Source: a virus
Direction: 5' to 3' (one strand)
Length of the DNA stretch: 64,000 bases
Virus record (IMG/VR): IMGVR_UViG_3300027859_000006
Span: 44,152 to 108,151 of that record
Within the stretch, counting starts at the first letter, position 1, and every line of letters begins with the position of its first letter. Positions 1 through 64,000 of this stretch are shown here, piece by piece. Both the position numbers and the translations under genes were made by a program. The notes under the pieces were generated by a model that saw nothing but the letters and a program-made list of their open reading frames with translations, did not search any database and was not told the DNA's origin.

Positions 1-341
1 ATAAATCTTCCAGACCTAGAGCGAAGTGCTTGAGCCGACTTGGTAACATTGATCCTTTTAGTTCTAGAGAAACCTTTTATCTTGTTACCTGTGCTGTCAC
101 CTACTATAGTAGATACAATACCATCGACTTCAGATTCTAATACCTCTATAGCAGCATCTATAATTTGCTCTATACTTTTCTCCGAGGTTTCTATTCCTCT
201 AGAGTCCAATGTATAAGCTAAATCTGCTCCACGCTCTACTAACATTTCCCTGTATTCTTGAACTCGTCCTAAAGCTATAGAATCTAAGAGTTTAGCTTCT
301 ACTAATTTTCGATATTCTAAATCTAGGAAACTGGTAAACAT
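1..341 (-). CDS. Tail completion protein (partial, runs off window)
   Basis: ATG at 341 overlaps the head-completion stop; open to window edge (MFTSFLDLEYRK...LRSRSGRF); T5 synteny. Confidence 0.55.
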   Translation of the reverse strand, partial: MFTSFLDLEYRKLVEAKLLDSIALGRVQEYREMLVERGADLAYTLDSRGIETSEKSIEQIIDAAIEVLESEVDGIVSTIVGDSTGNKIKGFSRTKRINVTKSAQALRSRSGRF

Positions 342-883
342 TATAACACCCTGAACATATCTAATATAGTTCTAATGTGACTTGGTAAAATACTAGCATC
401 AGTAAAGTCTACTGACTGTCCGTTACCTATATCTTTAGACTTATTAAATTCCCTTTTATCGTAGTAAGTTGTTAGCTCTACTGCCGCTTGTTTAAGTGCA
501 AAAGGCACTACAGTATACCCGTAGGTATAGTCAACAATAAATGCTCTAGGATTTCTAGGTAGGTTTATTGAAGGGTCGATTAGTTCTATCGTGCCCTCTT
601 GAGGGTGCAGAATGTATTGGGAAGAATCAAGCTCTTCGGTATACTCAGATGACCTTTTAATCCCTAAATACTCTACACTTATGATAGGAGTATCTGGTAA
701 TATGATGTAGTAATTGCTTTGGTTTAGTCGTACTCCGGTAGCTACCGAACCGCTAAAACTAACTTGACAGTATTCTTCTATAATACTATTAACAGCATCA
801 ATTAAAGGCTGGAGCTGAGTATCTTGTTTAGGATTGTTTATACCCTTAAATAATTTGTATTCGTTTAGAGTTATAACACTCAT
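341..883 (-). CDS. Head completion / head-tail connector protein
   Basis: ITLNEYK...IIEEYC and YTYGY..VP.ALKQA motifs; follows capsid gene as in T5; start moved to MSVITL downstream of the terminator. Confidence 0.8.
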   Translation of the reverse strand: MSVITLNEYKLFKGINNPKQDTQLQPLIDAVNSIIEEYCQVSFSGSVATGVRLNQSNYYIILPDTPIISVEYLGIKRSSEYTEELDSSQYILHPQEGTIELIDPSINLPRNPRAFIVDYTYGYTVVPFALKQAAVELTTYYDKREFNKSKDIGNGQSVDFTDASILPSHIRTILDMFRVL

Positions 884-896
884 ATTTGCTCCCAAT

Positions 897-927
897 AAAA
901 AAGCCCCACCCAAAGGTGGGCAGGGCT
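897..927 (-). terminator. Rho-independent terminator after capsid gene
   Basis: GC hairpin followed by U-run on minus strand. Confidence 0.7.
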
Positions 928-947
928 TCTGTTTTAAGTATTATCTA

Positions 948-2885
948 TTACGCCGCTGCGTAAGTAACTGCAACAACACCTTTGTCTTGTCCGTCAGTGT
1001 CACGGATTAGAGACTCTAGGTTTAGACGTTGTGTAGCAACGATAACACGACGATCTTTCTCTACGTCGAAGTCAGTACGTACTGTAACTGTACGCTGAGT
1101 TGGAACTAGGAAGTTCTTAGTGTTAACTAGTACTGCGTATGCTTTTGAAAGCCCTGGAGCTTCGAAATGGTCAGATACTAGAACTGGCATACCGTAGATA
1201 GAACCTACTTGACCAGATAGCTTAGTAGCTGCCCCACCTACTAGGTTAACATCAGCCCATGCGTCGTCTTCGATTAGCGCGTAGTAAGCCTCTGTAGAAA
1301 CTACTAGAGTAACATCACGTACGTTTAGACCGTAAAGCTTCATTTTCTTACGAGCTTTAAGAATCATTTTAGCTGTGATTGGAATGTTACCGTTAGCTGT
1401 CGCTGTAGATGTTTCAACACCACCAGCTTTGTTAGTGTCGCTAGAAGCTTCAGCAGCTGTAGCACGTGGAACTAGACCCTTAGGCTCTGTAGTACCATTA
1501 CCTAGTAAGAATGCACGGTCGATTTCGTTAGCGTGAGACTCAACTAAGTGTTGACGAATTAGAGGTAGAAGAGGTATGATAGCATCTTCTGATGTTTCGT
1601 CAGTGATGTAGCTCTTAGCAGCAAGCTTCATTGTTTTAAGCGTGATTTCGCTTAGAGCTGCTGTGATCTCGCTACCAGTACTTGCGTCAGTACCGTAAGC
1701 TGTACCAGATACCCATGAAGCGTTCTTACGGTCAGGGTTTACTGGGATAGTTAGGTTAGCAGACGTCATTGTAATGTCGCGGAAAAGTGGAGCGATAACA
1801 AGTTCTGCTTGAATGTCGCGGATTAGGTCAGTAGAGAACACTGTCTCGTACGCTTCGCTAGAAACTTCGATTGAAGAAGAATCGTTAACCGCTTTAACTG
1901 ATTCACCGAATTTAGTACCAAAAGTACCTTTCTGTGTAACGATACCTAGTAATACTGCGTCATTAACAGACTTACGAGTATCGGGGTTCATTCCGTCAGT
2001 TACTTTGTTATAAGAGAACGACTTAGTACGAGATGCAACTACTTGCTTGATTTCTTCACGTAGTGCTTCGATTTCGTCTTCGCGAGCTTTAAGAGTATCT
2101 GCGAAACTCTTTTGGTTGCTAGCAATTTTGCCTTCAAGCTCGTCTACGATAGACTTAGCAGCTTCACGAGCTTGAGTTTTAATTTCTTCCGCTTGCTTAG
2201 CAGCTGCGGCTTTAGCAGCGGCTTCTTTAGCCTTTGCGTCAGCTTCTTTTTGGCGTTCTTTATCTAATAGGCCCATAACGTCGTCTAGGGTTAAGCCTGT
2301 ATTTTCATTTTTTGTTGACATATCTTGGATTTCCTTAATATCTGTATTTTCAGCCTCTTCAGCAGGAGGCACGAATTCTTTTTTAAATGCCTCTGCGTCA
2401 ACTAGTGACTTAGAGACCGAAAATGTAGAGTCTTGGTTGCAAGGAACGGAAACTACCGAAACCTCTAGTAACTCTAGGTCTGTAATCATATAAGTGTCTG
2501 TTTTACTATGATACTCAGCATCATGGATGTAAAAACCTACACTAAATGTGGACAATACGCCATCCTTAATAAGATGGTATACGTCTCCAGCTCCCTTGCT
2601 AATCTTAGCTTCGATGAAAAGTCCATTATCATCTGCGTACCAGTTAGTAGCTTTACCGATTGGCTTGCTATGGTCGTGGAAGGCTAAAATTATTGGGTTC
2701 TTTGAATAGTTGCTAGTAGCATTGCTTTTTAACCAAGTGTCCTTTGGTATAACATCGCCAGCTCGGTCCTTTGTGACCGTATTGGCGTAGCCACTAATTA
2801 TAATATCAGAAGACTCGTCGTCAGCCATCTTAACTGTTTTAATCTGGCTGACAATTTTACCTTCGTATTTATTCTTTAGAGTCAT
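948..2885 (-). CDS. Prohead protease (HK97-type) fused in frame to major capsid protein; internal capsid start at 2321
   Basis: N-terminal GYANT..DRAGD, HDH, FSVGF, LLEVSVVSVPCN; C-terminal 457 aa T5-pb8-like capsid with coiled-coil delta domain; AAGGA RBS before Met189. Confidence 0.92.
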   Translation of the reverse strand: MTLKNKYEGKIVSQIKTVKMADDESSDIIISGYANTVTKDRAGDVIPKDTWLKSNATSNYSKNPIILAFHDHSKPIGKATNWYADDNGLFIEAKISKGAGDVYHLIKDGVLSTFSVGFYIHDAEYHSKTDTYMITDLELLEVSVVSVPCNQDSTFSVSKSLVDAEAFKKEFVPPAEEAENTDIKEIQDMSTKNENTGLTLDDVMGLLDKERQKEADAKAKEAAAKAAAAKQAEEIKTQAREAAKSIVDELEGKIASNQKSFADTLKAREDEIEALREEIKQVVASRTKSFSYNKVTDGMNPDTRKSVNDAVLLGIVTQKGTFGTKFGESVKAVNDSSSIEVSSEAYETVFSTDLIRDIQAELVIAPLFRDITMTSANLTIPVNPDRKNASWVSGTAYGTDASTGSEITAALSEITLKTMKLAAKSYITDETSEDAIIPLLPLIRQHLVESHANEIDRAFLLGNGTTEPKGLVPRATAAEASSDTNKAGGVETSTATANGNIPITAKMILKARKKMKLYGLNVRDVTLVVSTEAYYALIEDDAWADVNLVGGAATKLSGQVGSIYGMPVLVSDHFEAPGLSKAYAVLVNTKNFLVPTQRTVTVRTDFDVEKDRRVIVATQRLNLESLIRDTDGQDKGVVAVTYAAA

Positions 2886-3102
2886 TAGCTTGGTTACCTG
2901 ATTTTACCGCCGGTGCTTTCTTAGCAGGAGATTTTGTTTCTTCTCCAGCTAGTGCATCTTGGTAACGAACAACGAAGTTGTCCCACGTACCGTACTCTTT
3001 AGAAATATCAGCCACTAGGCATGGTGCTTCTGGATCGTTGCGGAACGCTGTTTTACCTGGCAGGTCTTTGCCGTAATGTTTCATTATTTTCTCTAGTAAC
3101 AT
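2869..3102 (-). CDS. Small hypothetical protein at the T5 head-decoration gene position
   Basis: Coupled to portal and protease genes. Confidence 0.6.
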   Translation of the reverse strand: MLLEKIMKHYGKDLPGKTAFRNDPEAPCLVADISKEYGTWDNFVVRYQDALAGEETKSPAKKAPAVKSGNQANDSKE

Positions 3103-4313
3103 TATTTGTCATCTTCGTTTGTTGAAGGCTTGCCGCCTTCCTGACCTGATACTCCGGTAGCAGAACCTGCAACGTTTGCAGGAATTCTGATTTCGTCTAG
3201 TAATGGGTCTTCTAAAGGTTCTAGTCTTAGTATTGAACGAGCTTCTTTGCCCAGCATAATACCATTGTTGACTAGAGATGAAAGTCTGTCTGACTCTGCT
3301 TTTAAGTCTGGTCTTAGAGCGACCACTTTATGAGTAGTTAACTCAATATCATAAGCAAAGAAAAACTCAAATGCAGACTCAAATTTTCTCATCATCGGAA
3401 GAATGGTAGTGGAGAATAACAACTCCATATTCGGCCTAAGGTTAGCATTATTACCAGAATCTAGTAGTATATGAGGTATACCCAGTGCTAAGGCTATTCG
3501 TTTTTCCATCGCTTCCATGGATTCGTTAAAGTCTAAATCTCTAAAGCTATTTGTATTTAGTGACTTAGCCTTCATTCCAGCATCAAGAATCATAGGTCTA
3601 CCCTGCGAGTCTTTAGGGTTAAACTTAGACATCCACTCTTTTTCGCGTCTATCTTTTAATCTGGTAGATAGTACTGCTTCAGTCTCTACGACTAGGCCAA
3701 TCATTGTACCATTTTCGTAGAATCTAGCCTGAAAATCTAGAGCGGTTTCGTGTGTAAGGATTGTCTTGATAGCTGCTAGTAATCTTGAACGTCCCCTGAA
3801 GTTTCGGTACTCGGAACTTGAGGAATTGTCTCTGATGTGTATGATTTCATTAGGTTTAAACTTAACAATAGAATTATAAACATACTCGCTAACGTACGCC
3901 TTTTCATCAGTTTTAATCTCCATGTGTCTTGCAGGTACATGGTAGAAGCCTGAACCGTCAAAGTGAACAAAAACGTTACCCTCGATAATCATGTCTAGAA
4001 GTAATAGCCTTTTAAACGTATTGATATCCATGTATGGGTTAGGTCTGTTGTTCATTAAAGTACTGAGCGTTTTGCCGCGCATGTTACCATCAGCTCTAGC
4101 CGTGAAACTAAGTTTGTCTTTTACATCAAACTCAATATCCGAACCTAAGTCTACTAGAAGGTTAACGCAGCGGTTAACAATTTCCATTAGGTTGTACGCG
4201 TTTTCAGTTGTTCTAATTTTGTTCTGGTTTGTCCCAACGTGTGTACCCGCCTCTTCAGCTATGTACCTTTGGGCGGGGTTTGCTTTAGAATGAATTTTGC
4301 TTCGTAAGCTCAC
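3102..4313 (-). CDS. Portal protein
   Basis: 403 aa; RPNPY, EIIHIRD, IALALGIP HK97-portal motifs; T5 synteny. Confidence 0.93.
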   Translation of the reverse strand: MSLRSKIHSKANPAQRYIAEEAGTHVGTNQNKIRTTENAYNLMEIVNRCVNLLVDLGSDIEFDVKDKLSFTARADGNMRGKTLSTLMNNRPNPYMDINTFKRLLLLDMIIEGNVFVHFDGSGFYHVPARHMEIKTDEKAYVSEYVYNSIVKFKPNEIIHIRDNSSSSEYRNFRGRSRLLAAIKTILTHETALDFQARFYENGTMIGLVVETEAVLSTRLKDRREKEWMSKFNPKDSQGRPMILDAGMKAKSLNTNSFRDLDFNESMEAMEKRIALALGIPHILLDSGNNANLRPNMELLFSTTILPMMRKFESAFEFFFAYDIELTTHKVVALRPDLKAESDRLSSLVNNGIMLGKEARSILRLEPLEDPLLDEIRIPANVAGSATGVSGQEGGKPSTNEDDK

Positions 4314-4325
4314 TTAACGCTGTCC

Positions 4326-4736
4326 TCAAATCAAAGAGGCAAATCTACCTTTAGTAGTCTTGCCCTCTGCTTTGTCGCGCTGTTTTTCAACCCAACGCTC
4401 CTGTTTCTTAGCGGTGTGCAAAGGAGGCTCACGTCCATAGATAGAATGTAGTTTTCTATGATGCTCTTCGCAAAGAGTAACAGTGTAGTCTACAAGCTCA
4501 TACCAATACATCTTATAAAAGTCATCTCGCATTGCTCGGACTTCTTCATCTGTATCTACTGGAATATTATGCTCCTCTACGTAATTCTTGAAGAGGGTAG
4601 AAACCGTGGTATAGTGGTGTAATTCCAGTTTTTCTTCCGTACTACATATTGCACACTTACAGTCCTTTTTATAGTTGGACTTTATACCGTCTCTAATATG
4701 TTTTACGGCAACCCGCTTTTTGGTATTTGCTGCCAT
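4326..4736 (-). CDS. T5-type nicking (HNH) endonuclease
   Basis: CAIC...LELHH...TLCEEHHRKLHSIYG; between terminase and portal as in T5. Confidence 0.85.
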   Translation of the reverse strand: MAANTKKRVAVKHIRDGIKSNYKKDCKCAICSTEEKLELHHYTTVSTLFKNYVEEHNIPVDTDEEVRAMRDDFYKMYWYELVDYTVTLCEEHHRKLHSIYGREPPLHTAKKQERWVEKQRDKAEGKTTKGRFASLI

Positions 4737-4818
4737 AAATTTTTTCCTCCTAATCAATATAAGCTATTATAAACACTTTTATAAATTTGTAAAGTATTTA
4801 ATTTAGTCCTACTTCTGT

Positions 4819-6102
4819 CTATACAGTAAAGCTATATAAAGCATATCTCAACGCGTCAGCTATGTGCGAAAATGCATCATGGACAGGTTTAGGCTTTAGT
4901 AGCTCAGGACGAGGATCCCACCTATAGTTAGCAAGCATGTCTAGAGTATGTATACAAGACTTATCTACTATTAACTTTCCGTTGTCTACTAAGCTTTGAA
5001 CGTACGCTATACCATCCAGTACCGATTTTATGCTAGGGTTGGACGGGATATCATGTAACTCTGCTAAATCCTGCCTAAACTGCGCAGCGGCAGAGTCACA
5101 GAATACAAAGTCCGTATCATCACCCATCATTTTTCGTATGTGTTCTGCGTGTTGGTCTGTATTTCTTTGTGCTTCCAAGTACTCATCAACAAGATAAAAT
5201 ACCTTCTCATCGAAAGAATAGTAGAGCTTAACAACCGCAGTAGGGTCTTTATAACCAGCGTCAATACCCATAAGAGCATCGCAATCTTTAAAGTTACGTC
5301 CAGACAAGTCCTGAACATACTTATCGGCATCGAACCCTTCGTAGATTTGACCTTCGAACGTTGTAAAGTCCGCTTCATACTCTTGTCTAAACTCCGCATT
5401 AGACATTGAAAGCTTAGCTTCCTCAATGTCAGCCTCAGACGTTCTAGGGTTATCTCTCCATGTAGAGTGTATTGAAGCCCAGAAAGGGTACTTGTCGTCA
5501 TAACCACGCATGTAGAAGTCATGGAAGTAGTTAGTACCACGAGGTGTTGAAATAAATATAGCTTTAGAATTATCTTTGTCTAGAGTAGGACGTAACTGGA
5601 TGTTGAAAGCATCCACGCCTTTAGGGTCTAGCGCGGCTTCGTCAAATAGTATCAGGTCATAAGAACGACCTACACAAGAGTTAGCTTGAGATACAGAACC
5701 CAGCTTTATTAGAGAGCCATTCTCTAGTACAATCTCTTTATCCTTAGCATTTAGCTTTTCGGTTTTTATATCATGCTTCTTAATAAGCTTTAACTGCTCT
5801 GTCCATGAAATGTTAGATAGTGAGTAGTTAGGTGATATAATAAGTATTTGAGTGCCTGGCTCTAGAGCCTTTAGGAACGCTATGTGGTTAGCACTAAATG
5901 TCTTACCTGTACGTCTTGAAAGACACCCTACCACAAAACGGTGAGCAGGGTCATTGATAGCATTAATTAGTGCTATCTGAGGAGGTATTAACTCTACCCC
6001 CTCTAACTCGAAGAATTGGTCGACTGGAAGCTTTAGAAATCGTTTCTCTAAAGGAAAGTCTTGCAGCTCTTCAAAGTTAATACTGGCTCTAGATACTTGC
6101 AT
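4819..6102 (-). CDS. terL: Terminase large subunit
   Basis: SRRTGKT Walker A, LILFDEAA Walker B, ISTPRG, GIDAG and H.ADALRY nuclease motifs. Confidence 0.95.
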   Translation of the reverse strand: MQVSRASINFEELQDFPLEKRFLKLPVDQFFELEGVELIPPQIALINAINDPAHRFVVGCLSRRTGKTFSANHIAFLKALEPGTQILIISPNYSLSNISWTEQLKLIKKHDIKTEKLNAKDKEIVLENGSLIKLGSVSQANSCVGRSYDLILFDEAALDPKGVDAFNIQLRPTLDKDNSKAIFISTPRGTNYFHDFYMRGYDDKYPFWASIHSTWRDNPRTSEADIEEAKLSMSNAEFRQEYEADFTTFEGQIYEGFDADKYVQDLSGRNFKDCDALMGIDAGYKDPTAVVKLYYSFDEKVFYLVDEYLEAQRNTDQHAEHIRKMMGDDTDFVFCDSAAAQFRQDLAELHDIPSNPSIKSVLDGIAYVQSLVDNGKLIVDKSCIHTLDMLANYRWDPRPELLKPKPVHDAFSHIADALRYALYSFTV

Positions 6103-6593
6103 TAACTACTCCCTAACTTGCTAATTAGCTTGTCATACGAAGACTCTTCAATAACATAGTTGTTATACTGATTATTAGTCTGGTTCTTAATTTGAACTTC
6201 TTCTTTCTTACGCTCAAGTTCTAGAAGCTCTTTCTTAACCTTAGCCTCGAATTCAAGCTCTTTCATCTTCATAGCGTGCTGTGCTTGCAGCAGGTCTAGA
6301 ATATCTTTACTAGAGCCCATGTCGGTATCGTCCATTTCTTCTAGTTTCTTAGCAATAAGTTCATCCATGACTCTAGCCATCTTAAAGCGATTTCGGAATC
6401 CTGCTTCGTGATAAATTCTATCTACATATTCCTTGATCTCACGCTTATTTAATTCTGATTGTAAGTCCGCTACTGGAAGCCCTAGCTCTAGACTAGTCTT
6501 CTCTATATCGCCACCAGACATTATATATGCCTCGGCTACTTTTAACCCTTCCGGACTTAACTTTTCTGGGTCTATTAATTCTGTACTGCTCAT
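6102..6593 (-). CDS. terS: Terminase small subunit
   Basis: LSPEGLKVAEAY, GFRNR, SSKDILD; directly upstream of terL. Confidence 0.85.
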   Translation of the reverse strand: MSSTELIDPEKLSPEGLKVAEAYIMSGGDIEKTSLELGLPVADLQSELNKREIKEYVDRIYHEAGFRNRFKMARVMDELIAKKLEEMDDTDMGSSKDILDLLQAQHAMKMKELEFEAKVKKELLELERKKEEVQIKNQTNNQYNNYVIEESSYDKLISKLGSS

Positions 6594-6594
6594 G

Positions 6595-8577
6595 TTAATT
6601 TAATCCTATAAATGAAAAGGAGAAACCTGGAATAGTAATACTATTTTCTAGTCCTCCGCTACCGTTAAAGGAGAAGTACGTATAGTCGTACTCTATACCT
6701 ATAAGGGTGTCTGTAATTTTTACTAAATAAAAGGTACAACGTATAGTATACCAGGTATTCCAATAGGGGTCTCCACTAGGAAGCTCCTCTTTGTCAAATC
6801 TATATGTCTCAGAAGTGGAGTAGAAAGGTACTCTAGAAGAGAATGATGAAAATCCTATAATGCCTTTGTCTTGTGCATATAACTCTTCCCATGACTGTTG
6901 ATCGCTAGAGTAATCCCATTCCACGGGGGTAACTGAGTAACCCCAGCAGTCGGAGCTCCTAACCCCTTGGTTATCAAGTATTATTGTTAGGTCTGTCAAT
7001 ATACCTGTACCAGTAACAATACCTTCCCCTTGAGAATTAGTCTCATGAGACGGTATATTGAACGTATAAACAGGAGTAGTATGATCTGTGCTTTTGCCCA
7101 TATACCTCATACGAGTCCTTCCACGACCCGCGTTAAACCAAGTGTTACCGCCTCGTTTAATTATCCCCTTAGTCATTTCAATGTCCCATCCAGATCCGCC
7201 AGATCCGCCAAGAATTTGTACAGCATCACTAGGGTTCTGGCCGGAATACACCCCCAAGGGGTCTATCAGGCCGACTATTGGTATTATAGGATCGGATAGA
7301 TTCATACTGTTAACATACGAACCGTCGTTCACAATACCTGCATAGGCTAGGAACATACCTGAGAAATCTGCCCCATCTACTGTGAAGTTATCAGGGTCTA
7401 ATAGTATTCCAGATGCTCCGGTTTTAGCGGTTTCATAGTTTAAGTCTCTACCACTACTAACTACATTGAACTCGTATATCTCAACAGAGTTTATATCTTG
7501 AGGTGTCCTAATGTACGTGTCTCCTGAGGTGTAGTAAGCCCCTTCCGAACCGTAAGCGAAAGATCCGAGAGTATATTCAGCCTGAGCCAAGTTCTCGTTA
7601 CTAAAATTGATTTTTCTACTTATTACAGGCGCTCCACCTTTTCGGTTGCCCAGCTTATCTACAGTAACTACCATAGTTAGACGAGTAGAGCTAGGGGTAT
7701 AAGATACCAAATTTCCTGTAGTGCCGTCTAATGCGTCTGAGAATTTAAATAGCCTATTTACAAGCTCGTCAGTGTGCTCTGTTATTCTAATATATTTTAG
7801 GCATTTAATATAGTCAAACATACTATGCATGTAAGTATCATCTCCGTAGTCTACATTAATACCTACCCAATCCTGAAACCAGTCTGTCGCAGTCTTGCCT
7901 GACTCCACGGCGGGCGGAGCCGCCGGGACTACGTTAGGATTACATATATGAAGTATCTCATCTCCGGCCCGGTTTACACCAAGAAAGAAGTCGCACGGAG
8001 CCTCTGGCTCGGGTCTAGGGGGTGGAGGTGAAAGTAGGGACGCAGATACTGTGTTTGAGAAAGGCCCGTAAACTACGTCGCTGCCTGTGCCCTTCACCAT
8101 GCGGACTTTAAAACTACCCCCTTCCTCATGTATATAACTACTACCCGTGCCAGTAAATACCGTAGTACCGTTCCTTACGACTTCTACCCTTTCCCCAATA
8201 TCTGTGTTAGGGTTCCAATCTAGTAATACTCCGTCATACCTACTAGTAGCGGTCAGTACCCTAGTTTCAGGCTTCACGTGAAATATAATGTTTATGGTGT
8301 TACTAGGATATAAATTATCTGTTCTTAGCTGAGCTTTTGTAGCATTAGCTGGTGGTATTACCTTTAATGAATTGGAACTAGTAGAGGTATTAGCCGACTG
8401 CCAGTTTCCACCTACTAGCCAATATAAATGGTACATCCCTGGACTACTAGGCTCAGTCCATTGCAAGTTAGCATATTTATAAATAGGACTAGTAGAGTTT
8501 GATAAGTTTGTTACTTTTTTAGCAGGGTTGTCCGCCACAAAGTAGACGGATACCGTTCCAGTTGTATATGTAGCCAT
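6595..8577 (-). CDS. Receptor-binding protein (pb5-like) with N-terminal FN3/Ig-like extension
   Basis: T5 oad position; 660 aa beta-rich; Pro-rich linker followed by FFLGVN..ILHI resembling the pb5 N-terminus. Confidence 0.7.
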   Translation of the reverse strand: MATYTTGTVSVYFVADNPAKKVTNLSNSTSPIYKYANLQWTEPSSPGMYHLYWLVGGNWQSANTSTSSNSLKVIPPANATKAQLRTDNLYPSNTINIIFHVKPETRVLTATSRYDGVLLDWNPNTDIGERVEVVRNGTTVFTGTGSSYIHEEGGSFKVRMVKGTGSDVVYGPFSNTVSASLLSPPPPRPEPEAPCDFFLGVNRAGDEILHICNPNVVPAAPPAVESGKTATDWFQDWVGINVDYGDDTYMHSMFDYIKCLKYIRITEHTDELVNRLFKFSDALDGTTGNLVSYTPSSTRLTMVVTVDKLGNRKGGAPVISRKINFSNENLAQAEYTLGSFAYGSEGAYYTSGDTYIRTPQDINSVEIYEFNVVSSGRDLNYETAKTGASGILLDPDNFTVDGADFSGMFLAYAGIVNDGSYVNSMNLSDPIIPIVGLIDPLGVYSGQNPSDAVQILGGSGGSGWDIEMTKGIIKRGGNTWFNAGRGRTRMRYMGKSTDHTTPVYTFNIPSHETNSQGEGIVTGTGILTDLTIILDNQGVRSSDCWGYSVTPVEWDYSSDQQSWEELYAQDKGIIGFSSFSSRVPFYSTSETYRFDKEELPSGDPYWNTWYTIRCTFYLVKITDTLIGIEYDYTYFSFNGSGGLENSITIPGFSFSFIGLN

Positions 8578-8912
8578 TATAGTGGTTCCGTACCAGGGCC
8601 CCCAGGAGGAGTTCCGGCCTCTTCGTTGATTTCCATCTCAAAGTAATATTTATAGGTATTTTGATTAGTTACATTAGAATCTGTATAGATTATGTCACGT
8701 TGGATAAAAAACCCCTCGCCCCCGTCCGTTGGTAAGCTGTAATTTCCAGAAACTTTAGAGAAAGACCCATTGTTAGTAGACCTCATTACGTATCCGTATC
8801 CATCTTCTTTAAGTTGTATCCCAGACCCGCCAGAATTCACTCTAACATTTATAGATACTTCTACTGTAGCCCCTACTATTTCTGCGTTTATTGTACTGTT
8901 GTTAGTTGCCAT
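8577..8912 (-). CDS. Small FN3-like virion protein
   Basis: GGAGG RBS; Y.MRS...YTD.NV...TYKYY pattern; coupled to RBP. Confidence 0.55.
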   Translation of the reverse strand: MATNNSTINAEIVGATVEVSINVRVNSGGSGIQLKEDGYGYVMRSTNNGSFSKVSGNYSLPTDGGEGFFIQRDIIYTDSNVTNQNTYKYYFEMEINEEAGTPPGGPGTEPL

Positions 8913-9003
8913 GGTTTCCTCCTAATATTTAGTATTATACGGTAAGCTATGCAAATTTTCAATTGTATTATTTTTACCCACGGTCTAGTAATGCAATTTG
9001 CCC

Positions 9004-9177
9004 AGTGTTACACGTACGGGTATGGCCTGTACCAAGCCATTGAAGACGTGTCTGGAAACCGCCCTGTATAGTGTTTTGAGTAATATGCTAATTTTCTAAG
9101 TGTTACACGCGTCTAGTAGAATCAGCGCTGTATAGTGTTTCTATCAATATGCTAATTTTCTAAGTGTTACACACGTC
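9004..9177. repeat. Imperfect 64-bp-period direct repeat (CTGTATAGTGTTT..AATATGCTAATTTTCTAAGTGTTACAC) at the terminal-repeat boundary
   Basis: Copies start at 9064 and 9128; partial AGTGTTACACG at 9004. Confidence 0.85.
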
Positions 9178-9197
9178 TGGGGGCGACCCCGTATCTA

Positions 9198-9216
9198 AAT
9201 GAGAATAAGTCTCATT
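9198..9216. promoter_or_regulatory. Fur-box-like palindrome
   Basis: AATGAGAATAAGTCTCATT. Confidence 0.7.
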
Positions 9217-9269
9217 ACCGCCCCCTATGGGTATGGGATCACATACCTTAGCATGTGATCCCGATCCAA

Positions 9270-9653
9270 TTACTCGGTGTCGTCATCCGATCCGCTTTCT
9301 AGATCATCGATGATCGCCGCTTGTTGCTCAACAAATGCCGCTAGCGCTTCAAGTTCTCCCTTGTTCGCCTTTTCCAAGCTGTCAACCGTTAGACCTGTTG
9401 TTTCAGCGATTTGCTTAACAACTTCGATTTTACGCGTTGCGCTTGGGTTGCCCACCTTTGCCTTAGCTTCTGGCGAGATGTATTCGCCCATGCTAACCAA
9501 CTTCTGACGCGCGCTGTGTTCTGTTACGTCAGAGTCGTATGCAAGCGCTTTAAACGCTGCCGGTTCAAGCGCCTTGCCACCATTAGCTTTGATAGCTGCC
9601 GCGTATGCTGTGCTTAACTTCGCTGTGTTTTCTTCTGTCCAAACTTTAGCCAT
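9270..9653 (-). CDS. A2: A2 pre-early DNA-binding / second-step transfer protein
   Basis: WTEENTAK..SARQKLVS..Y..RK matches the T5 A2 pattern. Confidence 0.85.
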   Translation of the reverse strand: MAKVWTEENTAKLSTAYAAAIKANGGKALEPAAFKALAYDSDVTEHSARQKLVSMGEYISPEAKAKVGNPSATRKIEVVKQIAETTGLTVDSLEKANKGELEALAAFVEQQAAIIDDLESGSDDDTE

Positions 9654-9748
9654 GATTTGATCTCCTTAGATCGTAAATTAAATGTTGGTTTGTGTTTGCG
9701 GTCGTATTTTGCCCCGACCGCTTGAGCATTAAAACAAATTAAGAACGG

Positions 9749-11410
9749 TTATGCAACAACTTTTTGCGGGTTCAAGGTGATTAATTGTACCTGTCCGTTG
9801 CTGTATTCCATCATGTGACCGTGATCCCACGATGACGCGCCCCCACGGTTATAGCCTTGATTTAGTCGAGCGGTAACGCCTGTAGTAAACACTGAGCCTA
9901 TTATGCATGGGCTGTGGGTGTGTCCTGTTATTAGGTTTAAATTCCAGTCTTTGAACTGATTTGGGTTTCCTGCGCTCCCGTTTGCGCCCTTGTGCCCATG
10001 CTGCGAATAATCGAATTTAAGCGGCTTAAAAGGCTTATCCATTCGACCAAAATGCACATTATTGGGTAACTCTGGCAATGTGGTTAGATCGGCATTTTCT
10101 AAGGCGATCTGTAACGCGTTTTTCTCATGTTCACCTTGGTCTAAGGTATCGCACACTAACCAATTTAACAGATAGTATAATTTGCTGTTATGGCTGTCCT
10201 GCTTGGGATTAACGCTACTATCATCCAGCCAATTGTCGAGCGCTGAGTTGTGATTGCTCTCGGTGATCGATACGGTATCAACTATGGTAGATAATTCGGT
10301 TAACTGTACGATTACCTGTTTAAGGTCGTTCTCAACGCTTTCATGTCGATTTGCGTACAAGTGCTTCCCACTGTTACGGTTATGGTGAGACCTTGTGCTA
10401 AAGTGTAAAATATCGTCAACTGCGATCACACTTGGTTTAACTTTGTCAAGAAAGTCCATTGTCTTTTGCCAATATGCATGATCGTAAACTTCACAATGTA
10501 GATCACCAAGTTTTCCGGCTTCTGGTAATTTACCGTAATAATATTCGAGTTCAGGTAACACCACATTCAATGATCCGTCATCGCCTTGAAAAACGTTGGT
10601 AACGTTATAACCACCGTCACACTTGTAAACGATCATGGCTGCCTGTTTATGGTCTTTTTCCGCTTCTGCTCCTGCGCGACTTCTGGTGTAGTTGTACGCT
10701 GTGCAGCTACCAGTAGTGACAGCCTTTGTAATTGATTGATCGTTAAGTCGTGGTAGCGTTTTGTACTGCTGCTTGGGGCTTGCTACTACCGTGATTAGTT
10801 CACCACTATTCAGCTTGGCCGCTGCATTAATAGGCAATTTGTTAGTTGGTAAAACTGCTGCGGTGCTAGCGATCAAACAGGCGTTTTTCTCGAATAGCCA
10901 ACAATCGTCAAGCTGTAAAAACGGCGTGACCTTAGGGTTAAATACTTCGGCTTCGGTCTCTACCGCTGGACTAAAGGCGTTTTTGTTATAGTAAACGGGC
11001 ATTACCATTAAACGCGCATCTAGTAGGCTTGCTCTCATATCATCGATCATAGCAAGAAGTTGATCCTCAAAGCCTGTGGTAATAGTGTTATTTTGTGCGC
11101 TTGTAATTACGAAAACATCACCGTCTAGAACTGGCAATAAATCGCGCTGTGATTGAGTGTAACCAACTTGTGTATCTGCCGCTGGTTTAGTCGCTGCACT
11201 TGGCTTTTTCGCTTTCTCAGCCTCTCTCAGGCTCTTTAGATGCTCAACAACTAGCGGCATTAAAATAGCTGCATCGCCTTTAAGATCAAGGTTATGGATC
11301 GCATCCTCAACAACTTCCAAGCGTGAATCACGTTTACGCTTACCTAAAAGGTTATTTTCCTCGCACTCTGCGCAAAGTAGATCAAAGTTTTTATCGTTTA
11401 AATGTTTCAT
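9749..11410 (-). CDS. A1: A1 pre-early protein (host DNA degradation / second-step transfer)
   Basis: 553 aa; ITSAQNNT, GDLH, ESNH, HGHKG.NG, GHTHSP, GYN.G.SSW. Confidence 0.92.
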   Translation of the reverse strand: MKHLNDKNFDLLCAECEENNLLGKRKRDSRLEVVEDAIHNLDLKGDAAILMPLVVEHLKSLREAEKAKKPSAATKPAADTQVGYTQSQRDLLPVLDGDVFVITSAQNNTITTGFEDQLLAMIDDMRASLLDARLMVMPVYYNKNAFSPAVETEAEVFNPKVTPFLQLDDCWLFEKNACLIASTAAVLPTNKLPINAAAKLNSGELITVVASPKQQYKTLPRLNDQSITKAVTTGSCTAYNYTRSRAGAEAEKDHKQAAMIVYKCDGGYNVTNVFQGDDGSLNVVLPELEYYYGKLPEAGKLGDLHCEVYDHAYWQKTMDFLDKVKPSVIAVDDILHFSTRSHHNRNSGKHLYANRHESVENDLKQVIVQLTELSTIVDTVSITESNHNSALDNWLDDSSVNPKQDSHNSKLYYLLNWLVCDTLDQGEHEKNALQIALENADLTTLPELPNNVHFGRMDKPFKPLKFDYSQHGHKGANGSAGNPNQFKDWNLNLITGHTHSPCIIGSVFTTGVTARLNQGYNRGGASSWDHGHMMEYSNGQVQLITLNPQKVVA

Positions 11411-11475
11411 AAATAACGGTTTCCCTATTAAGGTTTTTTAAGGATCTATGAAGATCCCGTTACGAGTTGATCAAA

Positions 11476-11991
11476 TTAATGACCGTGAAAAGGAACGTGA
11501 ATTGCTTTCATGTTCAGGCGCTGTGCCATTTGGCAGTTTGCTAGATTATCATCGACCAAAAATGATCGCGACAATTCAGCCGATGAAAATGCGCGTGTTA
11601 GGTGGTACTCTTTTAATTCAAAATCTCGTCTACGATCATTTTCGCCCTCTCTGGAAAAGATTGCGGTCGGTTTGATCCCGTTTTTACGCAACCACTTTTC
11701 AGAGTTCTTGCACATAACGCGAGCGGTACAAACAAAAAATGGTCTACCTGCATCAGTTAGGAACTGCGGCACTTCTGCCAGTGGCATGATCTGATCTTTA
11801 GCAATATTTGCAGCCGTTGAAAGTTTACGATACATTTCAAGGTTAAGCGATCCGTCAGGGTGTATCGCTTGGCGGTGTGTAGCATCGATCACTACACCAT
11901 CAAGATCAAAAATAGGTATAATGCTCTGATCCAATAGGATCGCATCAGTCATTTGAAGCGCTGCCGCTCTTGTATTTTGAATTGTTAACAT
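11476..11991 (-). CDS. dmp: Deoxynucleoside 5'-monophosphatase (HAD)
   Basis: FDLDG..HR...G.L.L..YR, CTAR.M, DD; matches T5 Dmp. Confidence 0.85.
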   Translation of the reverse strand: MLTIQNTRAAALQMTDAILLDQSIIPIFDLDGVVIDATHRQAIHPDGSLNLEMYRKLSTAANIAKDQIMPLAEVPQFLTDAGRPFFVCTARVMCKNSEKWLRKNGIKPTAIFSREGENDRRRDFELKEYHLTRAFSSAELSRSFLVDDNLANCQMAQRLNMKAIHVPFHGH

Positions 11992-12164
11992 CTGGTTAAC
12001 TCCCGTTTAAGGTATATAAAAATATACGGTTTTTGTTGGGGCTGCTTGCCTCTCAACTGTTACCCATTATATAGACCAACAAACTTTTGTCTATATTAGT
12101 TTTTATACGTATGTATGAAATTATATACTTTTCATTTGCTCTGTTCTGTGCTACCCTACCAGCA

Positions 12165-12880
12165 AATGCAAATGAGAACTATTCTCATCTGACCGGCTCC
12201 GCCAGGTCGGAACGACCAAACGCAAATGAGAATGATTCGCATTCAACCGCGCCGATTTTGGGTCGCTTTCCCAGCTATGACTTATTATTGCATTTACGTG
12301 TAGCATTGTCTAGAACTAATTTATTATAAGAATGAATTTATTTAGGCGATTTTGTTATATAGTGAATTGTGGCATTCTAGCAATTACTATGCCAACTCAA
12401 AAACCGTGCCAAAGTCGCAAATCGCGTATAAGCGGTCTAAATGGCTCTGTATTGAGAGCTGGATGCAAGCCAAGCAAGTGCATTGCTATACCGTAGAAGT
12501 CTTCTCATATTGCCATTGTGTAAGTTGTTGATTTTAAAGGGAAAAATAATGCTTGACAAGCCGATGGCACGATTTTTTCTATTGCAAACGACGTGCCAAC
12601 TTTTATTGGTCAATTTCACTACTTTTTAGTCAATTTCGCTTATGGCACGGACTTTGCTAGGTAAATACGAATGCAAATGATAATGATTCGCATTTGACCG
12701 CGCCGAAAAATGGCATGGAAGTTGCTAGGGAAGTTATCAACAGGTACGTGTGAGTAAGTGAAGTTATGCACAATACTGTATAAATGTACAAGCGCTCAGC
12801 GGACGCTGGTGGACTTATCCACAGAAAATTGTGGATAAATATACCTGTATAGATATACAGTAGTTTTAAGTTGTGGGTAA
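12165..12880. promoter_or_regulatory. Cluster of host regulator sites: Fur x3, sigma54 x4 (+2 partial), IHF, DnaA x5, LexA x2
   Basis: Fur 12171, 12225, 12676; TGGCA-N6-TTGCW at 12379(-), 12583(-), 12643(+), 12711(+); IHF 12521-12533(-); DnaA 12734, 12764, 12815, 12830, 12872; SOS 12776, 12845. Confidence 0.8.
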
Positions 12881-13120
12881 CTCAAACGTACCATTTAAAG
12901 CTCCTGTAAGCCATTCTGACGGGTTTTTATGTGAGAGTAATACTAGGGCTTAGGTGGGATAGAATACCTAGTGAGTCCAGGCGAAGCCTGGTTATAAAAA
13001 ACGGGTTTTCTAGAGCGAAAAGTTATTATAAAAAGGTACTTTACAATTTTAGCCACCGCTACTATAATGTATTTAAAGGTTGAGGCAATAAGGCAGCAAC
13101 CAAAAACGGGGTATAAAAAT

Positions 13121-13486
13121 ATGAAATATTTCAATTTTGATGTTAATGCATCTATTTCTGTAAAAGTTGAACTAATTCAACTAGTATCTAACTCTGAACT
13201 AGTTGCTCTACGCTTTTCACGTACCGAAGAAATTTTTGGTATTAAAGAACTTGTAAGTGTAAAGCATGTTGCAGTGAGCAATGAAGAGGTGTACAGTACT
13301 AAGCTAGAATCCCTAGCTATTAAGGCATTTGGTACTAATAGTAAAATATACGCTACATTTTTAGTTGCAGGTAAAAACGAAAATGCTAACGAGCACTACT
13401 ATAAACTTATGGAAATTCAAGAACTCCTACACGCATTAAAAACCAGACCTAATTTAAGACTTCGTAATATGGAAGTTACAAAATAA
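13121..13486 (+). CDS. Pre-early hypothetical protein
   Basis: Sigma70 promoter and GGGG RBS upstream of MKYFNF. Confidence 0.7.
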   Translation: MKYFNFDVNASISVKVELIQLVSNSELVALRFSRTEEIFGIKELVSVKHVAVSNEEVYSTKLESLAIKAFGTNSKIYATFLVAGKNENANEHYYKLMEIQELLHALKTRPNLRLRNMEVTK

Positions 13487-13558
13487 TATAAAAAAAAAGG
13501 TCTTGACTTTCTAGTTAAGACCTGCGCCGCGCGCCGTAGGCGCCAAAATTATGACACA

Positions 13559-13606
13559 TGCAAGCTACGTGCCACTACGCAAGATTACGTGTGTGGTCTG
13601 ACCAGT
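13559..13606. promoter_or_regulatory. sigma54 site (13559-13574, -) and FadR/GntR-type palindrome TGGTCTGACCA
   Basis: TGGCACGTAGCTTGCA; TGGTCTGACCA at 13594-13604. Confidence 0.65.
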
Positions 13607-13675
13607 GAAAAAGTTGTTGCGGTCTTAGCTGGTAGCTGTATAATGATTACATCAACTAGAGACAGGGAGACAGGG

Positions 13676-13816
13676 ATGAATGCATCTCATGTTATAGGCT
13701 TGCTATTTTTAGGCCTAGCCATTGCTACACTTTTTTCTAGAGAGCCACTAGCGGCTATACCAGTGGCTACTATAGGTGTGTTGCTAATGTTTGGCAACAC
13801 TGAGAAACCAGTTTAA
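13676..13816 (+). CDS. Small membrane protein
   Basis: Two hydrophobic segments; promoter and RBS upstream. Confidence 0.6.
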   Translation: MNASHVIGLLFLGLAIATLFSREPLAAIPVATIGVLLMFGNTEKPV

Positions 13817-13840
13817 CCCCGTAGGCGATAACCGCCATTT

Positions 13841-13870
13841 TGCCCCGTCTATCTGGGCGGGGCATTTTTT
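13841..13870 (+). terminator. Rho-independent terminator
   Basis: TGCCCCGTC..GGCGGGGCA followed by T-run. Confidence 0.8.
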
Positions 13871-13882
13871 AAGGGTAGTATA

Positions 13883-14074
13883 ATGGATAAAAAATTCGGC
13901 TGGTGTGGTGCTGGCTTAATGGTAATTTTTAGCTTTACCTTGTTGCCGATTTTCGGTATACTAGGTCTGACGTTGCTTACAGTGCAAGCGGTTAGCACTA
14001 AGCAACATAACTTGACAGCTCTAAACACATTTAGTATACTAGGGCTGATTTTAAACTCTACGGGAGTAATTTAA
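13883..14074 (+). CDS. Small membrane protein
   Basis: Hydrophobic 63 aa ORF with RBS. Confidence 0.65.
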   Translation: MDKKFGWCGAGLMVIFSFTLLPIFGILGLTLLTVQAVSTKQHNLTALNTFSILGLILNSTGVI

Positions 14075-14075
14075 T

Positions 14076-14474
14076 ATGTTTAAGCAATTCGCAGCAACAC
14101 GTATTCTAGCTACAGCTATCGCTTCGGTTTTGGATTCTGGAAAGGATCTAAGTTGTGAAAATGTTGTTTCAGCTATGATGATCGAGGCAAGCAAAAACGA
14201 AATCCCTTACGCGGATTTAAAAACCTTTTGTGTTGACACGATTGTAGTGGCAACGAATACACCTACTACTCCAATCGTTGCAAACCTAGAGGAAATTGCA
14301 CAAGCGGATGATCCTCTGATGCATTTAGCCAGTCGTATATTGAGCGATGAAAACATGGGAGCGCTACAGAAAAACCTAGAGGCTGAGCCTGATGAAGATG
14401 AGGAAGAAGGTTCACTACTTGATGTGATTCGTAGCTTGCGTGGCAATGTGCGCACGGAAAAGGATGTAAACTAG
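14076..14474 (+). CDS. Pre-early hypothetical protein
   Basis: Operon-packed ORF. Confidence 0.7.
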   Translation: MFKQFAATRILATAIASVLDSGKDLSCENVVSAMMIEASKNEIPYADLKTFCVDTIVVATNTPTTPIVANLEEIAQADDPLMHLASRILSDENMGALQKNLEAEPDEDEEEGSLLDVIRSLRGNVRTEKDVN

Positions 14475-14485
14475 TAGAGGCAGCT

Positions 14486-14734
14486 ATGGCGAACACTGGC
14501 ATTGAAAAGGGGTGTTCGCCTACACCCCTGAGAACAGTAAGCACAATTCGCAGAGAGATTCAAGCCCTAGAGCAAGAATATCTCAATTTACCTAGTATAA
14601 TGGTAGCTAGTATAGTAGGGTACGATTATATAGATCGTATTAATGCGAAAAAATCAACTATTAATTTTCTCACTACCAGAATAAGACGCCGCAAGTTTTA
14701 CAACTGGCTGAGAAAGAAAACAGGGTGCAAATGA
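14486..14734 (+). CDS. Pre-early hypothetical protein
   Basis: GAGG RBS; operon-packed. Confidence 0.65.
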   Translation: MANTGIEKGCSPTPLRTVSTIRREIQALEQEYLNLPSIMVASIVGYDYIDRINAKKSTINFLTTRIRRRKFYNWLRKKTGCK

Positions 14735-14991
14735 TGAAACTAGAAGACAAACTAGAAGTGGTTAAAAAGTTAACTGACCTATTTAAACGTAACTACGGTA
14801 CACAACAAAGTGTGGAGATACTCCAAGCGTTATTCGATGCAGAGGGTAGTGCGGAGGAGGATTTCGCGGTTGATGAACTACAACCCATTTTAGGGCTACA
14901 CTTGAGCTATGTTTCTGAAAGCGATGAGACAGAGCAGAGCGACATTGATACTACCAGTTTATTATGTGAACTTTTTGCATACTGCACTTAG
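14731..14991 (+). CDS. Acidic pre-early hypothetical protein
   Basis: ATGA overlap with previous gene. Confidence 0.65.
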   Translation: MMKLEDKLEVVKKLTDLFKRNYGTQQSVEILQALFDAEGSAEEDFAVDELQPILGLHLSYVSESDETEQSDIDTTSLLCELFAYCT

Positions 14992-15093
14992 TAAAATTAA
15001 TTTCAAAAAAGCGCTTGCTTTTTTGTGTGCCCGTTGTATACTATAAACAAGTCGAGGCAATACCGCCAAGACACTAATAACGGGGTAAAAAAT

Positions 15094-15546
15094 ATGAAAA
15101 CTTCTTCTTTTGTGGCTGGTACTGTAGATTGCGTTTATCCTAGACCTGTAGAGGGTGACGACTTGGCAAAGGTGGCCGCTGCTCTAGACAGCATGGAGGA
15201 ACTTTATACAGTTGAGCTATCGCTGGATAACTCTTTTGATAGTGAGGGAGAGTACCTAGTGCCTCTATTGGCAGGGTTTGACCTGAATAATGACTACCGT
15301 GCAGAGGGCAGACTAAACAAGTCTTTCCGTGATTATAAAGACCGTAGCAAGGGCTTTGCGTTCGTAGGCAAAATGGAGGTGCAGCCTCGCTACCTACCAC
15401 AAGCAGAATTTTGGTTCAATACTACTAGAGAACCTAGCACATGGGGGGAGGCTTTGCAAGCTACCGTAGAGCGGATCAAAGAACACGACGGAAGAGGCAC
15501 TTTAGTAGTAAAAGCCCGTCGCGAAATTTTTAAAATAGCTATCTAA
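15094..15546 (+). CDS. Pre-early hypothetical protein
   Basis: TTGCTT..TATACT promoter and GGGG RBS before MKTSSF; hairpin after. Confidence 0.7.
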   Translation: MKTSSFVAGTVDCVYPRPVEGDDLAKVAAALDSMEELYTVELSLDNSFDSEGEYLVPLLAGFDLNNDYRAEGRLNKSFRDYKDRSKGFAFVGKMEVQPRYLPQAEFWFNTTREPSTWGEALQATVERIKEHDGRGTLVVKARREIFKIAI

Positions 15547-15647
15547 TCAATAATAGGGGCGCAAGCCCCCCAATACTTACAACTGGAGAAAATGAAGATG
15601 AAATTTAAAAAAGCTATGAAAATTGTAAAAAAGCTTGACAGCTAAGC

Positions 15648-15830
15648 ATGAAAGCAAAAATAACTATGCTAGAGGAATTAACAGGCATAGAGGATGGTGA
15701 AACTCTGACCAAAGAAATACTAGCGCAGGGTGTAACTCTTGAAAACGTCGCCTTAGCTAATTCAGCCGCCAACAAACATACGTTTACTTGGACAAAAGAC
15801 GACGTAGAAAGGATGCGACCTTATATGTAA
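15648..15830 (+). CDS. Hypothetical protein
   Basis: ORF track; same-strand context. Confidence 0.5.
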   Translation: MKAKITMLEELTGIEDGETLTKEILAQGVTLENVALANSAANKHTFTWTKDDVERMRPYM

Positions 15831-15846
15831 ACTAAAGTGAATAAAA

Positions 15847-16088
15847 AGTGCATATTTATGCACTTTTTTGCATAACCGCGCCGCTCCGGCACACGGATTC
15901 CCACCTATACAGTATAACAGGTCTACACGTCAACGCAAGCACTTTTTAACTGGTCAGACCACGTAATCTAAATGAGAATGATTCGCATTCAACCGCGCCG
16001 ATTTTACCATACCCTGACACAAAAAACAAGTCTACATGCAAATGATTCGTATTTAACTTTTTGAATCTAAATGCAAATGATTCGCATT
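15847..16088. promoter_or_regulatory. Second host-site cluster: ArgR box, FadR-like box, Fur x3
   Basis: AGTGCATATTTATGCACT 15847; AACTGGTCAGACCA 15948; Fur-like 15971, 16035, 16070. Confidence 0.7.
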
Positions 16089-16167
16089 CGCAAAGTAACC
16101 TTATTTTTCGACAAATAAATTTACCGAAAAATCGGGGGTTTACCCCTGTCCGGGAGCGCAGCGACCT

Positions 16168-16382
16168 GCGCCAGAGTACGATTTCGACTAGTACTAAACC
16201 GACCGCTGCCCCTACGTGTGAGCTACCCTGAGTACTAATCCGACTACCATGGCGGCTTGTCCCAATCTTCAGCAGACACTACAGCTTCTGACGGGCGTGC
16301 TGTGCTGGTGGAAGTAGACGGGCGCGAAGTGCCCGTCGCCAGAGTACGATTCTGACCTAGTACTAGACCGACCGCCTCTGCC
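16168..16382. repeat. Imperfect ~45-bp direct repeat CGCCAGAGTACGATT..CTAGTACTA.ACCGACCGC
   Basis: Copies near 16169 and 16337; partial near 16229. Confidence 0.75.
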
Positions 16383-16477
16383 AAGAGCAGGAGTTCGTCT
16401 TTTTTAGCAGCACTGAGGCTAGGGGCGGCAATGTTTAAGTGAGTACAAATCTGATTGGCTATATCTGTCTTAGTCAT
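16244..16477 (-). CDS. Truncated A2-like protein (C-terminal helical module)
   Basis: TKTDIANQI..SL.AAKKDEL..LAEAV aligns with the A2 C-terminus. Confidence 0.5.
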   Translation of the reverse strand: MTKTDIANQICTHLNIAAPSLSAAKKDELLLLAEAVGLVLGQNRTLATGTSRPSTSTSTARPSEAVVSAEDWDKPPW

Positions 16478-16509
16478 GCTTATTCCGGTTAATTCAACTT
16501 ATACGCATA

Positions 16510-17178
16510 TTATATAAGGTTTATAGCGGAAAAGCAAGGGATTTCTTGGCTTATTTTGGGCTTTTCAGGGAATCTTATATCAGGCTTAAATGCGTACCAT
16601 TTACCATCTAGAGTATAAGAATTATGATACTTTGCGCAATATATAGTGTCAAAGTTATATATACCCTCATCTTCTACATACTCCCAGAACTCAGCTAAAG
16701 ACCATCCGGCCGGTTTGACCTCCGAAGGAGGGAGGTAGCCGAGAACCCTGTAGGCGTTGTTGTCTATTAAAAATTGTTCAGTCTTGTCACCCACCAGCGC
16801 CTCTATTTCAGAGTACAAATCCGGTGACAGTTTATTTTTAGTCAGTACCTCTGTAGCAGCAAGTCTCTTTAAAGCGGCTACCCCTGTTTTTCTAACTAGA
16901 GGTAGGATCTCGGAACAGACGTAAAGCTGCCATTCTCTTGCTGTTGGCATATCAGATCGCATTAAAAAGAAGTAAAGAACCTGCTCAGCATACAATTTAC
17001 GTCCGTCGGAGCACGGTGCACTCTCGATACGTAAATCAGCATTACGCTTAAGAAAATCTCGTATTGCTCGCTTAGGCTCTGAGTAACCTAGCTTCTCTGC
17101 AAATTCTTCAAGGTCAAAATAAAATTCGTTGTTTATCTCGTAGAGTGAGACACCCTTTTCTAAGTTTAGTATATTCAT
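16510..17178 (-). CDS. Bro-N domain DNA-binding protein
   Basis: F....A..LGY..P..AI; Y.FLMRS..P.A..WQ.YV..EILP..RKTG. Confidence 0.8.
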   Translation of the reverse strand: MNILNLEKGVSLYEINNEFYFDLEEFAEKLGYSEPKRAIRDFLKRNADLRIESAPCSDGRKLYAEQVLYFFLMRSDMPTAREWQLYVCSEILPLVRKTGVAALKRLAATEVLTKNKLSPDLYSEIEALVGDKTEQFLIDNNAYRVLGYLPPSEVKPAGWSLAEFWEYVEDEGIYNFDTIYCAKYHNSYTLDGKWYAFKPDIRFPEKPKISQEIPCFSAINLI

Positions 17179-17230
17179 AGGTTTCAGTATATCAAAAATA
17201 GTCTAGGAGGGCAAATGATTTAACAAAACA

Positions 17231-17291
17231 CTTGATTCGAGACGTTTTTTAACGTATAATACTTGTATTGAATGAATGAGGAAGAACGAAT
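17231..17291 (+). promoter_or_regulatory. Early promoter-leader cassette
   Basis: TTGATT-17-TATAAT followed by ACTTGTATTGAAT..ATGAGGA. Confidence 0.8.
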
Positions 17292-17603
17292 ATGTGGAAC
17301 GAACAAAAATCTGCTCAACTAGTTAAGACTTACAAAACTAACGGCTACGATGCTGCGCAAGCGGCGAAGGCGCTTGGAGTATCGGAACGCTCTGCTATCT
17401 CTAAGCTGGTGGCTCTAGGAGAGTATGTTAAGCCTGTTAAGGTACAAGCTTCCACGGGGCGCATTAATAAAACTCAGTACATTTCTGCGGTCGAGGCAAT
17501 GCTAGGAGTCAAGTCTGGTAAACTAGCGGGTCTCTCTGGGGCTAGTGCTAATGCGATAGAAGAATTAGCGGCTGCTCTTGTAAAACTAGGAGACCGTGCA
17601 TAA
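17292..17603 (+). CDS. A2/D3-family paralogue
   Basis: MWNE..SERSAISKLV.LGEY versus A2 HSARQKLVSMGEY. Confidence 0.7.
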   Translation: MWNEQKSAQLVKTYKTNGYDAAQAAKALGVSERSAISKLVALGEYVKPVKVQASTGRINKTQYISAVEAMLGVKSGKLAGLSGASANAIEELAAALVKLGDRA

Positions 17604-17851
17604 TGGATGTTATTGTTGGAATTTGGACTGTATTAACCCTTCTAGGGTATCTAGCCTACTTCGCAGGCGACAGAGCGACTGTAGTAATGTATGACCTAGA
17701 GGTGTATCAGGGTAGAGTATTCAATTGGGCGGATGCAGTTAGTATTATCCTAGGGGTGGTATCGGGGCACTATTGGCTGTCTTTGCTAGTGCCGCTCAGC
17801 TCGATTCTCATGTATAAGCGCACTCGCAAAAAGTTGGGACGTCCCAGCTAG
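17603..17851 (+). CDS. Membrane protein
   Basis: Hydrophobic segments; coupled start. Confidence 0.6.
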   Translation: MDVIVGIWTVLTLLGYLAYFAGDRATVVMYDLEVYQGRVFNWADAVSIILGVVSGHYWLSLLVPLSSILMYKRTRKKLGRPS

Positions 17852-17944
17852 CGCCGCTCCGCGGCGAGCCCTTTCCCATCTATAACATGTATTATACGCG
17901 GAATTGAGCCCGTTTGCAAGTGATTTTTAGTAAGAAACTGGTGA

Positions 17945-18410
17945 GGCTAGGGTGGGTTTTGGGAAAGACTCGGGGAATTTTAGTCGCGCCTAACGGTCGT
18001 TTACGACCTGCGCCTCCGAAAAAGCTAAAAAATTGCTTGCGAGGCTACAAACCCAAATTTCGCCACTTCGCGGCGGATTAGGGTAAAATGTTGCAAACCC
18101 AATCTTGGCCGTAAACGGCCGGGTTATGGGTAGAAGTGTAATAGACCTAGGGGAAGGTTGGGAGGGATTTGGGATACAAGTGTAATCCGCATCGAGGAAA
18201 GAATTTGGGTAAGTGTTGCTAAGGTTCTCGCCGGAACAATGCCGAAGGCATAGAGTGGGCGAGGATATAGCAGAAGTGTAATAGAAGTATAGTAGAGTCT
18301 AGGGAGAAGTCTAGGCTAGAGTTGGAAAGGCAGCGGGCGGGGCGAGTCCAGGGCCGTATGTTGGGAAGGGTCGGGGAAGGTTGGGATGGATTTGGGATTA
18401 AGTGGGGAAA
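17945..18410 (+). repeat. G-skewed repeat region (G-quadruplex motifs, repeated GGGGAAGGTTGGGA.GGATTTGGGAT); likely injection-stop / terminal-repeat end
   Basis: Copies at 18150 and 18373; AGAAGTGTAATAG twice; strong purine skew. Confidence 0.65.
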
Positions 18411-18736
18411 CATTCCTCTGATATAGCTATAAGTATAACTATAAATAACTATCCCTCCTAGTTTTTTGATACTCAAAATTTTAAAATTGGTACTTTTTCG
18501 ATAGATACAATTATGGCAATAAAATCTTTTTGTTGTGTTCGCTTAAAGCGTCTATTTCTTAGTATTGGTTAGGCTTGTCAAAGTTTTTTGGGGTGTGCTT
18601 TAAACAGAGTCGCACCCCACTTTGAGCCAAACCGACTAAGAAGTCGCTAAAGCTCACATCAATAGAGAGTCATATAACTCTCTAGAAGATGTTAATATTG
18701 TAGCAGATTTTTTTCTCCATGTAAAGTATTTTTCTT

Positions 18737-19009
18737 TTACTCACCAATGGGTTCTGACCACAATGCTTCAAATGGTTCTTTGCAGTAAACAACATATGAC
18801 CAAGACGTGTAACTTGGGTTACTTTTTCGGTCGACTTTGTTTTCTTCTAGGATTTGAAGATATCGGTCGTATTTTTGCTTAACAGTTCTTTCCTTATCTT
18901 CCTTGAACAAGCGTTGTGTGACTTGCATATGCTTTAACAGCATTTCTTGAGTGTGGTTTGGGAATTTGTTGCAAAACTGTCTTAGTTTAACTTTGTAGGC
19001 TTCTTTCAT
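18737..19009 (-). CDS. Hypothetical protein, paralogue family I
   Basis: MKE.YKVK..QFCNK..TSW.YVVY.KE. Confidence 0.75.
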   Translation of the reverse strand: MKEAYKVKLRQFCNKFPNHTQEMLLKHMQVTQRLFKEDKERTVKQKYDRYLQILEENKVDRKSNPSYTSWSYVVYCKEPFEALWSEPIGE

Positions 19010-19260
19010 TTCTTAAAATACTCCTTATAGCTCTCTTTAAAATATACTACATACTTCCAGCTTGTCCAGCTAGGAGGGTTGGTAGGGTCTTTCAACTCTT
19101 CTGCGCTTACTCGTTCTACGAACGCTTCATAACACTCCTTAACCGAGAGGTGCAGCTTATCAGCACGAAAGCGTTTTCTAGTACTATCTAAAATTTGCTC
19201 TGTAGGGTTTTTATACTTATTACAGAACTGCTTTATTTTAACTTTGTATGATTCTTTCAT
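19006..19260 (-). CDS. Hypothetical protein, paralogue family I
   Basis: Same motif as neighbour. Confidence 0.75.
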   Translation of the reverse strand: MKESYKVKIKQFCNKYKNPTEQILDSTRKRFRADKLHLSVKECYEAFVERVSAEELKDPTNPPSWTSWKYVVYFKESYKEYFKK

Positions 19261-19267
19261 GGTGCTG

Positions 19268-19513
19268 TCAACTTCTATTAATCTTTTTTATTTCTGCTTT
19301 AATAGCTTTTAATCCTCCGACTTTTCTTAGTATCTTCCATCGGGTGTACATTACTTCTAGCTTAGACATATCTTTGTAACCTTTAATCCACCAAGTAGCA
19401 CTGGTGTAGGCGACGTAGTCGCCAGCTCCTAGGTTTACAACAGCTTGTCGGACTAGAGGACAGCTAACTCCAAAGAACTCAGTACAAATACCATATCTTA
19501 ATGCGTTAAACAT
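19268..19513 (-). CDS. Hypothetical protein, paralogue family II
   Basis: GIC..QAV.NLG...YV...WWIK. Confidence 0.75.
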   Translation of the reverse strand: MFNALRYGICTEFFGVSCPLVRQAVVNLGAGDYVAYTSATWWIKGYKDMSKLEVMYTRWKILRKVGGLKAIKAEIKKINRS

Positions 19514-20066
19514 TAGGATTATTCCTCGCTATGAGCATCATTCTAATGCTGTACCAATGTTTTATAATAAATTGTATAATCTCTTTCCTAGCCTTTCTAC
19601 CTGCTTCTGTATTTGGACTACCAGCTTTGACCCAATAGTGTTCTGCTGGGTCTATGCCAGGACACCCCATTTCATGGAGGATTTGGCCGAGATTTCCTAC
19701 ACTACCTAAAGTACCTGAAGGGGTTATATACTCAGCTATTTGATGGCACAGGTAATCGTCGCTTCTTAAATGAAAGGGGGGAGTAAAAGGTACATAGCTT
19801 CTTTGTTCAAGCTCGGTTAGTCTTTCGACTTCTTCTTTCAAAGCACTCAATCCATTCACTCGGTTCAGGATTTTGATTCTAGTAATAACAACTTTCCACC
19901 AAGGAATATTGTAGTAGTCTTTAATCCACCACACGTTCTCCTTATGCTCAACGTATTGAGAGCCGCCTAGATTAATGACGGCTTGTTTAACAATAGGCGA
20001 ACTAAGGTTAGGTCTGTCACCTTTTACGGCTATACAAATACCTACTAATAGTGCTCTTAAATACAT
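19506..20066 (-). CDS. Hypothetical protein, paralogue family II
   Basis: Same motif plus second WV.AG.P.T..G.KAR domain. Confidence 0.75.
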   Translation of the reverse strand: MYLRALLVGICIAVKGDRPNLSSPIVKQAVINLGGSQYVEHKENVWWIKDYYNIPWWKVVITRIKILNRVNGLSALKEEVERLTELEQRSYVPFTPPFHLRSDDYLCHQIAEYITPSGTLGSVGNLGQILHEMGCPGIDPAEHYWVKAGSPNTEAGRKARKEIIQFIIKHWYSIRMMLIARNNPNV

Positions 20067-20572
20067 AGTCTTATCCTCAAGGTGTTCCAGTTTACTCGCA
20101 TAAACCGTATGATTTCTTCTCTAGCCTTTTGCCCTTCTGGAGTATCTGGTTCTCCTGCTTCAACCCATAGAGACTTATATCTGGTTGAGACATTAGGACA
20201 TTTCATACTTAAAAGAATGTCTCTAAGCTGTTCTGAAGTTACAGGAATATCGTAGATTATTTTTAACTGTGGGCAAATATATCTATCAGGCATTAGATCA
20301 GGGCAGCTTACAGGCATAGTAGAAATCTTATTTTCTACTCTTACAGCTTCTTTGCGCAGCTTTTTATACCCTCCGACTTTAATTAGAATTAATAGCCTAA
20401 TGAGCATAATTTTCCACTTAGGGGATTTGTAGTAGTTTTTAATCCACCAAGAAACGCTTTCCCTATCCACATATTTTCCACCACCTAGATTAATAACTGC
20501 TTGCTGTATAACATGAGTATTAATAGTGGATATAGGAAAACAAATACCTCGCTTTATTGCTTCAAACCACAT
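20057..20572 (-). CDS. Hypothetical protein, paralogue family II
   Basis: Same motifs. Confidence 0.75.
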   Translation of the reverse strand: MWFEAIKRGICFPISTINTHVIQQAVINLGGGKYVDRESVSWWIKNYYKSPKWKIMLIRLLILIKVGGYKKLRKEAVRVENKISTMPVSCPDLMPDRYICPQLKIIYDIPVTSEQLRDILLSMKCPNVSTRYKSLWVEAGEPDTPEGQKAREEIIRFMRVNWNTLRIRLCI

Positions 20573-20574
20573 AA

Positions 20575-20856
20575 TTATTCCTCCGCTTCTTTAAGTGCTT
20601 CTTCTAGGTCTTCAATGCACTCAGCTTGGTCATTAATGCGTTGTGCTACTACCATCAATGCAGTTATTTCTATATCTAACAAGTAACTTATAACATTAAT
20701 ATTGGCGGCATTATGTTCAGCTTCTACTACCTTTTCAATCTGCTCATCTGTAAGCATATGACCTATGATGCAACGGCATCCGTCTGAGTCAACGTACTTA
20801 CCTTGTACTAGACGGCCTTGCTCTTTAACTTTTTCAAGCGCTTTCTGTAAGTTCAT
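20575..20856 (-). CDS. Hypothetical protein, paralogue family III
   Basis: V..QG.L...Y..S.GCRCIIGHM..Q..ND. Confidence 0.75.
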   Translation of the reverse strand: MNLQKALEKVKEQGRLVQGKYVDSDGCRCIIGHMLTDEQIEKVVEAEHNAANINVISYLLDIEITALMVVAQRINDQAECIEDLEEALKEAEE

Positions 20857-21160
20857 AGTGTCTTTCCACGTAGCTTTTAGCTTTTTGCATAAATTCTTTC
20901 ACAGACTGACTATGGTCATTTAGTACCTGCAAATCGGATAGAGTTATTAACTCTCTAGTTGTTAAATCTAAGCTTAGAGCGTCTACTGTTCTATTTTGTA
21001 GGTTTGTATTTACAATATACTCTATTTCGTAATCATCCATCAAATGACCAATAACACAGCGGCAGCCTCCGCTGCCTATGTATGCTCGTTTTATAAGTCT
21101 GTTTTGGTCTTCTACTTTCTGAATAGCTTCTAACAAATTTTCTTTAGTTACTGGTTTCAT
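20834..21160 (-). CDS. Hypothetical protein, paralogue family III
   Basis: GCRCVIGHLMDD..LQ.LND. Confidence 0.75.
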   Translation of the reverse strand: MKPVTKENLLEAIQKVEDQNRLIKRAYIGSGGCRCVIGHLMDDYEIEYIVNTNLQNRTVDALSLDLTTRELITLSDLQVLNDHSQSVKEFMQKAKSYVERHYELTESA

Positions 21161-21486
21161 TTAAACAGCTCCTCTACTAATTCTTTAGCTTCTTTTGCAA
21201 ATACGTCTACTGGGAGTTTTTCAATGTCATTCAGGCTTTGAAGTTTTGCTAAAATAAGTCTGTCTTTAACAGACACGTTGATAGAGTTGGTTTCAAGAAG
21301 AAATGCTCCAATAGAGAAATCATTGAACCCAGCTTCTTTTAGTTTAGCCAACTCTTGGTCATCCATCAAGTGACCAATAACACAGCGGCAGCCTGTAGAA
21401 TCTTCATATTCATAATGAGTTAGCTTGCCCTGCTTCTCTACCTTTTGAATAGCTTCTAACAAATTTTCTTTAGTTACTGGTTTCAT
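21157..21486 (-). CDS. Hypothetical protein, paralogue family III
   Basis: N-terminus identical to neighbour. Confidence 0.75.
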   Translation of the reverse strand: MKPVTKENLLEAIQKVEKQGKLTHYEYEDSTGCRCVIGHLMDDQELAKLKEAGFNDFSIGAFLLETNSINVSVKDRLILAKLQSLNDIEKLPVDVFAKEAKELVEELFK

Positions 21487-21803
21487 TGGTACGATTCCTC
21501 GATTATTCGTGTGCAGCGAGCTTTGAAATTGTCCATACTCGTAGCGGTGTCATTAACAAACTGCAACGCTGATAGAATCCCTTCAGGTTCAGTTCCTAGG
21601 AGGTGCTTTCCAATAACACCTATTGGAAGCCCATTAGCATTATTACTTAAAATGGCATGTAGCTCTTTATCTTCTAGTAGATAGCCTACAACATCGCGAT
21701 GTTTGCCGTCGCTGGAAATGTAGGCATTTTTAAGGATAAGACCTTGGTCTATTACTTCCTGTACCGCTTTAGTAACGCTTTCTTTAGTTAGTGCTTTCAC
21801 CAA
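21483..21803 (-). CDS. Hypothetical protein, paralogue family III (Cys lost)
   Basis: QG...Y.S.DG..RDVVGYL..LQ.VND. Confidence 0.7.
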   Translation of the reverse strand: MVKALTKESVTKAVQEVIDQGLILKNAYISSDGKHRDVVGYLLEDKELHAILSNNANGLPIGVIGKHLLGTEPEGILSALQFVNDTATSMDNFKARCTRIIEESYQ

Positions 21804-22140
21804 AATATCTCCTTACAACGTTCTTCGCTTCTTTTTCAAAATAGTCAAGGTCGACAGCTAAGTCGTGCGCTGACTGTAGTGCCATTAACATTAGTACGTC
21901 TTCTTCGTCAAAGAAACCGTGTACTTCCTGTACTGATTCTACTGCTGTATCACTAGGAGTATTATCTGCTAGCTTTCTTTGCTCCGGAGTAAGAAGCTTG
22001 CCTACTACACAGTTGATATTTGGGTCGTCTGGGCTTTCGTAGTAACATCTCTCCTGCTCATTAACGCTTAGGCATCCCTGTGCCACAACTGCATCGATTG
22101 CATCAACAACTTGCTTTCTAGTTAATCGTTTACTCACCAA
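21784..22140 (-). CDS. Hypothetical protein, paralogue family III
   Basis: C.Y..NCVVGKLL..LQ.AHD. Confidence 0.75.
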   Translation of the reverse strand: MVSKRLTRKQVVDAIDAVVAQGCLSVNEQERCYYESPDDPNINCVVGKLLTPEQRKLADNTPSDTAVESVQEVHGFFDEEDVLMLMALQSAHDLAVDLDYFEKEAKNVVRRYFGESTN

Positions 22141-22468
22141 AATACTCCTCTACAACTTTTTTCACTTCTTTTTTAAAACCGTCCAGATCGTTAGCTAAGT
22201 CGTGTACTGCTTGTAGACCAACTAACAATGGAACATCTTCTGGGTCGAAAAATCCATGTTCACGGTTAACCCAGTCTATGCTAGAATCCACTTCAGTAAG
22301 ATCGGCAAGTTCTCTTTGCTCTGGAGTTAGCAACTTACCAACGACACAATTGATATTTGGATTGCTAGGATTTGCATATAGACAGTTCCCTTCAGCGTCC
22401 TGCCCTAAACATCCCTGCGCTACAACCGCATCGATTGCATCAACAACTTGTTTTTTAGTTAAGCGCAT
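22130..22468 (-). CDS. Hypothetical protein, paralogue family III
   Basis: Near duplicate of neighbour. Confidence 0.75.
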   Translation of the reverse strand: MRLTKKQVVDAIDAVVAQGCLGQDAEGNCLYANPSNPNINCVVGKLLTPEQRELADLTEVDSSIDWVNREHGFFDPEDVPLLVGLQAVHDLANDLDGFKKEVKKVVEEYFGE

Positions 22469-22700
22469 TAGTAGCCTCCAATAGTTCTTTCAGTGTGGCG
22501 GGTTTAGCGTCTTTTATGTATGGGAAATCTTCACCGTCAAGAACCCAGTACTCTAGCTCTACTAGAACGTTGTTCTCAACACTGGCGATTAGTACTTCGT
22601 CCTCTCCTGCTTTACCATATATATTTCTGTATAGTTCAAAGAAACAGCTTTTCAGGGCTTCTAGGTTTTCTTCTGTGTCTTCGATAATAAAGTTCTTCAT
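22455..22700 (-). CDS. Hypothetical protein
   Basis: Operon-packed. Confidence 0.65.
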   Translation of the reverse strand: MKNFIIEDTEENLEALKSCFFELYRNIYGKAGEDEVLIASVENNVLVELEYWVLDGEDFPYIKDAKPATLKELLEATNALN

Positions 22701-23101
22701 GCTAATAATTCTCTTACTTGTTTAAGGTAGTCTAATGCTGTCTCGGCATTAGATTCTGTGTTTAAATGAGGATGTTCTAATAAAGGGTTCAAAACATCAG
22801 TGGCTTCGGCATCTGTCTTTCTATTCTTCCACCAACTGCCAAACATAGAGTTTGAAACGGTCTCCCCCACCTCGTCTCCCACGTGAAGCCATACTTCATC
22901 AGGGTTAGTATCTTTTACCAGTCTCGAAACTTCAGGGTCTAGTACTGCATAACCGCAGATACAGGCAGCAGTTTCACAGTTATGGATGGTCGTGCTTTTG
23001 CTAAGTAGTTCTTCGTGTTCGTAGAAAACTGCCATGCTAAGCTCTTTATCCCTAGCAACGACTTCTTCCATAGCGTTAATCACAGCGTTCAAAACTTTCA
23101 T
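22697..23101 (-). CDS. Hypothetical protein, CxxxxCxxG family
   Basis: CETAACICG; HPHL shared with the 23492 gene. Confidence 0.7.
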   Translation of the reverse strand: MKVLNAVINAMEEVVARDKELSMAVFYEHEELLSKSTTIHNCETAACICGYAVLDPEVSRLVKDTNPDEVWLHVGDEVGETVSNSMFGSWWKNRKTDAEATDVLNPLLEHPHLNTESNAETALDYLKQVRELLA

Positions 23102-23104
23102 TCG

Positions 23105-23165
23105 GATTTCCTCATTTATTTAATACATATATTATACGTTAAAATTAAGTAGATTTGCAAGCGAT
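23105..23165 (-). promoter_or_regulatory. Early promoter-leader cassette (representative of ~15 copies)
   Basis: TTGCAA...CGTATAAT followed by ATATGTATTAAATAAATGAGGAAA. Confidence 0.85.
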
Positions 23166-23491
23166 TTTATCTTTGAATTGAACTATGCGTCTCAATGTTT
23201 TTTGCTTCAAATCTCGGTATCTTAGTTCTTGCTCGTATCGCGTTATTTGGTCTTTTGTTAAGACCTAGTCGTACAGGTGTTTCAATATCTCGCTCTAGTG
23301 CTACATAGCTCATAAAAGAAGTTTTCCGGCTCGTATACGTAAGCTCTTCCATTCGTTTCAAACCAACAGTACCCTATTGTAATATAGCCCTGTTCTTTTA
23401 AATACTGGCTTTATTTCGTCGAAGTAGTTTTCTAGTTCAAAGTCATACTAAGCCTAGAATTATTTCCATACACATGGAATGTTAAGGGTAA

Positions 23492-23890
23492 TCATAGCCT
23501 TTTCAACTTTAATATAATAAGGTTAATGAAGTTGATAGCCATTGCTCTGTTATTATGGTCTTCTGTTAAGTGGGGGTGTTTTAGATCATCGTCTGTGAAG
23601 AACTTAGACTCGTACGCCATTGCACGTCTAGCCATGTAAGTAGACCTATAGATACTTTCTGCCACCCTTAGTCCCGCGTCTTCTAGAACATCCTCAAATA
23701 GGTTTTCTAGTTCGCTAGCTGCTGCTATGCAAGCAAGGTTTGAGGACGCATTACCTGGGTCTCTGTAAACTGTCAAGTCACCTATTAAACAGCAAGAGCT
23801 TCCACAATACCAGTACCCCATGTCTAAAGGGATAGTAGCCTTCTCAGAAGCCTTAATCATTTCTTCTAAAAATTTAATTAGTTTGTTCAT
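23492..23890 (-). CDS. Hypothetical protein, CxxxxCxxG family
   Basis: DM..W.CGSSCCLIG; HPHL. Confidence 0.7.
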   Translation of the reverse strand: MNKLIKFLEEMIKASEKATIPLDMGYWYCGSSCCLIGDLTVYRDPGNASSNLACIAAASELENLFEDVLEDAGLRVAESIYRSTYMARRAMAYESKFFTDDDLKHPHLTEDHNNRAMAINFINLIILKLKRL

Positions 23891-24095
23891 TTTGTCGGCT
23901 CTCCAGTATTGAAATGTCAAATGGGTTTAGTACTGAAATTACTTTGTTAAAAGATATTTTTATTCCTGAAAGGTCTGAGAAAATTAAGTTATGGGATTTA
24001 CCCTTTATAGTAATCTCTTTTTCTTTAAGCACGGCAGCCTTCGCTGCCACTTCACTTAAGGGTGTATGGATTACTAGAAGTTCTGCTATTGTCAT
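23874..24095 (-). CDS. Hypothetical protein
   Basis: Operon-packed. Confidence 0.55.
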   Translation of the reverse strand: MTIAELLVIHTPLSEVAAKAAVLKEKEITIKGKSHNLIFSDLSGIKISFNKVISVLNPFDISILESRQNEQTN

Positions 24096-24523
24096 TAGTA
24101 GTCCTTGTAAATTTTAAGTAATTCTTTTTTAGGATCATCGTGCTCAGAGTATTCGTCAGGTACACCGTTTTCTAGGAAATATCTAATGCGTTTCGCTGCT
24201 CCTTTTGGAGTATTATCTACATCTTTCCATTCGTAGCCAAACATCCACTCTTGAGACCGGTAATCAATACCAAAATAGTTCTCTATGAAAATATCCCACA
24301 TAGGAATCATATTAGTCTCTTCGATACTTAGTCCTAGAGCTTGAGGAGCATGACCGATAGCACACGCGGCGTAACCACAGGCTTTAATATCTACATCCTC
24401 TATTTCATCAGGGCAAAGTGTTCCGTTCTCTGAAGCTACCCAGTCTTCCATATCAAAGCGCTTGTAGTCTTCTGGCAAGCCGTCTAGAAATTTTGCTAGT
24501 TTTAAAAGGTTTTCTTTGTTCAT
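24095..24523 (-). CDS. Hypothetical protein, CxxxxCxxG family
   Basis: FDM..W..CGYAACAIGH; first gene after promoter cassette. Confidence 0.7.
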   Translation of the reverse strand: MNKENLLKLAKFLDGLPEDYKRFDMEDWVASENGTLCPDEIEDVDIKACGYAACAIGHAPQALGLSIEETNMIPMWDIFIENYFGIDYRSQEWMFGYEWKDVDNTPKGAAKRIRYFLENGVPDEYSEHDDPKKELLKIYKDY

Positions 24524-24596
24524 TTATTATTCCTCAATCATTCAATACAAGTATTATACGTTAAAATAAGCTATTTATCAAGTGATTTAACGAGAC

Positions 24597-24618
24597 AAAA
24601 AGGAGGCCGAAGCCTCCT
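24597..24618 (-). terminator. Rho-independent terminator (UUCG hairpin)
   Basis: GGAGGC-TTCG-GCCTCC-TTTT. Confidence 0.85.
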
Positions 24619-25079
24619 TACTGTAATTTATATACTATAACGTTGTGGTCGATAAAAATTTCCTCTAATAGAGTAATAACTATTTCCCACTTACCACCAG
24701 CTCTATCACTACCCATTAAATATGGTACAGCAATAGTAGAGCCTTTTGGAGCGTACCTTGAAGCTTCTAACATGGCCTCTACTAGAGCCATGTAACTTAA
24801 CTGCCTACCGAAGTTATCGTTCATTAAGCTAGATTTTCCACCAAAGTAGTCTTGACCGTATAAGTTTAAAACTCTACCGTCTGTAGACATACTTCCTAGT
24901 ATCTTATCGTTAGCATTGTAGTGTACAGTATCCGCTTCGTATGCACTGGGAATCCTTTCCCTGATTTCCTTAGCAATGCCGGAGCCAAAGTTGTTTCGAC
25001 AATTGCAGCAGTGCATTAAAAACTCTACTTCACCCTCTAGTAACGCTGAAACTGCATTTCCTAGTTTAAAATCAATCAT
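24618..25079 (-). CDS. Macrodomain (ADP-ribose binding / hydrolase) protein
   Basis: GN....HCCNC...FGSGIA..I; NLYGQ; P..G..RAGG.W. Confidence 0.88.
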   Translation of the reverse strand: MIDFKLGNAVSALLEGEVEFLMHCCNCRNNFGSGIAKEIRERIPSAYEADTVHYNANDKILGSMSTDGRVLNLYGQDYFGGKSSLMNDNFGRQLSYMALVEAMLEASRYAPKGSTIAVPYLMGSDRAGGKWEIVITLLEEIFIDHNVIVYKLQ

Positions 25080-26611
25080 AGCATCGCCCTCATACGCACG
25101 TCATTCCACGACGTTTTGCGAACCATTTTACCATTCTTAAAGATAACTTCTAAGTCACCACCATCATCGTTAGGTTGCTGGTCGTACAGCTCACCATCAA
25201 TAACTTTTAGGTAGCCCTTAGCTGATTTCTTAGTACCATTATCAGTTTTAGGGTCTTTGAACAGTTCTACATGCTCACCACCACGAGTACCTGCCGTAGC
25301 CTTAAACGCAATTCCTAGAGTGTCTCTAGTATTGTACTGGTATGTGTAAGAACCGATACCGAATACAACGTTGCATGATGCAAAACCTTTAGCAGCTAGT
25401 CGAGCCATAATAGCTTCACAACGGTGAAGTGTGATTGAGTCACCATAAATAAGACCTACTGAGCTATTAAGAATTTTGAAGCCTTCTTCGGTTTCGTCAC
25501 CTCCAAAGATATCATACAAAACTTCAACCGCTCCTTTAATCTCATGCTCCGCTAGCTCTTTACCAGTTTTACGGCAGTAGTAAACACCTCCAGATTCACG
25601 ATACTCACTAGGCTTATAACCAGTAAGAATCTTGACAGGGTCTCCACTATCTGGACGGAACACTGTACGTCCTGGCACTAGTACGTTACCGTCTTCATCT
25701 ACAATGTCTTCTCTGCTTTCGATAAGTTCTTTAAGCAGAACTGTGTAAGAAGTAAGAACTTTCCAGAAGTCCCAAGTGTCTGACACGATACTAACAATAC
25801 CAGCAGGGTATAATTTAAGCAAGCGCTCAAACGTATCTATTTCTTTATCTTTAGAGCCCATACACATTACAGAGTGTTCTGTAGCTGGTACTGTAACACC
25901 TGTCATTGGGTCTGCATTGTGGAAGTATTTTAGCGCTTGTTTCACTGGCAATGTATCTGTACCGTTGAAATACACCATGTGACCCATTGCTCCAAATACT
26001 GCGTCTTCTACAAAAGATAGTCCACGCATTGAGAAGTCATGGCACTGTAGCTCTGTAGAGATATCAGAGCAACCTGTACGAGCTGCGTATTCATCTACTA
26101 GAATACGGAATTCACGTGCAATTGTAGCATTAGTAATAGGCTTCCAAGTAACCGCTGATAGCAGAGTTTCTAGGTAATTAGTAACCCAGAAAAACTCAGG
26201 TAATGTGTCTTTAATAGTTAAGAACGGCACTTTAATTTTAGCAACAGTACCTTCCGGCAAGGCCTTGATGATAATTGGCAAGTAGCCTAGGTCATGTAGA
26301 GCGTATACGTGATCTAGAGTAATAGCACCTGGTCCTAGAGCATCTTCTACAACTTCTTTATACTGAGGACATACATCGTCTCGGTCTTGCTTGAAGAAGT
26401 TTTCATCGAATAGCTCTTTAATAAAATATAATACTGTTGCTTCCATACCTACGGCAACGTATTTACCATCGTGCTTAGGCCATGTTTGTTGGAATATTTT
26501 ATTGCTTCGAGGAGTACCATTAGAATATACAACTTCTGTATCTTCAGGGTACTGGCTTCTGTGGTCTAGTTTATAACCATCAGTAATTAGTAAAGGGTTT
26601 AATTTAAACAT
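25076..26611 (-). CDS. Nicotinamide phosphoribosyltransferase-family enzyme (NARP1 Namat-like)
   Basis: TDGYK..H..QYP, HDF..RG, GTDT, PATEHSVM, SIVSDTWD, RPDSGDP, YGDSIT, TRDT, KKSAKG. Confidence 0.93.
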   Translation of the reverse strand: MFKLNPLLITDGYKLDHRSQYPEDTEVVYSNGTPRSNKIFQQTWPKHDGKYVAVGMEATVLYFIKELFDENFFKQDRDDVCPQYKEVVEDALGPGAITLDHVYALHDLGYLPIIIKALPEGTVAKIKVPFLTIKDTLPEFFWVTNYLETLLSAVTWKPITNATIAREFRILVDEYAARTGCSDISTELQCHDFSMRGLSFVEDAVFGAMGHMVYFNGTDTLPVKQALKYFHNADPMTGVTVPATEHSVMCMGSKDKEIDTFERLLKLYPAGIVSIVSDTWDFWKVLTSYTVLLKELIESREDIVDEDGNVLVPGRTVFRPDSGDPVKILTGYKPSEYRESGGVYYCRKTGKELAEHEIKGAVEVLYDIFGGDETEEGFKILNSSVGLIYGDSITLHRCEAIMARLAAKGFASCNVVFGIGSYTYQYNTRDTLGIAFKATAGTRGGEHVELFKDPKTDNGTKKSAKGYLKVIDGELYDQQPNDDGGDLEVIFKNGKMVRKTSWNDVRMRAML

Positions 26612-27368
26612 GCGATTTTACCTTGTTTTCTGCAAATATTTCGTCGTAGTGCTCTGTTAGCACTTCAACGCCTTTTGAAAAGATACCGTGAGATACATGA
26701 AGAATCTTTTTCTTAACTTCTGGTAGAACTTTAGCTAACTCAATGAAAGTACGTCCACCGTCACAAATGTCGTCTATTACCAGTACCACATCATCTTTAG
26801 TGAGTTTATCAATATCAGATACTTTGTAGTCTGTAATCTCCCCCGACTCGTTGCGAACTTTAGTACCGTATAAGATTTTAAGCTCGCACTTTAACTTATT
26901 AGGTAGAAGCTTGTAATACTTGTCCTTAGCTCCTTTATCAGGGAATACTAACGCTGTAGCTTTGTGGTGCGATACTAACTCTTCAACATCTTGATGGACG
27001 TTGTCGTAGTAACCACTGTGTGTATCAGAATGTACATCGAAAGTCACTATGTTATTATAGCTGTTTTTGAGTAACTTAATAATAAGCGCTTTCCCGCCAG
27101 ATTCCCCTTTGGAGCATACTCTATCCTGTCTAGAGTACGGCAAGTATGGTATTGACAATATCAGCGTAACGTTATGATTGGCTCGTCTTAAAGCATCGCT
27201 AAGCATTAGCAATTGCATAATAGTTTCTGAGCTATAATCCTCAGTTACAGATACCGTTAGCTGGTCTGGTAGGTTTTTAGGTATAACCCGAACACCTACT
27301 TCACCTGCGGGAAACTTCCAAAAATCAACAGGTACTTGGTGACCTAATGCATTACTTACTACAATCAT
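26604..27368 (-). CDS. Ribose-phosphate pyrophosphokinase-like enzyme (NARP1 Adps-like)
   Basis: FPAGE, PYLPYSRQDR, D.HS, PDKGA, IDDICDGGRTF, HGIFSKG. Confidence 0.9.
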   Translation of the reverse strand: MIVVSNALGHQVPVDFWKFPAGEVGVRVIPKNLPDQLTVSVTEDYSSETIMQLLMLSDALRRANHNVTLILSIPYLPYSRQDRVCSKGESGGKALIIKLLKNSYNNIVTFDVHSDTHSGYYDNVHQDVEELVSHHKATALVFPDKGAKDKYYKLLPNKLKCELKILYGTKVRNESGEITDYKVSDIDKLTKDDVVLVIDDICDGGRTFIELAKVLPEVKKKILHVSHGIFSKGVEVLTEHYDEIFAENKVKSHV

Positions 27369-27536
27369 TTACCGCTCCTCTCTAGGTGCTAAATAGCGGG
27401 GCATTCCCCACACGTTTACAAGGTGTTCGTATTCCCCATCTTTCCAAAGTGACACAAGCTCTTTTATATCATCTTCTTGGTCATCTTCACAGAGCCAGCG
27501 GAAAAAGTTAACTTCTCTAAATGTATTCGTATTCAT
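27369..27536 (-). CDS. Small hypothetical protein (55 aa), first gene of NAD operon
   Basis: AAGGAG RBS after promoter; MNTNTFREV...PREER. Confidence 0.55.
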   Translation of the reverse strand: MNTNTFREVNFFRWLCEDDQEDDIKELVSLWKDGEYEHLVNVWGMPRYLAPREER

Positions 27537-27571
27537 TTGTTCTCCTTAATTTATGTATATATTATACGAAA

Positions 27572-27808
27572 TTAAGAGCGTTTTGGCAAGTCGTTTTCTT
27601 CTTTCATTTCTCGGTAAAAGTGTAAATTTTGCAGCGTAACTGCTTTAGCTATTAACTCTAGCCTTTCTCGCTTCATTATTTCTATAGAGTATCTAGCAAG
27701 GTCTATGTTTTGCCTAGTTAGAGTAATCTCTTCTAACATAGCTTCTATTTCTTGAATAGCAAGATTGCGACTTTCTATCTCGTTAGCTAAGTTTTCTAAT
27801 GTACTCAT
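27572..27808 (-). CDS. Hypothetical protein
   Basis: Operon-packed. Confidence 0.6.
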   Translation of the reverse strand: MSTLENLANEIESRNLAIQEIEAMLEEITLTRQNIDLARYSIEIMKRERLELIAKAVTLQNLHFYREMKEENDLPKRS

Positions 27809-28145
27809 AAAGTTTTTCTCTAGTCAGTACTTCACCAATGGCTTTTTCAAAATAAGTAATCCAGCCTCTAGTGTTAGGGTACTTTCCAAATTCGTAGTGA
27901 GCCTGGAAGTCTTTAAAACTCACCTCATTTTCGTACTCTCTACTAGGGCGAAATGAAATTGTTTCGAATTGCTGTTGGCACGCTCTAAGTGCCTCTGATT
28001 TAGTGATTCTAGTATTGAACTTTTTAGCTACATATCTGTAGTCTATATCGCTCTCTACTATATATTCTTCAATAAAGGCGGGAGTAAATGTCCCATCCTT
28101 GTTTTGAAACTCTTCTTTTAAATGCTGAAAAATATCTAAAGACAT
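27783..28145 (-). CDS. Hypothetical protein
   Basis: Coupled start MSLDIF. Confidence 0.6.
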   Translation of the reverse strand: MSLDIFQHLKEEFQNKDGTFTPAFIEEYIVESDIDYRYVAKKFNTRITKSEALRACQQQFETISFRPSREYENEVSFKDFQAHYEFGKYPNTRGWITYFEKAIGEVLTREKLYEYIRKLS

Positions 28146-28588
28146 TAATCGAATCCTCCACAACTAAGGCTGGATGAATCGCTAGAAGAATATCCGGTAT
28201 CGCTGCTAGAAGTGTCAGTGCTGGAAGAGTACCCGCTGTTTACACTAGGTCTTATAAGGATATCACTCTCAAATGAGGATATTTCAGCTGGCTCTCTAAT
28301 AGGTTCACGTTCTAGCCATTCGTCAGCTATATTCTCTGACGGGTTTCGTACTACAGGGGAGTCAGCGACTTCATTTGCAAAAGTATCCATTACTGTACTA
28401 GCCTTCCATCCAAAATATTCTTTAGCAAAATACGGGTCTGGGAACTGGTCTAGAATACTTGCTAAGAATACCCATTCAAGTAGCGAAGAATCCCAAACTT
28501 CTAGTTGTCTATTAGTGCTTTGGCGTCTGCGTGATTTAGTGTAGCGGTTTTTAATTAGTCGTTTAGTTCTAGTTTTCTTAAAAAACAT
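28145..28588 (-). CDS. Hypothetical protein with Ser-rich tail
   Basis: Coupled start MFFKK. Confidence 0.6.
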   Translation of the reverse strand: MFFKKTRTKRLIKNRYTKSRRRQSTNRQLEVWDSSLLEWVFLASILDQFPDPYFAKEYFGWKASTVMDTFANEVADSPVVRNPSENIADEWLEREPIREPAEISSFESDILIRPSVNSGYSSSTDTSSSDTGYSSSDSSSLSCGGFD

Positions 28589-28791
28589 TAAGGATATCTC
28601 CATTTAATTTTATTGCTTGGGATAAAGAACACTTCGTCTTTACTGTCCCTGAATTCAATGTTGCCACTTCTGGACGAAGCCCATACTTTTCGTGTTGCCA
28701 CCGTCCAGGCATCGTTGTGCCATACCTCTAGCTTTATATCAACGGGTGGCAGGTTCTGATTGTAATGCGTGTTTAAGTTGACGGATTTCAC
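28588..28791 (-). CDS. Hypothetical protein
   Basis: N.PPV...L....WRYP. Confidence 0.55.
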   Translation of the reverse strand: MKSVNLNTHYNQNLPPVDIKLEVWHNDAWTVATRKVWASSRSGNIEFRDSKDEVFFIPSNKIKWRYP

Positions 28792-28963
28792 GTTCTTGTT
28801 CCCTAACCCTATCTTCGATGTGGTTATAGTTTTTAGCGTTTTGTAAGTAACCAGAGTACATTTTATTAAGCGTACTCTCGTCTAGTTTCATTAAGTCCTT
28901 AATCATAACTCGATCTAGGCTCAATAGGATTACCATAGTATGCGCTACTTCTTGTTTAGTCAT
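28739..28963 (-). CDS. Hypothetical protein
   Basis: Start MTKQEV with RBS. Confidence 0.55.
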   Translation of the reverse strand: MTKQEVAHTMVILLSLDRVMIKDLMKLDESTLNKMYSGYLQNAKNYNHIEDRVREQEREIRQLKHALQSEPATR

Positions 28964-29180
28964 GTTCTTTTTGTCCTTCGTCGGTAACACTTTCAAATAG
29001 GGTTTCTTTAAAGATAACAATAAATGCTATTGTGGCGACTGTTACTGTTATTAGGGCGTAAAGCACGCCGATGAAATTGGATAACACTACAACGGATGTA
29101 GCGTAAATAGCCACTGTAATAACGTACAGTATTAAACTGTATAACGCTACTGCGGCGTCTCGTAATATGATGTTAAGCAA
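28956..29180 (-). CDS. Membrane protein
   Basis: Two TM segments. Confidence 0.6.
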   Translation of the reverse strand: MLNIILRDAAVALYSLILYVITVAIYATSVVVLSNFIGVLYALITVTVATIAFIVIFKETLFESVTDEGQKEHD

Positions 29181-29497
29181 TTTAATAAATCTCTTAATCC
29201 CGAAATCGGGGCTTTCTCAAAACCTTTCACTGTAGGATAGGCTTTTTCGAGTTGTTTTACATAGTCTTTTTTAAATCGACTAGTAACGGGGCTAACTGAT
29301 TGTTTAGTTTGAGGATTTAATAATTTTTTCAATTCTGAGTTTGGAATAGTACCAATGTCAAGGGTCTTTGCTCCGAATTTGGTCGCGATTGCAGTTAAAA
29401 TTTCTTGCTTACTAGCCTTGTTCTGCAAGGCTCTGCGATTCTTTCCCCAAGTTTCTATCAAAGTAATAAAGCTCCTGCAAAGAATGAAAGCATACAT
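29147..29497 (-). CDS. T5-family hypothetical (R.KK.Y motif); start uncertain
   Basis: TSRFKKDY resembles TGRLKKPY of the 49266 gene. Confidence 0.55.
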   Translation of the reverse strand: MYAFILCRSFITLIETWGKNRRALQNKASKQEILTAIATKFGAKTLDIGTIPNSELKKLLNPQTKQSVSPVTSRFKKDYVKQLEKAYPTVKGFEKAPISGLRDLLNCLTSYYETPQ

Positions 29498-29916
29498 AGT
29501 AAAATAAAGGACATTATATTGTGCTTAGACCTATTAGCATTAGATTCCACCTCTTCTACAAAACGTATAAACCCTGCCTCGTTTTCATAATAGGGCTTTA
29601 ATTTGTTAAATGGTACTAATTCAGTTATTCTCATGTAGCTGTATCTATGATGGTCTAGAAGGACTACTGGCATATTAGCCTGCTCTGACCTGAGATGCTC
29701 TCTAAGTTTTGTAGCTTCAGCATTTAGGTATGATACTTCTTGGCAGAGACTATCTCTTTCATCATTTAATTTCTTTTTAGTAGTTTCCTGAACCTCTACA
29801 AGCCTTTCGGTCTCCGCTTCTATATTTTTAAGTTGCAGATATTTATTAGCATTGGTTTCTAGCGCTTCGTACTCATCTAAGGGTAATGTTATTGTTTTAC
29901 TCATCACCCATCTCAC
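29458..29916 (-). CDS. Coiled-coil protein with C-terminal membrane anchor
   Basis: Composition. Confidence 0.6.
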   Translation of the reverse strand: MRWVMSKTITLPLDEYEALETNANKYLQLKNIEAETERLVEVQETTKKKLNDERDSLCQEVSYLNAEATKLREHLRSEQANMPVVLLDHHRYSYMRITELVPFNKLKPYYENEAGFIRFVEEVESNANRSKHNIMSFILLCMLSFFAGALLL

Positions 29917-30044
29917 ACTGTACTTCGTCTAGGATTTCTTCTACTTCAAATGCTAGAGTGTCAGCAGAAAGGTTTTCTTTCTCGACCCACTCAAACATTA
30001 GTTTTCTTATTTCGCCATAATAGTCCATACGTACTCCTGATACA

Positions 30045-30074
30045 AAAAGAGCCGAGCGAAAAACGCTCGGCTTT
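30045..30074 (-). terminator. Rho-independent terminator after endolysin
   Basis: AGCCGAGCG..CGCTCGGCT followed by U-run. Confidence 0.8.
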
Positions 30075-30077
30075 TAA

Positions 30078-30533
30078 TCAATTTAACAGCCCCGTAAATA
30101 TACCATTACTATTAATGGTTAATACTTCGTTTCTGTTGTTGCCCTCGACATAAGAACAGTGAACCCATCCAGACCTTACCCCTTTAGCAGGGTCATAGAA
30201 TTCTAGGATTAACTGGTCAAATTCGAGATTATCTCTTATCCAAGCAGCAACTTCATAGTTACCTGCTCTAAGAGCCTCGCCATCAATGGCCTGACCTAAA
30301 ATATGTTGGCTAGTATCTTCCGATCTAAGCGCTCTATTAAGTTCTAGGCTTCTGTAAGCTGAATTTATTACCACCGGCCCGAACTGGTCTCTAACAGGCT
30401 GCCACACGTTATCTACCAAGGATTTTAAATTTGATATGATAACGTGGTTATCCGTGGTATTATCAATACCTAGCCTGTCAGCGGTTGCCGATTTAAACAT
30501 TTCAGCTAAAGTAAAGTTTTTACTTAGTTTCAT
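30078..30533 (-). CDS. Endolysin, peptidase M15 family
   Basis: LS.NFTL.E, SAYR...LN, SQH..G.A.D, FDQLILE, WVH. Confidence 0.88.
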   Translation of the reverse strand: MKLSKNFTLAEMFKSATADRLGIDNTTDNHVIISNLKSLVDNVWQPVRDQFGPVVINSAYRSLELNRALRSEDTSQHILGQAIDGEALRAGNYEVAAWIRDNLEFDQLILEFYDPAKGVRSGWVHCSYVEGNNRNEVLTINSNGIFTGLLN

Positions 30534-30658
30534 AAACCTGTTATTAATTTGATTGCGAATAGTAAAGATTCTGGGCTTACCCCAAGTAGTAGTAAAACTA
30601 CCACCCCTACTACCATAGCCAATATCTTAGCGACCTTTATCCACAATCGTTTTGTCAC
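30530..30658 (-). CDS. 42-aa membrane protein coupled to endolysin (holin/antiholin candidate)
   Basis: TAAGGAGG RBS + GTG; TKRLWIKVAKILAMVVGVVVLLLLGVS; ATGA overlap. Confidence 0.6.
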   Translation of the reverse strand: MTKRLWIKVAKILAMVVGVVVLLLLGVSPESLLFAIKLITGL

Positions 30659-30718
30659 AATACCTCCTTATGGTTAGCTTTCTGGAGTGAAGCTTACCCT
30701 GAGTTTCGTGACTGAGCT

Positions 30719-31588
30719 TTAAATTGTTTCTCGCTCTTTTTGGAATTTGTCCATGATTTCATTTGGAATCGCAACGGCTGCTGTGATTTCTGAAATGAAT
30801 TTTTCAACCATATCAGAGTCACGTGTAATAGCTACCATCGCGTCTTGAAGCATAGCTTCTGAAATGTATCGTAGACGTGGGTCGTCTTTACCAAAGTGTT
30901 GCGCTAGACCTACTGCTGCGTTAGCTACTGCTAGTTTAGCTAAACCGTTATTTTTCGCATCTTTTTTCTTAGCGAAAAGGCGAGCGTACCAAGGCAATGA
31001 CGCATACATTTTACTCTGGATGAAATCGTTAGCTGTTTTACCGGCTGTAAGTTGAGCCGCCATAACTGCTGCGTCTTTGTTTGTGTTTACTACTTTATCG
31101 AAAAGGCTTTTCATTTTATTTGATTCCTGTTGTTTTTGTTTGCTTACTGTTTTAACCGCTGCTGCTTGTGCTGCTTTTGCCATAGGCACTGGTATTTTGT
31201 CGAGTTCTTTTAAGTCTATTTCACCATGACTAGCCCAATAAGGTAGTATAATATACTCTGTTAGTTCTTTACATCCGGTACTTTCGTACCAGCTAAGGAA
31301 CTCTTCTATTTGGTATACTATATCCTGCTTATCTATAGTATTAACTACCAGCTCTACTTTAGAAGTCTTGCCGAACTCGTCAACTTCCATAACTAAAAAT
31401 ACGCAGTCTTTTGACTTAGCCCAAGTTAAAGCTCGCTTTACCCAAGGGCTTTGACCTCTGCGTGAGTAGTACCCTTGAGCATTGGACAGAGCTAACATAT
31501 TTTGTCCTAGGCTTTTATCTAGATCGTATTGGTATTTAACACGAATACTAGCACATGCTTTATTGAAAGTATTTACAGAATTATTCAC
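30719..31588 (-). CDS. Hypothetical protein
   Basis: Long ORF after promoter cassette. Confidence 0.75.
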   Translation of the reverse strand: MNNSVNTFNKACASIRVKYQYDLDKSLGQNMLALSNAQGYYSRRGQSPWVKRALTWAKSKDCVFLVMEVDEFGKTSKVELVVNTIDKQDIVYQIEEFLSWYESTGCKELTEYIILPYWASHGEIDLKELDKIPVPMAKAAQAAAVKTVSKQKQQESNKMKSLFDKVVNTNKDAAVMAAQLTAGKTANDFIQSKMYASLPWYARLFAKKKDAKNNGLAKLAVANAAVGLAQHFGKDDPRLRYISEAMLQDAMVAITRDSDMVEKFISEITAAVAIPNEIMDKFQKERETI

Positions 31589-31620
31589 ATCGAAATTTTC
31601 CTTTTGGTCATTTCATTAAT

Positions 31621-32148
31621 TTATGTGTATATTATACGTAAATTTGGCTGTTTTAGCAAGCAATTTTTTTTAGTTTTATTGTGTAATTTCTTAGGAAATA
31701 AGTCAGCCGCAGTTGAAGCAGCCCATGCCTCTGGCTTTAGAATAGGAGACACCCCACAAACACCAAGAATATACCCAGCAGCGGCCTTCGCCGCACAATT
31801 TGAACCGTACTGCTCTTCAGACGCAATGTCTAAATGTACTTCGATAGGGTAGTCAATCCCTTCCTCTACCAGAGCATTTTCCAGTTCTAGATAAATGTTA
31901 GCTAAGGCTTGTACCTCAGTCATCATTCTATGTTGTGGTTTTCCTAGGTTTTTATCGTAAACGCGCTCTCTGGTAGTTTCCCCTACCACTTGGCAGCCTT
32001 TGCTGCCTGCTAGGTGGATAACTGCAACAACAGTTATCTTAGCCCAAGCGATACCTTTAGTATCTACGAATCTAACGCTGTCCGCTCCTAGATATAATCT
32101 ACTGTTACTAGGGGCTTCTTTTAATTTATGAATTGTCTCCCGAATCAT
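31621..32148 (-). CDS. RNase H-like YkuK (DUF458) protein
   Basis: YLGADS, R...EV, VHLDI, KP.AWAAS.AAD. Confidence 0.8.
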   Translation of the reverse strand: MIRETIHKLKEAPSNSRLYLGADSVRFVDTKGIAWAKITVVAVIHLAGSKGCQVVGETTRERVYDKNLGKPQHRMMTEVQALANIYLELENALVEEGIDYPIEVHLDIASEEQYGSNCAAKAAAGYILGVCGVSPILKPEAWAASTAADLFPKKLHNKTKKNCLLKQPNLRIIYT

Positions 32149-32788
32149 CGGTATTCTCCAAGTTTTTGATTATTTTCTTAGCATTCTCTATAGTTTCTTG
32201 CTGTTTAACCTTTTCAAATGCCTGTACTTTTTCTGTTTTTGCCTTTACTAGTCTCTCAATCCGTTCACGCATCTCATCAGAGTTAAACCAGTAGTCTTTA
32301 CCATTAAACATAAGCTCTAGCTCGTCTTCTGTTAAAAAATCTGAGTAGTAATGTCTGTTTAACTGTGCTATCCACTTATCTGTAGCCTCTATCTGAGATT
32401 TGACCTTATGCCCTTCTCCATAGAATCCAGCTGAGTATTGATGGAACAAGCTTAACGTATTGTCTTCTATACACCATCCATCACATGCTAGGAATACTAT
32501 AGTAGCTGCGGAATCACATGCAGATTCTATAATGCCTATTACAGTTCCTTTACAATTTTCTATAGCATTAACTATTTGTACTGCGGTATATACTTGGCCG
32601 CCTGGACTGTTAATATGGATATGTATTTCGTCTGCTTCACTTGCAGACCTTAACGTGTTTAGTAAATCTGTATAGTCCGAAGCGTCCCCTATACTTCCCA
32701 TTAAGTTGTAATGGTATACTGTGTTAGAAGTACCCTCGTTTCCAATTGATACTGCGAATTTAGATAGTGATGGTGTATGGTAAGACAT
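32126..32788 (-). CDS. ClpP-like protease
   Basis: HINSPGG, SAAT, FHQ; T5 clp homologue. Confidence 0.88.
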   Translation of the reverse strand: MSYHTPSLSKFAVSIGNEGTSNTVYHYNLMGSIGDASDYTDLLNTLRSASEADEIHIHINSPGGQVYTAVQIVNAIENCKGTVIGIIESACDSAATIVFLACDGWCIEDNTLSLFHQYSAGFYGEGHKVKSQIEATDKWIAQLNRHYYSDFLTEDELELMFNGKDYWFNSDEMRERIERLVKAKTEKVQAFEKVKQQETIENAKKIIKNLENTDDSGDNS

Positions 32789-32798
32789 ATTATCCTTG

Positions 32799-33053
32799 TT
32801 ATATAAGTACTAGTTTTATAAGTTTAGTTACCCAGTACTCTGTCTTTGGTATAGACTCTTCTTTATGACTAGAACCTCGGTGCAATGCACTAGAAAGTTC
32901 TTCTTTGGTGAATAATGCGTAGTGATGATCTTTAATATCATTAACATACGCAGGGTACAGGGCAGTGCCCTGTACATCTATCTGCTCTGAAAGTCTTATT
33001 TCCGAAGATATGTACTTAGGTGGTTTTTTCTTTCTGCGTAAGAATTTTAGCAC
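32799..33053 (-). CDS. Hypothetical protein
   Basis: Operon-packed. Confidence 0.6.
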   Translation of the reverse strand: MLKFLRRKKKPPKYISSEIRLSEQIDVQGTALYPAYVNDIKDHHYALFTKEELSSALHRGSSHKEESIPKTEYWVTKLIKLVLI

Positions 33054-33414
33054 ACCTTGAGTCCTCCTTTGGTCTGTAGGTACAGAACTTAATATTCATT
33101 TCTCTCAAGTAACGAATTAAGTCCTCAGTACAGGCCGCCATTTTTAAATTATCTTCAAAAGAAAGAGCCACGAAGGGCTCTTTATCAACTACCATTATTT
33201 TCCACTCGACGTCGCACGTTTCATACGGTGCTGGCCAAGCGGGATGGTATACAGCAGTTTCTACTTGCTCAGGGGTTGAAATGGTACAACCAGTTAGAGT
33301 TAAAGCAGTAACTGCAACTAAGGTAATATCTAGCACTGCGTCAGTAATGTCCCCTATATAGTCTAGGAAGTACGAAAAGACTGTGCTTAGAAAGTTTTCT
33401 ATTGCTGCTGACAT
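33016..33414 (-). CDS. o-spanin-like lipoprotein (true start probably internal)
   Basis: LTGC lipobox; HP.WP.P; follows i-spanin. Confidence 0.7.
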   Translation of the reverse strand: MSAAIENFLSTVFSYFLDYIGDITDAVLDITLVAVTALTLTGCTISTPEQVETAVYHPAWPAPYETCDVEWKIMVVDKEPFVALSFEDNLKMAACTEDLIRYLREMNIKFCTYRPKEDSRCAKILTQKEKTT

Positions 33415-33770
33415 AAGTTAGTATCTCCTGTAATACAACCTAATTCGCGCTGGGTCTCATTGAAGGCTTTATTTAGCTTTATTTCTACGAGACCTGGCTT
33501 TGCCGCCACAACACTTTCCCTACCTGATAGTTCTGATAGCTTTCGCTTGTTGGAATTTGTCTCTTTAGTTAGTTCTAGCACAGTTGACTCTGTTAATACT
33601 TGCAGAGTTTGTACGTCCTTGATAGACTTTTCTAACCTATCAACACTTGCTTGTTTAGTTACTAACTGTTGCTTTGTTACGGCGTGTTCTTGAATCTCTT
33701 TATAAAAAAGAAAGCCCCCTACCGCTAATAAAAGCATAAGAGCTATTATAATTTGTGTTCTGAATGACAT
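33399..33770 (-). CDS. i-spanin (Rz-like)
   Basis: N-terminal TM plus coiled coil; AKPGLVE; C-terminal Cys. Confidence 0.75.
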   Translation of the reverse strand: MSFRTQIIIALMLLLAVGGFLFYKEIQEHAVTKQQLVTKQASVDRLEKSIKDVQTLQVLTESTVLELTKETNSNKRKLSELSGRESVVAAKPGLVEIKLNKAFNETQRELGCITGDTNLCQQQ

Positions 33771-33788
33771 AGTATAATAAAACCTCTT

Positions 33789-34241
33789 TCATGTCAAGAA
33801 AGTTTTCACTTTCCTCCAGACAACCACTCCTATGTACATTAAGCGTGCTTTCCACTTATCAGTGTTATTATCGACTAGAGTAGAATAAAATTGCAGGTCT
33901 CTTTGAGACCCGTCTACTCTCATATGTATAAGAAAATCGTGTTGTACAGAAGCTTCTAAGTTTTTCGGGCAAAATGGCCCTCCAAACACACTCCAAAATA
34001 TTCTAGGGATAGAAGCTCCGTCTGTAATAAACCCTTTAGGAATAGTAAAGGTTTGCCCTAGAATGGGACTATTAAACACGTAATCCTGCACTACCATATA
34101 ATTGTAGTTGCCGTTAGGGGAAATTGTTAACTTATTGTGGCTTTGTAGCTGGCGGTACATTCGGTGACCCTGATGAACCACTGCCTTTTTTAGATGCGCT
34201 ACGTTTTTTAATAAAATATAGAATTGCAGCAATACCTGCAA
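33789..34241 (-). CDS. DUF1353-family protein (start likely internal)
   Basis: IPKGFITDGASIPR..HD. Confidence 0.75.
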   Translation of the reverse strand: MQVLLQFYILLKNVAHLKKAVVHQGHRMYRQLQSHNKLTISPNGNYNYMVVQDYVFNSPILGQTFTIPKGFITDGASIPRIFWSVFGGPFCPKNLEASVQHDFLIHMRVDGSQRDLQFYSTLVDNNTDKWKARLMYIGVVVWRKVKTFLT

Positions 34242-34266
34242 TTACTAATACTGATTCTAGAAACAT
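34132..34266 (-). CDS. Small membrane protein
   Basis: MFLESVLVIAGIAAILYFIKKR; GGAG RBS. Confidence 0.55.
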   Translation of the reverse strand: MFLESVLVIAGIAAILYFIKKRSASKKGSGSSGSPNVPPATKPQ

Positions 34267-34268
34267 AC

Positions 34269-34610
34269 TTACTCCTGATCTTTGTCTGCTTCTACTTTCC
34301 ATTTCCACCCAGAATTGGTATAGAAGCCAAAAAATACAGCACCTGCGCCAAACATCGTCGTGATTAGGGCTGTATAACCTACGGGCCTTCCGATTACGCC
34401 CACCTGTCTGCAAGCTAGTAGCTCTGCGGTTTTGATACTTTCCCCTTTATTAAGTACCACCTGCATCACTGCTGCGTCGCATTTTATTTCAGGAACTTCC
34501 TTATACGAAATGTACCAATTCACAGACATTATAAGACCTACTGTGTATACTACAAGTACCATTCTAGGAAATATCCTAAACATGTCTAAGTATTTAGCTA
34601 TTTTAGACAT
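34269..34610 (-). CDS. Holin-like 2-TM protein
   Basis: RIFPR + TM; second TM; heads the spanin operon. Confidence 0.55.
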   Translation of the reverse strand: MSKIAKYLDMFRIFPRMVLVVYTVGLIMSVNWYISYKEVPEIKCDAAVMQVVLNKGESIKTAELLACRQVGVIGRPVGYTALITTMFGAGAVFFGFYTNSGWKWKVEADKDQE

Positions 34611-34717
34611 AGGGTTAGAGGCCTGTTAAATTTAATAAATACATAAAAAATTCCTCCTAGGACTACATTATATCAAAATATAACTTGAAGTCAACAGAAG
34701 AATTTTTATACAGATAC

Positions 34718-34741
34718 AAAAAAGGAGGCCGAAGCCTCCTT
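34718..34741 (-). terminator. Rho-independent terminator (UUCG hairpin)
   Basis: Same hairpin as at 24597. Confidence 0.85.
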
Positions 34742-36124
34742 TTATAAGTAGTCGTACTTAGGTATGCACAGCGCGGATTTGACCATGTCTAGAGGTGTTA
34801 CTACTTCCCCAGACAATACTGTCTTCATAACCGCAGCTGAGAAGCCCGATACTAAAACAGTACCATTCTGTCCAGCTCTAACTGGTACGTTATCACGTCT
34901 GCTAGCAATGTTCCAGAACACTAATTTAGGAGCAGTAAAACCTGAGGCTTCAAAGTCTCTAATAGTTTTCTCAGATACAGGGCTTGAACCGCAACGGTCA
35001 AATTCCATATCAGACAGTACGATTAACGCATCTGGCAAATCTTCATCAGTCAGTCCGTTAGCAACGGCTCTATCCAGGATAGTTTGCATAGCGCGATTAA
35101 TATCCGTATTCATGCCCCAGTGCGCTCTACTTAGGTTACGAAGACGAGTTTCTAAGGTATCACCACAAAGTTCTTGCATTCTAGGACGTTCAGAGAACGT
35201 TAAGAACTGGTCTTTGAACACTCCTTTGTTTCGCTCGGCTAGGTAAATACCAAGAGACATTGCTACTTGCATAGTAGTGAATTTAGTATTCCCAGCTGCA
35301 ACACACATAGACGCTGAAACGTCTATCATAGGCAAAAAGCTGCCTTCGCCCACGTAATCTGGCAAACCTTTCCATTGAGCTTCTCGAAGCTGCCCTGAAC
35401 TATTTGCTACAATCTCATAAGGATATAGCACGCTAGAGTTAACCGTATCCTTGCCCTTTTCAAGGGCGGATAGATACTCTTCGTATCTTTCACCGTCATT
35501 GCGAGCAAACGCTTTGCGATAAAGTAACTGAGCACGAGAAGGCAACTTACCGTACTCAATTTGATCCCACTCACGATTACACATCTGAGTCTCAACTACG
35601 TTAGTAGTTTCAACTAACAGCTTGCGCAAAGTTTTTGGCGGAACGCCAAGGTGACGGCGCACCTCTCCGAAGATTGTACCTTTACGAGGCATCCACTTAG
35701 CTGCTAGAGCATTTTTCTCAACCGCAATAGCGCGTAGCCATACGGTGATAGCGTGTGCCTTAATGTCTCCACCAAGTTCAATTACTGGGATTAGGTCGTC
35801 GAAGCGACCAATCTCAGGGATTTTTGATACAATGGCTTTACCTGTTTCTAGGTCGACCAGTTTAAGGATTTGTGTAATCCATTGGCGGAAGTGTTTACGT
35901 TCACCGTAACCACCACGAGGGTCACGTGTATACAGAGCTAAGCGAATAGCCAAGTCTGGGTTTTCTTTAAAAGCCTGTAAGAATTCACCTACTAGGTTAG
36001 TTCCACGGCTAGAACCTGCACGACCGAATAAGTCTACTAGGAATGAACCTGATGTAGAGTTTGTTACTGCTCTATTCTCTGTAAATGAGTTAGCGTGCGT
36101 CATTGCGTTAAATAGTTTGTTCAT
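34742..36124 (-). CDS. DUF2828 / TROVE(Ro60)-like protein with C-terminal vWA domain
   Basis: TEN.A, RD.RGG.GER, GR.DDL, AKW.PR, VE..MC..W, LYPYEI, MIDAS DVSAS, SDMEFD, FWN, SGFS. Confidence 0.88.
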   Translation of the reverse strand: MNKLFNAMTHANSFTENRAVTNSTSGSFLVDLFGRAGSSRGTNLVGEFLQAFKENPDLAIRLALYTRDPRGGYGERKHFRQWITQILKLVDLETGKAIVSKIPEIGRFDDLIPVIELGGDIKAHAITVWLRAIAVEKNALAAKWMPRKGTIFGEVRRHLGVPPKTLRKLLVETTNVVETQMCNREWDQIEYGKLPSRAQLLYRKAFARNDGERYEEYLSALEKGKDTVNSSVLYPYEIVANSSGQLREAQWKGLPDYVGEGSFLPMIDVSASMCVAAGNTKFTTMQVAMSLGIYLAERNKGVFKDQFLTFSERPRMQELCGDTLETRLRNLSRAHWGMNTDINRAMQTILDRAVANGLTDEDLPDALIVLSDMEFDRCGSSPVSEKTIRDFEASGFTAPKLVFWNIASRRDNVPVRAGQNGTVLVSGFSAAVMKTVLSGEVVTPLDMVKSALCIPKYDYL

Positions 36125-36449
36125 TTTTGATTCCTTTTAATGCTGTAATATGCTCGGAAATTGGGATTAGCAAATAAAACAATGCTAAGTAAATATTTGA
36201 TACTGCCCAGATTATGCAGAAGATTACTGCTACAAAGCCTAGGAAGCCTTTAAAGGTTTTCTCTCTATACCGATAGGCACGGATTCTAAACTCCATATCA
36301 CCACCAGTAAAGTAATCTTTTATTGCTACTGCTACGTTAGCAGAGATAAACAAGGCTAGCGCTGCGTTAAATCCATACGCTATCCACGTAAGGATTGTTA
36401 CAATGAGTGATACCGCACCGATAATTTGATTTTCTTTACTTACTTTCAT
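36108..36449 (-). CDS. Membrane protein
   Basis: Multiple TM segments; co-operonic with DUF2828. Confidence 0.65.
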   Translation of the reverse strand: MKVSKENQIIGAVSLIVTILTWIAYGFNAALALFISANVAVAIKDYFTGGDMEFRIRAYRYREKTFKGFLGFVAVIFCIIWAVSNIYLALFYLLIPISEHITALKGIKNEQTI

Positions 36450-36682
36450 TAATTTTTCCTTAGTAGCACAACATTGTGCAGTGATTGAATGTATATAGAT
36501 TTGTTAACCTGAGTGAAAAGTCTCTGTAGCATAACAGGGTCATTAGTCTCAAATGACACTCTAGGAATGGAGACTCTTCGTTTGTTCTTTGTTATAACGT
36601 GGTAAAAGTCTTTATCTTGAGCAACTTTTTCAACGTGAATCATCATATCTGGGTGTATAAGACCGTTTAAATCCCAAGCCAT
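36449..36682 (-). CDS. Hypothetical protein
   Basis: First gene after promoter cassette. Confidence 0.65.
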   Translation of the reverse strand: MAWDLNGLIHPDMMIHVEKVAQDKDFYHVITKNKRRVSIPRVSFETNDPVMLQRLFTQVNKSIYIQSLHNVVLLRKN

Positions 36683-36759
36683 ATTGTTTTCCTCATTTCT
36701 TAATATGTGTATATTATACGTTGAAATATGTTGTTTTGCAAATCTTTTTTAAAGTTATT

Positions 36760-36835
36760 TGGGGTGACTGACGGGGTTCGAACCCGCATAATCTAGAATC
36801 ACAGTCTAGGACATTTCCAAATCTGCCACAGCCAC
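36760..36835 (-). tRNA. tRNA-His(GUG)
   Basis: Cloverleaf; CTAGA-CTGTGAT-TCTAG; CCA. Confidence 0.92.
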
Positions 36836-36941
36836 ACTAAATAACTCTAATCACCGTACCGAGAAAGTGTACAAAGCTTTCTCTATGATTTTTTGTTACT
36901 CTGTCTTACCAGAGTAGGTACAGATACGGGAAAGAGCTTTC

Positions 36942-37011
36942 GGGTTTTGGTAGTACTCCAGACCCGCCGGAAGTTCTCCAGCGAAGGGGAATTGAACCCC
37001 TTACCTAACCC
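36942..37011 (-). ncRNA. Circularly permuted tRNA-like module (T arm - capped acceptor - D-like arm), YrlA-like topology
   Basis: GGGTT / AGGGG-TTCAATT-CCCCT / TCGCTGG-AGAACTT-CCGGCGG / D-like hairpin / AACCC. Confidence 0.55.
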
Positions 37012-37342
37012 TATTTAGGAGTGAGAGTACGAAAGAGATAGCTAGTCTCGTTCATGGGAGGATCAATCCCTAATTACTACACTCCATATAACCACTCAAT
37101 TATATGGAGTGTCTCTGGCGGCTTCTCACACCGATTTTATACAGACCCAGAGACTGCCTGACCGCGTTCCTGCGGCAGTGGGATACTTTATATAACAAAA
37201 GTAACAAAACTTGACACGTTTAAGTGAAAGTGAAAGTGCCCAAGACCTTGGAATTTTATACTGGATTCCAACAGTACCACTCTACTACATCTAGGGCGAG
37301 ATGGCGTAGTTCCGCTACGCTCGGGAGATTTTATTCTGTTAG

Positions 37343-37648
37343 TCAACCGTGCTCTTCTTCGTTGTAAACTTCTACTTCGTAGACCAGCTCTCCTGTAGCG
37401 TCTTCGTATCCTTCAACTTCTAGGTCTTCTAACTCTTCTTCAGTGTACTCGTCTTCGCAGATTGGAGTTCCGATAGTATCCAAGTCTCCGAAAGCATCCT
37501 CATCTTGGTACATGCCGTACATTTCGGCGTTATCGATTGAGTACTGACGAGCAAGCTCCATTGCCGCTTCTTCGTCTTTCGCCTCTAAAATACCTTCGTC
37601 GTCACAGCCTGCGAAGCCAGTTCCAACTTTGTAGTAATACTTAATCAT
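37343..37648 (-). CDS. Highly acidic protein
   Basis: Start MIKYYY after promoter cassette; very D/E rich. Confidence 0.7.
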   Translation of the reverse strand: MIKYYYKVGTGFAGCDDEGILEAKDEEAAMELARQYSIDNAEMYGMYQDEDAFGDLDTIGTPICEDEYTEEELEDLEVEGYEDATGELVYEVEVYNEEEHG

Positions 37649-37679
37649 TAACGTTCTCCTCAATCATTCAATACAAGTA

Positions 37680-38198
37680 TTATACGTTAATTTTGCTTGT
37701 TTGGCTAATGATTTTTTCTTTTGAAATAGGCTTCCAGCTTTCTAATTGTTCCATAGATACGTTTACATATCTAGGGTCTGGTATTATATGACTGTGTAAA
37801 TGTCCGTGAATATTTAGCTTTGCTCTATATTCTAGTTGGTTAGGGTGAACTGGCATATGCGTAATAAGAACTTTACCAAAACCCTTCCAGCGGTCTTCTA
37901 AGCATCCTGCTAGTTTTACGTTTGGAAGTGCTTCTTGTATTAAATGAACTTTACTAGGATAATCGTGATTTCCTAGCACTACTATAATGTCTTCACAGTG
38001 CAATGCTGAAAGTCGCCAAAACTCAGAATTGAATGCTAGGTCTCCTAGTAGGTATAGCTTATCTGTGGGTTTAACAGTATCATTGATAGCCTCAATGATA
38101 GTTTTGTTGTGTGTTTCTATATCTGGGAAGTTACGACCGAACTCAAGAATCCGTCTGTGTCCCAAATGTAAGTCGCTGGCAAAGTACGTTGTACTCAT
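37680..38198 (-). CDS. Calcineurin-like metallophosphoesterase
   Basis: SDLHLGH, LGD, GNHD, H.P, HGHLH. Confidence 0.88.
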   Translation of the reverse strand: MSTTYFASDLHLGHRRILEFGRNFPDIETHNKTIIEAINDTVKPTDKLYLLGDLAFNSEFWRLSALHCEDIIVVLGNHDYPSKVHLIQEALPNVKLAGCLEDRWKGFGKVLITHMPVHPNQLEYRAKLNIHGHLHSHIIPDPRYVNVSMEQLESWKPISKEKIISQTSKINV

Positions 38199-38430
38199 TT
38201 AAAAATTCCTCTGGTGTTACGTCTCTGTAGTATACTTCATCTACATAGCCTATTGGAGTGTTTACTGAATACTGAGGATCTCCAGTCTCCCAGATTTCTC
38301 CTTTTCTACGTATAGCTCTAGTAAGTATAAGCTGCGGTACTAATCTTTTACGTAAGCCTAAAAAGCCGTAACGTTCTATACGATTTTCTATTCTAAACTT
38401 GTATTCATCTGTAGGGGTTTCTGTTACCAT
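38143..38430 (-). CDS. Hypothetical protein
   Basis: ORF track. Confidence 0.5.
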   Translation of the reverse strand: MVTETPTDEYKFRIENRIERYGFLGLRKRLVPQLILTRAIRRKGEIWETGDPQYSVNTPIGYVDEVYYRDVTPEEFLNEYNVLCQRLTFGTQTDS

Positions 38431-38610
38431 TGCACTTCTGCCCTATCTAAATACGTTCCAACCATAACTACGTTTCCTGCTGCTAGGAAGTAGGTGATTG
38501 CTGCCATTAGGTAATTGTGAGTATCCCCTAATACAGAGATAGCTAAGTAAGCCGCCACTGCAATGGCTGCTAATTCTCTTTTAGTATTCATGTTACTTCC
38601 TCGTTAATAA

Positions 38611-38777
38611 ATATTTGGTCTGCGCTTAAAGTAGGGAGAGGCACTCGGTTTAGGCGTCAGCTACTGAGAGTCCACTAGTTATCCAGACTACTCGACCTAC
38701 GAAAGTCAAGAACTGCGTTACTTGCAGATGTGGCTTTTTTGGATACCCGCATCACAACATAAGCGCATACCAAATAT
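38611..38777 (-). ncRNA. Structured RNA closed by long terminal stem
   Basis: ATATTTGGT.TGCGCTTA...TAAGCGCA.ACCAAATAT with internal hairpins. Confidence 0.55.
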
Positions 38778-38983
38778 CTATATAAAAAGTGGCTGACTGG
38801 GGTGGACAGTCAGCACTTTTACCATTTAACAAACACAAAGGAGATCAAATGCACTACACCCTAACTTTATTATATAGCCGAAGCTACGGCTGACATTTTT
38901 GGCTTTGACGTGCCCTAGAGGATTACACCCCGTCCTCTAGTCGGGTACTGAGGGCTTGCTTAAACTGCAAGTAAGCCCCAATC

Positions 38984-39232
38984 TTATAAAACTAACCGTG
39001 CTGATATTGTTGTTACGTCTTGGTCGTCGATTAGCTCACCGTCTTCATCTAAATTGTCCGAATCTGTGTACTCGCCGTCACCTACCCCCATCAAGTCAAA
39101 CTGAGAAGTAAAGTCTTCTAAGAATTTCTCTTCTGACCAGTCTTCTGCGTGGCAGTCTGGAACATCGTCAGGTACTTCGTAAGTCTCTGTATACCCACAA
39201 TAATCAACACAATATATTTCAACAATTTTCAT
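38984..39232 (-). CDS. Highly acidic protein
   Basis: After promoter cassette; D/E rich. Confidence 0.7.
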   Translation of the reverse strand: MKIVEIYCVDYCGYTETYEVPDDVPDCHAEDWSEEKFLEDFTSQFDLMGVGDGEYTDSDNLDEDGELIDDQDVTTISARLVL

Positions 39233-39304
39233 TCACTTTCCTCATTTCTTAATATGTGTATATTATACGTTAAATTAACTTGTTTAGCAAATGATTTAAT
39301 AATT

Positions 39305-39432
39305 TGGAGCAGAGAGAAGGAATCGAACCTCCGCCAATCTTTTATGAGAAGAAAGCTAAATAGTTGCTGCAAGTATTCTTCCAAACAGAATACCTTGTTT
39401 GCTGTATTATGCTACCACTACACCATCTCTGC
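39305..39432 (-). ncRNA. tRNA-like RNA with anticodon arm replaced by ACAGCAA/stem module
   Basis: Acceptor GCAGAGA/TCTCTGC, D arm, GGAGG-TTCGATT-CCTTC, CCA; ~70-nt insert. Confidence 0.75.
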
Positions 39433-39534
39433 ATGAGTACCCTAGGAAGTGCACTCCCTAAGTTTAGTATTATAGACCTGACCGGCTCGGCTCGGATTAT
39501 TATAGTGGGGTCAATCACTCTACGTTTTATAAGG

Positions 39535-39732
39535 CTAACGTATTACCTCAGAATTTATAAACTTCTCTGAGCTAAGGTCTATAGCCCTAACTTCGAAATC
39601 CCAATATAGTGGGCAGTTAAGCTCTTCTTCTGCTACGTTTTGTGCTTTTTCGTAAGCTTCTGAAATAGACAGGTCATCGTCAACCTCTACCTGTACTGTT
39701 TTAGTAATCTTTACTTCTACTTCAACAAACAT
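39535..39732 (-). CDS. Acidic small protein
   Basis: After promoter cassette. Confidence 0.65.
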   Translation of the reverse strand: MFVEVEVKITKTVQVEVDDDLSISEAYEKAQNVAEEELNCPLYWDFEVRAIDLSSEKFINSEVIR

Positions 39733-39954
39733 TCGTTTTCCTCATTTCTTAATATGTGTATATTATACGCTGAAATGGGTTATTTTGCAAATGATTTAAT
39801 AATTAATTTGAATGTCATACCAGGTTCCGAACCAGTTAAAATAAAACCTATAAATTATACTCTTTTTGTAATACAGTACTTTAGGTATAATTGTAGTGGA
39901 TATATTTAGTCTATAAGTGCTTGGTCTTTTACACATTTTTACCGCTGAAATCAT

Positions 39955-40194
39955 TTAGTCGCGCCCTAGTAGTAGATTTATAGGTATCTCTTTGCCTGAG
40001 TTACACGTAAAGGTATGTCTGTTGTAAGACTTTAACTCTCCAAATCCGTTAAGCTCACAAAAGCTATTATAAGACTCTAGCTTAACTAGCGTTGCTTTGT
40101 ACTCAAAGTCTGCGTTAGTTTCGACGCCTGATCCTATAACAAAGCCTAATGCGAAAGCCATCATGATTGTAAAGAAAGCGATTGGGGCTGGCAT
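39955..40194 (-). CDS. Membrane-anchored hypothetical protein
   Basis: N-terminal TM; RBS. Confidence 0.6.
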   Translation of the reverse strand: MPAPIAFFTIMMAFALGFVIGSGVETNADFEYKATLVKLESYNSFCELNGFGELKSYNRHTFTCNSGKEIPINLLLGRD

Positions 40195-40278
40195 ATCTAT
40201 ATATCCTTTATTAAATAAAAAGAAACCCCTGCTTTTACACAGGGGTTATTGACACCTCGGTAGCGAATTTCCAAGTCG

Positions 40279-40758
40279 TCAAAGGTTTGGAAACCAACAA
40301 ATGTCTGAGAACGTTTCTATAAACTTCTCTTTGTTGTTCCCGAAGTAAGTAAAACATGAACCCCTAGAGCCTTTACCTTTGTAAGTCCCATCGGGTAGCA
40401 TAAAGCTAAGTCTTCCAGTTGTGTAGGCTTGTAGTCCAGAGCGCAGAGGTACAGACCATAATGTATCTGTTCCGGCATTGGTTAGCATAATCCCCTCTGC
40501 CATGTTACCGTTTTGATATTCGGCTAGGAACTTCGCTGTGAAGTGCTTTAAAAGCTTTGTGGAGTAAGGCGGGTTACACCAGACTCTCCCAATCCAGGGC
40601 TTTTCAAGCCCAGAATCTTCAGCAGTATAAATTTTTGAAGCTCCGACAGTGCGGTTTGCATATTCACAACTAGCAGGGTCTAAGTCAATAGTTCCCAGTA
40701 CAAGTTTAGCTTTCTCTATAATATAAGGTGGAGTGTACCATTCACAATTCATATTCAT
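40279..40758 (-). CDS. dam: Phage DNA N6-adenine methyltransferase
   Basis: EWYTP, DLDPAS, WCNPPYS. Confidence 0.85.
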   Translation of the reverse strand: MNMNCEWYTPPYIIEKAKLVLGTIDLDPASCEYANRTVGASKIYTAEDSGLEKPWIGRVWCNPPYSTKLLKHFTAKFLAEYQNGNMAEGIMLTNAGTDTLWSVPLRSGLQAYTTGRLSFMLPDGTYKGKGSRGSCFTYFGNNKEKFIETFSDICWFPNL

Positions 40759-40771
40759 GTTTTCCTTAAAA

Positions 40772-40847
40772 TGGCACTGACAGCAGGACTCGAACCTACA
40801 ACCTCTCCGTTCGTAGCGGAGTGCTCTTCCAGTTGAGCTATGCCAGC
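40772..40847 (-). tRNA. tRNA-Arg(ACG)
   Basis: Cloverleaf; loop CTACGAA; CCA. Confidence 0.9.
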
Positions 40848-41266
40848 TTTGGTGTTTCTATTTTTACAATAAGAATATCTTTAGGCATTCCTCTTGTATA
40901 GTGTTCTAAAATTTCCCATGTTGGAGGATACTCGTCAATTAAAATAAGTAGTTTTCCTAAGCCTCTTATTTCTACAAAATGTGTCTTTGCGTGTTTATCT
41001 ATCCTAACAGAATCAGGATTCATGTTATCTAGCATTTCTTTAATAAACACTGACTTTCCCGACGCTCTAGGTAGTCCCCAAGAGTAATGCATAAACTCCT
41101 TTGCAGACACTAGAGGGTTGTAGTATCCTCGGAAATTATTGTAACCAGTTAGTCCTTGCTTTAACATAGGATTATCCAATGTAGGACATGACCAGTACCT
41201 TGAATCTATTAGTTTGGATTTGTGAAGCCAGTCATTGATTAGTTTTAGAACGTCAGTTTGCCACAT
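40838..41266 (-). CDS. Hypothetical protein (P-loop-like RASGKS)
   Basis: PRASGKS..LILIDE. Confidence 0.55.
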   Translation of the reverse strand: MWQTDVLKLINDWLHKSKLIDSRYWSCPTLDNPMLKQGLTGYNNFRGYYNPLVSAKEFMHYSWGLPRASGKSVFIKEMLDNMNPDSVRIDKHAKTHFVEIRGLGKLLILIDEYPPTWEILEHYTRGMPKDILIVKIETPKLA

Positions 41267-41283
41267 ATTTCCTCTTTTTGATT

Positions 41284-41360
41284 TGGAAGACTAGAGGGGA
41301 ATCGAACCCCTATGAGCTGGATTTGCAATCCAGTGCCTATATCCCTTCAGCCACTAGTCC
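41284..41360 (-). tRNA. tRNA-Cys(GCA)
   Basis: CTGGA-TTGCAAA-TCCAG; CCA. Confidence 0.9.
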
Positions 41361-41747
41361 ATTGTTATAGTTTTCAGTTAATTCTTCATGGTTCTTCATA
41401 GCTCCAGGACTTAAAAACCTTTCGCCTACCTCCATAAGATGGTTGTTTAGGTAGAACGGCACTAAAACTACATCTGCGTTGTGTCCTGGCTCTATCCGTA
41501 TCTTACCAGTAGCTCCTAAATGTTTCCTTAGTGCGGTAAATGCAGGGTGGTAATCAAAAGAAGTTATACCAAATTTCTTGTATTCTGAATCATAGTAAGT
41601 AATACCGGAATATAAGCTGCACATATACTCAGGATTTAAGAAGTAATACTCGGGCATTCCTAAGTCTAGTTTCAATTGAAAGTACCTCCCACTTTTTCTA
41701 GCAAAATCTATCATTAAGTCTAGCATACAATTATCTCGTTGCTCCAC
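41337..41747 (-). CDS. Hypothetical protein
   Basis: ORF track. Confidence 0.55.
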   Translation of the reverse strand: MEQRDNCMLDLMIDFARKSGRYFQLKLDLGMPEYYFLNPEYMCSLYSGITYYDSEYKKFGITSFDYHPAFTALRKHLGATGKIRIEPGHNADVVLVPFYLNNHLMEVGERFLSPGAMKNHEELTENYNNGLVAEGI

Positions 41748-41817
41748 CTACAGCCTTCTACTGCACCTTAAAAGATTCACTCGCAGAACGGAAGTGATGG
41801 TAGTTTCTTTTTGCAAA

Positions 41818-41906
<89 letters not shown>

Positions 41907-41908
<2 letters not shown>

Positions 41909-42143
41909 ATTTATCGAAACAGGTTAATCCTGATGCCTTGTCTCCGCCAGAGACAAGTATAAGGCACGATTTTTCTGGATGCCCTACCGGAGTAAATTCG
42001 TAAATATCAGGATTAGAACCCCAGCCGTCTACTTCGTAGACGCGCACTGGGTTTAATAGTACTCCGCCACCGTTGTCACTAGATTGGGGGGTACATGCTG
42101 CTGTTAAAAATACAGCTGAAAAAAGAATTGCTAATTGTTTCAT
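41907..42143 (-). CDS. Lipoprotein
   Basis: Signal peptide with LTAAC lipobox. Confidence 0.7.
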
Positions 42144-42160
42144 TTTATTCCTTGGTTGAT

Positions 42161-42235
42161 TGGTGGAGACACCGTGGGTCGAACACGGCGGTTTTGCCTT
42201 ATGAGAGCAAACTGAGCACCTACCGCTCCATCTCC
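42161..42235 (-). tRNA. tRNA-CAU (Met or Ile2)
   Basis: Loop CTCATAA; CCA. Confidence 0.8.
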
Positions 42236-42496
42236 TTAAATTGGTTTTGGGGCTGCTCCTTTACGCCCTTCAGCTATATAACCTTTAGCAAAGTTAGGCA
42301 GTTGCATAACTGGAGTACCCTCTAGAATGTCTAAGCGAGTTATATCAGCCCAATGCTGCTTATCCATACTTTCTGTAATTACTGCTTGTACGCATCCGTA
42401 CAGGTCAAAAGATACGCTACTTACTACACCAGTAGTACCGGTAACTTTATCTCTTACTTTTCTACCTAAAAACTTGTTTACGTGTTCTTCTATCAT
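42236..42496 (-). CDS. Hypothetical protein (conserved phage LG.KVRD.VTG..G family)
   Basis: DLYGC motif. Confidence 0.65.
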   Translation of the reverse strand: MIEEHVNKFLGRKVRDKVTGTTGVVSSVSFDLYGCVQAVITESMDKQHWADITRLDILEGTPVMQLPNFAKGYIAEGRKGAAPKPI

Positions 42497-42680
42497 TAAC
42501 AGATTTCTCTTAATTCAAAAATTGGTGGGGGTTCAACTGTACGTCTAATTTTTTCTTCCAGACGTTTACTTTCCATATACATTGCAAATTGTACCACCGC
42601 CTGTCGCTCTTCGGGCGACAGTGTCTGCGTAGTAATAAACTCGTCTAATGCTTTTTTACAGTTCATAGAATTCCTTAATT

Positions 42681-42773
42681 TGGCGGAGAGAAAGAGGATC
42701 GAACTCTTAAGGCCGTTTAGGGCTCGCTTGATTTCAAGTCAAGTGCAGTCGCCAGCCGTCTGCTTGCCTCTCC
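42681..42773 (-). tRNA. tRNA-Ser(UGA)
   Basis: CTTGA-CTTGAAA-TCAAG; long variable arm. Confidence 0.88.
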
Positions 42774-43146
42774 AAAGTAAGTTGTTTAAATTTGTGTCGT
42801 TAAGAGTAAGTGCAGATTTAGCAGTTATTCTTGATGCGTCTAGTAAGTGCAGTTTATTTTTTGGCAAGTCGTAAACGGCTAGCACGCTTTGAGCTTTGTT
42901 ATCAAAGCTCTTTATTGTATTTCCAGTCCTATTAGATCTAGTAGACTTTAATTCTACTACTAAGTTGCCAGACGGCGATACTTGACTAGAAAACTTTACC
43001 TGCACTAGTAAAAGCTCATCCTCTTTTAAGGCTATAAAGTCCACTGGAGATTTACCAGAAGTATCTTCAAATATATAGTATCCTAACTCTACTAGGGCTA
43101 ATTTTGCCCTGTATTCTGCTAAATATCCTTTGTTAGATGAATGCAT
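42739..43146 (-). CDS. PD-(D/E)XK endonuclease (homing-type)
   Basis: KG.LAE....L...GY; VDFIA; VQVK. Confidence 0.8.
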   Translation of the reverse strand: MHSSNKGYLAEYRAKLALVELGYYIFEDTSGKSPVDFIALKEDELLLVQVKFSSQVSPSGNLVVELKSTRSNRTGNTIKSFDNKAQSVLAVYDLPKNKLHLLDASRITAKSALTLNDTNLNNLLWRGKQTAGDCT

Positions 43147-43150
43147 TAGT

Positions 43151-43486
43151 TTATTTCCTTACCAACTCAGCGGTACTTTCCAAATGTTCTTTTATGCTTT
43201 TCCAACCCAAGTCATGACCACTACCGTACTCAGGTCTATGATGTACTACAATGTGTGCTAATTCGTGAGCGATTGCGTTTTCCACCATCGAGTCAAAGTG
43301 GTTTAATATAAATTCTGGATTGAACACAACCATACCATCACCTTCGTAAAACGTTCTAGCTGGAGCGCTTAAAGGAGCAGCTATTACTGATACATTGCTA
43401 AGATCTAGATTGAATTCCTGTTCAGCTACTTTTAATACTTGAAGTACCTGCTGTAAAAATAGCTTAATGGTCTGTTCTTCGTTCAT
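43151..43486 (-). CDS. SprT-like Zn metalloprotease
   Basis: HELAH..GH...WK. Confidence 0.75.
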   Translation of the reverse strand: MNEEQTIKLFLQQVLQVLKVAEQEFNLDLSNVSVIAAPLSAPARTFYEGDGMVVFNPEFILNHFDSMVENAIAHELAHIVVHHRPEYGSGHDLGWKSIKEHLESTAELVRK

Positions 43487-43730
43487 TTGCTTTCCTCATT
43501 TATTCAATACAAGTATTATACGTTAAATTAACTTGTTTAGCAAATGATTTTAAAAGCTTTCTAGAAAAGCGTCTACTAATTCAGGAGGCTTAGGCTGTTT
43601 ATCAAGATACTCTTTACATATCTTTAACCAGAAGTCTCGTTGTGCCCTAATTTTATCCGCTGAAAGCTCTGGTGGCTCTGATGCGATTATACGAACTATT
43701 TGCTCTGCTGTCATGGTTACTTCCTGAAAG

Positions 43731-43806
43731 TGGCAAGGGTGGAGGGAATCGAACCCGTCTCTATGCGAAGGTTTGGAATCTTGCTGCATACCATATGCTC
43801 ACCCCT
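43731..43806 (-). tRNA. tRNA-Trp(CCA), weak anticodon stem
   Basis: Loop TTCCAAA; T arm; CCA. Confidence 0.75.
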
Positions 43807-43810
43807 ATTT

Positions 43811-43905
43811 TAATTTAACATGCAGCCTCGTTATCTAGCCGTTGCGTTTACTTGAAAAACTAAATATGAGATTTGCCGCTAGTGTCGAGGCTGCATGTTA
43901 AATTA
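43811..43905 (-). ncRNA. Hairpin RNA with 20-bp perfect terminal stem
   Basis: TAATTTAACATGCAGCCTCG / CGAGGCTGCATGTTAAATTA. Confidence 0.55.
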
Positions 43906-43979
43906 GCCTAGTAGTTAAAGCTCTGACTAGGCTCAAAGCGAACTTTATAAAGTTATACTTTAAAGGTGTTCAACCTAAA

Positions 43980-44056
43980 TGGTCAAAGAGGGGAGATTCG
44001 AACTCCCGACCCCTCCCTCCCAAGGGGAGTGCGCTACCTGACTGCGCTACTCTCTG
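43980..44056 (-). tRNA. tRNA-Pro(UGG)
   Basis: Canonical cloverleaf. Confidence 0.93.
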
Positions 44057-44154
44057 TTATATTGTATGAGTAGAGTAAACCATATACAGACAAGGCCCTA
44101 CTCTAATTGCTAATCCCATAGCTTTGATTACAAATTCTGTGCTTTTATGTTCTA

Positions 44155-44361
44155 TCATAGTTGTTCCTCTTCATACCCGCATCTTTTGCAGGTAACTACT
44201 GTGACCATTGAGTTAGCCCAGTGTGGGGTTGATTGCCATTCGTGGCAACAGTTTCTGACTTCTTTAGCTTGAGATAAATCTTTAGCTGCAAAAGCTATTT
44301 CCGCCTCTAGACGCTCTATTTTTTCGTCTAACTCTTTATTTAGTTCATCTAGATTAACCAT
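44155..44361 (-). CDS. Small Zn-finger protein
   Basis: C.HEW..C..CG. Confidence 0.6.
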   Translation of the reverse strand: MVNLDELNKELDEKIERLEAEIAFAAKDLSQAKEVRNCCHEWQSTPHWANSMVTVVTCKRCGYEEEQL

Positions 44362-44593
44362 TGATATTCTCTACTTTTTCTAACCAACCTGTATCAATAA
44401 CTTTAGTGATAGGTTTTCTTAAAGGTCTACCATTTCTATCTAAGAAGACTAGAACAGTTGCCAAGTCTAGCGAACCAGTTGGCCTAGAAGACAAAAATAT
44501 AATTTTACCTGTCCATCTAGCTCTAAAGTTACTTCTTATAGTATCAGTTACTTTAAATTTAAGTTTGTTTTTCAAAGCAATCTCCCAATTCAA
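44354..44593 (-). CDS. Hypothetical protein
   Basis: ORF after promoter. Confidence 0.5.
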   Translation of the reverse strand: MNWEIALKNKLKFKVTDTIRSNFRARWTGKIIFLSSRPTGSLDLATVLVFLDRNGRPLRKPITKVIDTGWLEKVENING

Positions 44594-44635
44594 TACAAGT
44601 ATTATACGTTAAATTAAGCAGATTAGCAAGTAATT

Positions 44636-44712
44636 TGGTACGGCGAGTGGGGGTCGAACCCACAATCAACAGATTTTAAGTCTGTTCGCGATTCCAATTT
44701 GCGTACCGCCGC
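44636..44712 (-). tRNA. tRNA-Leu(UAA), short variable loop
   Basis: ACAGA-CTTAAAA-TCTGT. Confidence 0.88.
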
Positions 44713-44869
44713 TCTTGAAATATTTTTACTGTTTTTCCGTTATCCTGAATAGACACTCTAAACTCGTCAGTTTCTGTGTTTATATACCTGACTAGCACTC
44801 TACCAGTTTCGTCTATAAATTCCAGCCTATTTACTCTGCCTAAAGGTTTCATATTATTTTCCTTTAAAA

Positions 44870-44947
44870 TGGTACAGGGAGCGGGGGTCGAACCCGCAAA
44901 CCTCTGAATCTAAATCAGAGAGGTATTCCAATTCCCATCACCCCTGC
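44870..44947 (-). tRNA. tRNA-Leu(UAG), short variable loop
   Basis: TCTGA-TTTAGAT-TCAGA. Confidence 0.88.
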
Positions 44948-44951
44948 ATTT

Positions 44952-45123
44952 GATAAATTTTAAATGTGTACTATTGTTTTCTCTGACTACCTCAAGCTAA
45001 GCTGATCAGTTCCTAGTGGTGTAGTTGCCCTTACTCGGCCTAAGTTGGTGTAAGATATTATATTTATAAGTGGCCTTACCTAAATTTGCCTAAAGTTTCC
45101 CTAGTACACATATAAAATTTATC
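44952..45123 (-). ncRNA. Structured RNA closed by ~22-bp terminal stem
   Basis: GATAAATTTTA.ATGTGTACTA inverted repeat. Confidence 0.5.
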
Positions 45124-45205
45124 GAGTTCACTGAATTACACAGCTGCCGCTAATTACTAGCCTTGTTATTGTCCATCGAACCCCTGATAAGATGGAGACA
45201 TTAAT

Positions 45206-45295
45206 TGGTGGATAGTAGAGGAGTCGAACCTCGTGCCCTGAGGGTACTGGTTTACAGCCAGCTGACACACCACTGCGTCCTTATTGATACTATCC
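45206..45295 (-). tRNA. tRNA-Tyr(GUA), atypical D arm
   Basis: GCTGG-CTGTAAA-CCAGT. Confidence 0.82.
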
Positions 45296-45363
45296 TTTAA
45301 AAGTATTTTCGCGAATGGCACTAAGCGTTCTCTCTTACCGGTCTAGAGCTAAACTACGTATGC

Positions 45364-45603
45364 CTAGTTTCCATCCCGAAAATACTCTTCTGGTTCAATC
45401 ATAGGTACAAAAGATTCGCAGCAGCTAATCTCAAATGCTGTTTCTTCTACGGGGTCTAGAGTAAACGTTACAGAGTACTCTTTACCGTTTTCATCTTTAA
45501 CAGTACCTACTTTCATTTCGCAGCCTGAGGTACTTTCTTCTTTCATTACATTGAAAGACTCTTTTAGAAAGTACCCTACTACGTCTGGGTAAATAAAGTT
45601 CAT
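45364..45603 (-). CDS. Hypothetical protein
   Basis: RBS AAGG; ORF between tRNAs. Confidence 0.55.
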   Translation of the reverse strand: MNFIYPDVVGYFLKESFNVMKEESTSGCEMKVGTVKDENGKEYSVTFTLDPVEETAFEISCCESFVPMIEPEEYFRDGN

Positions 45604-45621
45604 TAATTAAACCTTTTAATT

Positions 45622-45696
45622 TGGAGCGTCTTACAGGACTTGAACCCGCGCTTTTTGGGTGGAAACCAAACGTGCTACCATTAACACTAAAGACGC
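45622..45696 (-). tRNA. tRNA-Gly(UCC)
   Basis: TTTGG-TTTCCAC-CCAAA; U73. Confidence 0.9.
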
Positions 45697-45704
45697 AAAT
45701 AATT

Positions 45705-45794
45705 TGGCGGAGAGAAGAGGTCTCGATCCCCAAGCCACATTTAAGGCTCGACTAGCTTAGCAGGCCGCCCCAGTACCTAACTGGTTTACTCTCC
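45705..45794 (-). tRNA. tRNA-Ser(GCU)
   Basis: Loop CTGCTAA; long variable arm. Confidence 0.85.
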
Positions 45795-46124
45795 AAATTC
45801 TTTAGATTGTTTCTTGACAACAATATCTTTATGTTCTTTTTCTAACTCTTCGATACGCTGCCTTAGCTCTCTGACCTCGTTAATGAGTTCAGTAAGTGGG
45901 TCAATCCCTGTTGATATTGTATTCATTTCTAATCCGTAATGAAAGTAAAGGAAGAGACCTTTTTGTTTTCATAAGGACAAATGTAAGGTAGGGTTCTCAT
46001 TAACGTTAATTTTTGAGCGATATGCCCAAACCGTTTATGCCACTTTCTTTCTGATTTAAAGGCTTTTGATATTTTAACCTTATTTCTTTTGGAAAACTTT
46101 CTCATTATTTACTCTCCATTAAAT

Positions 46125-46200
46125 TGGTGCCTCCACGAGGACTTGAACCCCGATAAGTGAATTACAAAATCACCGTAATAGCCAGTTATACGATAGAGGC
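46125..46200 (-). tRNA. tRNA-Thr(UGU)
   Basis: Loop TTTGTAA. Confidence 0.88.
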
Positions 46201-46406
46201 GTTTATCTCTTAATACTCTAAATAAAGCATTAAGAGATAAACAAGCGTTTTACACTATAACCACACTCAAGTGGAAGCCAACCGAGTAGTTGGACTAGAG
46301 CTATGAACTCTCGTGCTGTTTAGGAGGTAGGACTCAAATCTCTAGCTGTTTCGGCTACCACCTCACATACTACTGCGTTGCGGACACCTAGTTTATCAAA
46401 AAAGGA

Positions 46407-46530
46407 CAGAGTAGTTTGATTTTTAAGGACTTTTAACTGTCCAGTCTAATAACACTTTAACGGTGAGACCAATACACCGCCGTACTTTTACAGTACCTAT
46501 ACATTAGATTTTGTTTGCTGTAACTACTCT
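46407..46530 (-). ncRNA. Stem+ACAGCAA RNA copy A
   Basis: AGAGTAGT-TACAGCAAA...ACTACTCT-G. Confidence 0.7.
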
Positions 46531-46537
46531 TTAAAAA

Positions 46538-46615
46538 TGGTGCTCCAGGAGGGACTCGAACCCGTCACTTTCCCGATTATGAGTCAGGTACATTAGCCAG
46601 CTATGTTACCGGAGC
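46538..46615 (-). tRNA. tRNA-CAU (Ile2 or Met)
   Basis: CCTGA-CTCATAA-TCGGG. Confidence 0.85.
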
Positions 46616-46627
46616 TTTAAATTAAAA

Positions 46628-46683
46628 CAGACTGCTTTTTTATTTTCACCCATTGAAATTTTAAAAGTTGCTGTTAGCAGTCT
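46628..46683 (-). ncRNA. Stem+ACAGCAA RNA copy B
   Basis: AGACTGCT-AACAGCAAC...AGCAGTCT-G. Confidence 0.7.
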
Positions 46684-46690
46684 TTAAAAG

Positions 46691-46769
46691 TGGTTGCGAG
46701 AGAGGGACTCGAACCCCCGTCCGTACAGGTTATGAGCCTGACCATCTAACCATCTGATTGTATCTCGCT
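46691..46769 (-). tRNA. tRNA-fMet(CAU)
   Basis: A1:A72 mismatch; CAGG-CTCATAA-CCTG. Confidence 0.85.
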
Positions 46770-46940
46770 ATCTAATTAAATTAGCTATAGATTCTAGAAT
46801 ACTTACTATTAAGTATGTAATACCTAGAACTACTACCCAAAGTATACCTACAAAAAACGCAAATATACCTATAAATACTTTTGGAAATATTAGCACTAAA
46901 GCTAACAATATTAACCAACTCATAAATGTTCCTTAAAAAT

Positions 46941-47016
46941 TGGAAGGGGTAACTGGACTCGAACCAGTAATCGCGAGTTCAAAGACCGCTGCCTTAACCA
47001 ATTTGGCTATACCCCT
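46941..47016 (-). tRNA. tRNA-Gln(UUG)
   Basis: Loop CTTTGAA. Confidence 0.85.
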
Positions 47017-47349
47017 ATAGTTGAATAACGTCTAGTTTTAAACCCCATTCAACTATATGCTCTCCTCACAGCCCTCACAAAGACCAGAGTGTCTGTCTAT
47101 ATCTTCTTCAGAACCGATTGTTCCACAATTGTCGCAGAAGTACGCTTCTACTAACAAATCTTCTTCACAGTTACACACGTCTTCGCTACACATGCAACCA
47201 ATACAGAACATTTCCATTTAGTTTCCTCATTTCTTAATATACGTATATTATACGGAAAATAAGGCTGTTTGGCAAGTAATTTAAAAACTAGGGCGGGAGT
47301 CGAGCCCGCATTTTACCCAAACATCAACTTTCGTTGTTCCTAGTAAATT

Positions 47350-47425
47350 TGGTGCAGAGAGTGGGTAACGATCCCAACCTCTCAGGTGCTTCAAACCTGC
47401 GCTAATCCATCTCAGCTATCTCTGC
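47350..47425 (-). tRNA. tRNA-Phe(GAA)
   Basis: CAGGT-TTGAAGC-ACCTG. Confidence 0.87.
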
Positions 47426-47435
47426 AATAAATAAT

Positions 47436-47498
47436 CAGGCTGCATTATATTGGTTTTTGATTAGCAGTCAAATAATACAATGTTGCTGTTAGCAGCCT
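47436..47498 (-). ncRNA. Stem+ACAGCAA RNA copy C with Ser(GCU) anticodon stem-loop
   Basis: AGGCTGC-TAACAGCAAC...TTTGA-CTGCTAA-TCAAA...GCAGCCT-G. Confidence 0.7.
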
Positions 47499-47505
47499 TT
47501 AAAAG

Positions 47506-47577
47506 TGGTGGAGAATAAGGGTAACGATCCCTTTCAGCCAGGGTGCAAGCCCAGCGTCTAGCCCATCTAGATTCCCC
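47506..47577 (-). tRNA. tRNA-Ala(UGC)
   Basis: G3:U70; loop CTTGCAC. Confidence 0.85.
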
Positions 47578-47583
47578 GAAATT

Positions 47584-47658
47584 TGGTAGGTCTAGGGAAT
47601 TCCGAGATCCCGTCCTCTGCTTTGTAAGAGCAGCGCTCTGCCTCTGAGCTATAGACCT
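47584..47658 (-). tRNA. tRNA-Val(UAC)
   Basis: CTGCT-CTTACAA-AGCAG. Confidence 0.88.
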
Positions 47659-47666
47659 AAATAAAA

Positions 47667-47744
47667 CTGGTTACTATTGTTGACGCTTCTTAAACGTCCG
47701 TTTCTTGATGTTGGTAAGAAAATAGTATTTGCTGTAAGTAACCA
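47667..47744 (-). ncRNA. Stem+ACAGCAA RNA copy D
   Basis: TGGTTACT-TACAGCAAA...AGTAACCA-G. Confidence 0.7.
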
Positions 47745-47749
47745 TTTAG

Positions 47750-47820
47750 AAGCACACTGGTCAAGGAAGCTAATCACCAAAAGGCTTGACTACTTTCCGA
47801 ACATAGCTTGCAGTGTGCTT
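47750..47820 (-). ncRNA. Closed-stem RNA, possible divergent copy E (ACTGCAA)
   Basis: AAGCACACTG...CAGTGTGCTT; inner GTCAAG/CTTGAC. Confidence 0.5.
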
Positions 47821-47825
47821 GTAAA

Positions 47826-47901
47826 TGGTAGTGGTAGCAGGGATCGAACCTGCGGCCTTTCGATTATCAGTCGAACGCTCTGCCAGCTGAGCTATACCAC
47901 T
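47826..47901 (-). tRNA. tRNA-Ile(GAU)
   Basis: Loop CTGATAA. Confidence 0.93.
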
Positions 47902-47906
47902 ATAAT

Positions 47907-47983
47907 TGGTGGGTCGCCCGAGACTCGAACTCGGAACCTTCTAATTAAAAGTTAGATATTCTAACCAATTGAATTAGCGACCC
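47907..47983 (-). tRNA. tRNA-Lys(UUU)
   Basis: TCTAA-CTTTTAA-TTAGA. Confidence 0.9.
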
Positions 47984-47990
47984 ATTAAAT

Positions 47991-48067
47991 TGGTTCAGCT
48001 GACGGGAATCGAACCCGCTTACGCAACACTGCGTCTAGGGTGAAAACCTAGTGTCGACATCGGCTGA
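47991..48067 (-). tRNA. tRNA-Glu(UUC)-like, D-armless with long variable arm
   Basis: CTAGG-TTTTCAC-CCTAG; 9-nt D replacement; CCA. Confidence 0.65.
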
Positions 48068-48077
48068 GTTGTAAATT

Positions 48078-48153
48078 TGGCGGAGCTACAGGGAATCGAA
48101 CCCCGATCTTCGCGCAGACAACGCGTCATAATTAGCCATTATACGATAGCTCC
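48078..48153 (-). tRNA. tRNA-Asp(GUC)
   Basis: Loop TTGTCTG; G73. Confidence 0.87.
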
Positions 48154-48159
48154 TAAATT

Positions 48160-48234
48160 TGGCGGATGAGGGGAATTTCGAAATCCCGACCGTCGGCTTA
48201 ACGGGCCGCTGCTCTGCCTCTGAGCTACACATCC
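48160..48234 (-). tRNA. tRNA-Asn(GUU)
   Basis: Loop CCGTTAA; G73. Confidence 0.87.
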
Positions 48235-48290
48235 TTTATTTTCTAAAACATATTATAACAAACGTTTAGCAAATACATTTTTAACTTATT

Positions 48291-48439
48291 TGGCACAGGT
48301 AGAGGGACTCGAACCCCAAGGCTAGTATTGATAGATAGAGAAATTATCTCTGTCGTTAATCCCATTTAATTCTAAGAAAATACTTTTTTATTAGCTTACC
48401 TTTAGAATCAATATAGTCCACATAAGTAGCTACACCTGT
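48291..48439 (-). ncRNA. tRNA-like RNA with branched ~90-nt domain in place of anticodon arm
   Basis: ACAGGTG/TACCTGT acceptor; GG-TTCGAGT-CC T arm; G-CCA. Confidence 0.65.
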
Positions 48440-48542
48440 ACTACCAGCCTTACATTTGTAATTCTCATTATATTCTTTTATAACCTTATTAGGTTTTCTG
48501 TACGGTAGTGGTTGGTAAACTTTCATAGACTATTTCTCAAGT

Positions 48543-48619
48543 TGGCGCAGGTAGAGGGACTCGAACCCCCAACTCACTGCTTAGAAGGCAGTTGCTCTCT
48601 CCAGTTGAACTATACCCGC
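48543..48619 (-). tRNA. tRNA-Arg(UCU)
   Basis: ACTGC-CTTCTAA-GCAGT. Confidence 0.92.
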
Positions 48620-48674
48620 ATTTCATAATAAGAATATATTATATGACTTTTTTAGTAATTTATCAAGTCATTTT

Positions 48675-48863
48675 TTAATTTTTACAACCGTAAACATATT
48701 TTAACTGGTTATGGGACTTTTCCTTTTCTGAGAAAAAGCCCTCAATGTAGAGCTTTTCACAAAGCTCACGTAATTCTAAATGCGTTATGCTAGACTCGTG
48801 GACGAATACGCAGCCTTGCCTACTTGCTAAAGACTTGATTTTTGTCTCACTAGGCTTACGCAA
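48675..48863 (-). CDS. Hypothetical protein
   Basis: Operon-packed. Confidence 0.55.
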   Translation of the reverse strand: MRKPSETKIKSLASRQGCVFVHESSITHLELRELCEKLYIEGFFSEKEKSHNQLKYVYGCKN

Positions 48864-49203
48864 TGAATGCTAGCCCTTTTAATTCTAGGAACAGATTACG
48901 TACCGCGTTAGCTTGAGGCAGATTTACCACCTTTTCCGACATATTAGTTTCAATGTGTTCATAGTTGAGCGCGGACTTTAGCGTAACTACTTCACCAGGG
49001 CTGTAGTCTAGTACTAATTTCATACTATACGCATGTCTAGGTACTAATACATCTTCAACAGCGTCTGCTACATCGAACATATCACGCAAAGTAATATCGT
49101 TTGATGATAGGTACTCTAGAGCTTTAGCTTCTAAAGCTCTATTACGAGCAGCTTGACCTGAAGCTGACCCAATAATCATAGCTTTCTGAAAACTTTTTAA
49201 CAT
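48856..49203 (-). CDS. Hypothetical protein
   Basis: After promoter cassette. Confidence 0.65.
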   Translation of the reverse strand: MLKSFQKAMIIGSASGQAARNRALEAKALEYLSSNDITLRDMFDVADAVEDVLVPRHAYSMKLVLDYSPGEVVTLKSALNYEHIETNMSEKVVNLPQANAVRNLFLELKGLAFIA

Positions 49204-49265
49204 TTTATTGTTTTCCTCATTTCTTAATATGTGTATATTATACGTTGAAATAAGCTGTTTGGCAA

Positions 49266-50045
49266 TTACTTTTTAAATTTATTTAATACCTCAGTTAACT
49301 CTTTGACTGTTAACTTACCCCAGTCTATAGACTTATGCAAATGCTGTGTGCATGTGTCTATGTATGGTTTCTTCAAGCGGCCTGTAGGAATAGAATATTC
49401 TCCTATTTTTATGTCCGAGGCTTTTTCTAAATCGGTAACAGTTAGCTTCTCCATTGCTGGGCAGCCTAGATTTTCTGCTATTTCTTTTTTGGTTAGCCTT
49501 TTAGGCTTCTTTTCTTTAGAATGACCAGGGCATGTACCTATAGTTTCTAGTTGTTGCTGATAGAATCTGTCGCCCATAAAGAATGGCCTCTCTCGGTTAG
49601 TCCATACAAGATCAAAGCTCTGTGCCTTATCTCGCATGTAAAATAATCTGTATTTGTCTACTAAGTTTAACTGTGGGTAATAATCCTTCAGAGTTGTGCA
49701 ATTAGGTAAGGGGGTTCTAATTACTAACTCTGAAGGATCTAGGATTCGGGGTAGTTCTTCTAAAATAAACGTAGTGCTCTTATGGATTCGTCCATATCGG
49801 AAAGAGTATTCTCTACCTACTGCTATTGCAAGGTCGTACAATAGTGTATAATTTCCGCCTGTTTTACAAGCCCACCGAGTGCATGGGTGGTTTATATGAG
49901 TTGGTTTGTAGGAGGTTTGAATGTTTCTTTCTCCGGCTGCCACAGACAAAATTTGAGCGTACTCTAAGGGCATCTTTACAACGTGTTTGTCGCAATGATA
50001 CTGAGCGCACTTTGTTAAATCTGTATCTAACCAGAATATGTTCAT
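49266..50045 (-). CDS. Pyrimidine-dimer DNA glycosylase/EndoV-like protein with C-terminal extra domain
   Basis: MNIF.LD....CA..HCDKHVVKM.LE.AQ.LS; YK.TH.NHPC..W; EY..RYGR.H. Confidence 0.75.
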   Translation of the reverse strand: MNIFWLDTDLTKCAQYHCDKHVVKMPLEYAQILSVAAGERNIQTSYKPTHINHPCTRWACKTGGNYTLLYDLAIAVGREYSFRYGRIHKSTTFILEELPRILDPSELVIRTPLPNCTTLKDYYPQLNLVDKYRLFYMRDKAQSFDLVWTNRERPFFMGDRFYQQQLETIGTCPGHSKEKKPKRLTKKEIAENLGCPAMEKLTVTDLEKASDIKIGEYSIPTGRLKKPYIDTCTQHLHKSIDWGKLTVKELTEVLNKFKK

Positions 50046-50075
50046 TATACCAAACCTCTTACAAATGTAGTAAAA

Positions 50076-50264
50076 TTAGACTGCGCGAGCCAAGAATCCA
50101 CGGATTTTTGCATACCCAGACAATACCTTACGCTTATGCGCAGGGTTATCAAGCACTTTATGTCGCCAGTTAATTAACTGACCGTAAAGGTTTTGTGCTT
50201 CCACGGCGCGTTGGTGGTTAGCCTGTAGCTGTTCTGTTAGAGCGCGAGTTAGTTCGTTATGCAT
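50076..50264 (-). CDS. Hypothetical protein
   Basis: Coupled. Confidence 0.55.
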   Translation of the reverse strand: MHNELTRALTEQLQANHQRAVEAQNLYGQLINWRHKVLDNPAHKRKVLSGYAKIRGFLARAV

Positions 50265-50536
50265 TATTTTGCCTCCTTAGCAAATACTGGAGTGAATGAC
50301 GGCATTAGGGTTTTTCGTCCTGCTCCGTCATATACATAAAACTTTTGCGCTGGGTGGCCGTTTTTACCGGCTGGTTTGCGCGGCGTACCTTGAGCAGGTG
50401 CTTTAAATGTTTGCTCGTCATTAGGGTGCGCTTTTAGGTGACGTGCGATTTTACGTGCACGGTTTTTCTGCATACGACCTTCTGTTGCGTATGCTGCGTA
50501 TGAACCTTTACCTTTGCGTGATTTTTGTTTAGCCAT
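50264..50536 (-). CDS. Basic small protein
   Basis: RHLK.HPND.Q; after promoter. Confidence 0.7.
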   Translation of the reverse strand: MAKQKSRKGKGSYAAYATEGRMQKNRARKIARHLKAHPNDEQTFKAPAQGTPRKPAGKNGHPAQKFYVYDGAGRKTLMPSFTPVFAKEAK

Positions 50537-50606
50537 CTTTTTTGTTTCCTTTTGTTAATTTATGCGTATATTATACGTGGAAATAAGTTGTTGAGCAAGA
50601 GATTTT

Positions 50607-50870
50607 TTATCGCGTTTTGTTAAGTGTCCAATAATCGACCGTGTAAGAAATCCCACCGTTCTCACTGAATTGCTGAGAAACGCTGTTATCATTATACATT
50701 ACACCTACTCGGCATGTATTGCCATCTAGATGGCGTACAGTGCCGTGCTTTTGAGTTGCTGAGTTAAATACCTTATCCCCTTCTTGGATTTCGCATTTAA
50801 GTCCAGTGCTCTGATAAAACGCAAAGCATAAAGCTGTTGTTAGGGCAATGCCCCAACCTACTGTTTTCAT
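50607..50870 (-). CDS. Secreted/membrane hypothetical protein
   Basis: Signal-like N-terminus; AAGGA RBS. Confidence 0.6.
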   Translation of the reverse strand: MKTVGWGIALTTALCFAFYQSTGLKCEIQEGDKVFNSATQKHGTVRHLDGNTCRVGVMYNDNSVSQQFSENGGISYTVDYWTLNKTR

Positions 50871-51024
50871 TTATTTAGTTTCCTTAATAAAATGCCAGCA
50901 TGCTCCAGAAGCAGGATTGTCGTGCTGGTGTTTAGTTTTACCGCATCTAGCACACGGTTCGTTTTCGCTTACTACAAAAGCGATTAAAAATAATACTATT
51001 GCTAAAAACGCAAAAAGTGCCATG

Positions 51025-51792
51025 TTATACCTCTACAAAGTTAGAAGGGCTATATCCCTCTGTCTCGTAATTAAACTTATCAGTTACATAACCTCTAGGG
51101 TTAGAGTACAATAGTGTGTCGCCTACACTTTCTTTAACATACTTGTGCGTATGTCCAAATATCCACATAAGCGGCTTTTTATCTAAAATAAACTGAGTTA
51201 AGTCTGTGTAATAAGCGTGACTTAAATCATCGTTTTTGTATCTTGTGCTATCTACCCCCATTTTGTGAGGAGAGTGGTGAGTTACTACTACTGTAGGCTT
51301 AGAGTAATCTATAGACTCTAAGAAAAGCATAGCTGAGTAATGCATGTTCGTCCAGTCTAGGATATCTAGTTTGCGATACTTAGCACCTGCTCTTATCTGA
51401 TAGAAATCGTTCATGCTGAACTTAGCTGTTACTCTAACTACGGGGTCTCCGTTATTTAGGCTAGTCCACAGAGTAGTACCAACAAACTGTATCCCATCTA
51501 ACTCTACTACGTCTTCGTCTAGTAGGAATACGTTGTTTAACTCTAACTCTTTGATCTTATTTCTGATCTTATTCGGAAGAGTGTCTATGTTGTGCCTGTA
51601 GTATTCATGGTTTCCTAGTACATATATTACGTACTTAAACATAGAAGCCCACTTAGGTATGTACTCTTTTCTAAAAGCTTTAGTACCTACGAAAATATCG
51701 CCTGCTAATACTAGCACGGCGTCCTTGTCACCCTCTATATTATCAGGGTAGCTGAACTCACAGTGAAGATCGCTTAGTGCTACAATTTTCAT
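51025..51792 (-). CDS. Calcineurin-like metallophosphoesterase
   Basis: SDLH.E, AGD, GNHE, THHSP, GHTH, NPRGY. Confidence 0.9.
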   Translation of the reverse strand: MKIVALSDLHCEFSYPDNIEGDKDAVLVLAGDIFVGTKAFRKEYIPKWASMFKYVIYVLGNHEYYRHNIDTLPNKIRNKIKELELNNVFLLDEDVVELDGIQFVGTTLWTSLNNGDPVVRVTAKFSMNDFYQIRAGAKYRKLDILDWTNMHYSAMLFLESIDYSKPTVVVTHHSPHKMGVDSTRYKNDDLSHAYYTDLTQFILDKKPLMWIFGHTHKYVKESVGDTLLYSNPRGYVTDKFNYETEGYSPSNFVEV

Positions 51793-51861
51793 AATTGTTT
51801 CCTCATTTATTTAATACAAGTATTATACGTTGAAATTAGCAAATTAGCAAATGATTTATAA

Positions 51862-51886
51862 TAAAAAAGAGAGCCGAAGCTCTCTT
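51862..51886 (-). terminator. Rho-independent terminator (UUCG)
   Basis: AGAGAGC-TTCG-GCTCTCT-TTTT. Confidence 0.85.
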
Positions 51887-54646
51887 TTATGTAGATACTG
51901 TCAAAGTAACAAGTACCCTATCCGACCTAGAAGGTGTTTCGTAGTCGAATCTTATAACATGTTTCCCTACAATTTCTGAAGTTAAGTAAACCTGTATTAT
52001 GTTTTCCTGTCTAGAGTGATATATTATATCAACCTCATCAGGATTAACTATAGTATAGCTTACTATATTTTCAGGGGAGATCCAAGCAGGATCTATAGTT
52101 AGTGTGAAACTATCTACTTCTCCTTGCCTTATTTTACCTCTCCATGTTCCGTCTCCAGACACCGTGGAGTAGTCTCTTGTAGCGTTTATAAAGAAAGGTC
52201 TTTGAGCGGCTACTTGTAGTTTAACTATCTTGCTACTAGTAAGGCCTGCTGAGTCTGTAACTACAAGCTCAAAAGCCATAGTTTCAGCTTCCTGTATATC
52301 CGGTATTACTACTTTAGCTACAGCTTTACTAGCGTCTTGGATAATCACAGGCGTACCAAGTAACTGGCTCCAAGAGTAGCTGACTATACTAACCGATCCT
52401 TGTTCCGAATTAGAACCATCTAATGTAACTTCATCATTACTTGAAACTATCTTATTAAGTCCAGCGTCTGCTACAGGAGGAATACCTGGAGGTAGTACTA
52501 CGCCTTCAACAAACACAGATACTGTAGATACTTCGGAATTAAGACCTAAATTATCTGTTACAACTAGTGTGAACTCAAGATTTTGTGGGGTAGTTGGGGC
52601 ATCAAATGTAGGTGTTGCCGTTGCGTCACCTGTTAGTGTAACCACATCACCTACCGACTGTGACCACGCATAGCTAGCAATCGTTCCGTCGCCATCAGTT
52701 GATCCAGTACCGTCTAGTGTTACCGTTGCACCTGCTTCCACTGTTTGATCTGCCCCAGCGTTTGCTGTTGGCGGCTGATTCACTAAAACCTCCTCATTTA
52801 TTGTAAATTCTACCTCATCACTGGTGCTGCCATCGGCATTTGTCGCTGTAAGGCGTAAAATATAAGTGCCAGGCTCATTAAAAAGTACACTTGGATTAAG
52901 TGCTGATACATTTGAAAATGTTGGGTTTTGACCACTTGTACAAGACCAAAGCAGCGAGTCAAAGTTACTAGCTGTTGCCGTAGATAGTGCCACAGTGTCA
53001 CCAACATTAGCCGTTGAGTTTTGGCCTGCATCAACAATGGGTAATGTTGGTTGCGGCACGCTCCACTGATTGAATGTACCCCATTCGTTGAAACTCATGT
53101 TTGAATCCTCTTTTCTTGTTGTCGCAGATACATCAAACGCGTTAAATAACGGGTAGTAGCTAGATGCACTAAATTGATACTCGTTTTTGTATGATAGATA
53201 AAGCTCTCCTGTTGAATCCTTAAAGTCTCCGCATTGTGGAACTGCATGAATTTTATCTCCTGTCGTAAATGGTAGGGGCTGCTTGAACAATTGCTGTTTA
53301 TAAGGCTGAACCTGATATCCTAACAACTCACCATCTTTCACTTTCTGTAAGTCAAGTGTATCAAATAATAAAACGGAAAGGTATTTGTCATCACGTATCG
53401 CAGCGCTACCACCTCCGCTAGGTGGTGTTAATGTGTAGTCGCCCAAATCTTCATCATAAATCCAAGACTGCGCTTTGTAGATTAAGCCTTTTTGTACCGG
53501 TTGCACTTGCCCGTTTTCGTCTAACTCCGGCACAGGTTTGCCGTTTTCGTCTAGCACAGCCGTAGTTATTCCGCCATTATATTCTTTCTGGTATTCGTAA
53601 GGCTGAGTAGGTGCATTTTTATAGTATGGCTCTCTAGTTGTACCAAGAGTGTTAGTGAGCACGGCTAAAGTGCGTGTGCCCGGCACAATAAACTGCGTAA
53701 TGACTCGTGATTGGTCATTCCACCATTCATTTTTAGCTACACCGCCAGACAGCAACTCAATAGCCGTATTTGTGCCCAGTACGTCAGTAAGAAACGAATC
53801 TGTGATGTTTATGTGGGCTATTTCTTCTGGTGTAAACACGCTTCTATTATAAAGAGCTTGTGGCGTACCGTCTGGGCCGTTTGACTCATCTGGGTAGTAC
53901 ATTACAGGTTCAGACCCGAACGACACTAGGTCATCAGGATCTGACGTTGTCACAAGTTCGCTTGTCGAAAATGCTAATAAGCTTGGCCCTGCACTCCAGT
54001 TCGTTGTTATCGACGACTGATTAGAGCCTGAAAATATTTCACCACCGAAGAACGATTGCCAATCACTAGGTACATTTGACATATTCCCAAGCATCTTACC
54101 GATATCGCGCATTGAGAAATCATCTTCAACCGTGAGTGTCGGGTCTTGCGCGGTCTCGGCTGCGTTGAGATTACTTGAGTCAAATACAAAAGTAGTTTGC
54201 GGCCTTAATCCATTAGCTGCGTAGTAAATATTGTTATTAACAATCAGCTTGCCACTTTTTTCATGCAAACCTAAGATTATGAAAAAACCATTAGTTATGT
54301 CGGGGTCTGCATATTCGAAGGTTCTTATAACGGGGTTTTGACCTACACCCTCTGACTCACCAAGCATATCAAGACCTATATCAGTACGATCTAGGGTTGT
54401 TGGTATACTGTCAAAGTCCTCTGGTACTATAAAAGACTCAGGTAAGTCGTACTTAGCTGCTCTAAACAACTTGTACGGCTCACCTTGATCTGAGTTTTGT
54501 GCGTACCTGACAGTATAAATACTATTACCGTCCTCTGATAGTGTAAAGTCCCCCTTTCCTTGGCGCATATCGCTATCTACTATAGTAAACGAGCCTTTGT
54601 GAGTAAGGGTAATAGACTCCGCTAAAGGTATAGATGTACTAGGCAT
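51887..54646 (-). CDS. Large protein with three PKD/Ig-like repeats (virion appendage candidate)
   Basis: P.A.AG....V.LDG..S...I.SY.WSQ...F.L.VTD repeats. Confidence 0.75.
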   Translation of the reverse strand: MPSTSIPLAESITLTHKGSFTIVDSDMRQGKGDFTLSEDGNSIYTVRYAQNSDQGEPYKLFRAAKYDLPESFIVPEDFDSIPTTLDRTDIGLDMLGESEGVGQNPVIRTFEYADPDITNGFFIILGLHEKSGKLIVNNNIYYAANGLRPQTTFVFDSSNLNAAETAQDPTLTVEDDFSMRDIGKMLGNMSNVPSDWQSFFGGEIFSGSNQSSITTNWSAGPSLLAFSTSELVTTSDPDDLVSFGSEPVMYYPDESNGPDGTPQALYNRSVFTPEEIAHINITDSFLTDVLGTNTAIELLSGGVAKNEWWNDQSRVITQFIVPGTRTLAVLTNTLGTTREPYYKNAPTQPYEYQKEYNGGITTAVLDENGKPVPELDENGQVQPVQKGLIYKAQSWIYDEDLGDYTLTPPSGGGSAAIRDDKYLSVLLFDTLDLQKVKDGELLGYQVQPYKQQLFKQPLPFTTGDKIHAVPQCGDFKDSTGELYLSYKNEYQFSASSYYPLFNAFDVSATTRKEDSNMSFNEWGTFNQWSVPQPTLPIVDAGQNSTANVGDTVALSTATASNFDSLLWSCTSGQNPTFSNVSALNPSVLFNEPGTYILRLTATNADGSTSDEVEFTINEEVLVNQPPTANAGADQTVEAGATVTLDGTGSTDGDGTIASYAWSQSVGDVVTLTGDATATPTFDAPTTPQNLEFTLVVTDNLGLNSEVSTVSVFVEGVVLPPGIPPVADAGLNKIVSSNDEVTLDGSNSEQGSVSIVSYSWSQLLGTPVIIQDASKAVAKVVIPDIQEAETMAFELVVTDSAGLTSSKIVKLQVAAQRPFFINATRDYSTVSGDGTWRGKIRQGEVDSFTLTIDPAWISPENIVSYTIVNPDEVDIIYHSRQENIIQVYLTSEIVGKHVIRFDYETPSRSDRVLVTLTVST

Positions 54647-56739
54647 TAGGTTGTTACTCCCTTAATACCACAGCCCTCACTTAACACTGTATTGCCACTA
54701 TCAACATAACCGCGAAGGAATGTGCCAGACGCAACTGTTAGACCTGTTATGGTTGCAGAGCCACCGGAGTAGGTAACATTGCCACTGAACACTTCATTGT
54801 CGTCAACGTCCATCAGATAGGTTTTATACGTCCCATCAGGTGCACCAATGTCGAAAGTAATATCAACCAGTACAGGGGGTACACCTTCGATAACAGTAGT
54901 TTCAAGTGTTATAGGTTCAACCATAACAGCCTGCGAGTTATGAAGCTCATCGCCAGTAGGGAATGTAGTTTCATCTAGGTCTTGCCCTTGGTGGCTTCGT
55001 AGCTTAAGGGTACCAGCAGGGATTGACGCAAATGTTAATACAATCTTGTCAGGTGCAACGTATGAAACACTTGTAGGATTTGATACGGTTGAGAAATCAT
55101 CATTGGTTAGCTCGTAAAGGCTTGTGGCCAATGAAGGTACTGTTAGACCCGTGCTACCATTCAAGTTATGAGGGATAGTCACGTTATTTCCGTTATAAGT
55201 TGCTGATGTTGGTATAGGTCCGCGTCCACTATTGCCAGAACCATTAAACACTGCTAGGAATGAATCTGAGAATCTAAGTACTTCAGTCACATACCCTTGA
55301 CTTGTACGGTGTAAGCTATCAGACATTGGCAAGTCCATAGACTGATGTGAAATGTACACATCTGCGGTAGAGTTAGCATAATTAGTTTGAGCGTTACGAA
55401 TACCTTGCCACCCTGAGTCGCTACCTGTACCACCATCGTTTCGGCCAAGTTGGACAATAAACAATGCTAGCGTGTCTGACGTTTGGCCTGTGCGTGACAG
55501 GATATCGGAGCGTAACTCACCAAGGCGCGTTTCATAAGTTGCTTGCGTACTATTTATATTTGATTCGCCTTGTCCCCACCATAACGCGTTAATTTTTCCA
55601 CCTGCGGCCGTTAGTGCCGCTTGGCGGCTTGCGTAGTTATCTCCCCCTGGTAAATGCTGTTCGATAGTGGTTGCACCCACTGCCGTTTCATATGCAGCCA
55701 CAACGCATCCTAAAGATTGAGATATCGCGTTAAGTCCTGCGTAAATGCACCCTCTATCTGTGGGTTGCTGGTAGTCTGAACCGTTGAATTTAACAACATT
55801 ATCAAGCGGCACAGCAGCGAGTGTATTGTTCCATAGCATGTCGGTATTGCTCTGCCCTGCGAACTCTATAACCAAGCCAAAACCAATACGAGGTGATGAT
55901 GTTTGTATGTTTGTGGCGTTAGCATATCGAACAAGTATTTTGTAGTAAGGGCCGCGGGGTATGTCAACCGCGCTAGAGAATGTGCCACCTGTTGGAGCTG
56001 CATCCAATGTAGTCCAATCAGTAACAACCGTGCCGCTTACAAACTCTTCTACTCGATATTCGATAGCTGTTGGTGTAGTCACTCCCTCATAAGTACCGCT
56101 TATTGTGTAGTTGTAGGTAGGGCCAAACGTCGCATAAACCTTTCTTGATGGCTCGTTAGCAAGCATTATTAAATCACTAGCTGTTGTTCCTAGGTCTAGA
56201 TCATCGATATATGGGTTAGCTGTTAAACCGTACATACCTGCATTGGTGCTTGTGTTGCTTGAGATTGCTGAAATATCAACAGGTGTTCCAGCACTAACTC
56301 CGTTAATTAAAAGCTCGACTGTATTATTGTCTCCGTCTACTTCCAGACGCACAATATCATCAACTGCAACTGGTGTGTTAGTGTAAGTTTTTAGTATCTG
56401 CGTACCGCCACCATTGCGAAATATGATGCTTGTTGTGGTAGCAGATGAAAGTCGAATAGAAATCCAGTTCAGTCTTGCGTCAACTCGTACAGCAGGGCCG
56501 CCATCACGATCAATGTCTGTAAATGCGTACTTCATTCTAGCTTCGGAATAGTGAGAAGTTGAGCTAGCGTTATAGCTCATTACCGTTCCGTCTGTTGTAT
56601 CCATCACTAAAGCCTGATTTTCGACACGCGCTGCATTTATGTTGGCAGGAAAAGAACCGTAAACTGTCCAGCCTGCTATATCTTTGAGTAGCGTATTCTC
56701 TGCGTACTCTGAAAAGTCTGTTTGAAATACTGAAGCCAT
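54646..56739 (-). CDS. SGNH (sialate O-acetylesterase-like) protein with N-terminal lectin-like domain
   Basis: AGQSN, W.QGESN, D.LH. Confidence 0.78.
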   Translation of the reverse strand: MASVFQTDFSEYAENTLLKDIAGWTVYGSFPANINAARVENQALVMDTTDGTVMSYNASSTSHYSEARMKYAFTDIDRDGGPAVRVDARLNWISIRLSSATTTSIIFRNGGGTQILKTYTNTPVAVDDIVRLEVDGDNNTVELLINGVSAGTPVDISAISSNTSTNAGMYGLTANPYIDDLDLGTTASDLIMLANEPSRKVYATFGPTYNYTISGTYEGVTTPTAIEYRVEEFVSGTVVTDWTTLDAAPTGGTFSSAVDIPRGPYYKILVRYANATNIQTSSPRIGFGLVIEFAGQSNTDMLWNNTLAAVPLDNVVKFNGSDYQQPTDRGCIYAGLNAISQSLGCVVAAYETAVGATTIEQHLPGGDNYASRQAALTAAGGKINALWWGQGESNINSTQATYETRLGELRSDILSRTGQTSDTLALFIVQLGRNDGGTGSDSGWQGIRNAQTNYANSTADVYISHQSMDLPMSDSLHRTSQGYVTEVLRFSDSFLAVFNGSGNSGRGPIPTSATYNGNNVTIPHNLNGSTGLTVPSLATSLYELTNDDFSTVSNPTSVSYVAPDKIVLTFASIPAGTLKLRSHQGQDLDETTFPTGDELHNSQAVMVEPITLETTVIEGVPPVLVDITFDIGAPDGTYKTYLMDVDDNEVFSGNVTYSGGSATITGLTVASGTFLRGYVDSGNTVLSEGCGIKGVTT

Positions 56740-56788
56740 TATATGTCCTTACTATTTTTTAACGAAAGTACGTTCTGTAATTTATGTT

Positions 56789-57493
56789 TCATCTTACTAT
56801 TCCTATATATTCCACGCTAGTAAGGCTTCCGGCCCATGGCCCTTTTATTTCAACCTTAAACTGCTGGACTAGCCTATCAAAAGGCAATGTAATGTCAAAA
56901 AATATATCCTCGTCTTTTACTAGAGGTATATTAATCATTTTTGTATTTTGTGGTATAGGTAAAAATTCATCTCTGTTCCCTAGTCTGCCAGATACTTTGT
57001 AAGTACAATCGTATTCTGTAGTAACTGCAGGACTTACTTTTATCCTAATAGTAGTAGCTTCTCTTCTGTTATTAATAATAGAATCTGATACTAACTTCCA
57101 AGTGTCAGGGTGTAATATGCCCATAATATCCTCTAGTTTAACGTTGTAATATGGTGTAGAAGTCGGATTAGCTTCGGATATTAAGTCCTCTTTTAAAGCT
57201 GAAGTAGCAATTCCTGCTTCTATTAACAAGTCTAGAGAAAATATATTCATGAGCCCCTTGCTCTGTGATAGTATAAAATTAAACTCACCTAAGCTAAATA
57301 TTGTTTGCATAGTGGCTATACATAGCGGGTTATCGGAGTTTAGAAATATACTATATAAATTATGTTTTACCAAGTACATAGTAATTACTTCAGAAGACAG
57401 TAACTTTCCCTGAACCTCTTCATGATTCCTTACCTGTTCTAATATTTCTTCATCAGTACCGCTGTACTGGTTTACTACGGTCAGTAGGTTCAT
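56789..57493 (-). CDS. Hypothetical protein, first gene of esterase island
   Basis: GGAG RBS; own promoter ~57515-57545. Confidence 0.7.
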   Translation of the reverse strand: MNLLTVVNQYSGTDEEILEQVRNHEEVQGKLLSSEVITMYLVKHNLYSIFLNSDNPLCIATMQTIFSLGEFNFILSQSKGLMNIFSLDLLIEAGIATSALKEDLISEANPTSTPYYNVKLEDIMGILHPDTWKLVSDSIINNRREATTIRIKVSPAVTTEYDCTYKVSGRLGNRDEFLPIPQNTKMINIPLVKDEDIFFDITLPFDRLVQQFKVEIKGPWAGSLTSVEYIGIVR

Positions 57494-57564
57494 ATGTCTC
57501 TCCTAAATAAAAATAATTATACACGCCTAAAAATAAATTGCAAGAGATTATTTTTTACACATAA

Positions 57565-57590
57565 CAAAAAACCCGCACTAAGGCGGGTTT
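57565..57590 (-). terminator. Rho-independent terminator after thyA
   Basis: ACCCGC hairpin plus U-run. Confidence 0.8.
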
Positions 57591-57592
57591 TA

Positions 57593-58712
57593 TTATACTG
57601 CCATTTTGGCTTCTATTTTGCCATGGCTTTTATAGTTTTCTAATTGTATGTCTTTGGGGTCTACACAATGACAGAAGTTTTGAAACTTTTGCCATGGAGT
57701 ACTACCTACGGATTTTGGTAGTTTTAAAGTAGGCAATGGATAAGGCTCATTCTGTAGTATTTGACCGCACTGCTCTAGGTGGTCATTGTAAATATGAGTA
57801 TCTCCACCAGTAAAAATAAGCTTACCTGGCTTAAGTCCTACACACTCAGCTATAATGTGGGTCAATAACGCGTAAGAGGCTATATTAAACGGCAAGCCCA
57901 AGAAAACGTCTACTGACATTATGTTCACAAGAGGTCGTTAATCTCTTGCCGGTATTACACCAGCTGCAAGTTACCTTACAGATCAGACTATATCACAACC
58001 CTTTAAGGGTTCTATCCGTTTCGGTCTCACTTGAGACCTACTCTCTTTCGAGATAGTCGTTAGGCATTTATGTAGAAAAAGCTTTCTACAATTTAGCACG
58101 GGATTGTCCTAGCTTATTAGGAGTTTCCCCGTTTAGGATAGTTTTTCGAGTACAATTACTTGTACAAGGCGCTCAAAGTTAACGCTGATGCCACATTAAT
58201 GACAGTTTACCGTCTTTCAATACAAAACACTGGAATGTGTAGTGGCACGGTGGTAGAGCCATCTGGTCTATCTCAGAGGGATTCCAAGCTGTAACTATAT
58301 GTCGTCTACCGTAAGGGTCTTTTACTAACCCATCTATAAGCTTCTCCATCTGGTCTACACCATTAAAGGAACGCCACTGCTTACCGTATATAGGGCCTAG
58401 GTTACCATTAGAGTATCCTAGTGCTTTCGCTTGCTTGTTATAGTTATCATCCCAGATGGTTTTCTTTATAGAAGTAGTAGAGCCATGAGTTAAGTATCTT
58501 AGCTCGTTTACGTTAGTAGAGCCTCTCATAAACCATAGTAGTTCCGCCCGTACCGCGTTCCAAGCCAGAGCTTTCTCTGTTACAGCGGGAAAACCTTCAG
58601 ATAGGTCAAACTCCATTCGAGTACCGAATACTCGTCTAGTCCCTACGCCAGTTCGGTCTTCTACTCTATCACCTGTTAAAACTTGAGTAATTAAATCTTT
58701 ATACTGTTTCAT
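57593..58712 (-). CDS. thyA: Thymidylate synthase, two exons (58712-58182, 57916-57593; 284 aa spliced)
   Basis: DRTGVGT, ELLWF, YG.QWR, MALPPCH..HQR | SVDVFLGLPFN. Confidence 0.93.
57917..58181 (-). mobile_element. Group I intron (265 nt, ORF-less) in thyA
   Basis: P AAACGGGGAA, Q AATCCCGTGC, R AACGACTA, S GATATAGTC; exon ends in U, intron ends in G; IGS TTGAGCGC pairs both exons. Confidence 0.9.
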
Positions 58713-59196
58713 TTGTTACCTTATATAACGTGAAGTCTTCACAGTCGTCTAAAACTTCTTTTTCTTGTTCGGCTAGCCAACTTAAAACTGATTTGTCTAA
58801 ATACACATCAGCGTCTGGGAACTCCCCTTTAAACTCTGTGTAGTATACTTCATTACAGCGTTTTAAATTTTCTACCGTTAATAAGCTAGTACCGCCTATA
58901 ATACTGTAAGTTGCATCTATACCTTGTTCTATAGCTAGTTTTAAATATTCTAGTACATCGTGCTTAGTATAATCTATAGTTATCCATTCATTACTAGGAT
59001 TACTGGACACTAGGATAGGCACTCTATAAGGCAAGGGTAAAGGTATAGAGTTAGCTGTACTTTTTCCCATAACAGTAAATGTGTTGTGTGTTAACTTTTT
59101 AAAGTTAGCCATATCTCTGGAGTTTCTAGGCCACGGCATAGTGCATCCTTTACCGAATTCACCCTTCTTACCGCTTGCAAATACTGCTTTAATCAT
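58699..59196 (-). CDS. frd: Dihydrofolate reductase
   Basis: MPW...DM..FK..T, MG..T, LP.R, IIGG; upstream of thyA. Confidence 0.9.
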   Translation of the reverse strand: MIKAVFASGKKGEFGKGCTMPWPRNSRDMANFKKLTHNTFTVMGKSTANSIPLPLPYRVPILVSSNPSNEWITIDYTKHDVLEYLKLAIEQGIDATYSIIGGTSLLTVENLKRCNEVYYTEFKGEFPDADVYLDKSVLSWLAEQEKEVLDDCEDFTLYKVTNETV

Positions 59197-59546
59197 TCAT
59201 TGTATTCCTCTACGTGCAATAATTTGTTTTGTCTTCTGGCAATGTCTATCATGTGTGCAGTACCTGGACTAAATAAGTTCCAAAAGGCTACTACTTTATC
59301 ACACTCCTCTAGCATTTCGCAGTTTCGTATCAGCCCTGCCCTTTGTCCAAACTTATCCCAGTTGGGTCTAATTGATAGTACATCTATATCTCGATAAATA
59401 GCCCACTTTTTACCTAGAGTATCTGCTCCTGCGGCTTCGCCACAGACTACTTTAGTTACGGGGGTTTGTTTATGTATGCTATCCATTACATCTTGTAAAA
59501 GGAAGTAAAAGCGAAAGCTCCTACCTCCAACAATTGCTACTTTCAA
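59193..59546 (-). CDS. SLOG/YspA (DUF2493) family protein
   Basis: IVGGR, G.A.GAD, AG.IRN..M, GT.HMI. Confidence 0.82.
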   Translation of the reverse strand: MKVAIVGGRSFRFYFLLQDVMDSIHKQTPVTKVVCGEAAGADTLGKKWAIYRDIDVLSIRPNWDKFGQRAGLIRNCEMLEECDKVVAFWNLFSPGTAHMIDIARRQNKLLHVEEYNE

Positions 59547-59555
59547 AGTCTCTCC

Positions 59556-60884
59556 TTAATATTGTGAGAATTGTTCTTTAAGTAGTGCTGAAATTTCGTC
59601 GTAATTTGAATTAGCCATATCTATAGAGTTAAGTAGGTAAGAAGAAAGTTGCATTTCTTGAGCGGCTACTTGTACTTTAGAAGAGTCTAAATATCTACTC
59701 ATATACGGCAGTGGGTCTTCCTTAGGCGCTTCAAATTCAATATCTAGAGTATTGGCTACTTTAGCTGCACGGAACTTAACGTAATCAAATACTAAATTAG
59801 CATTAAGTCGTAGAATTTCTCTACCTTCAGAAAACAGGTAGTTAGTCCATTGACGTTCTTGCTCTAGTATTTCGTTGAACACTTCTTCAATTTTAGGTTT
59901 AACTCGTTTATATGCTTCTGGGTTATTCTTAAACTCAATACTAAGAATATGCATACCACCTTTTGCATGTAGCATCTCGTCTCTAGCAATAAGAACTACT
60001 AACTGCGCAATACCTTGGAAGAACCCAAGCTCTGCAATGCCGAATGTGATAGCGAAGCTTGACATGAAGTTTACAGCTTCTAGCATGTATAATGCTGCCA
60101 GTGCTACATATAGCTTTTCGCGTCTTTCCTCCCTAGGAGCGTCGTGCGGTAAGTTACCTAAATCATCAAATACGTTACGTAGTACGTTTGAACGCTGGAT
60201 AACTTCAAAGTTTTTATAGCCTTCTCGTAGTGCGTCGTTAGGGTCTACAAACGTTTGCTTGATAATGTGTGAATATGTTCTAGCATGGATAGACTCGAAC
60301 AATGCCACAGCATTGTACCAGTTCTCTAAGTCAGAGTTAGAGACGTTCTCTAGTAAAATACCTGTTATAGACCTAGAGGCTATAGAGTCAGCTAAATGCT
60401 GCCACAGGATTGTTTTAACCATAGAGTCCACGATAGGTTTAGGAGCGTTAATCATGTCCTGCCTATCTTGTGTAATATCTACTTCAAACTCGTTCCATAC
60501 CTGTGCCATTTGCTCTTGGAATAGCTTATCTAGGATAGGGTATGGTCGGTTAATAGTGTCAGCGAAACCTAGGTCGTCCCCAAGGAATAAGGGGTATTCT
60601 GAGGTTTCGTGTCCTGTGTTGTTTAAGTTAAAGACAGTCTTACGTTTAGGTGCTATGCCTAGATAGTTCTCTAGTTCTTGGTATCCACCTACGTGTACCT
60701 GCTGCTCTCTTTGGTCAACTATCTGAGGCACGGTAGATGCCTCAGGAAAGTAAGACCATAGCTCATGTTTGTTATTTACCACTACTGTGGTATACGTAAG
60801 TCCATGTCGATTTAGCAGTTCCTTGGCCTTATCACACCAAGGACAGTCTAATTTTGTTACAATAAAAAAGTCATTAGAATCCAT
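59556..60884 (-). CDS. nrdB: Glutaredoxin-NrdB fusion (class Ia RNR beta)
   Basis: CPWC..TVPQI..VGGY then W...E, DS, ESIH..TY, E...F..SF, RDE.LH. Confidence 0.9.
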   Translation of the reverse strand: MDSNDFFIVTKLDCPWCDKAKELLNRHGLTYTTVVVNNKHELWSYFPEASTVPQIVDQREQQVHVGGYQELENYLGIAPKRKTVFNLNNTGHETSEYPLFLGDDLGFADTINRPYPILDKLFQEQMAQVWNEFEVDITQDRQDMINAPKPIVDSMVKTILWQHLADSIASRSITGILLENVSNSDLENWYNAVALFESIHARTYSHIIKQTFVDPNDALREGYKNFEVIQRSNVLRNVFDDLGNLPHDAPREERREKLYVALAALYMLEAVNFMSSFAITFGIAELGFFQGIAQLVVLIARDEMLHAKGGMHILSIEFKNNPEAYKRVKPKIEEVFNEILEQERQWTNYLFSEGREILRLNANLVFDYVKFRAAKVANTLDIEFEAPKEDPLPYMSRYLDSSKVQVAAQEMQLSSYLLNSIDMANSNYDEISALLKEQFSQY

Positions 60885-60893
60885 TAGTGCTCC

Positions 60894-63083
60894 TTATAAT
60901 TTACACGCGCCACTATCGCATGTCTCTTCTTGTTCAATTACTTCCTCACTTTCTGTATCAATGAAGTTTTGGTAATACGATGTTTTAATACCAGCTAATG
61001 CTTGTCTAACGAACCAATTAATAGTTTCTATTAAAGGTATTTTCTTGTTATCATACTTAGTAAAGTCTGTGTAATAATCACAAGAAATAGCTTGGTCTGT
61101 GTAGTTCTGGAAAGCTTGGTAGTATGGAATCATGTCCACGTCCCATGCTTTTAAGTGTGTGCCTTTAACGAAATGTTCGGAGATAAACTGCACTTTTCCA
61201 CGTCTAGCGCTCTTATAGATTACTCGTTGTCTGCTAGGGTAAATACCGTTTGTAGCATTACTAAATACAGAGCTTGATTCTGTAGGCATAAGTGCTACTA
61301 GAACTGAGTGACCTCTAGGCTTGCCGCGTCTAAGTTCCCAATCCATAGTAGGGAATCTATACCCGTGCATAGTATCGATAGGTAGCCAATTTAGGTCTAC
61401 ACCCTCTACAGGAGGACAAGTACCGTCTTCAACCATATCCTGACTAGCTTTAAGTAAGGAGTAGTAGTGAAGTTCCGCTAGGCTCTCAACAAAATCTAAA
61501 GATTCTTTAGATCCGTCGTAGTCTAAACCTTCTTGGTATAGTCTAGAAGCTAATCCAGTAACTCCAATACCTACAGAACGTCTGCGTAATAGATTATGCT
61601 TAACGGAGTCTGTAAGTGCACACTCAGAAGCTTTAACCATCATTGCCTCTACTGTACGTAGTGCAATGTCAGCCATTTCAAAATACTCTTCATTAGAGAT
61701 TTTTGCTACGTTTAGAGCTGCTAGTGAGCAGTATGCTATTTCGCCTTCTGATATGTAATTTCTGTAGATGTCGTGCATGTCTACAAAGCCTTTAGTAGGA
61801 AGCGCAATTTCAAGGCAAAGATTGGATTGAGTAATCGTATCCATAAACGGTGTATGTTCATTAGCACGGCTCAGGTTTATGCAGTATACTCTACCAGTCT
61901 CCCAACGTGCCTGTATAAAAGCAATAAGGACTTTTAAAGCTTTTACTTTAATATGCTTCTTACCGTCTAGTAATGCGTCTTGTACGAAGTCCATGTAATC
62001 TTCCATATGGAAGGCTTCATGGACTTCAGGGGCTTCCTCTATCGAGAATAAATACCAGTCGTCGTTGTTTATAACTGCTCTAACAAAATCGTCGTTGTAA
62101 GCAAAACTATAATCTATTTTATCAATACGTTGTGATAAGTCTATACGCTGGGTTTTCCAAAGTAGCATTGACTCAATATCTGGGTCAATACACTTCAAAG
62201 TCATTGTAGCTGAACCACCACGGGCTAGCTGAGTAAACTTTTTAACAGAAGCTTCAATTGATTTGTAAAGAGGTGCTTTACCTAAATGAGCAATACGACC
62301 TTCTTTGACAGGGTCTCCCTTAGAGCGAGTATTAAGTGTAATACCAATACCAGCTTTTTTAGAGGTCATTTTAGAAGCTAAGTGTTCCGCTACTTCTAAT
62401 GAGTCTACAGTATCATTTGCTTCAATTACTGAGCATGAAATAGTATCGAAGTTACCATCCCTACAACCAGTATTAACTGGAGTTGGAAGGTTTAGCTTAG
62501 ATAACATTACAGCTTTAGCAGTTCTATAGGCTAAGTCAGTTACTCCGTGCAAGGATATTGCAATACCTAGTACTGCCTGGGCAGGAGTCTCTATAGCTTC
62601 TTCGTTTTCTTTAATAGCGTATTTATCAATGAACTGTTTTACAGTTGGGAACTCTAAGTCTAGAGCTTCTAGTTCTGTGTACCATTCATTTATAAGTTCT
62701 CTTTTCTCGAATAGAGCTACGTCATCCACCCAATGTTTCCAATAACCTAAGTCCGACATTATTTCCATAAAATCATAGAAATCTATAGCTTCAGGGTGCA
62801 TAATGCCTAGAGTATTGGACTGCGTTTTGTAGATATTGGCTCTTTCCACCTCAGCAGCAATTCTACTCCACTCTACTTGCTCTTTGTCTAGACATACTTG
62901 AATTATTGTATCGTTTATGTCTGTGGTAGATACTCCGTCTATTAGACGAGGTATTACTTTACTAAGTAACTCGTACTCTTTTTCTACTTGGTCTTCAGAG
63001 TTACGAATAACATAAGTAACCCACTTTCTTAATTTAGCGTGATTAAAAGGCTCTTTAGAACCGTTTCGTTTTGTCACTAACAA
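60894..63083 (-). CDS. nrdA: Ribonucleotide reductase alpha subunit with ATP cone
   Basis: VTKRNG..E, PTP, SNLCLEI, MPTESSS, YY, C-terminal CxxxxC. Confidence 0.93.
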   Translation of the reverse strand: MLVTKRNGSKEPFNHAKLRKWVTYVIRNSEDQVEKEYELLSKVIPRLIDGVSTTDINDTIIQVCLDKEQVEWSRIAAEVERANIYKTQSNTLGIMHPEAIDFYDFMEIMSDLGYWKHWVDDVALFEKRELINEWYTELEALDLEFPTVKQFIDKYAIKENEEAIETPAQAVLGIAISLHGVTDLAYRTAKAVMLSKLNLPTPVNTGCRDGNFDTISCSVIEANDTVDSLEVAEHLASKMTSKKAGIGITLNTRSKGDPVKEGRIAHLGKAPLYKSIEASVKKFTQLARGGSATMTLKCIDPDIESMLLWKTQRIDLSQRIDKIDYSFAYNDDFVRAVINNDDWYLFSIEEAPEVHEAFHMEDYMDFVQDALLDGKKHIKVKALKVLIAFIQARWETGRVYCINLSRANEHTPFMDTITQSNLCLEIALPTKGFVDMHDIYRNYISEGEIAYCSLAALNVAKISNEEYFEMADIALRTVEAMMVKASECALTDSVKHNLLRRRSVGIGVTGLASRLYQEGLDYDGSKESLDFVESLAELHYYSLLKASQDMVEDGTCPPVEGVDLNWLPIDTMHGYRFPTMDWELRRGKPRGHSVLVALMPTESSSVFSNATNGIYPSRQRVIYKSARRGKVQFISEHFVKGTHLKAWDVDMIPYYQAFQNYTDQAISCDYYTDFTKYDNKKIPLIETINWFVRQALAGIKTSYYQNFIDTESEEVIEQEETCDSGACKL

Positions 63084-63181
63084 TAGTTTTTTCTCCTCTT
63101 ATTATTTATGAAAATTCTATACAAAATTATGTATTTATGCAAGAGATTTTTAGCCTAAAAAACCCTCCGAAGAGGGTTTGA

Positions 63182-63883
63182 TTATAACTTCTCGTGTTCA
63201 AATAACTCTCCTAGAAGAGAGGATTCTTTGCTTCTCACGCAGTAAGACCAATCAGGGAAGTCAATATGTATAATAGGTAAATTACCGTAACGGCCTATAA
63301 AATCTGTAAGTACAGTTAGCCCACTAGTAGCCTTCATTGACGTCTGTCTAACATCACCATTGATAACAATCTTAGAGTCCCATCCGGTTCTAAGTAGTAG
63401 TGTTTTTAACACACTCCATTCGATATCTTCAGCTTCATCTATTATAACAAAGGCGTTATTGAATGTCAAGCCTTTTATATGCTCTAGAGGTAAAAGTTCT
63501 ATCCTCTCTTGCTCTAGTAACCTTTCGTATCTATGTTTTCCAATGCGTTCTTTAATTGCGTTAGAGACCGGTGCTATCCACGGCTCCATCTTCTCGTTTT
63601 TTGTGCCAGGAAGTAATCCAATAGACCTAGTACCTTCTATTTGATTCGGGCGCGCAATTATTATTTTTTCGATAGGCGATGAATTATCGTCCAACATATC
63701 AATAGCTATCCAAGCTGCTATTGCTGATTTACCAGAACCTGCAACACCTGTACCAACTATAATATTAAAATTCCTAATGGAATTAATATATGACTTTTGC
63801 TTGTCATTCTTTGGTAAAATAGGCTTCCTTTCGTATACAGGGGAATCTCCGACAAATTTGTTCTTTCTATCTTTTTTAGACAT
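63182..63883 (-). CDS. phoH: PhoH-like ATPase
   Basis: G.AGSGKS, G.LPG...EK..PW, IIDEA, GD..Q. Confidence 0.92.
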   Translation of the reverse strand: MSKKDRKNKFVGDSPVYERKPILPKNDKQKSYINSIRNFNIIVGTGVAGSGKSAIAAWIAIDMLDDNSSPIEKIIIARPNQIEGTRSIGLLPGTKNEKMEPWIAPVSNAIKERIGKHRYERLLEQERIELLPLEHIKGLTFNNAFVIIDEAEDIEWSVLKTLLLRTGWDSKIVINGDVRQTSMKATSGLTVLTDFIGRYGNLPIIHIDFPDWSYCVRSKESSLLGELFEHEKL

Positions 63884-64000
63884 AGTGACCTTTACTAAAA
63901 ATCTCTCCGTAAACCTTATCCATGAATACTATTATACATACAACTTTCTAAAAATCAAGTGAAATATTCCAATTCACACCCGTAAATCAGACGGGTGCGC

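What the first reader, a model, noticed from the sequence alone, without database searches (positions are those of the whole stretch)
39305..39432. tRNA scaffold whose anticodon arm is replaced by a circularly permuted ACAGCAA module
Seen: perfect acceptor stem (GCAGAGA/UCUCUGC, the same as this phage's tRNA-Phe), D arm, T arm and encoded CCA. The anticodon arm is replaced by a ~70-nt insert: UACAGCAAA ... GUAUUCU-G-loop-AGAAUAC-UUGCAGCAAC. This is the same stem+CAGCAA handle with its strands swapped and capped by a loop. Established: in bacterial YrlA Y RNAs the Ro-binding stem takes the place of the anticodon arm of a tRNA mimic. Inference: this is a Y-RNA-like tRNA chimera that directly links the motif to tRNA mimicry.
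Basis: partly seen in the sequence, partly recalled or inferred. Interest (0 to 1): 0.85.

Follow-up and report, generated by a model that had tools for sequence, protein, structure and literature searches.

The report
tRNA-shaped partner RNA of Ro60-like protein
This 128-base gene in a T5-like marine phage is a complete tRNA(CAU) body with an extra hairpin-plus-CAGCAA "handle" inside its anticodon stem, and is most likely a non-decoding partner RNA of the phage's Ro60-like ring protein, one of a widespread class I found in no paper or RNA catalogue.

Summary
The gene is real at 39305-39432 on the minus strand. Rfam tRNA scores it 40.5 bits.

The anticodon arm is not replaced. A 54-nt insert sits between tRNA positions 28 and 29, in the 5' strand of an intact anticodon stem-loop (CAU). 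Removing it in silico gives a canonical 74-nt tRNA-Met.

The insert holds a 9-bp hairpin followed by GCAGCAAC. This matches the stem-plus-CAGCAA handle of small RNAs that flank DUF2828 genes in 75 distant phage loci (8-fold enrichment, P=6e-25), but with its strands joined by a loop.

The DUF2828 protein is predicted to fold like Ro60.

An IMG/VR pattern scan found about 36 distinct tRNAs with the same insert at the same position. A covariance model built only from those scores the window gene at 72.9 bits (E=5e-19). DUF2828 is present in 22 of 27 chimera-bearing virus records and in 0 of 12 controls.

Cronobacter phage S13 has two such genes, annotated tRNA-Ser and tRNA-OTHER.

The anticodon arm is the least conserved part, and the tRNA bodies do not track their anticodons. 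This favours a Y-RNA-like adaptor over a spliced tRNA, but splicing is not excluded.

This scan has noted the same class on at least 19 other genomes. I found no publication describing it.

The parts
39305..39432 (-). Whole 128-nt tRNA-handle chimera. RNA nt 1 = 39432; the encoded CCA is at 39305-39307.
   Evidence: Rfam tRNA 40.5 bits. Family model R1 gives 72.9 bits, E=5e-19, full length. Sequence.
39426..39432 (-). Acceptor 5' strand GCAGAGA. It pairs with 39309-39315 (UCUCUGC). The discriminator U is at 39308.
   Evidence: Identical to the acceptor stem of tRNA-Phe at 47350-47425.
39409..39423 (-). D arm GUGU-AGUGGUA-GCAU.
   Evidence: The same D-arm type (GUGU-AAUGGUA-GCAC) occurs in many IMG/VR chimeras.
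39352..39405 (-). 54-nt insert between tRNA positions 28 and 29 (RNA nt 28-81).
   Evidence: In-silico removal gives tRNA-Met(cat), 74 nt. The insertion point is the same in the family alignment.
39399..39405 (-). First ACAGCAA (RNA nt 28-34), within an A-rich linker. Lineage-specific; not a family feature.
   Evidence: It has no family-like 5' flank. Other chimeras carry UAUAAAAGG-type linkers here.
39371..39395 (-). Capped handle hairpin AGGUAUUCU-GUUUGGA-AGAAUACUU (RNA nt 38-62).
   Evidence: The only changes in relatives L003/L006 fall in its loop. The handle helix covaries in the family.
39364..39370 (-). GCAGCAA handle motif (RNA nt 63-69).
   Evidence: Weight-matrix score 19.4, rank 3 in the window. 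Aligned to the CAGCAA of model R1.
39337..39351 (-). Lower anticodon stem CUU, loop CUCAUAA (anticodon CAU at 39344-39346) and 3' strand AAGAU.
39316..39332 (-). T arm GGAGG-UUCGAUU-CCUUC.
34742..36124 (-). DUF2828/DUF7788 protein (460 aa), the proposed protein partner. Predicted Ro60-like TROVE+vWA ring with an intact MIDAS motif DxSxS (D268, S270, S272).
   Evidence: Pfam. PHROG 850 'RNA-binding protein'. AlphaFold2 pLDDT 91.5. The top 12 Foldseek matches are all Ro60/Rsr/TROVE, E 2.5e-8 to 7e-6. Invariant residues.
46628..46683 (-). Regular (non-permuted) short handle RNA AGACUGCU-A-ACAGCAAC...AGCAGUCU, just 3' of a tRNA-Met.
   Evidence: Sub-threshold hit to Rfam Dicty_Class_I_RNA, 22.5 bits.
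47436..47498 (-). Regular handle RNA GGCUGC-UA-ACAGCAAC...GCAGCC.
46407..46530 (-). Longer regular handle RNA, AGAGUAGUU-ACAGCAAAC...AACUACUCU.
47667..47744 (-). Regular handle RNA UGGUUACU-U-ACAGCAAA...AGUAACCA.
39762..39790 (-). Sigma-70-type promoter that probably drives the small ORF 39535-39732 and then the chimera.
   Evidence: No terminator or consensus promoter lies between it and the chimera.
39262..39290 (-). Next promoter, starting 15 nt after the CCA end.

Best explanation
The gene makes a stable RNA of about 128 nt that is cut out of its transcript like a tRNA: RNase P at G1, and the encoded CCA at the 3' end. It folds as a tRNA L-shape, and the 54-nt insert is kept as an extra arm that leaves the 5' strand of the anticodon stem between positions 28 and 29.

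That arm is the docking handle (a helix followed by single-stranded GCAGCAAC) for the phage's Ro60-like DUF2828-vWA ring protein. The tRNA body supplies tRNA likeness: the elbow, the acceptor-CCA end and perhaps the anticodon loop. Through it the particle could engage a tRNA-binding partner or the tRNA processing and repair machinery.

The RNA would then be a Y-RNA analogue built inside out relative to YrlA, and not a decoding tRNA.

Shown here: the anatomy, membership of a conserved family, the homology of the handle, the Ro60-like predicted fold, and the co-occurrence with DUF2828.

Inferred, not shown: binding to the protein, retention of the insert, the lack of decoding, and the downstream partner.
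For: 1. The handle belongs to an RNA family tied to DUF2828. RCAGCAA is enriched 8-fold on the sense strand within 250 nt of DUF2828 genes in 75 distinct loci: 43 sites against 5.2 expected, P=6e-25, with only 2 on the antisense strand. The closing stem covaries.

2. The chimera's second motif and its flank score as a family site.

3. Model R1 was built only from IMG/VR chimeras. It hits the window gene at 72.9 bits, against at most 39.6 for normal tRNAs.

4. On 11 family members, 97% of cells pair and 18 of 27 pairs show compensatory changes. These include the split anticodon stem and the handle.

5. DUF2828 is present in 22 of 27 chimera-bearing virus records (7 of 7 among near-complete ones). 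It is present in 0 of 12 control records. Fisher P=1.6e-6.

6. The predicted DUF2828 fold matches Ro60/Rsr over its full length.

7. Against a decoding role:
- The phage already has three CAU tRNAs.
- Other phages usually carry a normal isoacceptor as well.
- Only 17 of 36 chimeras keep a fully canonical anticodon arm, and several have none, among them L009, which sits 170 nt upstream of a DUF2828 gene. Acceptor, D and T arms pair in 97-98% of cells, against 81-85% for the anticodon stem.
- Chimera bodies resemble chimera bodies of other phages with different anticodons (0.78-0.88 identity) more than any normal tRNA of their own locus (at most 0.71).

8. No bulge-helix-bulge or other conserved junction motif was seen.
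Against: - No expression, binding or processing data exist.
- Removing the insert gives a flawless tRNA-Met(CAU), and about half of the family keep canonical anticodon loops. Both are also what an intervening sequence would show.
- The compensatory changes that keep the two top anticodon-stem pairs fit either reading.
- The close relatives (L003, L006, L007) are too similar for a selection test. The whole 300-nt non-coding block is conserved, not only the gene.
- One relative (L008, an assembly at 2.9x coverage) has lost the insert and the anticodon loop through a deletion. The gene is therefore dispensable there, or decaying.
- The family sample was gathered with a pattern that required CAGCAA, a T loop and CCA. 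The high integrity of those parts is therefore partly ascertainment.
- The gene lies 3.2 kb from the DUF2828 gene, not next to it.
Confidence: 0.6

Rival explanations
1. The insert is an intervening sequence. It is removed after transcription by an unknown endonuclease and ligase, perhaps guided by the DUF2828 protein bound to the handle. The product is a functional tRNA-Met or tRNA-Ile2(CAU).
For: - In-silico excision gives a canonical 74-nt tRNA.
- The insertion point 28|29 is fixed across the family, and the split stem is kept by compensatory changes.
- 17 of 36 members keep canonical anticodon arms with varied anticodons.
Against: - No splicing motif is present. There is no bulge-helix-bulge, and the insert is far too short for a group I intron. 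Rfam gives nothing but tRNA.
- The product would be a fourth CAU tRNA.
- Members such as L009 have no anticodon hairpin yet keep the handle and the tRNA core.
- The tRNA bodies do not track their anticodons.
- The anticodon arm is the least conserved helix.
- No bacterial or phage enzyme for such splicing is known (my own knowledge).
Confidence: 0.15
2. It is a working tRNA that keeps the handle as a tag. It would be aminoacylated and used in translation or in another aminoacyl-tRNA pathway, while bound or protected by the Ro60-like protein.
For: - It has a complete cloverleaf, a canonical anticodon loop and an encoded CCA.
- The handle leaves the stem near the place where the long variable arm of class II tRNAs emerges (inference from tRNA geometry, not tested).
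Against: - The backbone of positions 28-30 is contacted by the 30S head in the ribosomal P site (my recollection of published ribosome structures, not tested here). A 54-nt arm there should clash.
- The anticodon is redundant with three other CAU tRNAs.
- Anticodon arms have decayed in many family members.
Confidence: 0.1
3. In this phage lineage the gene is a decaying remnant. A tRNA gene was disrupted by a copy of the handle element, and it looks conserved only because the relatives are recent.
For: - Relative L008 has deleted the insert and the anticodon loop between two CAUAA repeats and shortened the D loop.
- The high identity in L007 extends into the neighbouring ORF, as expected of a recently shared block.
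Against: - All helices and the handle are intact. The only two changes in L003/L006 lie in the hairpin loop.
- The gene is a full-length match to a family kept in very different phages.
- There are 0 and 2 differences in 128 nt, against flanks at about 7-8% divergence (P=1e-4 and 1.5e-3). The conserved block weakens this test.
Confidence: 0.1

Closest known systems
Bacterial and phage Ro60 (Rsr) with YrlA-type Y RNAs (Chen et al. 2014, PMC4201824)
   Same: - A ring protein of Ro60 fold (TROVE plus vWA) is paired with small RNAs that mimic tRNA.
- The protein-binding module leaves the tRNA-like domain at the anticodon-stem position.
- The genes are clustered with the protein gene.
   Different: - The protein is DUF2828/DUF7788. 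It is not detectable as TROVE by sequence (Ro60 at E=0.72), only by predicted fold.
- The handle motif is helix plus RCAGCAA, not GNCGAAN0-1G.
- Connectivity is reversed. Here the acceptor end is open with CCA and the handle is capped. In YrlA the acceptor is capped and the Ro-binding stem holds the RNA ends.
- An intact anticodon hairpin is present.
- No Rfam Y RNA or YrlA hit.
Class I RNAs of dictyostelid amoebae (Rfam RF01414; Kjellin et al. 2021, PMC7919456)
   Same: - The handle is nearly the same: a short stem joining the two ends, then CCUUACAGCAA next to the 5' strand, with a 3' end in CUG.
- The phage's regular handle RNAs give full-length sub-threshold hits of 22.5, 15.3 and 26.7 bits, against a gathering score of 41.5.
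   Different: - Class I RNAs are 42-65 nt, eukaryotic, reported as unique to Dictyostelia, and known to bind Rnp1A.
- The chimera is 128 nt. Its handle is capped by a loop and embedded in a tRNA, so it fails the defining 'stem joins 5' and 3' ends' feature.
- Whether a Dictyostelium DUF2828 protein binds Class I RNAs is an untested lead.
tRNA genes with intervening sequences (bacterial group I introns in the anticodon loop; archaeal bulge-helix-bulge introns at non-canonical positions)
   Same: A tRNA gene is interrupted by extra sequence, and removing it restores a canonical cloverleaf.
   Different: - The insert is 54 nt, with no group I core and no Rfam hit.
- It lies in the stem (28|29), not in the loop.
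- It has no bulge-helix-bulge motif.
- It carries a conserved protein-handle motif, and it co-occurs with a Ro60-like gene.
Long 'tRNA' genes annotated in cultured phages: Cronobacter phage S13 NC_028773.1 132703-132823 (tRNA-Ser) and 132833-132945 (tRNA-OTHER); Citrobacter phage Ci1 'tRNA-Pseudo'; Vibrio phage 1.081.O 'tRNA-Asn'
   Same: They show the same architecture and score 88 and 54.6 bits with model R1. They lie about 500 nt downstream of the DUF2828 'RNA-binding protein' gene.
   Different: - They exist only as automatic annotations. I found no study of them.
- Their motif is CAGCAC/CAGCAU.
- The host phage is T4-like, not T5-like.

Membership tests
tRNA (Rfam RF00005) | Cloverleaf scoring above the curated threshold | tested here: met
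   40.5 bits against a gathering score of 29, with 67 nt skipped by a local alignment.
tRNA (Rfam RF00005) | Contiguous 5-bp anticodon stem with a 7-nt loop; standard length of about 72-95 nt | tested here: not met
   The stem is split 2+3 bp by a 54-nt insert, and the RNA is 128 nt. ARAGORN finds it only after in-silico excision.
tRNA (Rfam RF00005) | Aminoacylation and decoding | not testable with these tools
   Needs charging assays and ribosome association.
Phage tRNA-handle chimeras (family defined here, model R1) | Full-length match to a model built from other members | tested here: met
   72.9 bits, E=5e-19, model positions 1-121. The best normal tRNA scores 39.6.
Phage tRNA-handle chimeras (family defined here, model R1) | Insert between positions 28 and 29, holding a capped hairpin followed within 0-5 nt by CAGCAA | tested here: met
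Phage tRNA-handle chimeras (family defined here, model R1) | DUF2828 gene in the same genome | tested here: met
   Gene at 34742-36124, 3.2 kb away. Across the family the figures are 22 of 27 against 0 of 12.
YrlA / Y RNA | Ro60-binding motif GNCGAAN0-1G (metazoan GGUCCGA) in the stem | tested here: not met
   The motif is absent from the sequence. No Y RNA or YrlA hit even at E up to 10. Motif as given in PMC4201824.
YrlA / Y RNA | Encoded with a Ro60 (TROVE) orthologue and bound by it | tested here: inconclusive
   The neighbouring protein is Ro60-like by predicted fold only. Binding was not tested.
YrlA / Y RNA | tRNA-like domain with T arm, capped acceptor and D arm, and RNA ends in the Ro-binding stem | tested here: not met
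   The acceptor is open with CCA, and the handle is capped by a loop.
Dictyostelium Class I RNA (RF01414) | 42-65 nt, with a stem that joins the 5' and 3' ends | tested here: not met
   128 nt, and the handle stem is closed by a 7-nt loop. No RF01414 hit on the chimera.
Dictyostelium Class I RNA (RF01414) | 11-nt motif CCUUACAGCAA next to the 5' stem strand | tested here: met
   ACUUGCAGCAA follows the stem strand, matching 8 of 11 positions. The neighbouring regular handle RNAs hit RF01414 below threshold.
Group I or archaeal-type tRNA intron | Group I catalytic core, or a bulge-helix-bulge at the junctions | tested here: not met
   54 nt, with no Rfam intron hit. The junctions are A/U-rich and have no conserved pairing across the family.

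The most novel reading that the evidence does not exclude
Phages that encode a Ro60-like DUF2828 ring protein repeatedly turn tRNA genes into protein-tagged tRNA mimics, by grafting a Class I-type handle at position 28|29. The resulting particles would present real anticodon loops and CCA ends, for example as decoys or sensors for host tRNA-targeting defences, or as adaptors that bring an RNA-surveillance ring to tRNA enzymes. The same handle in Dictyostelium Class I RNAs would then point to a eukaryotic DUF2828 protein as their missing partner. The chimera would be a living intermediate that shows how tRNA-like Y RNAs arise from tRNAs by handle insertion and circular permutation.
Probability: 0.25. 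Interest if true: 0.9.

Novelty: new variant of a known kind. Interest (0 to 1): 0.78.

Why it matters
- Ro60/Y RNA particles are a classic but poorly understood RNA-surveillance system.
- This gives a second, sequence-unrelated branch of Ro60-fold proteins (DUF2828, in 711 cultured phage records) a candidate RNA partner with a simple, mutable handle.
- It shows that whole tRNAs can carry that handle.
- It explains odd "tRNA-OTHER" and over-long tRNA calls in phage annotations.
- It offers tractable models such as Cronobacter phage S13.
- It links to the orphan Class I RNAs of Dictyostelium, reported as unique to that group.
- It also bears on how tRNA-mimicking Y RNAs evolve.

Tried and rejected
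- **Similarity to cultured phages.** Megablast and blastn of the locus against 50,697 phage records gave no match. Blastn of an IMG/VR chimera also gave none.
- **Exact T-arm/acceptor scan of IMG/VR.** It found only one close relative.
- **Thermodynamic folding alone.** It does not recover the cloverleaf, and z is only -1.67. My constrained-fold energies were not informative, so I did not use them.
- **Selection test on close relatives.** I dropped it as weak, because the whole non-coding block is conserved.
- **Capped handles in 80 IMG/VR DUF2828 loci.** My hairpin script found none. The covariance model later found members there, L088 and L106, so that script was too strict.
- **Known RNA families.** Rfam at gathering and at E up to 10 gives only tRNA for the chimera.
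- **Intron readings.** Group I and bulge-helix-bulge introns were rejected on size and on the lack of motifs.
- **Protein Atlas.** It added nothing on the eukaryotic range of DUF2828.
- **Avesson 2011 and the Sim 2020 review.** Neither is held in the library. I therefore could not check whether a Class I-binding protein of Dictyostelium is a DUF2828 protein.
- **tblastn of the 919-aa ORF.** It did not place the phage. A PHROG hit to the T5 A1-type DNA transfer protein did.

Full report
**What is there**

On the minus strand, 39432 to 39305 reads as a 128-nt RNA. Its parts are:
- acceptor stem GCAGAGA/UCUCUGC, the same seven pairs as this phage's tRNA-Phe;
- U8;
- D arm GUGU-AGUGGUA-GCAU;
- T arm GGAGG-UUCGAUU-CCUUC;
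- discriminator U and an encoded CCA.

Rfam's tRNA model scores it 40.5 bits against a gathering score of 29, skipping 67 nt. ARAGORN does not call it.

- RNA nt 82-96 are CUU-CUCAUAA-AAGAU: the lower three pairs, a canonical loop with anticodon CAU, and the complete 3' strand.
- A26-U96 and U27-A95 supply the top two pairs across the insert.
- Removing nt 28-81 (54 nt) gives a 74-nt sequence that ARAGORN calls tRNA-Met(cat).
- The insert therefore sits between tRNA positions 28 and 29.

The insert reads ACAGCAAACA, then a 9-bp hairpin AGGUAUUCU-GUUUGGA-AGAAUACUU, then GCAGCAAC, then a 12-nt U-rich linker.

**The handle and its protein**

The window holds four small RNAs just 3' of tRNAs. Their design is stem 5' strand, one or two nt, ACAGCAA(A/C), a variable interior, then the stem 3' strand. 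The window also holds a 460-aa DUF2828/DUF7788 gene at 34742-36124.

I fetched 80 metagenome loci around DUF2828 genes, most of them only 40-48% identical.
- In 75 distinct loci, RCAGCAA occurs 43 times on the sense strand within 250 nt of the gene, against 5.2 expected. P=6e-25, with 2 on the antisense strand.
- The RNAs share the plan (U)UAGGAUGC-YU-ACAGCAA...GCAUCCUG(U), and the closing stem covaries.
- Long forms enclose tRNA-like pieces in several arrangements.
- Rfam holds no family for them at threshold.
- Three of them, from three searches, give full-length sub-threshold hits to Dictyostelium Class I RNA, RF01414: 22.5, 15.3 and 26.7 bits. The consensus of that family, stem-CUUACAGCAA...CUG, is nearly the same. 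Class I RNAs are reported as unique to dictyostelids (PMC7919456).

The DUF2828 protein is predicted with pLDDT 91.5. Its first 12 structural matches are all Ro60, Rsr or TROVE, over the full length. The vWA MIDAS residues are invariant. By sequence alone Ro60 is not detectable.

**Circular permutation**

I built a weight matrix from 37 distant DUF2828-flank sites and scanned both strands of the window.
- The top five scores are the four regular handles and the chimera's second motif (19.4 bits). The next best site scores 12.4.
- The strand before that motif, AAGAAUACUU, matches the family's 5' strand. One example is UAGAAUGUUU-GCAGCAAC in L009.
- Its partner GGUAUUCUG, with the family's trailing G, lies upstream and is joined to it by a loop.

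The ends of a regular handle RNA are thus closed, and the RNA is opened at the tRNA acceptor instead. The first ACAGCAA has no family-like flank and is absent from other chimeras.

**A family of such tRNAs**

- Many are tRNAs of 114-133 nt with an insert at the same 28|29 position. The insert is an A-rich linker, a capped hairpin such as UAUCCU-GUCA-AGGAUA, 3-5 nt, CAGCAA, then an A/U-rich linker.
- On 11 of them, 97% of cells pair. Eighteen of 27 pairs show compensatory changes, including both top anticodon-stem pairs and the handle.
- A covariance model built from these 11 scores the window gene at 72.9 bits (E=5e-19, full length). The best ordinary tRNA scores 39.6.
- The model finds more members in the DUF2828 loci, among them L049, L106 and L013, and L009 976-1097 only 170 nt upstream of a DUF2828 gene.
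- It also finds two tandem genes in Cronobacter phage S13, which RefSeq calls tRNA-Ser (121 nt) and tRNA-OTHER (113 nt).
- Some phages carry two or three chimeras.

DUF2828 is encoded in 22 of 27 chimera-bearing virus records. That includes all 7 that are at least 90% complete. It is encoded in none of 12 control records, where CAGCAA lies inside an ordinary tRNA (Fisher P=1.6e-6).

**Retained arm or intron?**

No data on the RNA itself exist, so this rests on comparison.

For retention and a non-decoding role:
- The window phage already has three CAU tRNAs.
- A normal isoacceptor usually sits in the same array as a chimera.
- Only 17 of 36 distinct chimeras keep a fully canonical anticodon arm, and several have none.
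- Acceptor, D and T helices pair in 97-98% of cells, against 81-85% for the anticodon stem.
- With the insert removed, chimera bodies resemble chimera bodies of other phages that carry different anticodons (0.78-0.88 identity). They resemble no normal tRNA of their own locus beyond 0.71. This is not how isoacceptors behave.
- The junctions carry no conserved splicing motif.

For removal:
- Excision gives a perfect tRNA.
- The insertion site is fixed.
- The split stem is maintained.

The sample is biased by the search pattern towards intact T arms and CCA ends.

**Relatives of this phage**

- L007 carries an identical copy.
- L003 and L006 differ at two positions, both in the hairpin loop.
- The whole 300-nt non-coding block is equally conserved, and in L007 the identity runs into the next ORF. 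This says little about selection.
- L008, a 2.9x-coverage contig, has a 60-nt derivative. It lacks the insert and the anticodon loop, through a deletion between two CAUAA repeats.

The chimera has no consensus promoter of its own. It is probably read from the promoter at 39790 through a 65-codon ORF. A further promoter follows the CCA end. The phage is T5-like, by a PHROG hit to an A1-type DNA transfer protein.

**Verdict**

The Y-RNA-like reading is the best supported, at about 0.6. Splicing, a tagged working tRNA, and local decay remain as rivals.

I found no paper describing these RNAs. Earlier notes of this scan report the same class on at least 19 other genomes, and the Class I link on at least 42. 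I reached both points before reading those notes.

Noticed in passing
window 43731-43806 (-): A 76-nt tRNA-like gene with a CCA end that ARAGORN and Rfam (at gathering score) both miss. Its D hairpin CAUA-UGG-UAUG is followed directly by CAGCAAG, and the anticodon arm is degenerate. It may be another handle-bearing tRNA mimic.
   Followed up: partly
window 47991-48067, 45206-45295 and 48291-48403 (-): Three more tRNA-like genes with T arms and CCA ends that ARAGORN does not call (77, 90 and 113 nt). The 113-nt one is closed by AGGUA...UACCUG, like a handle stem, but has no CAGCAA.
   Followed up: partly
window 39433-39537 (-): The 105-nt spacer upstream of the chimera is as conserved among relatives as the chimera itself. 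It holds the hairpin UAGGGAG-UGCA-CUUCCUA, which shows a G.U to A-U change in L008. Its function is unknown; it may be a leader or a processing element.
   Followed up: partly
L008 3440-3499: A relative at 92% DUF2828 identity carries a 60-nt deletion derivative of the chimera. The insert, the 5' anticodon strand and the loop were lost between two CAUAA direct repeats, and the D loop is shortened.
   Followed up: yes
L009 868-1160: One promoter (TTGACA-17-TATAGT) is followed by a short handle RNA, a tRNA-handle chimera without an anticodon hairpin, and a second short handle RNA. All lie directly upstream of a DUF2828 gene.
   Followed up: yes
L185, L170/L196, L183/L278, L188 (IMG/VR loci): A further topology: the handle's closing stem seems to double as the acceptor stem. 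CAGCAA and a variable region take the place of the D and anticodon arms, followed by a T arm and CCA.
   Followed up: no
window 39231-39290 and 39738-39791 (-), and other sites: A repeated strong promoter cassette, TTGCxA-17-TATAAT-ATACACATATTAAGAAATGAGGAA, precedes many small ORFs in the tRNA region.
   Followed up: partly
window 9749-11410 (-): A PHROG 1745 DNA transfer protein (T5 A1-like, E=5e-130) marks the phage as T5-like. A nicotinamide phosphoribosyl transferase lies at 25076-26611.
   Followed up: partly
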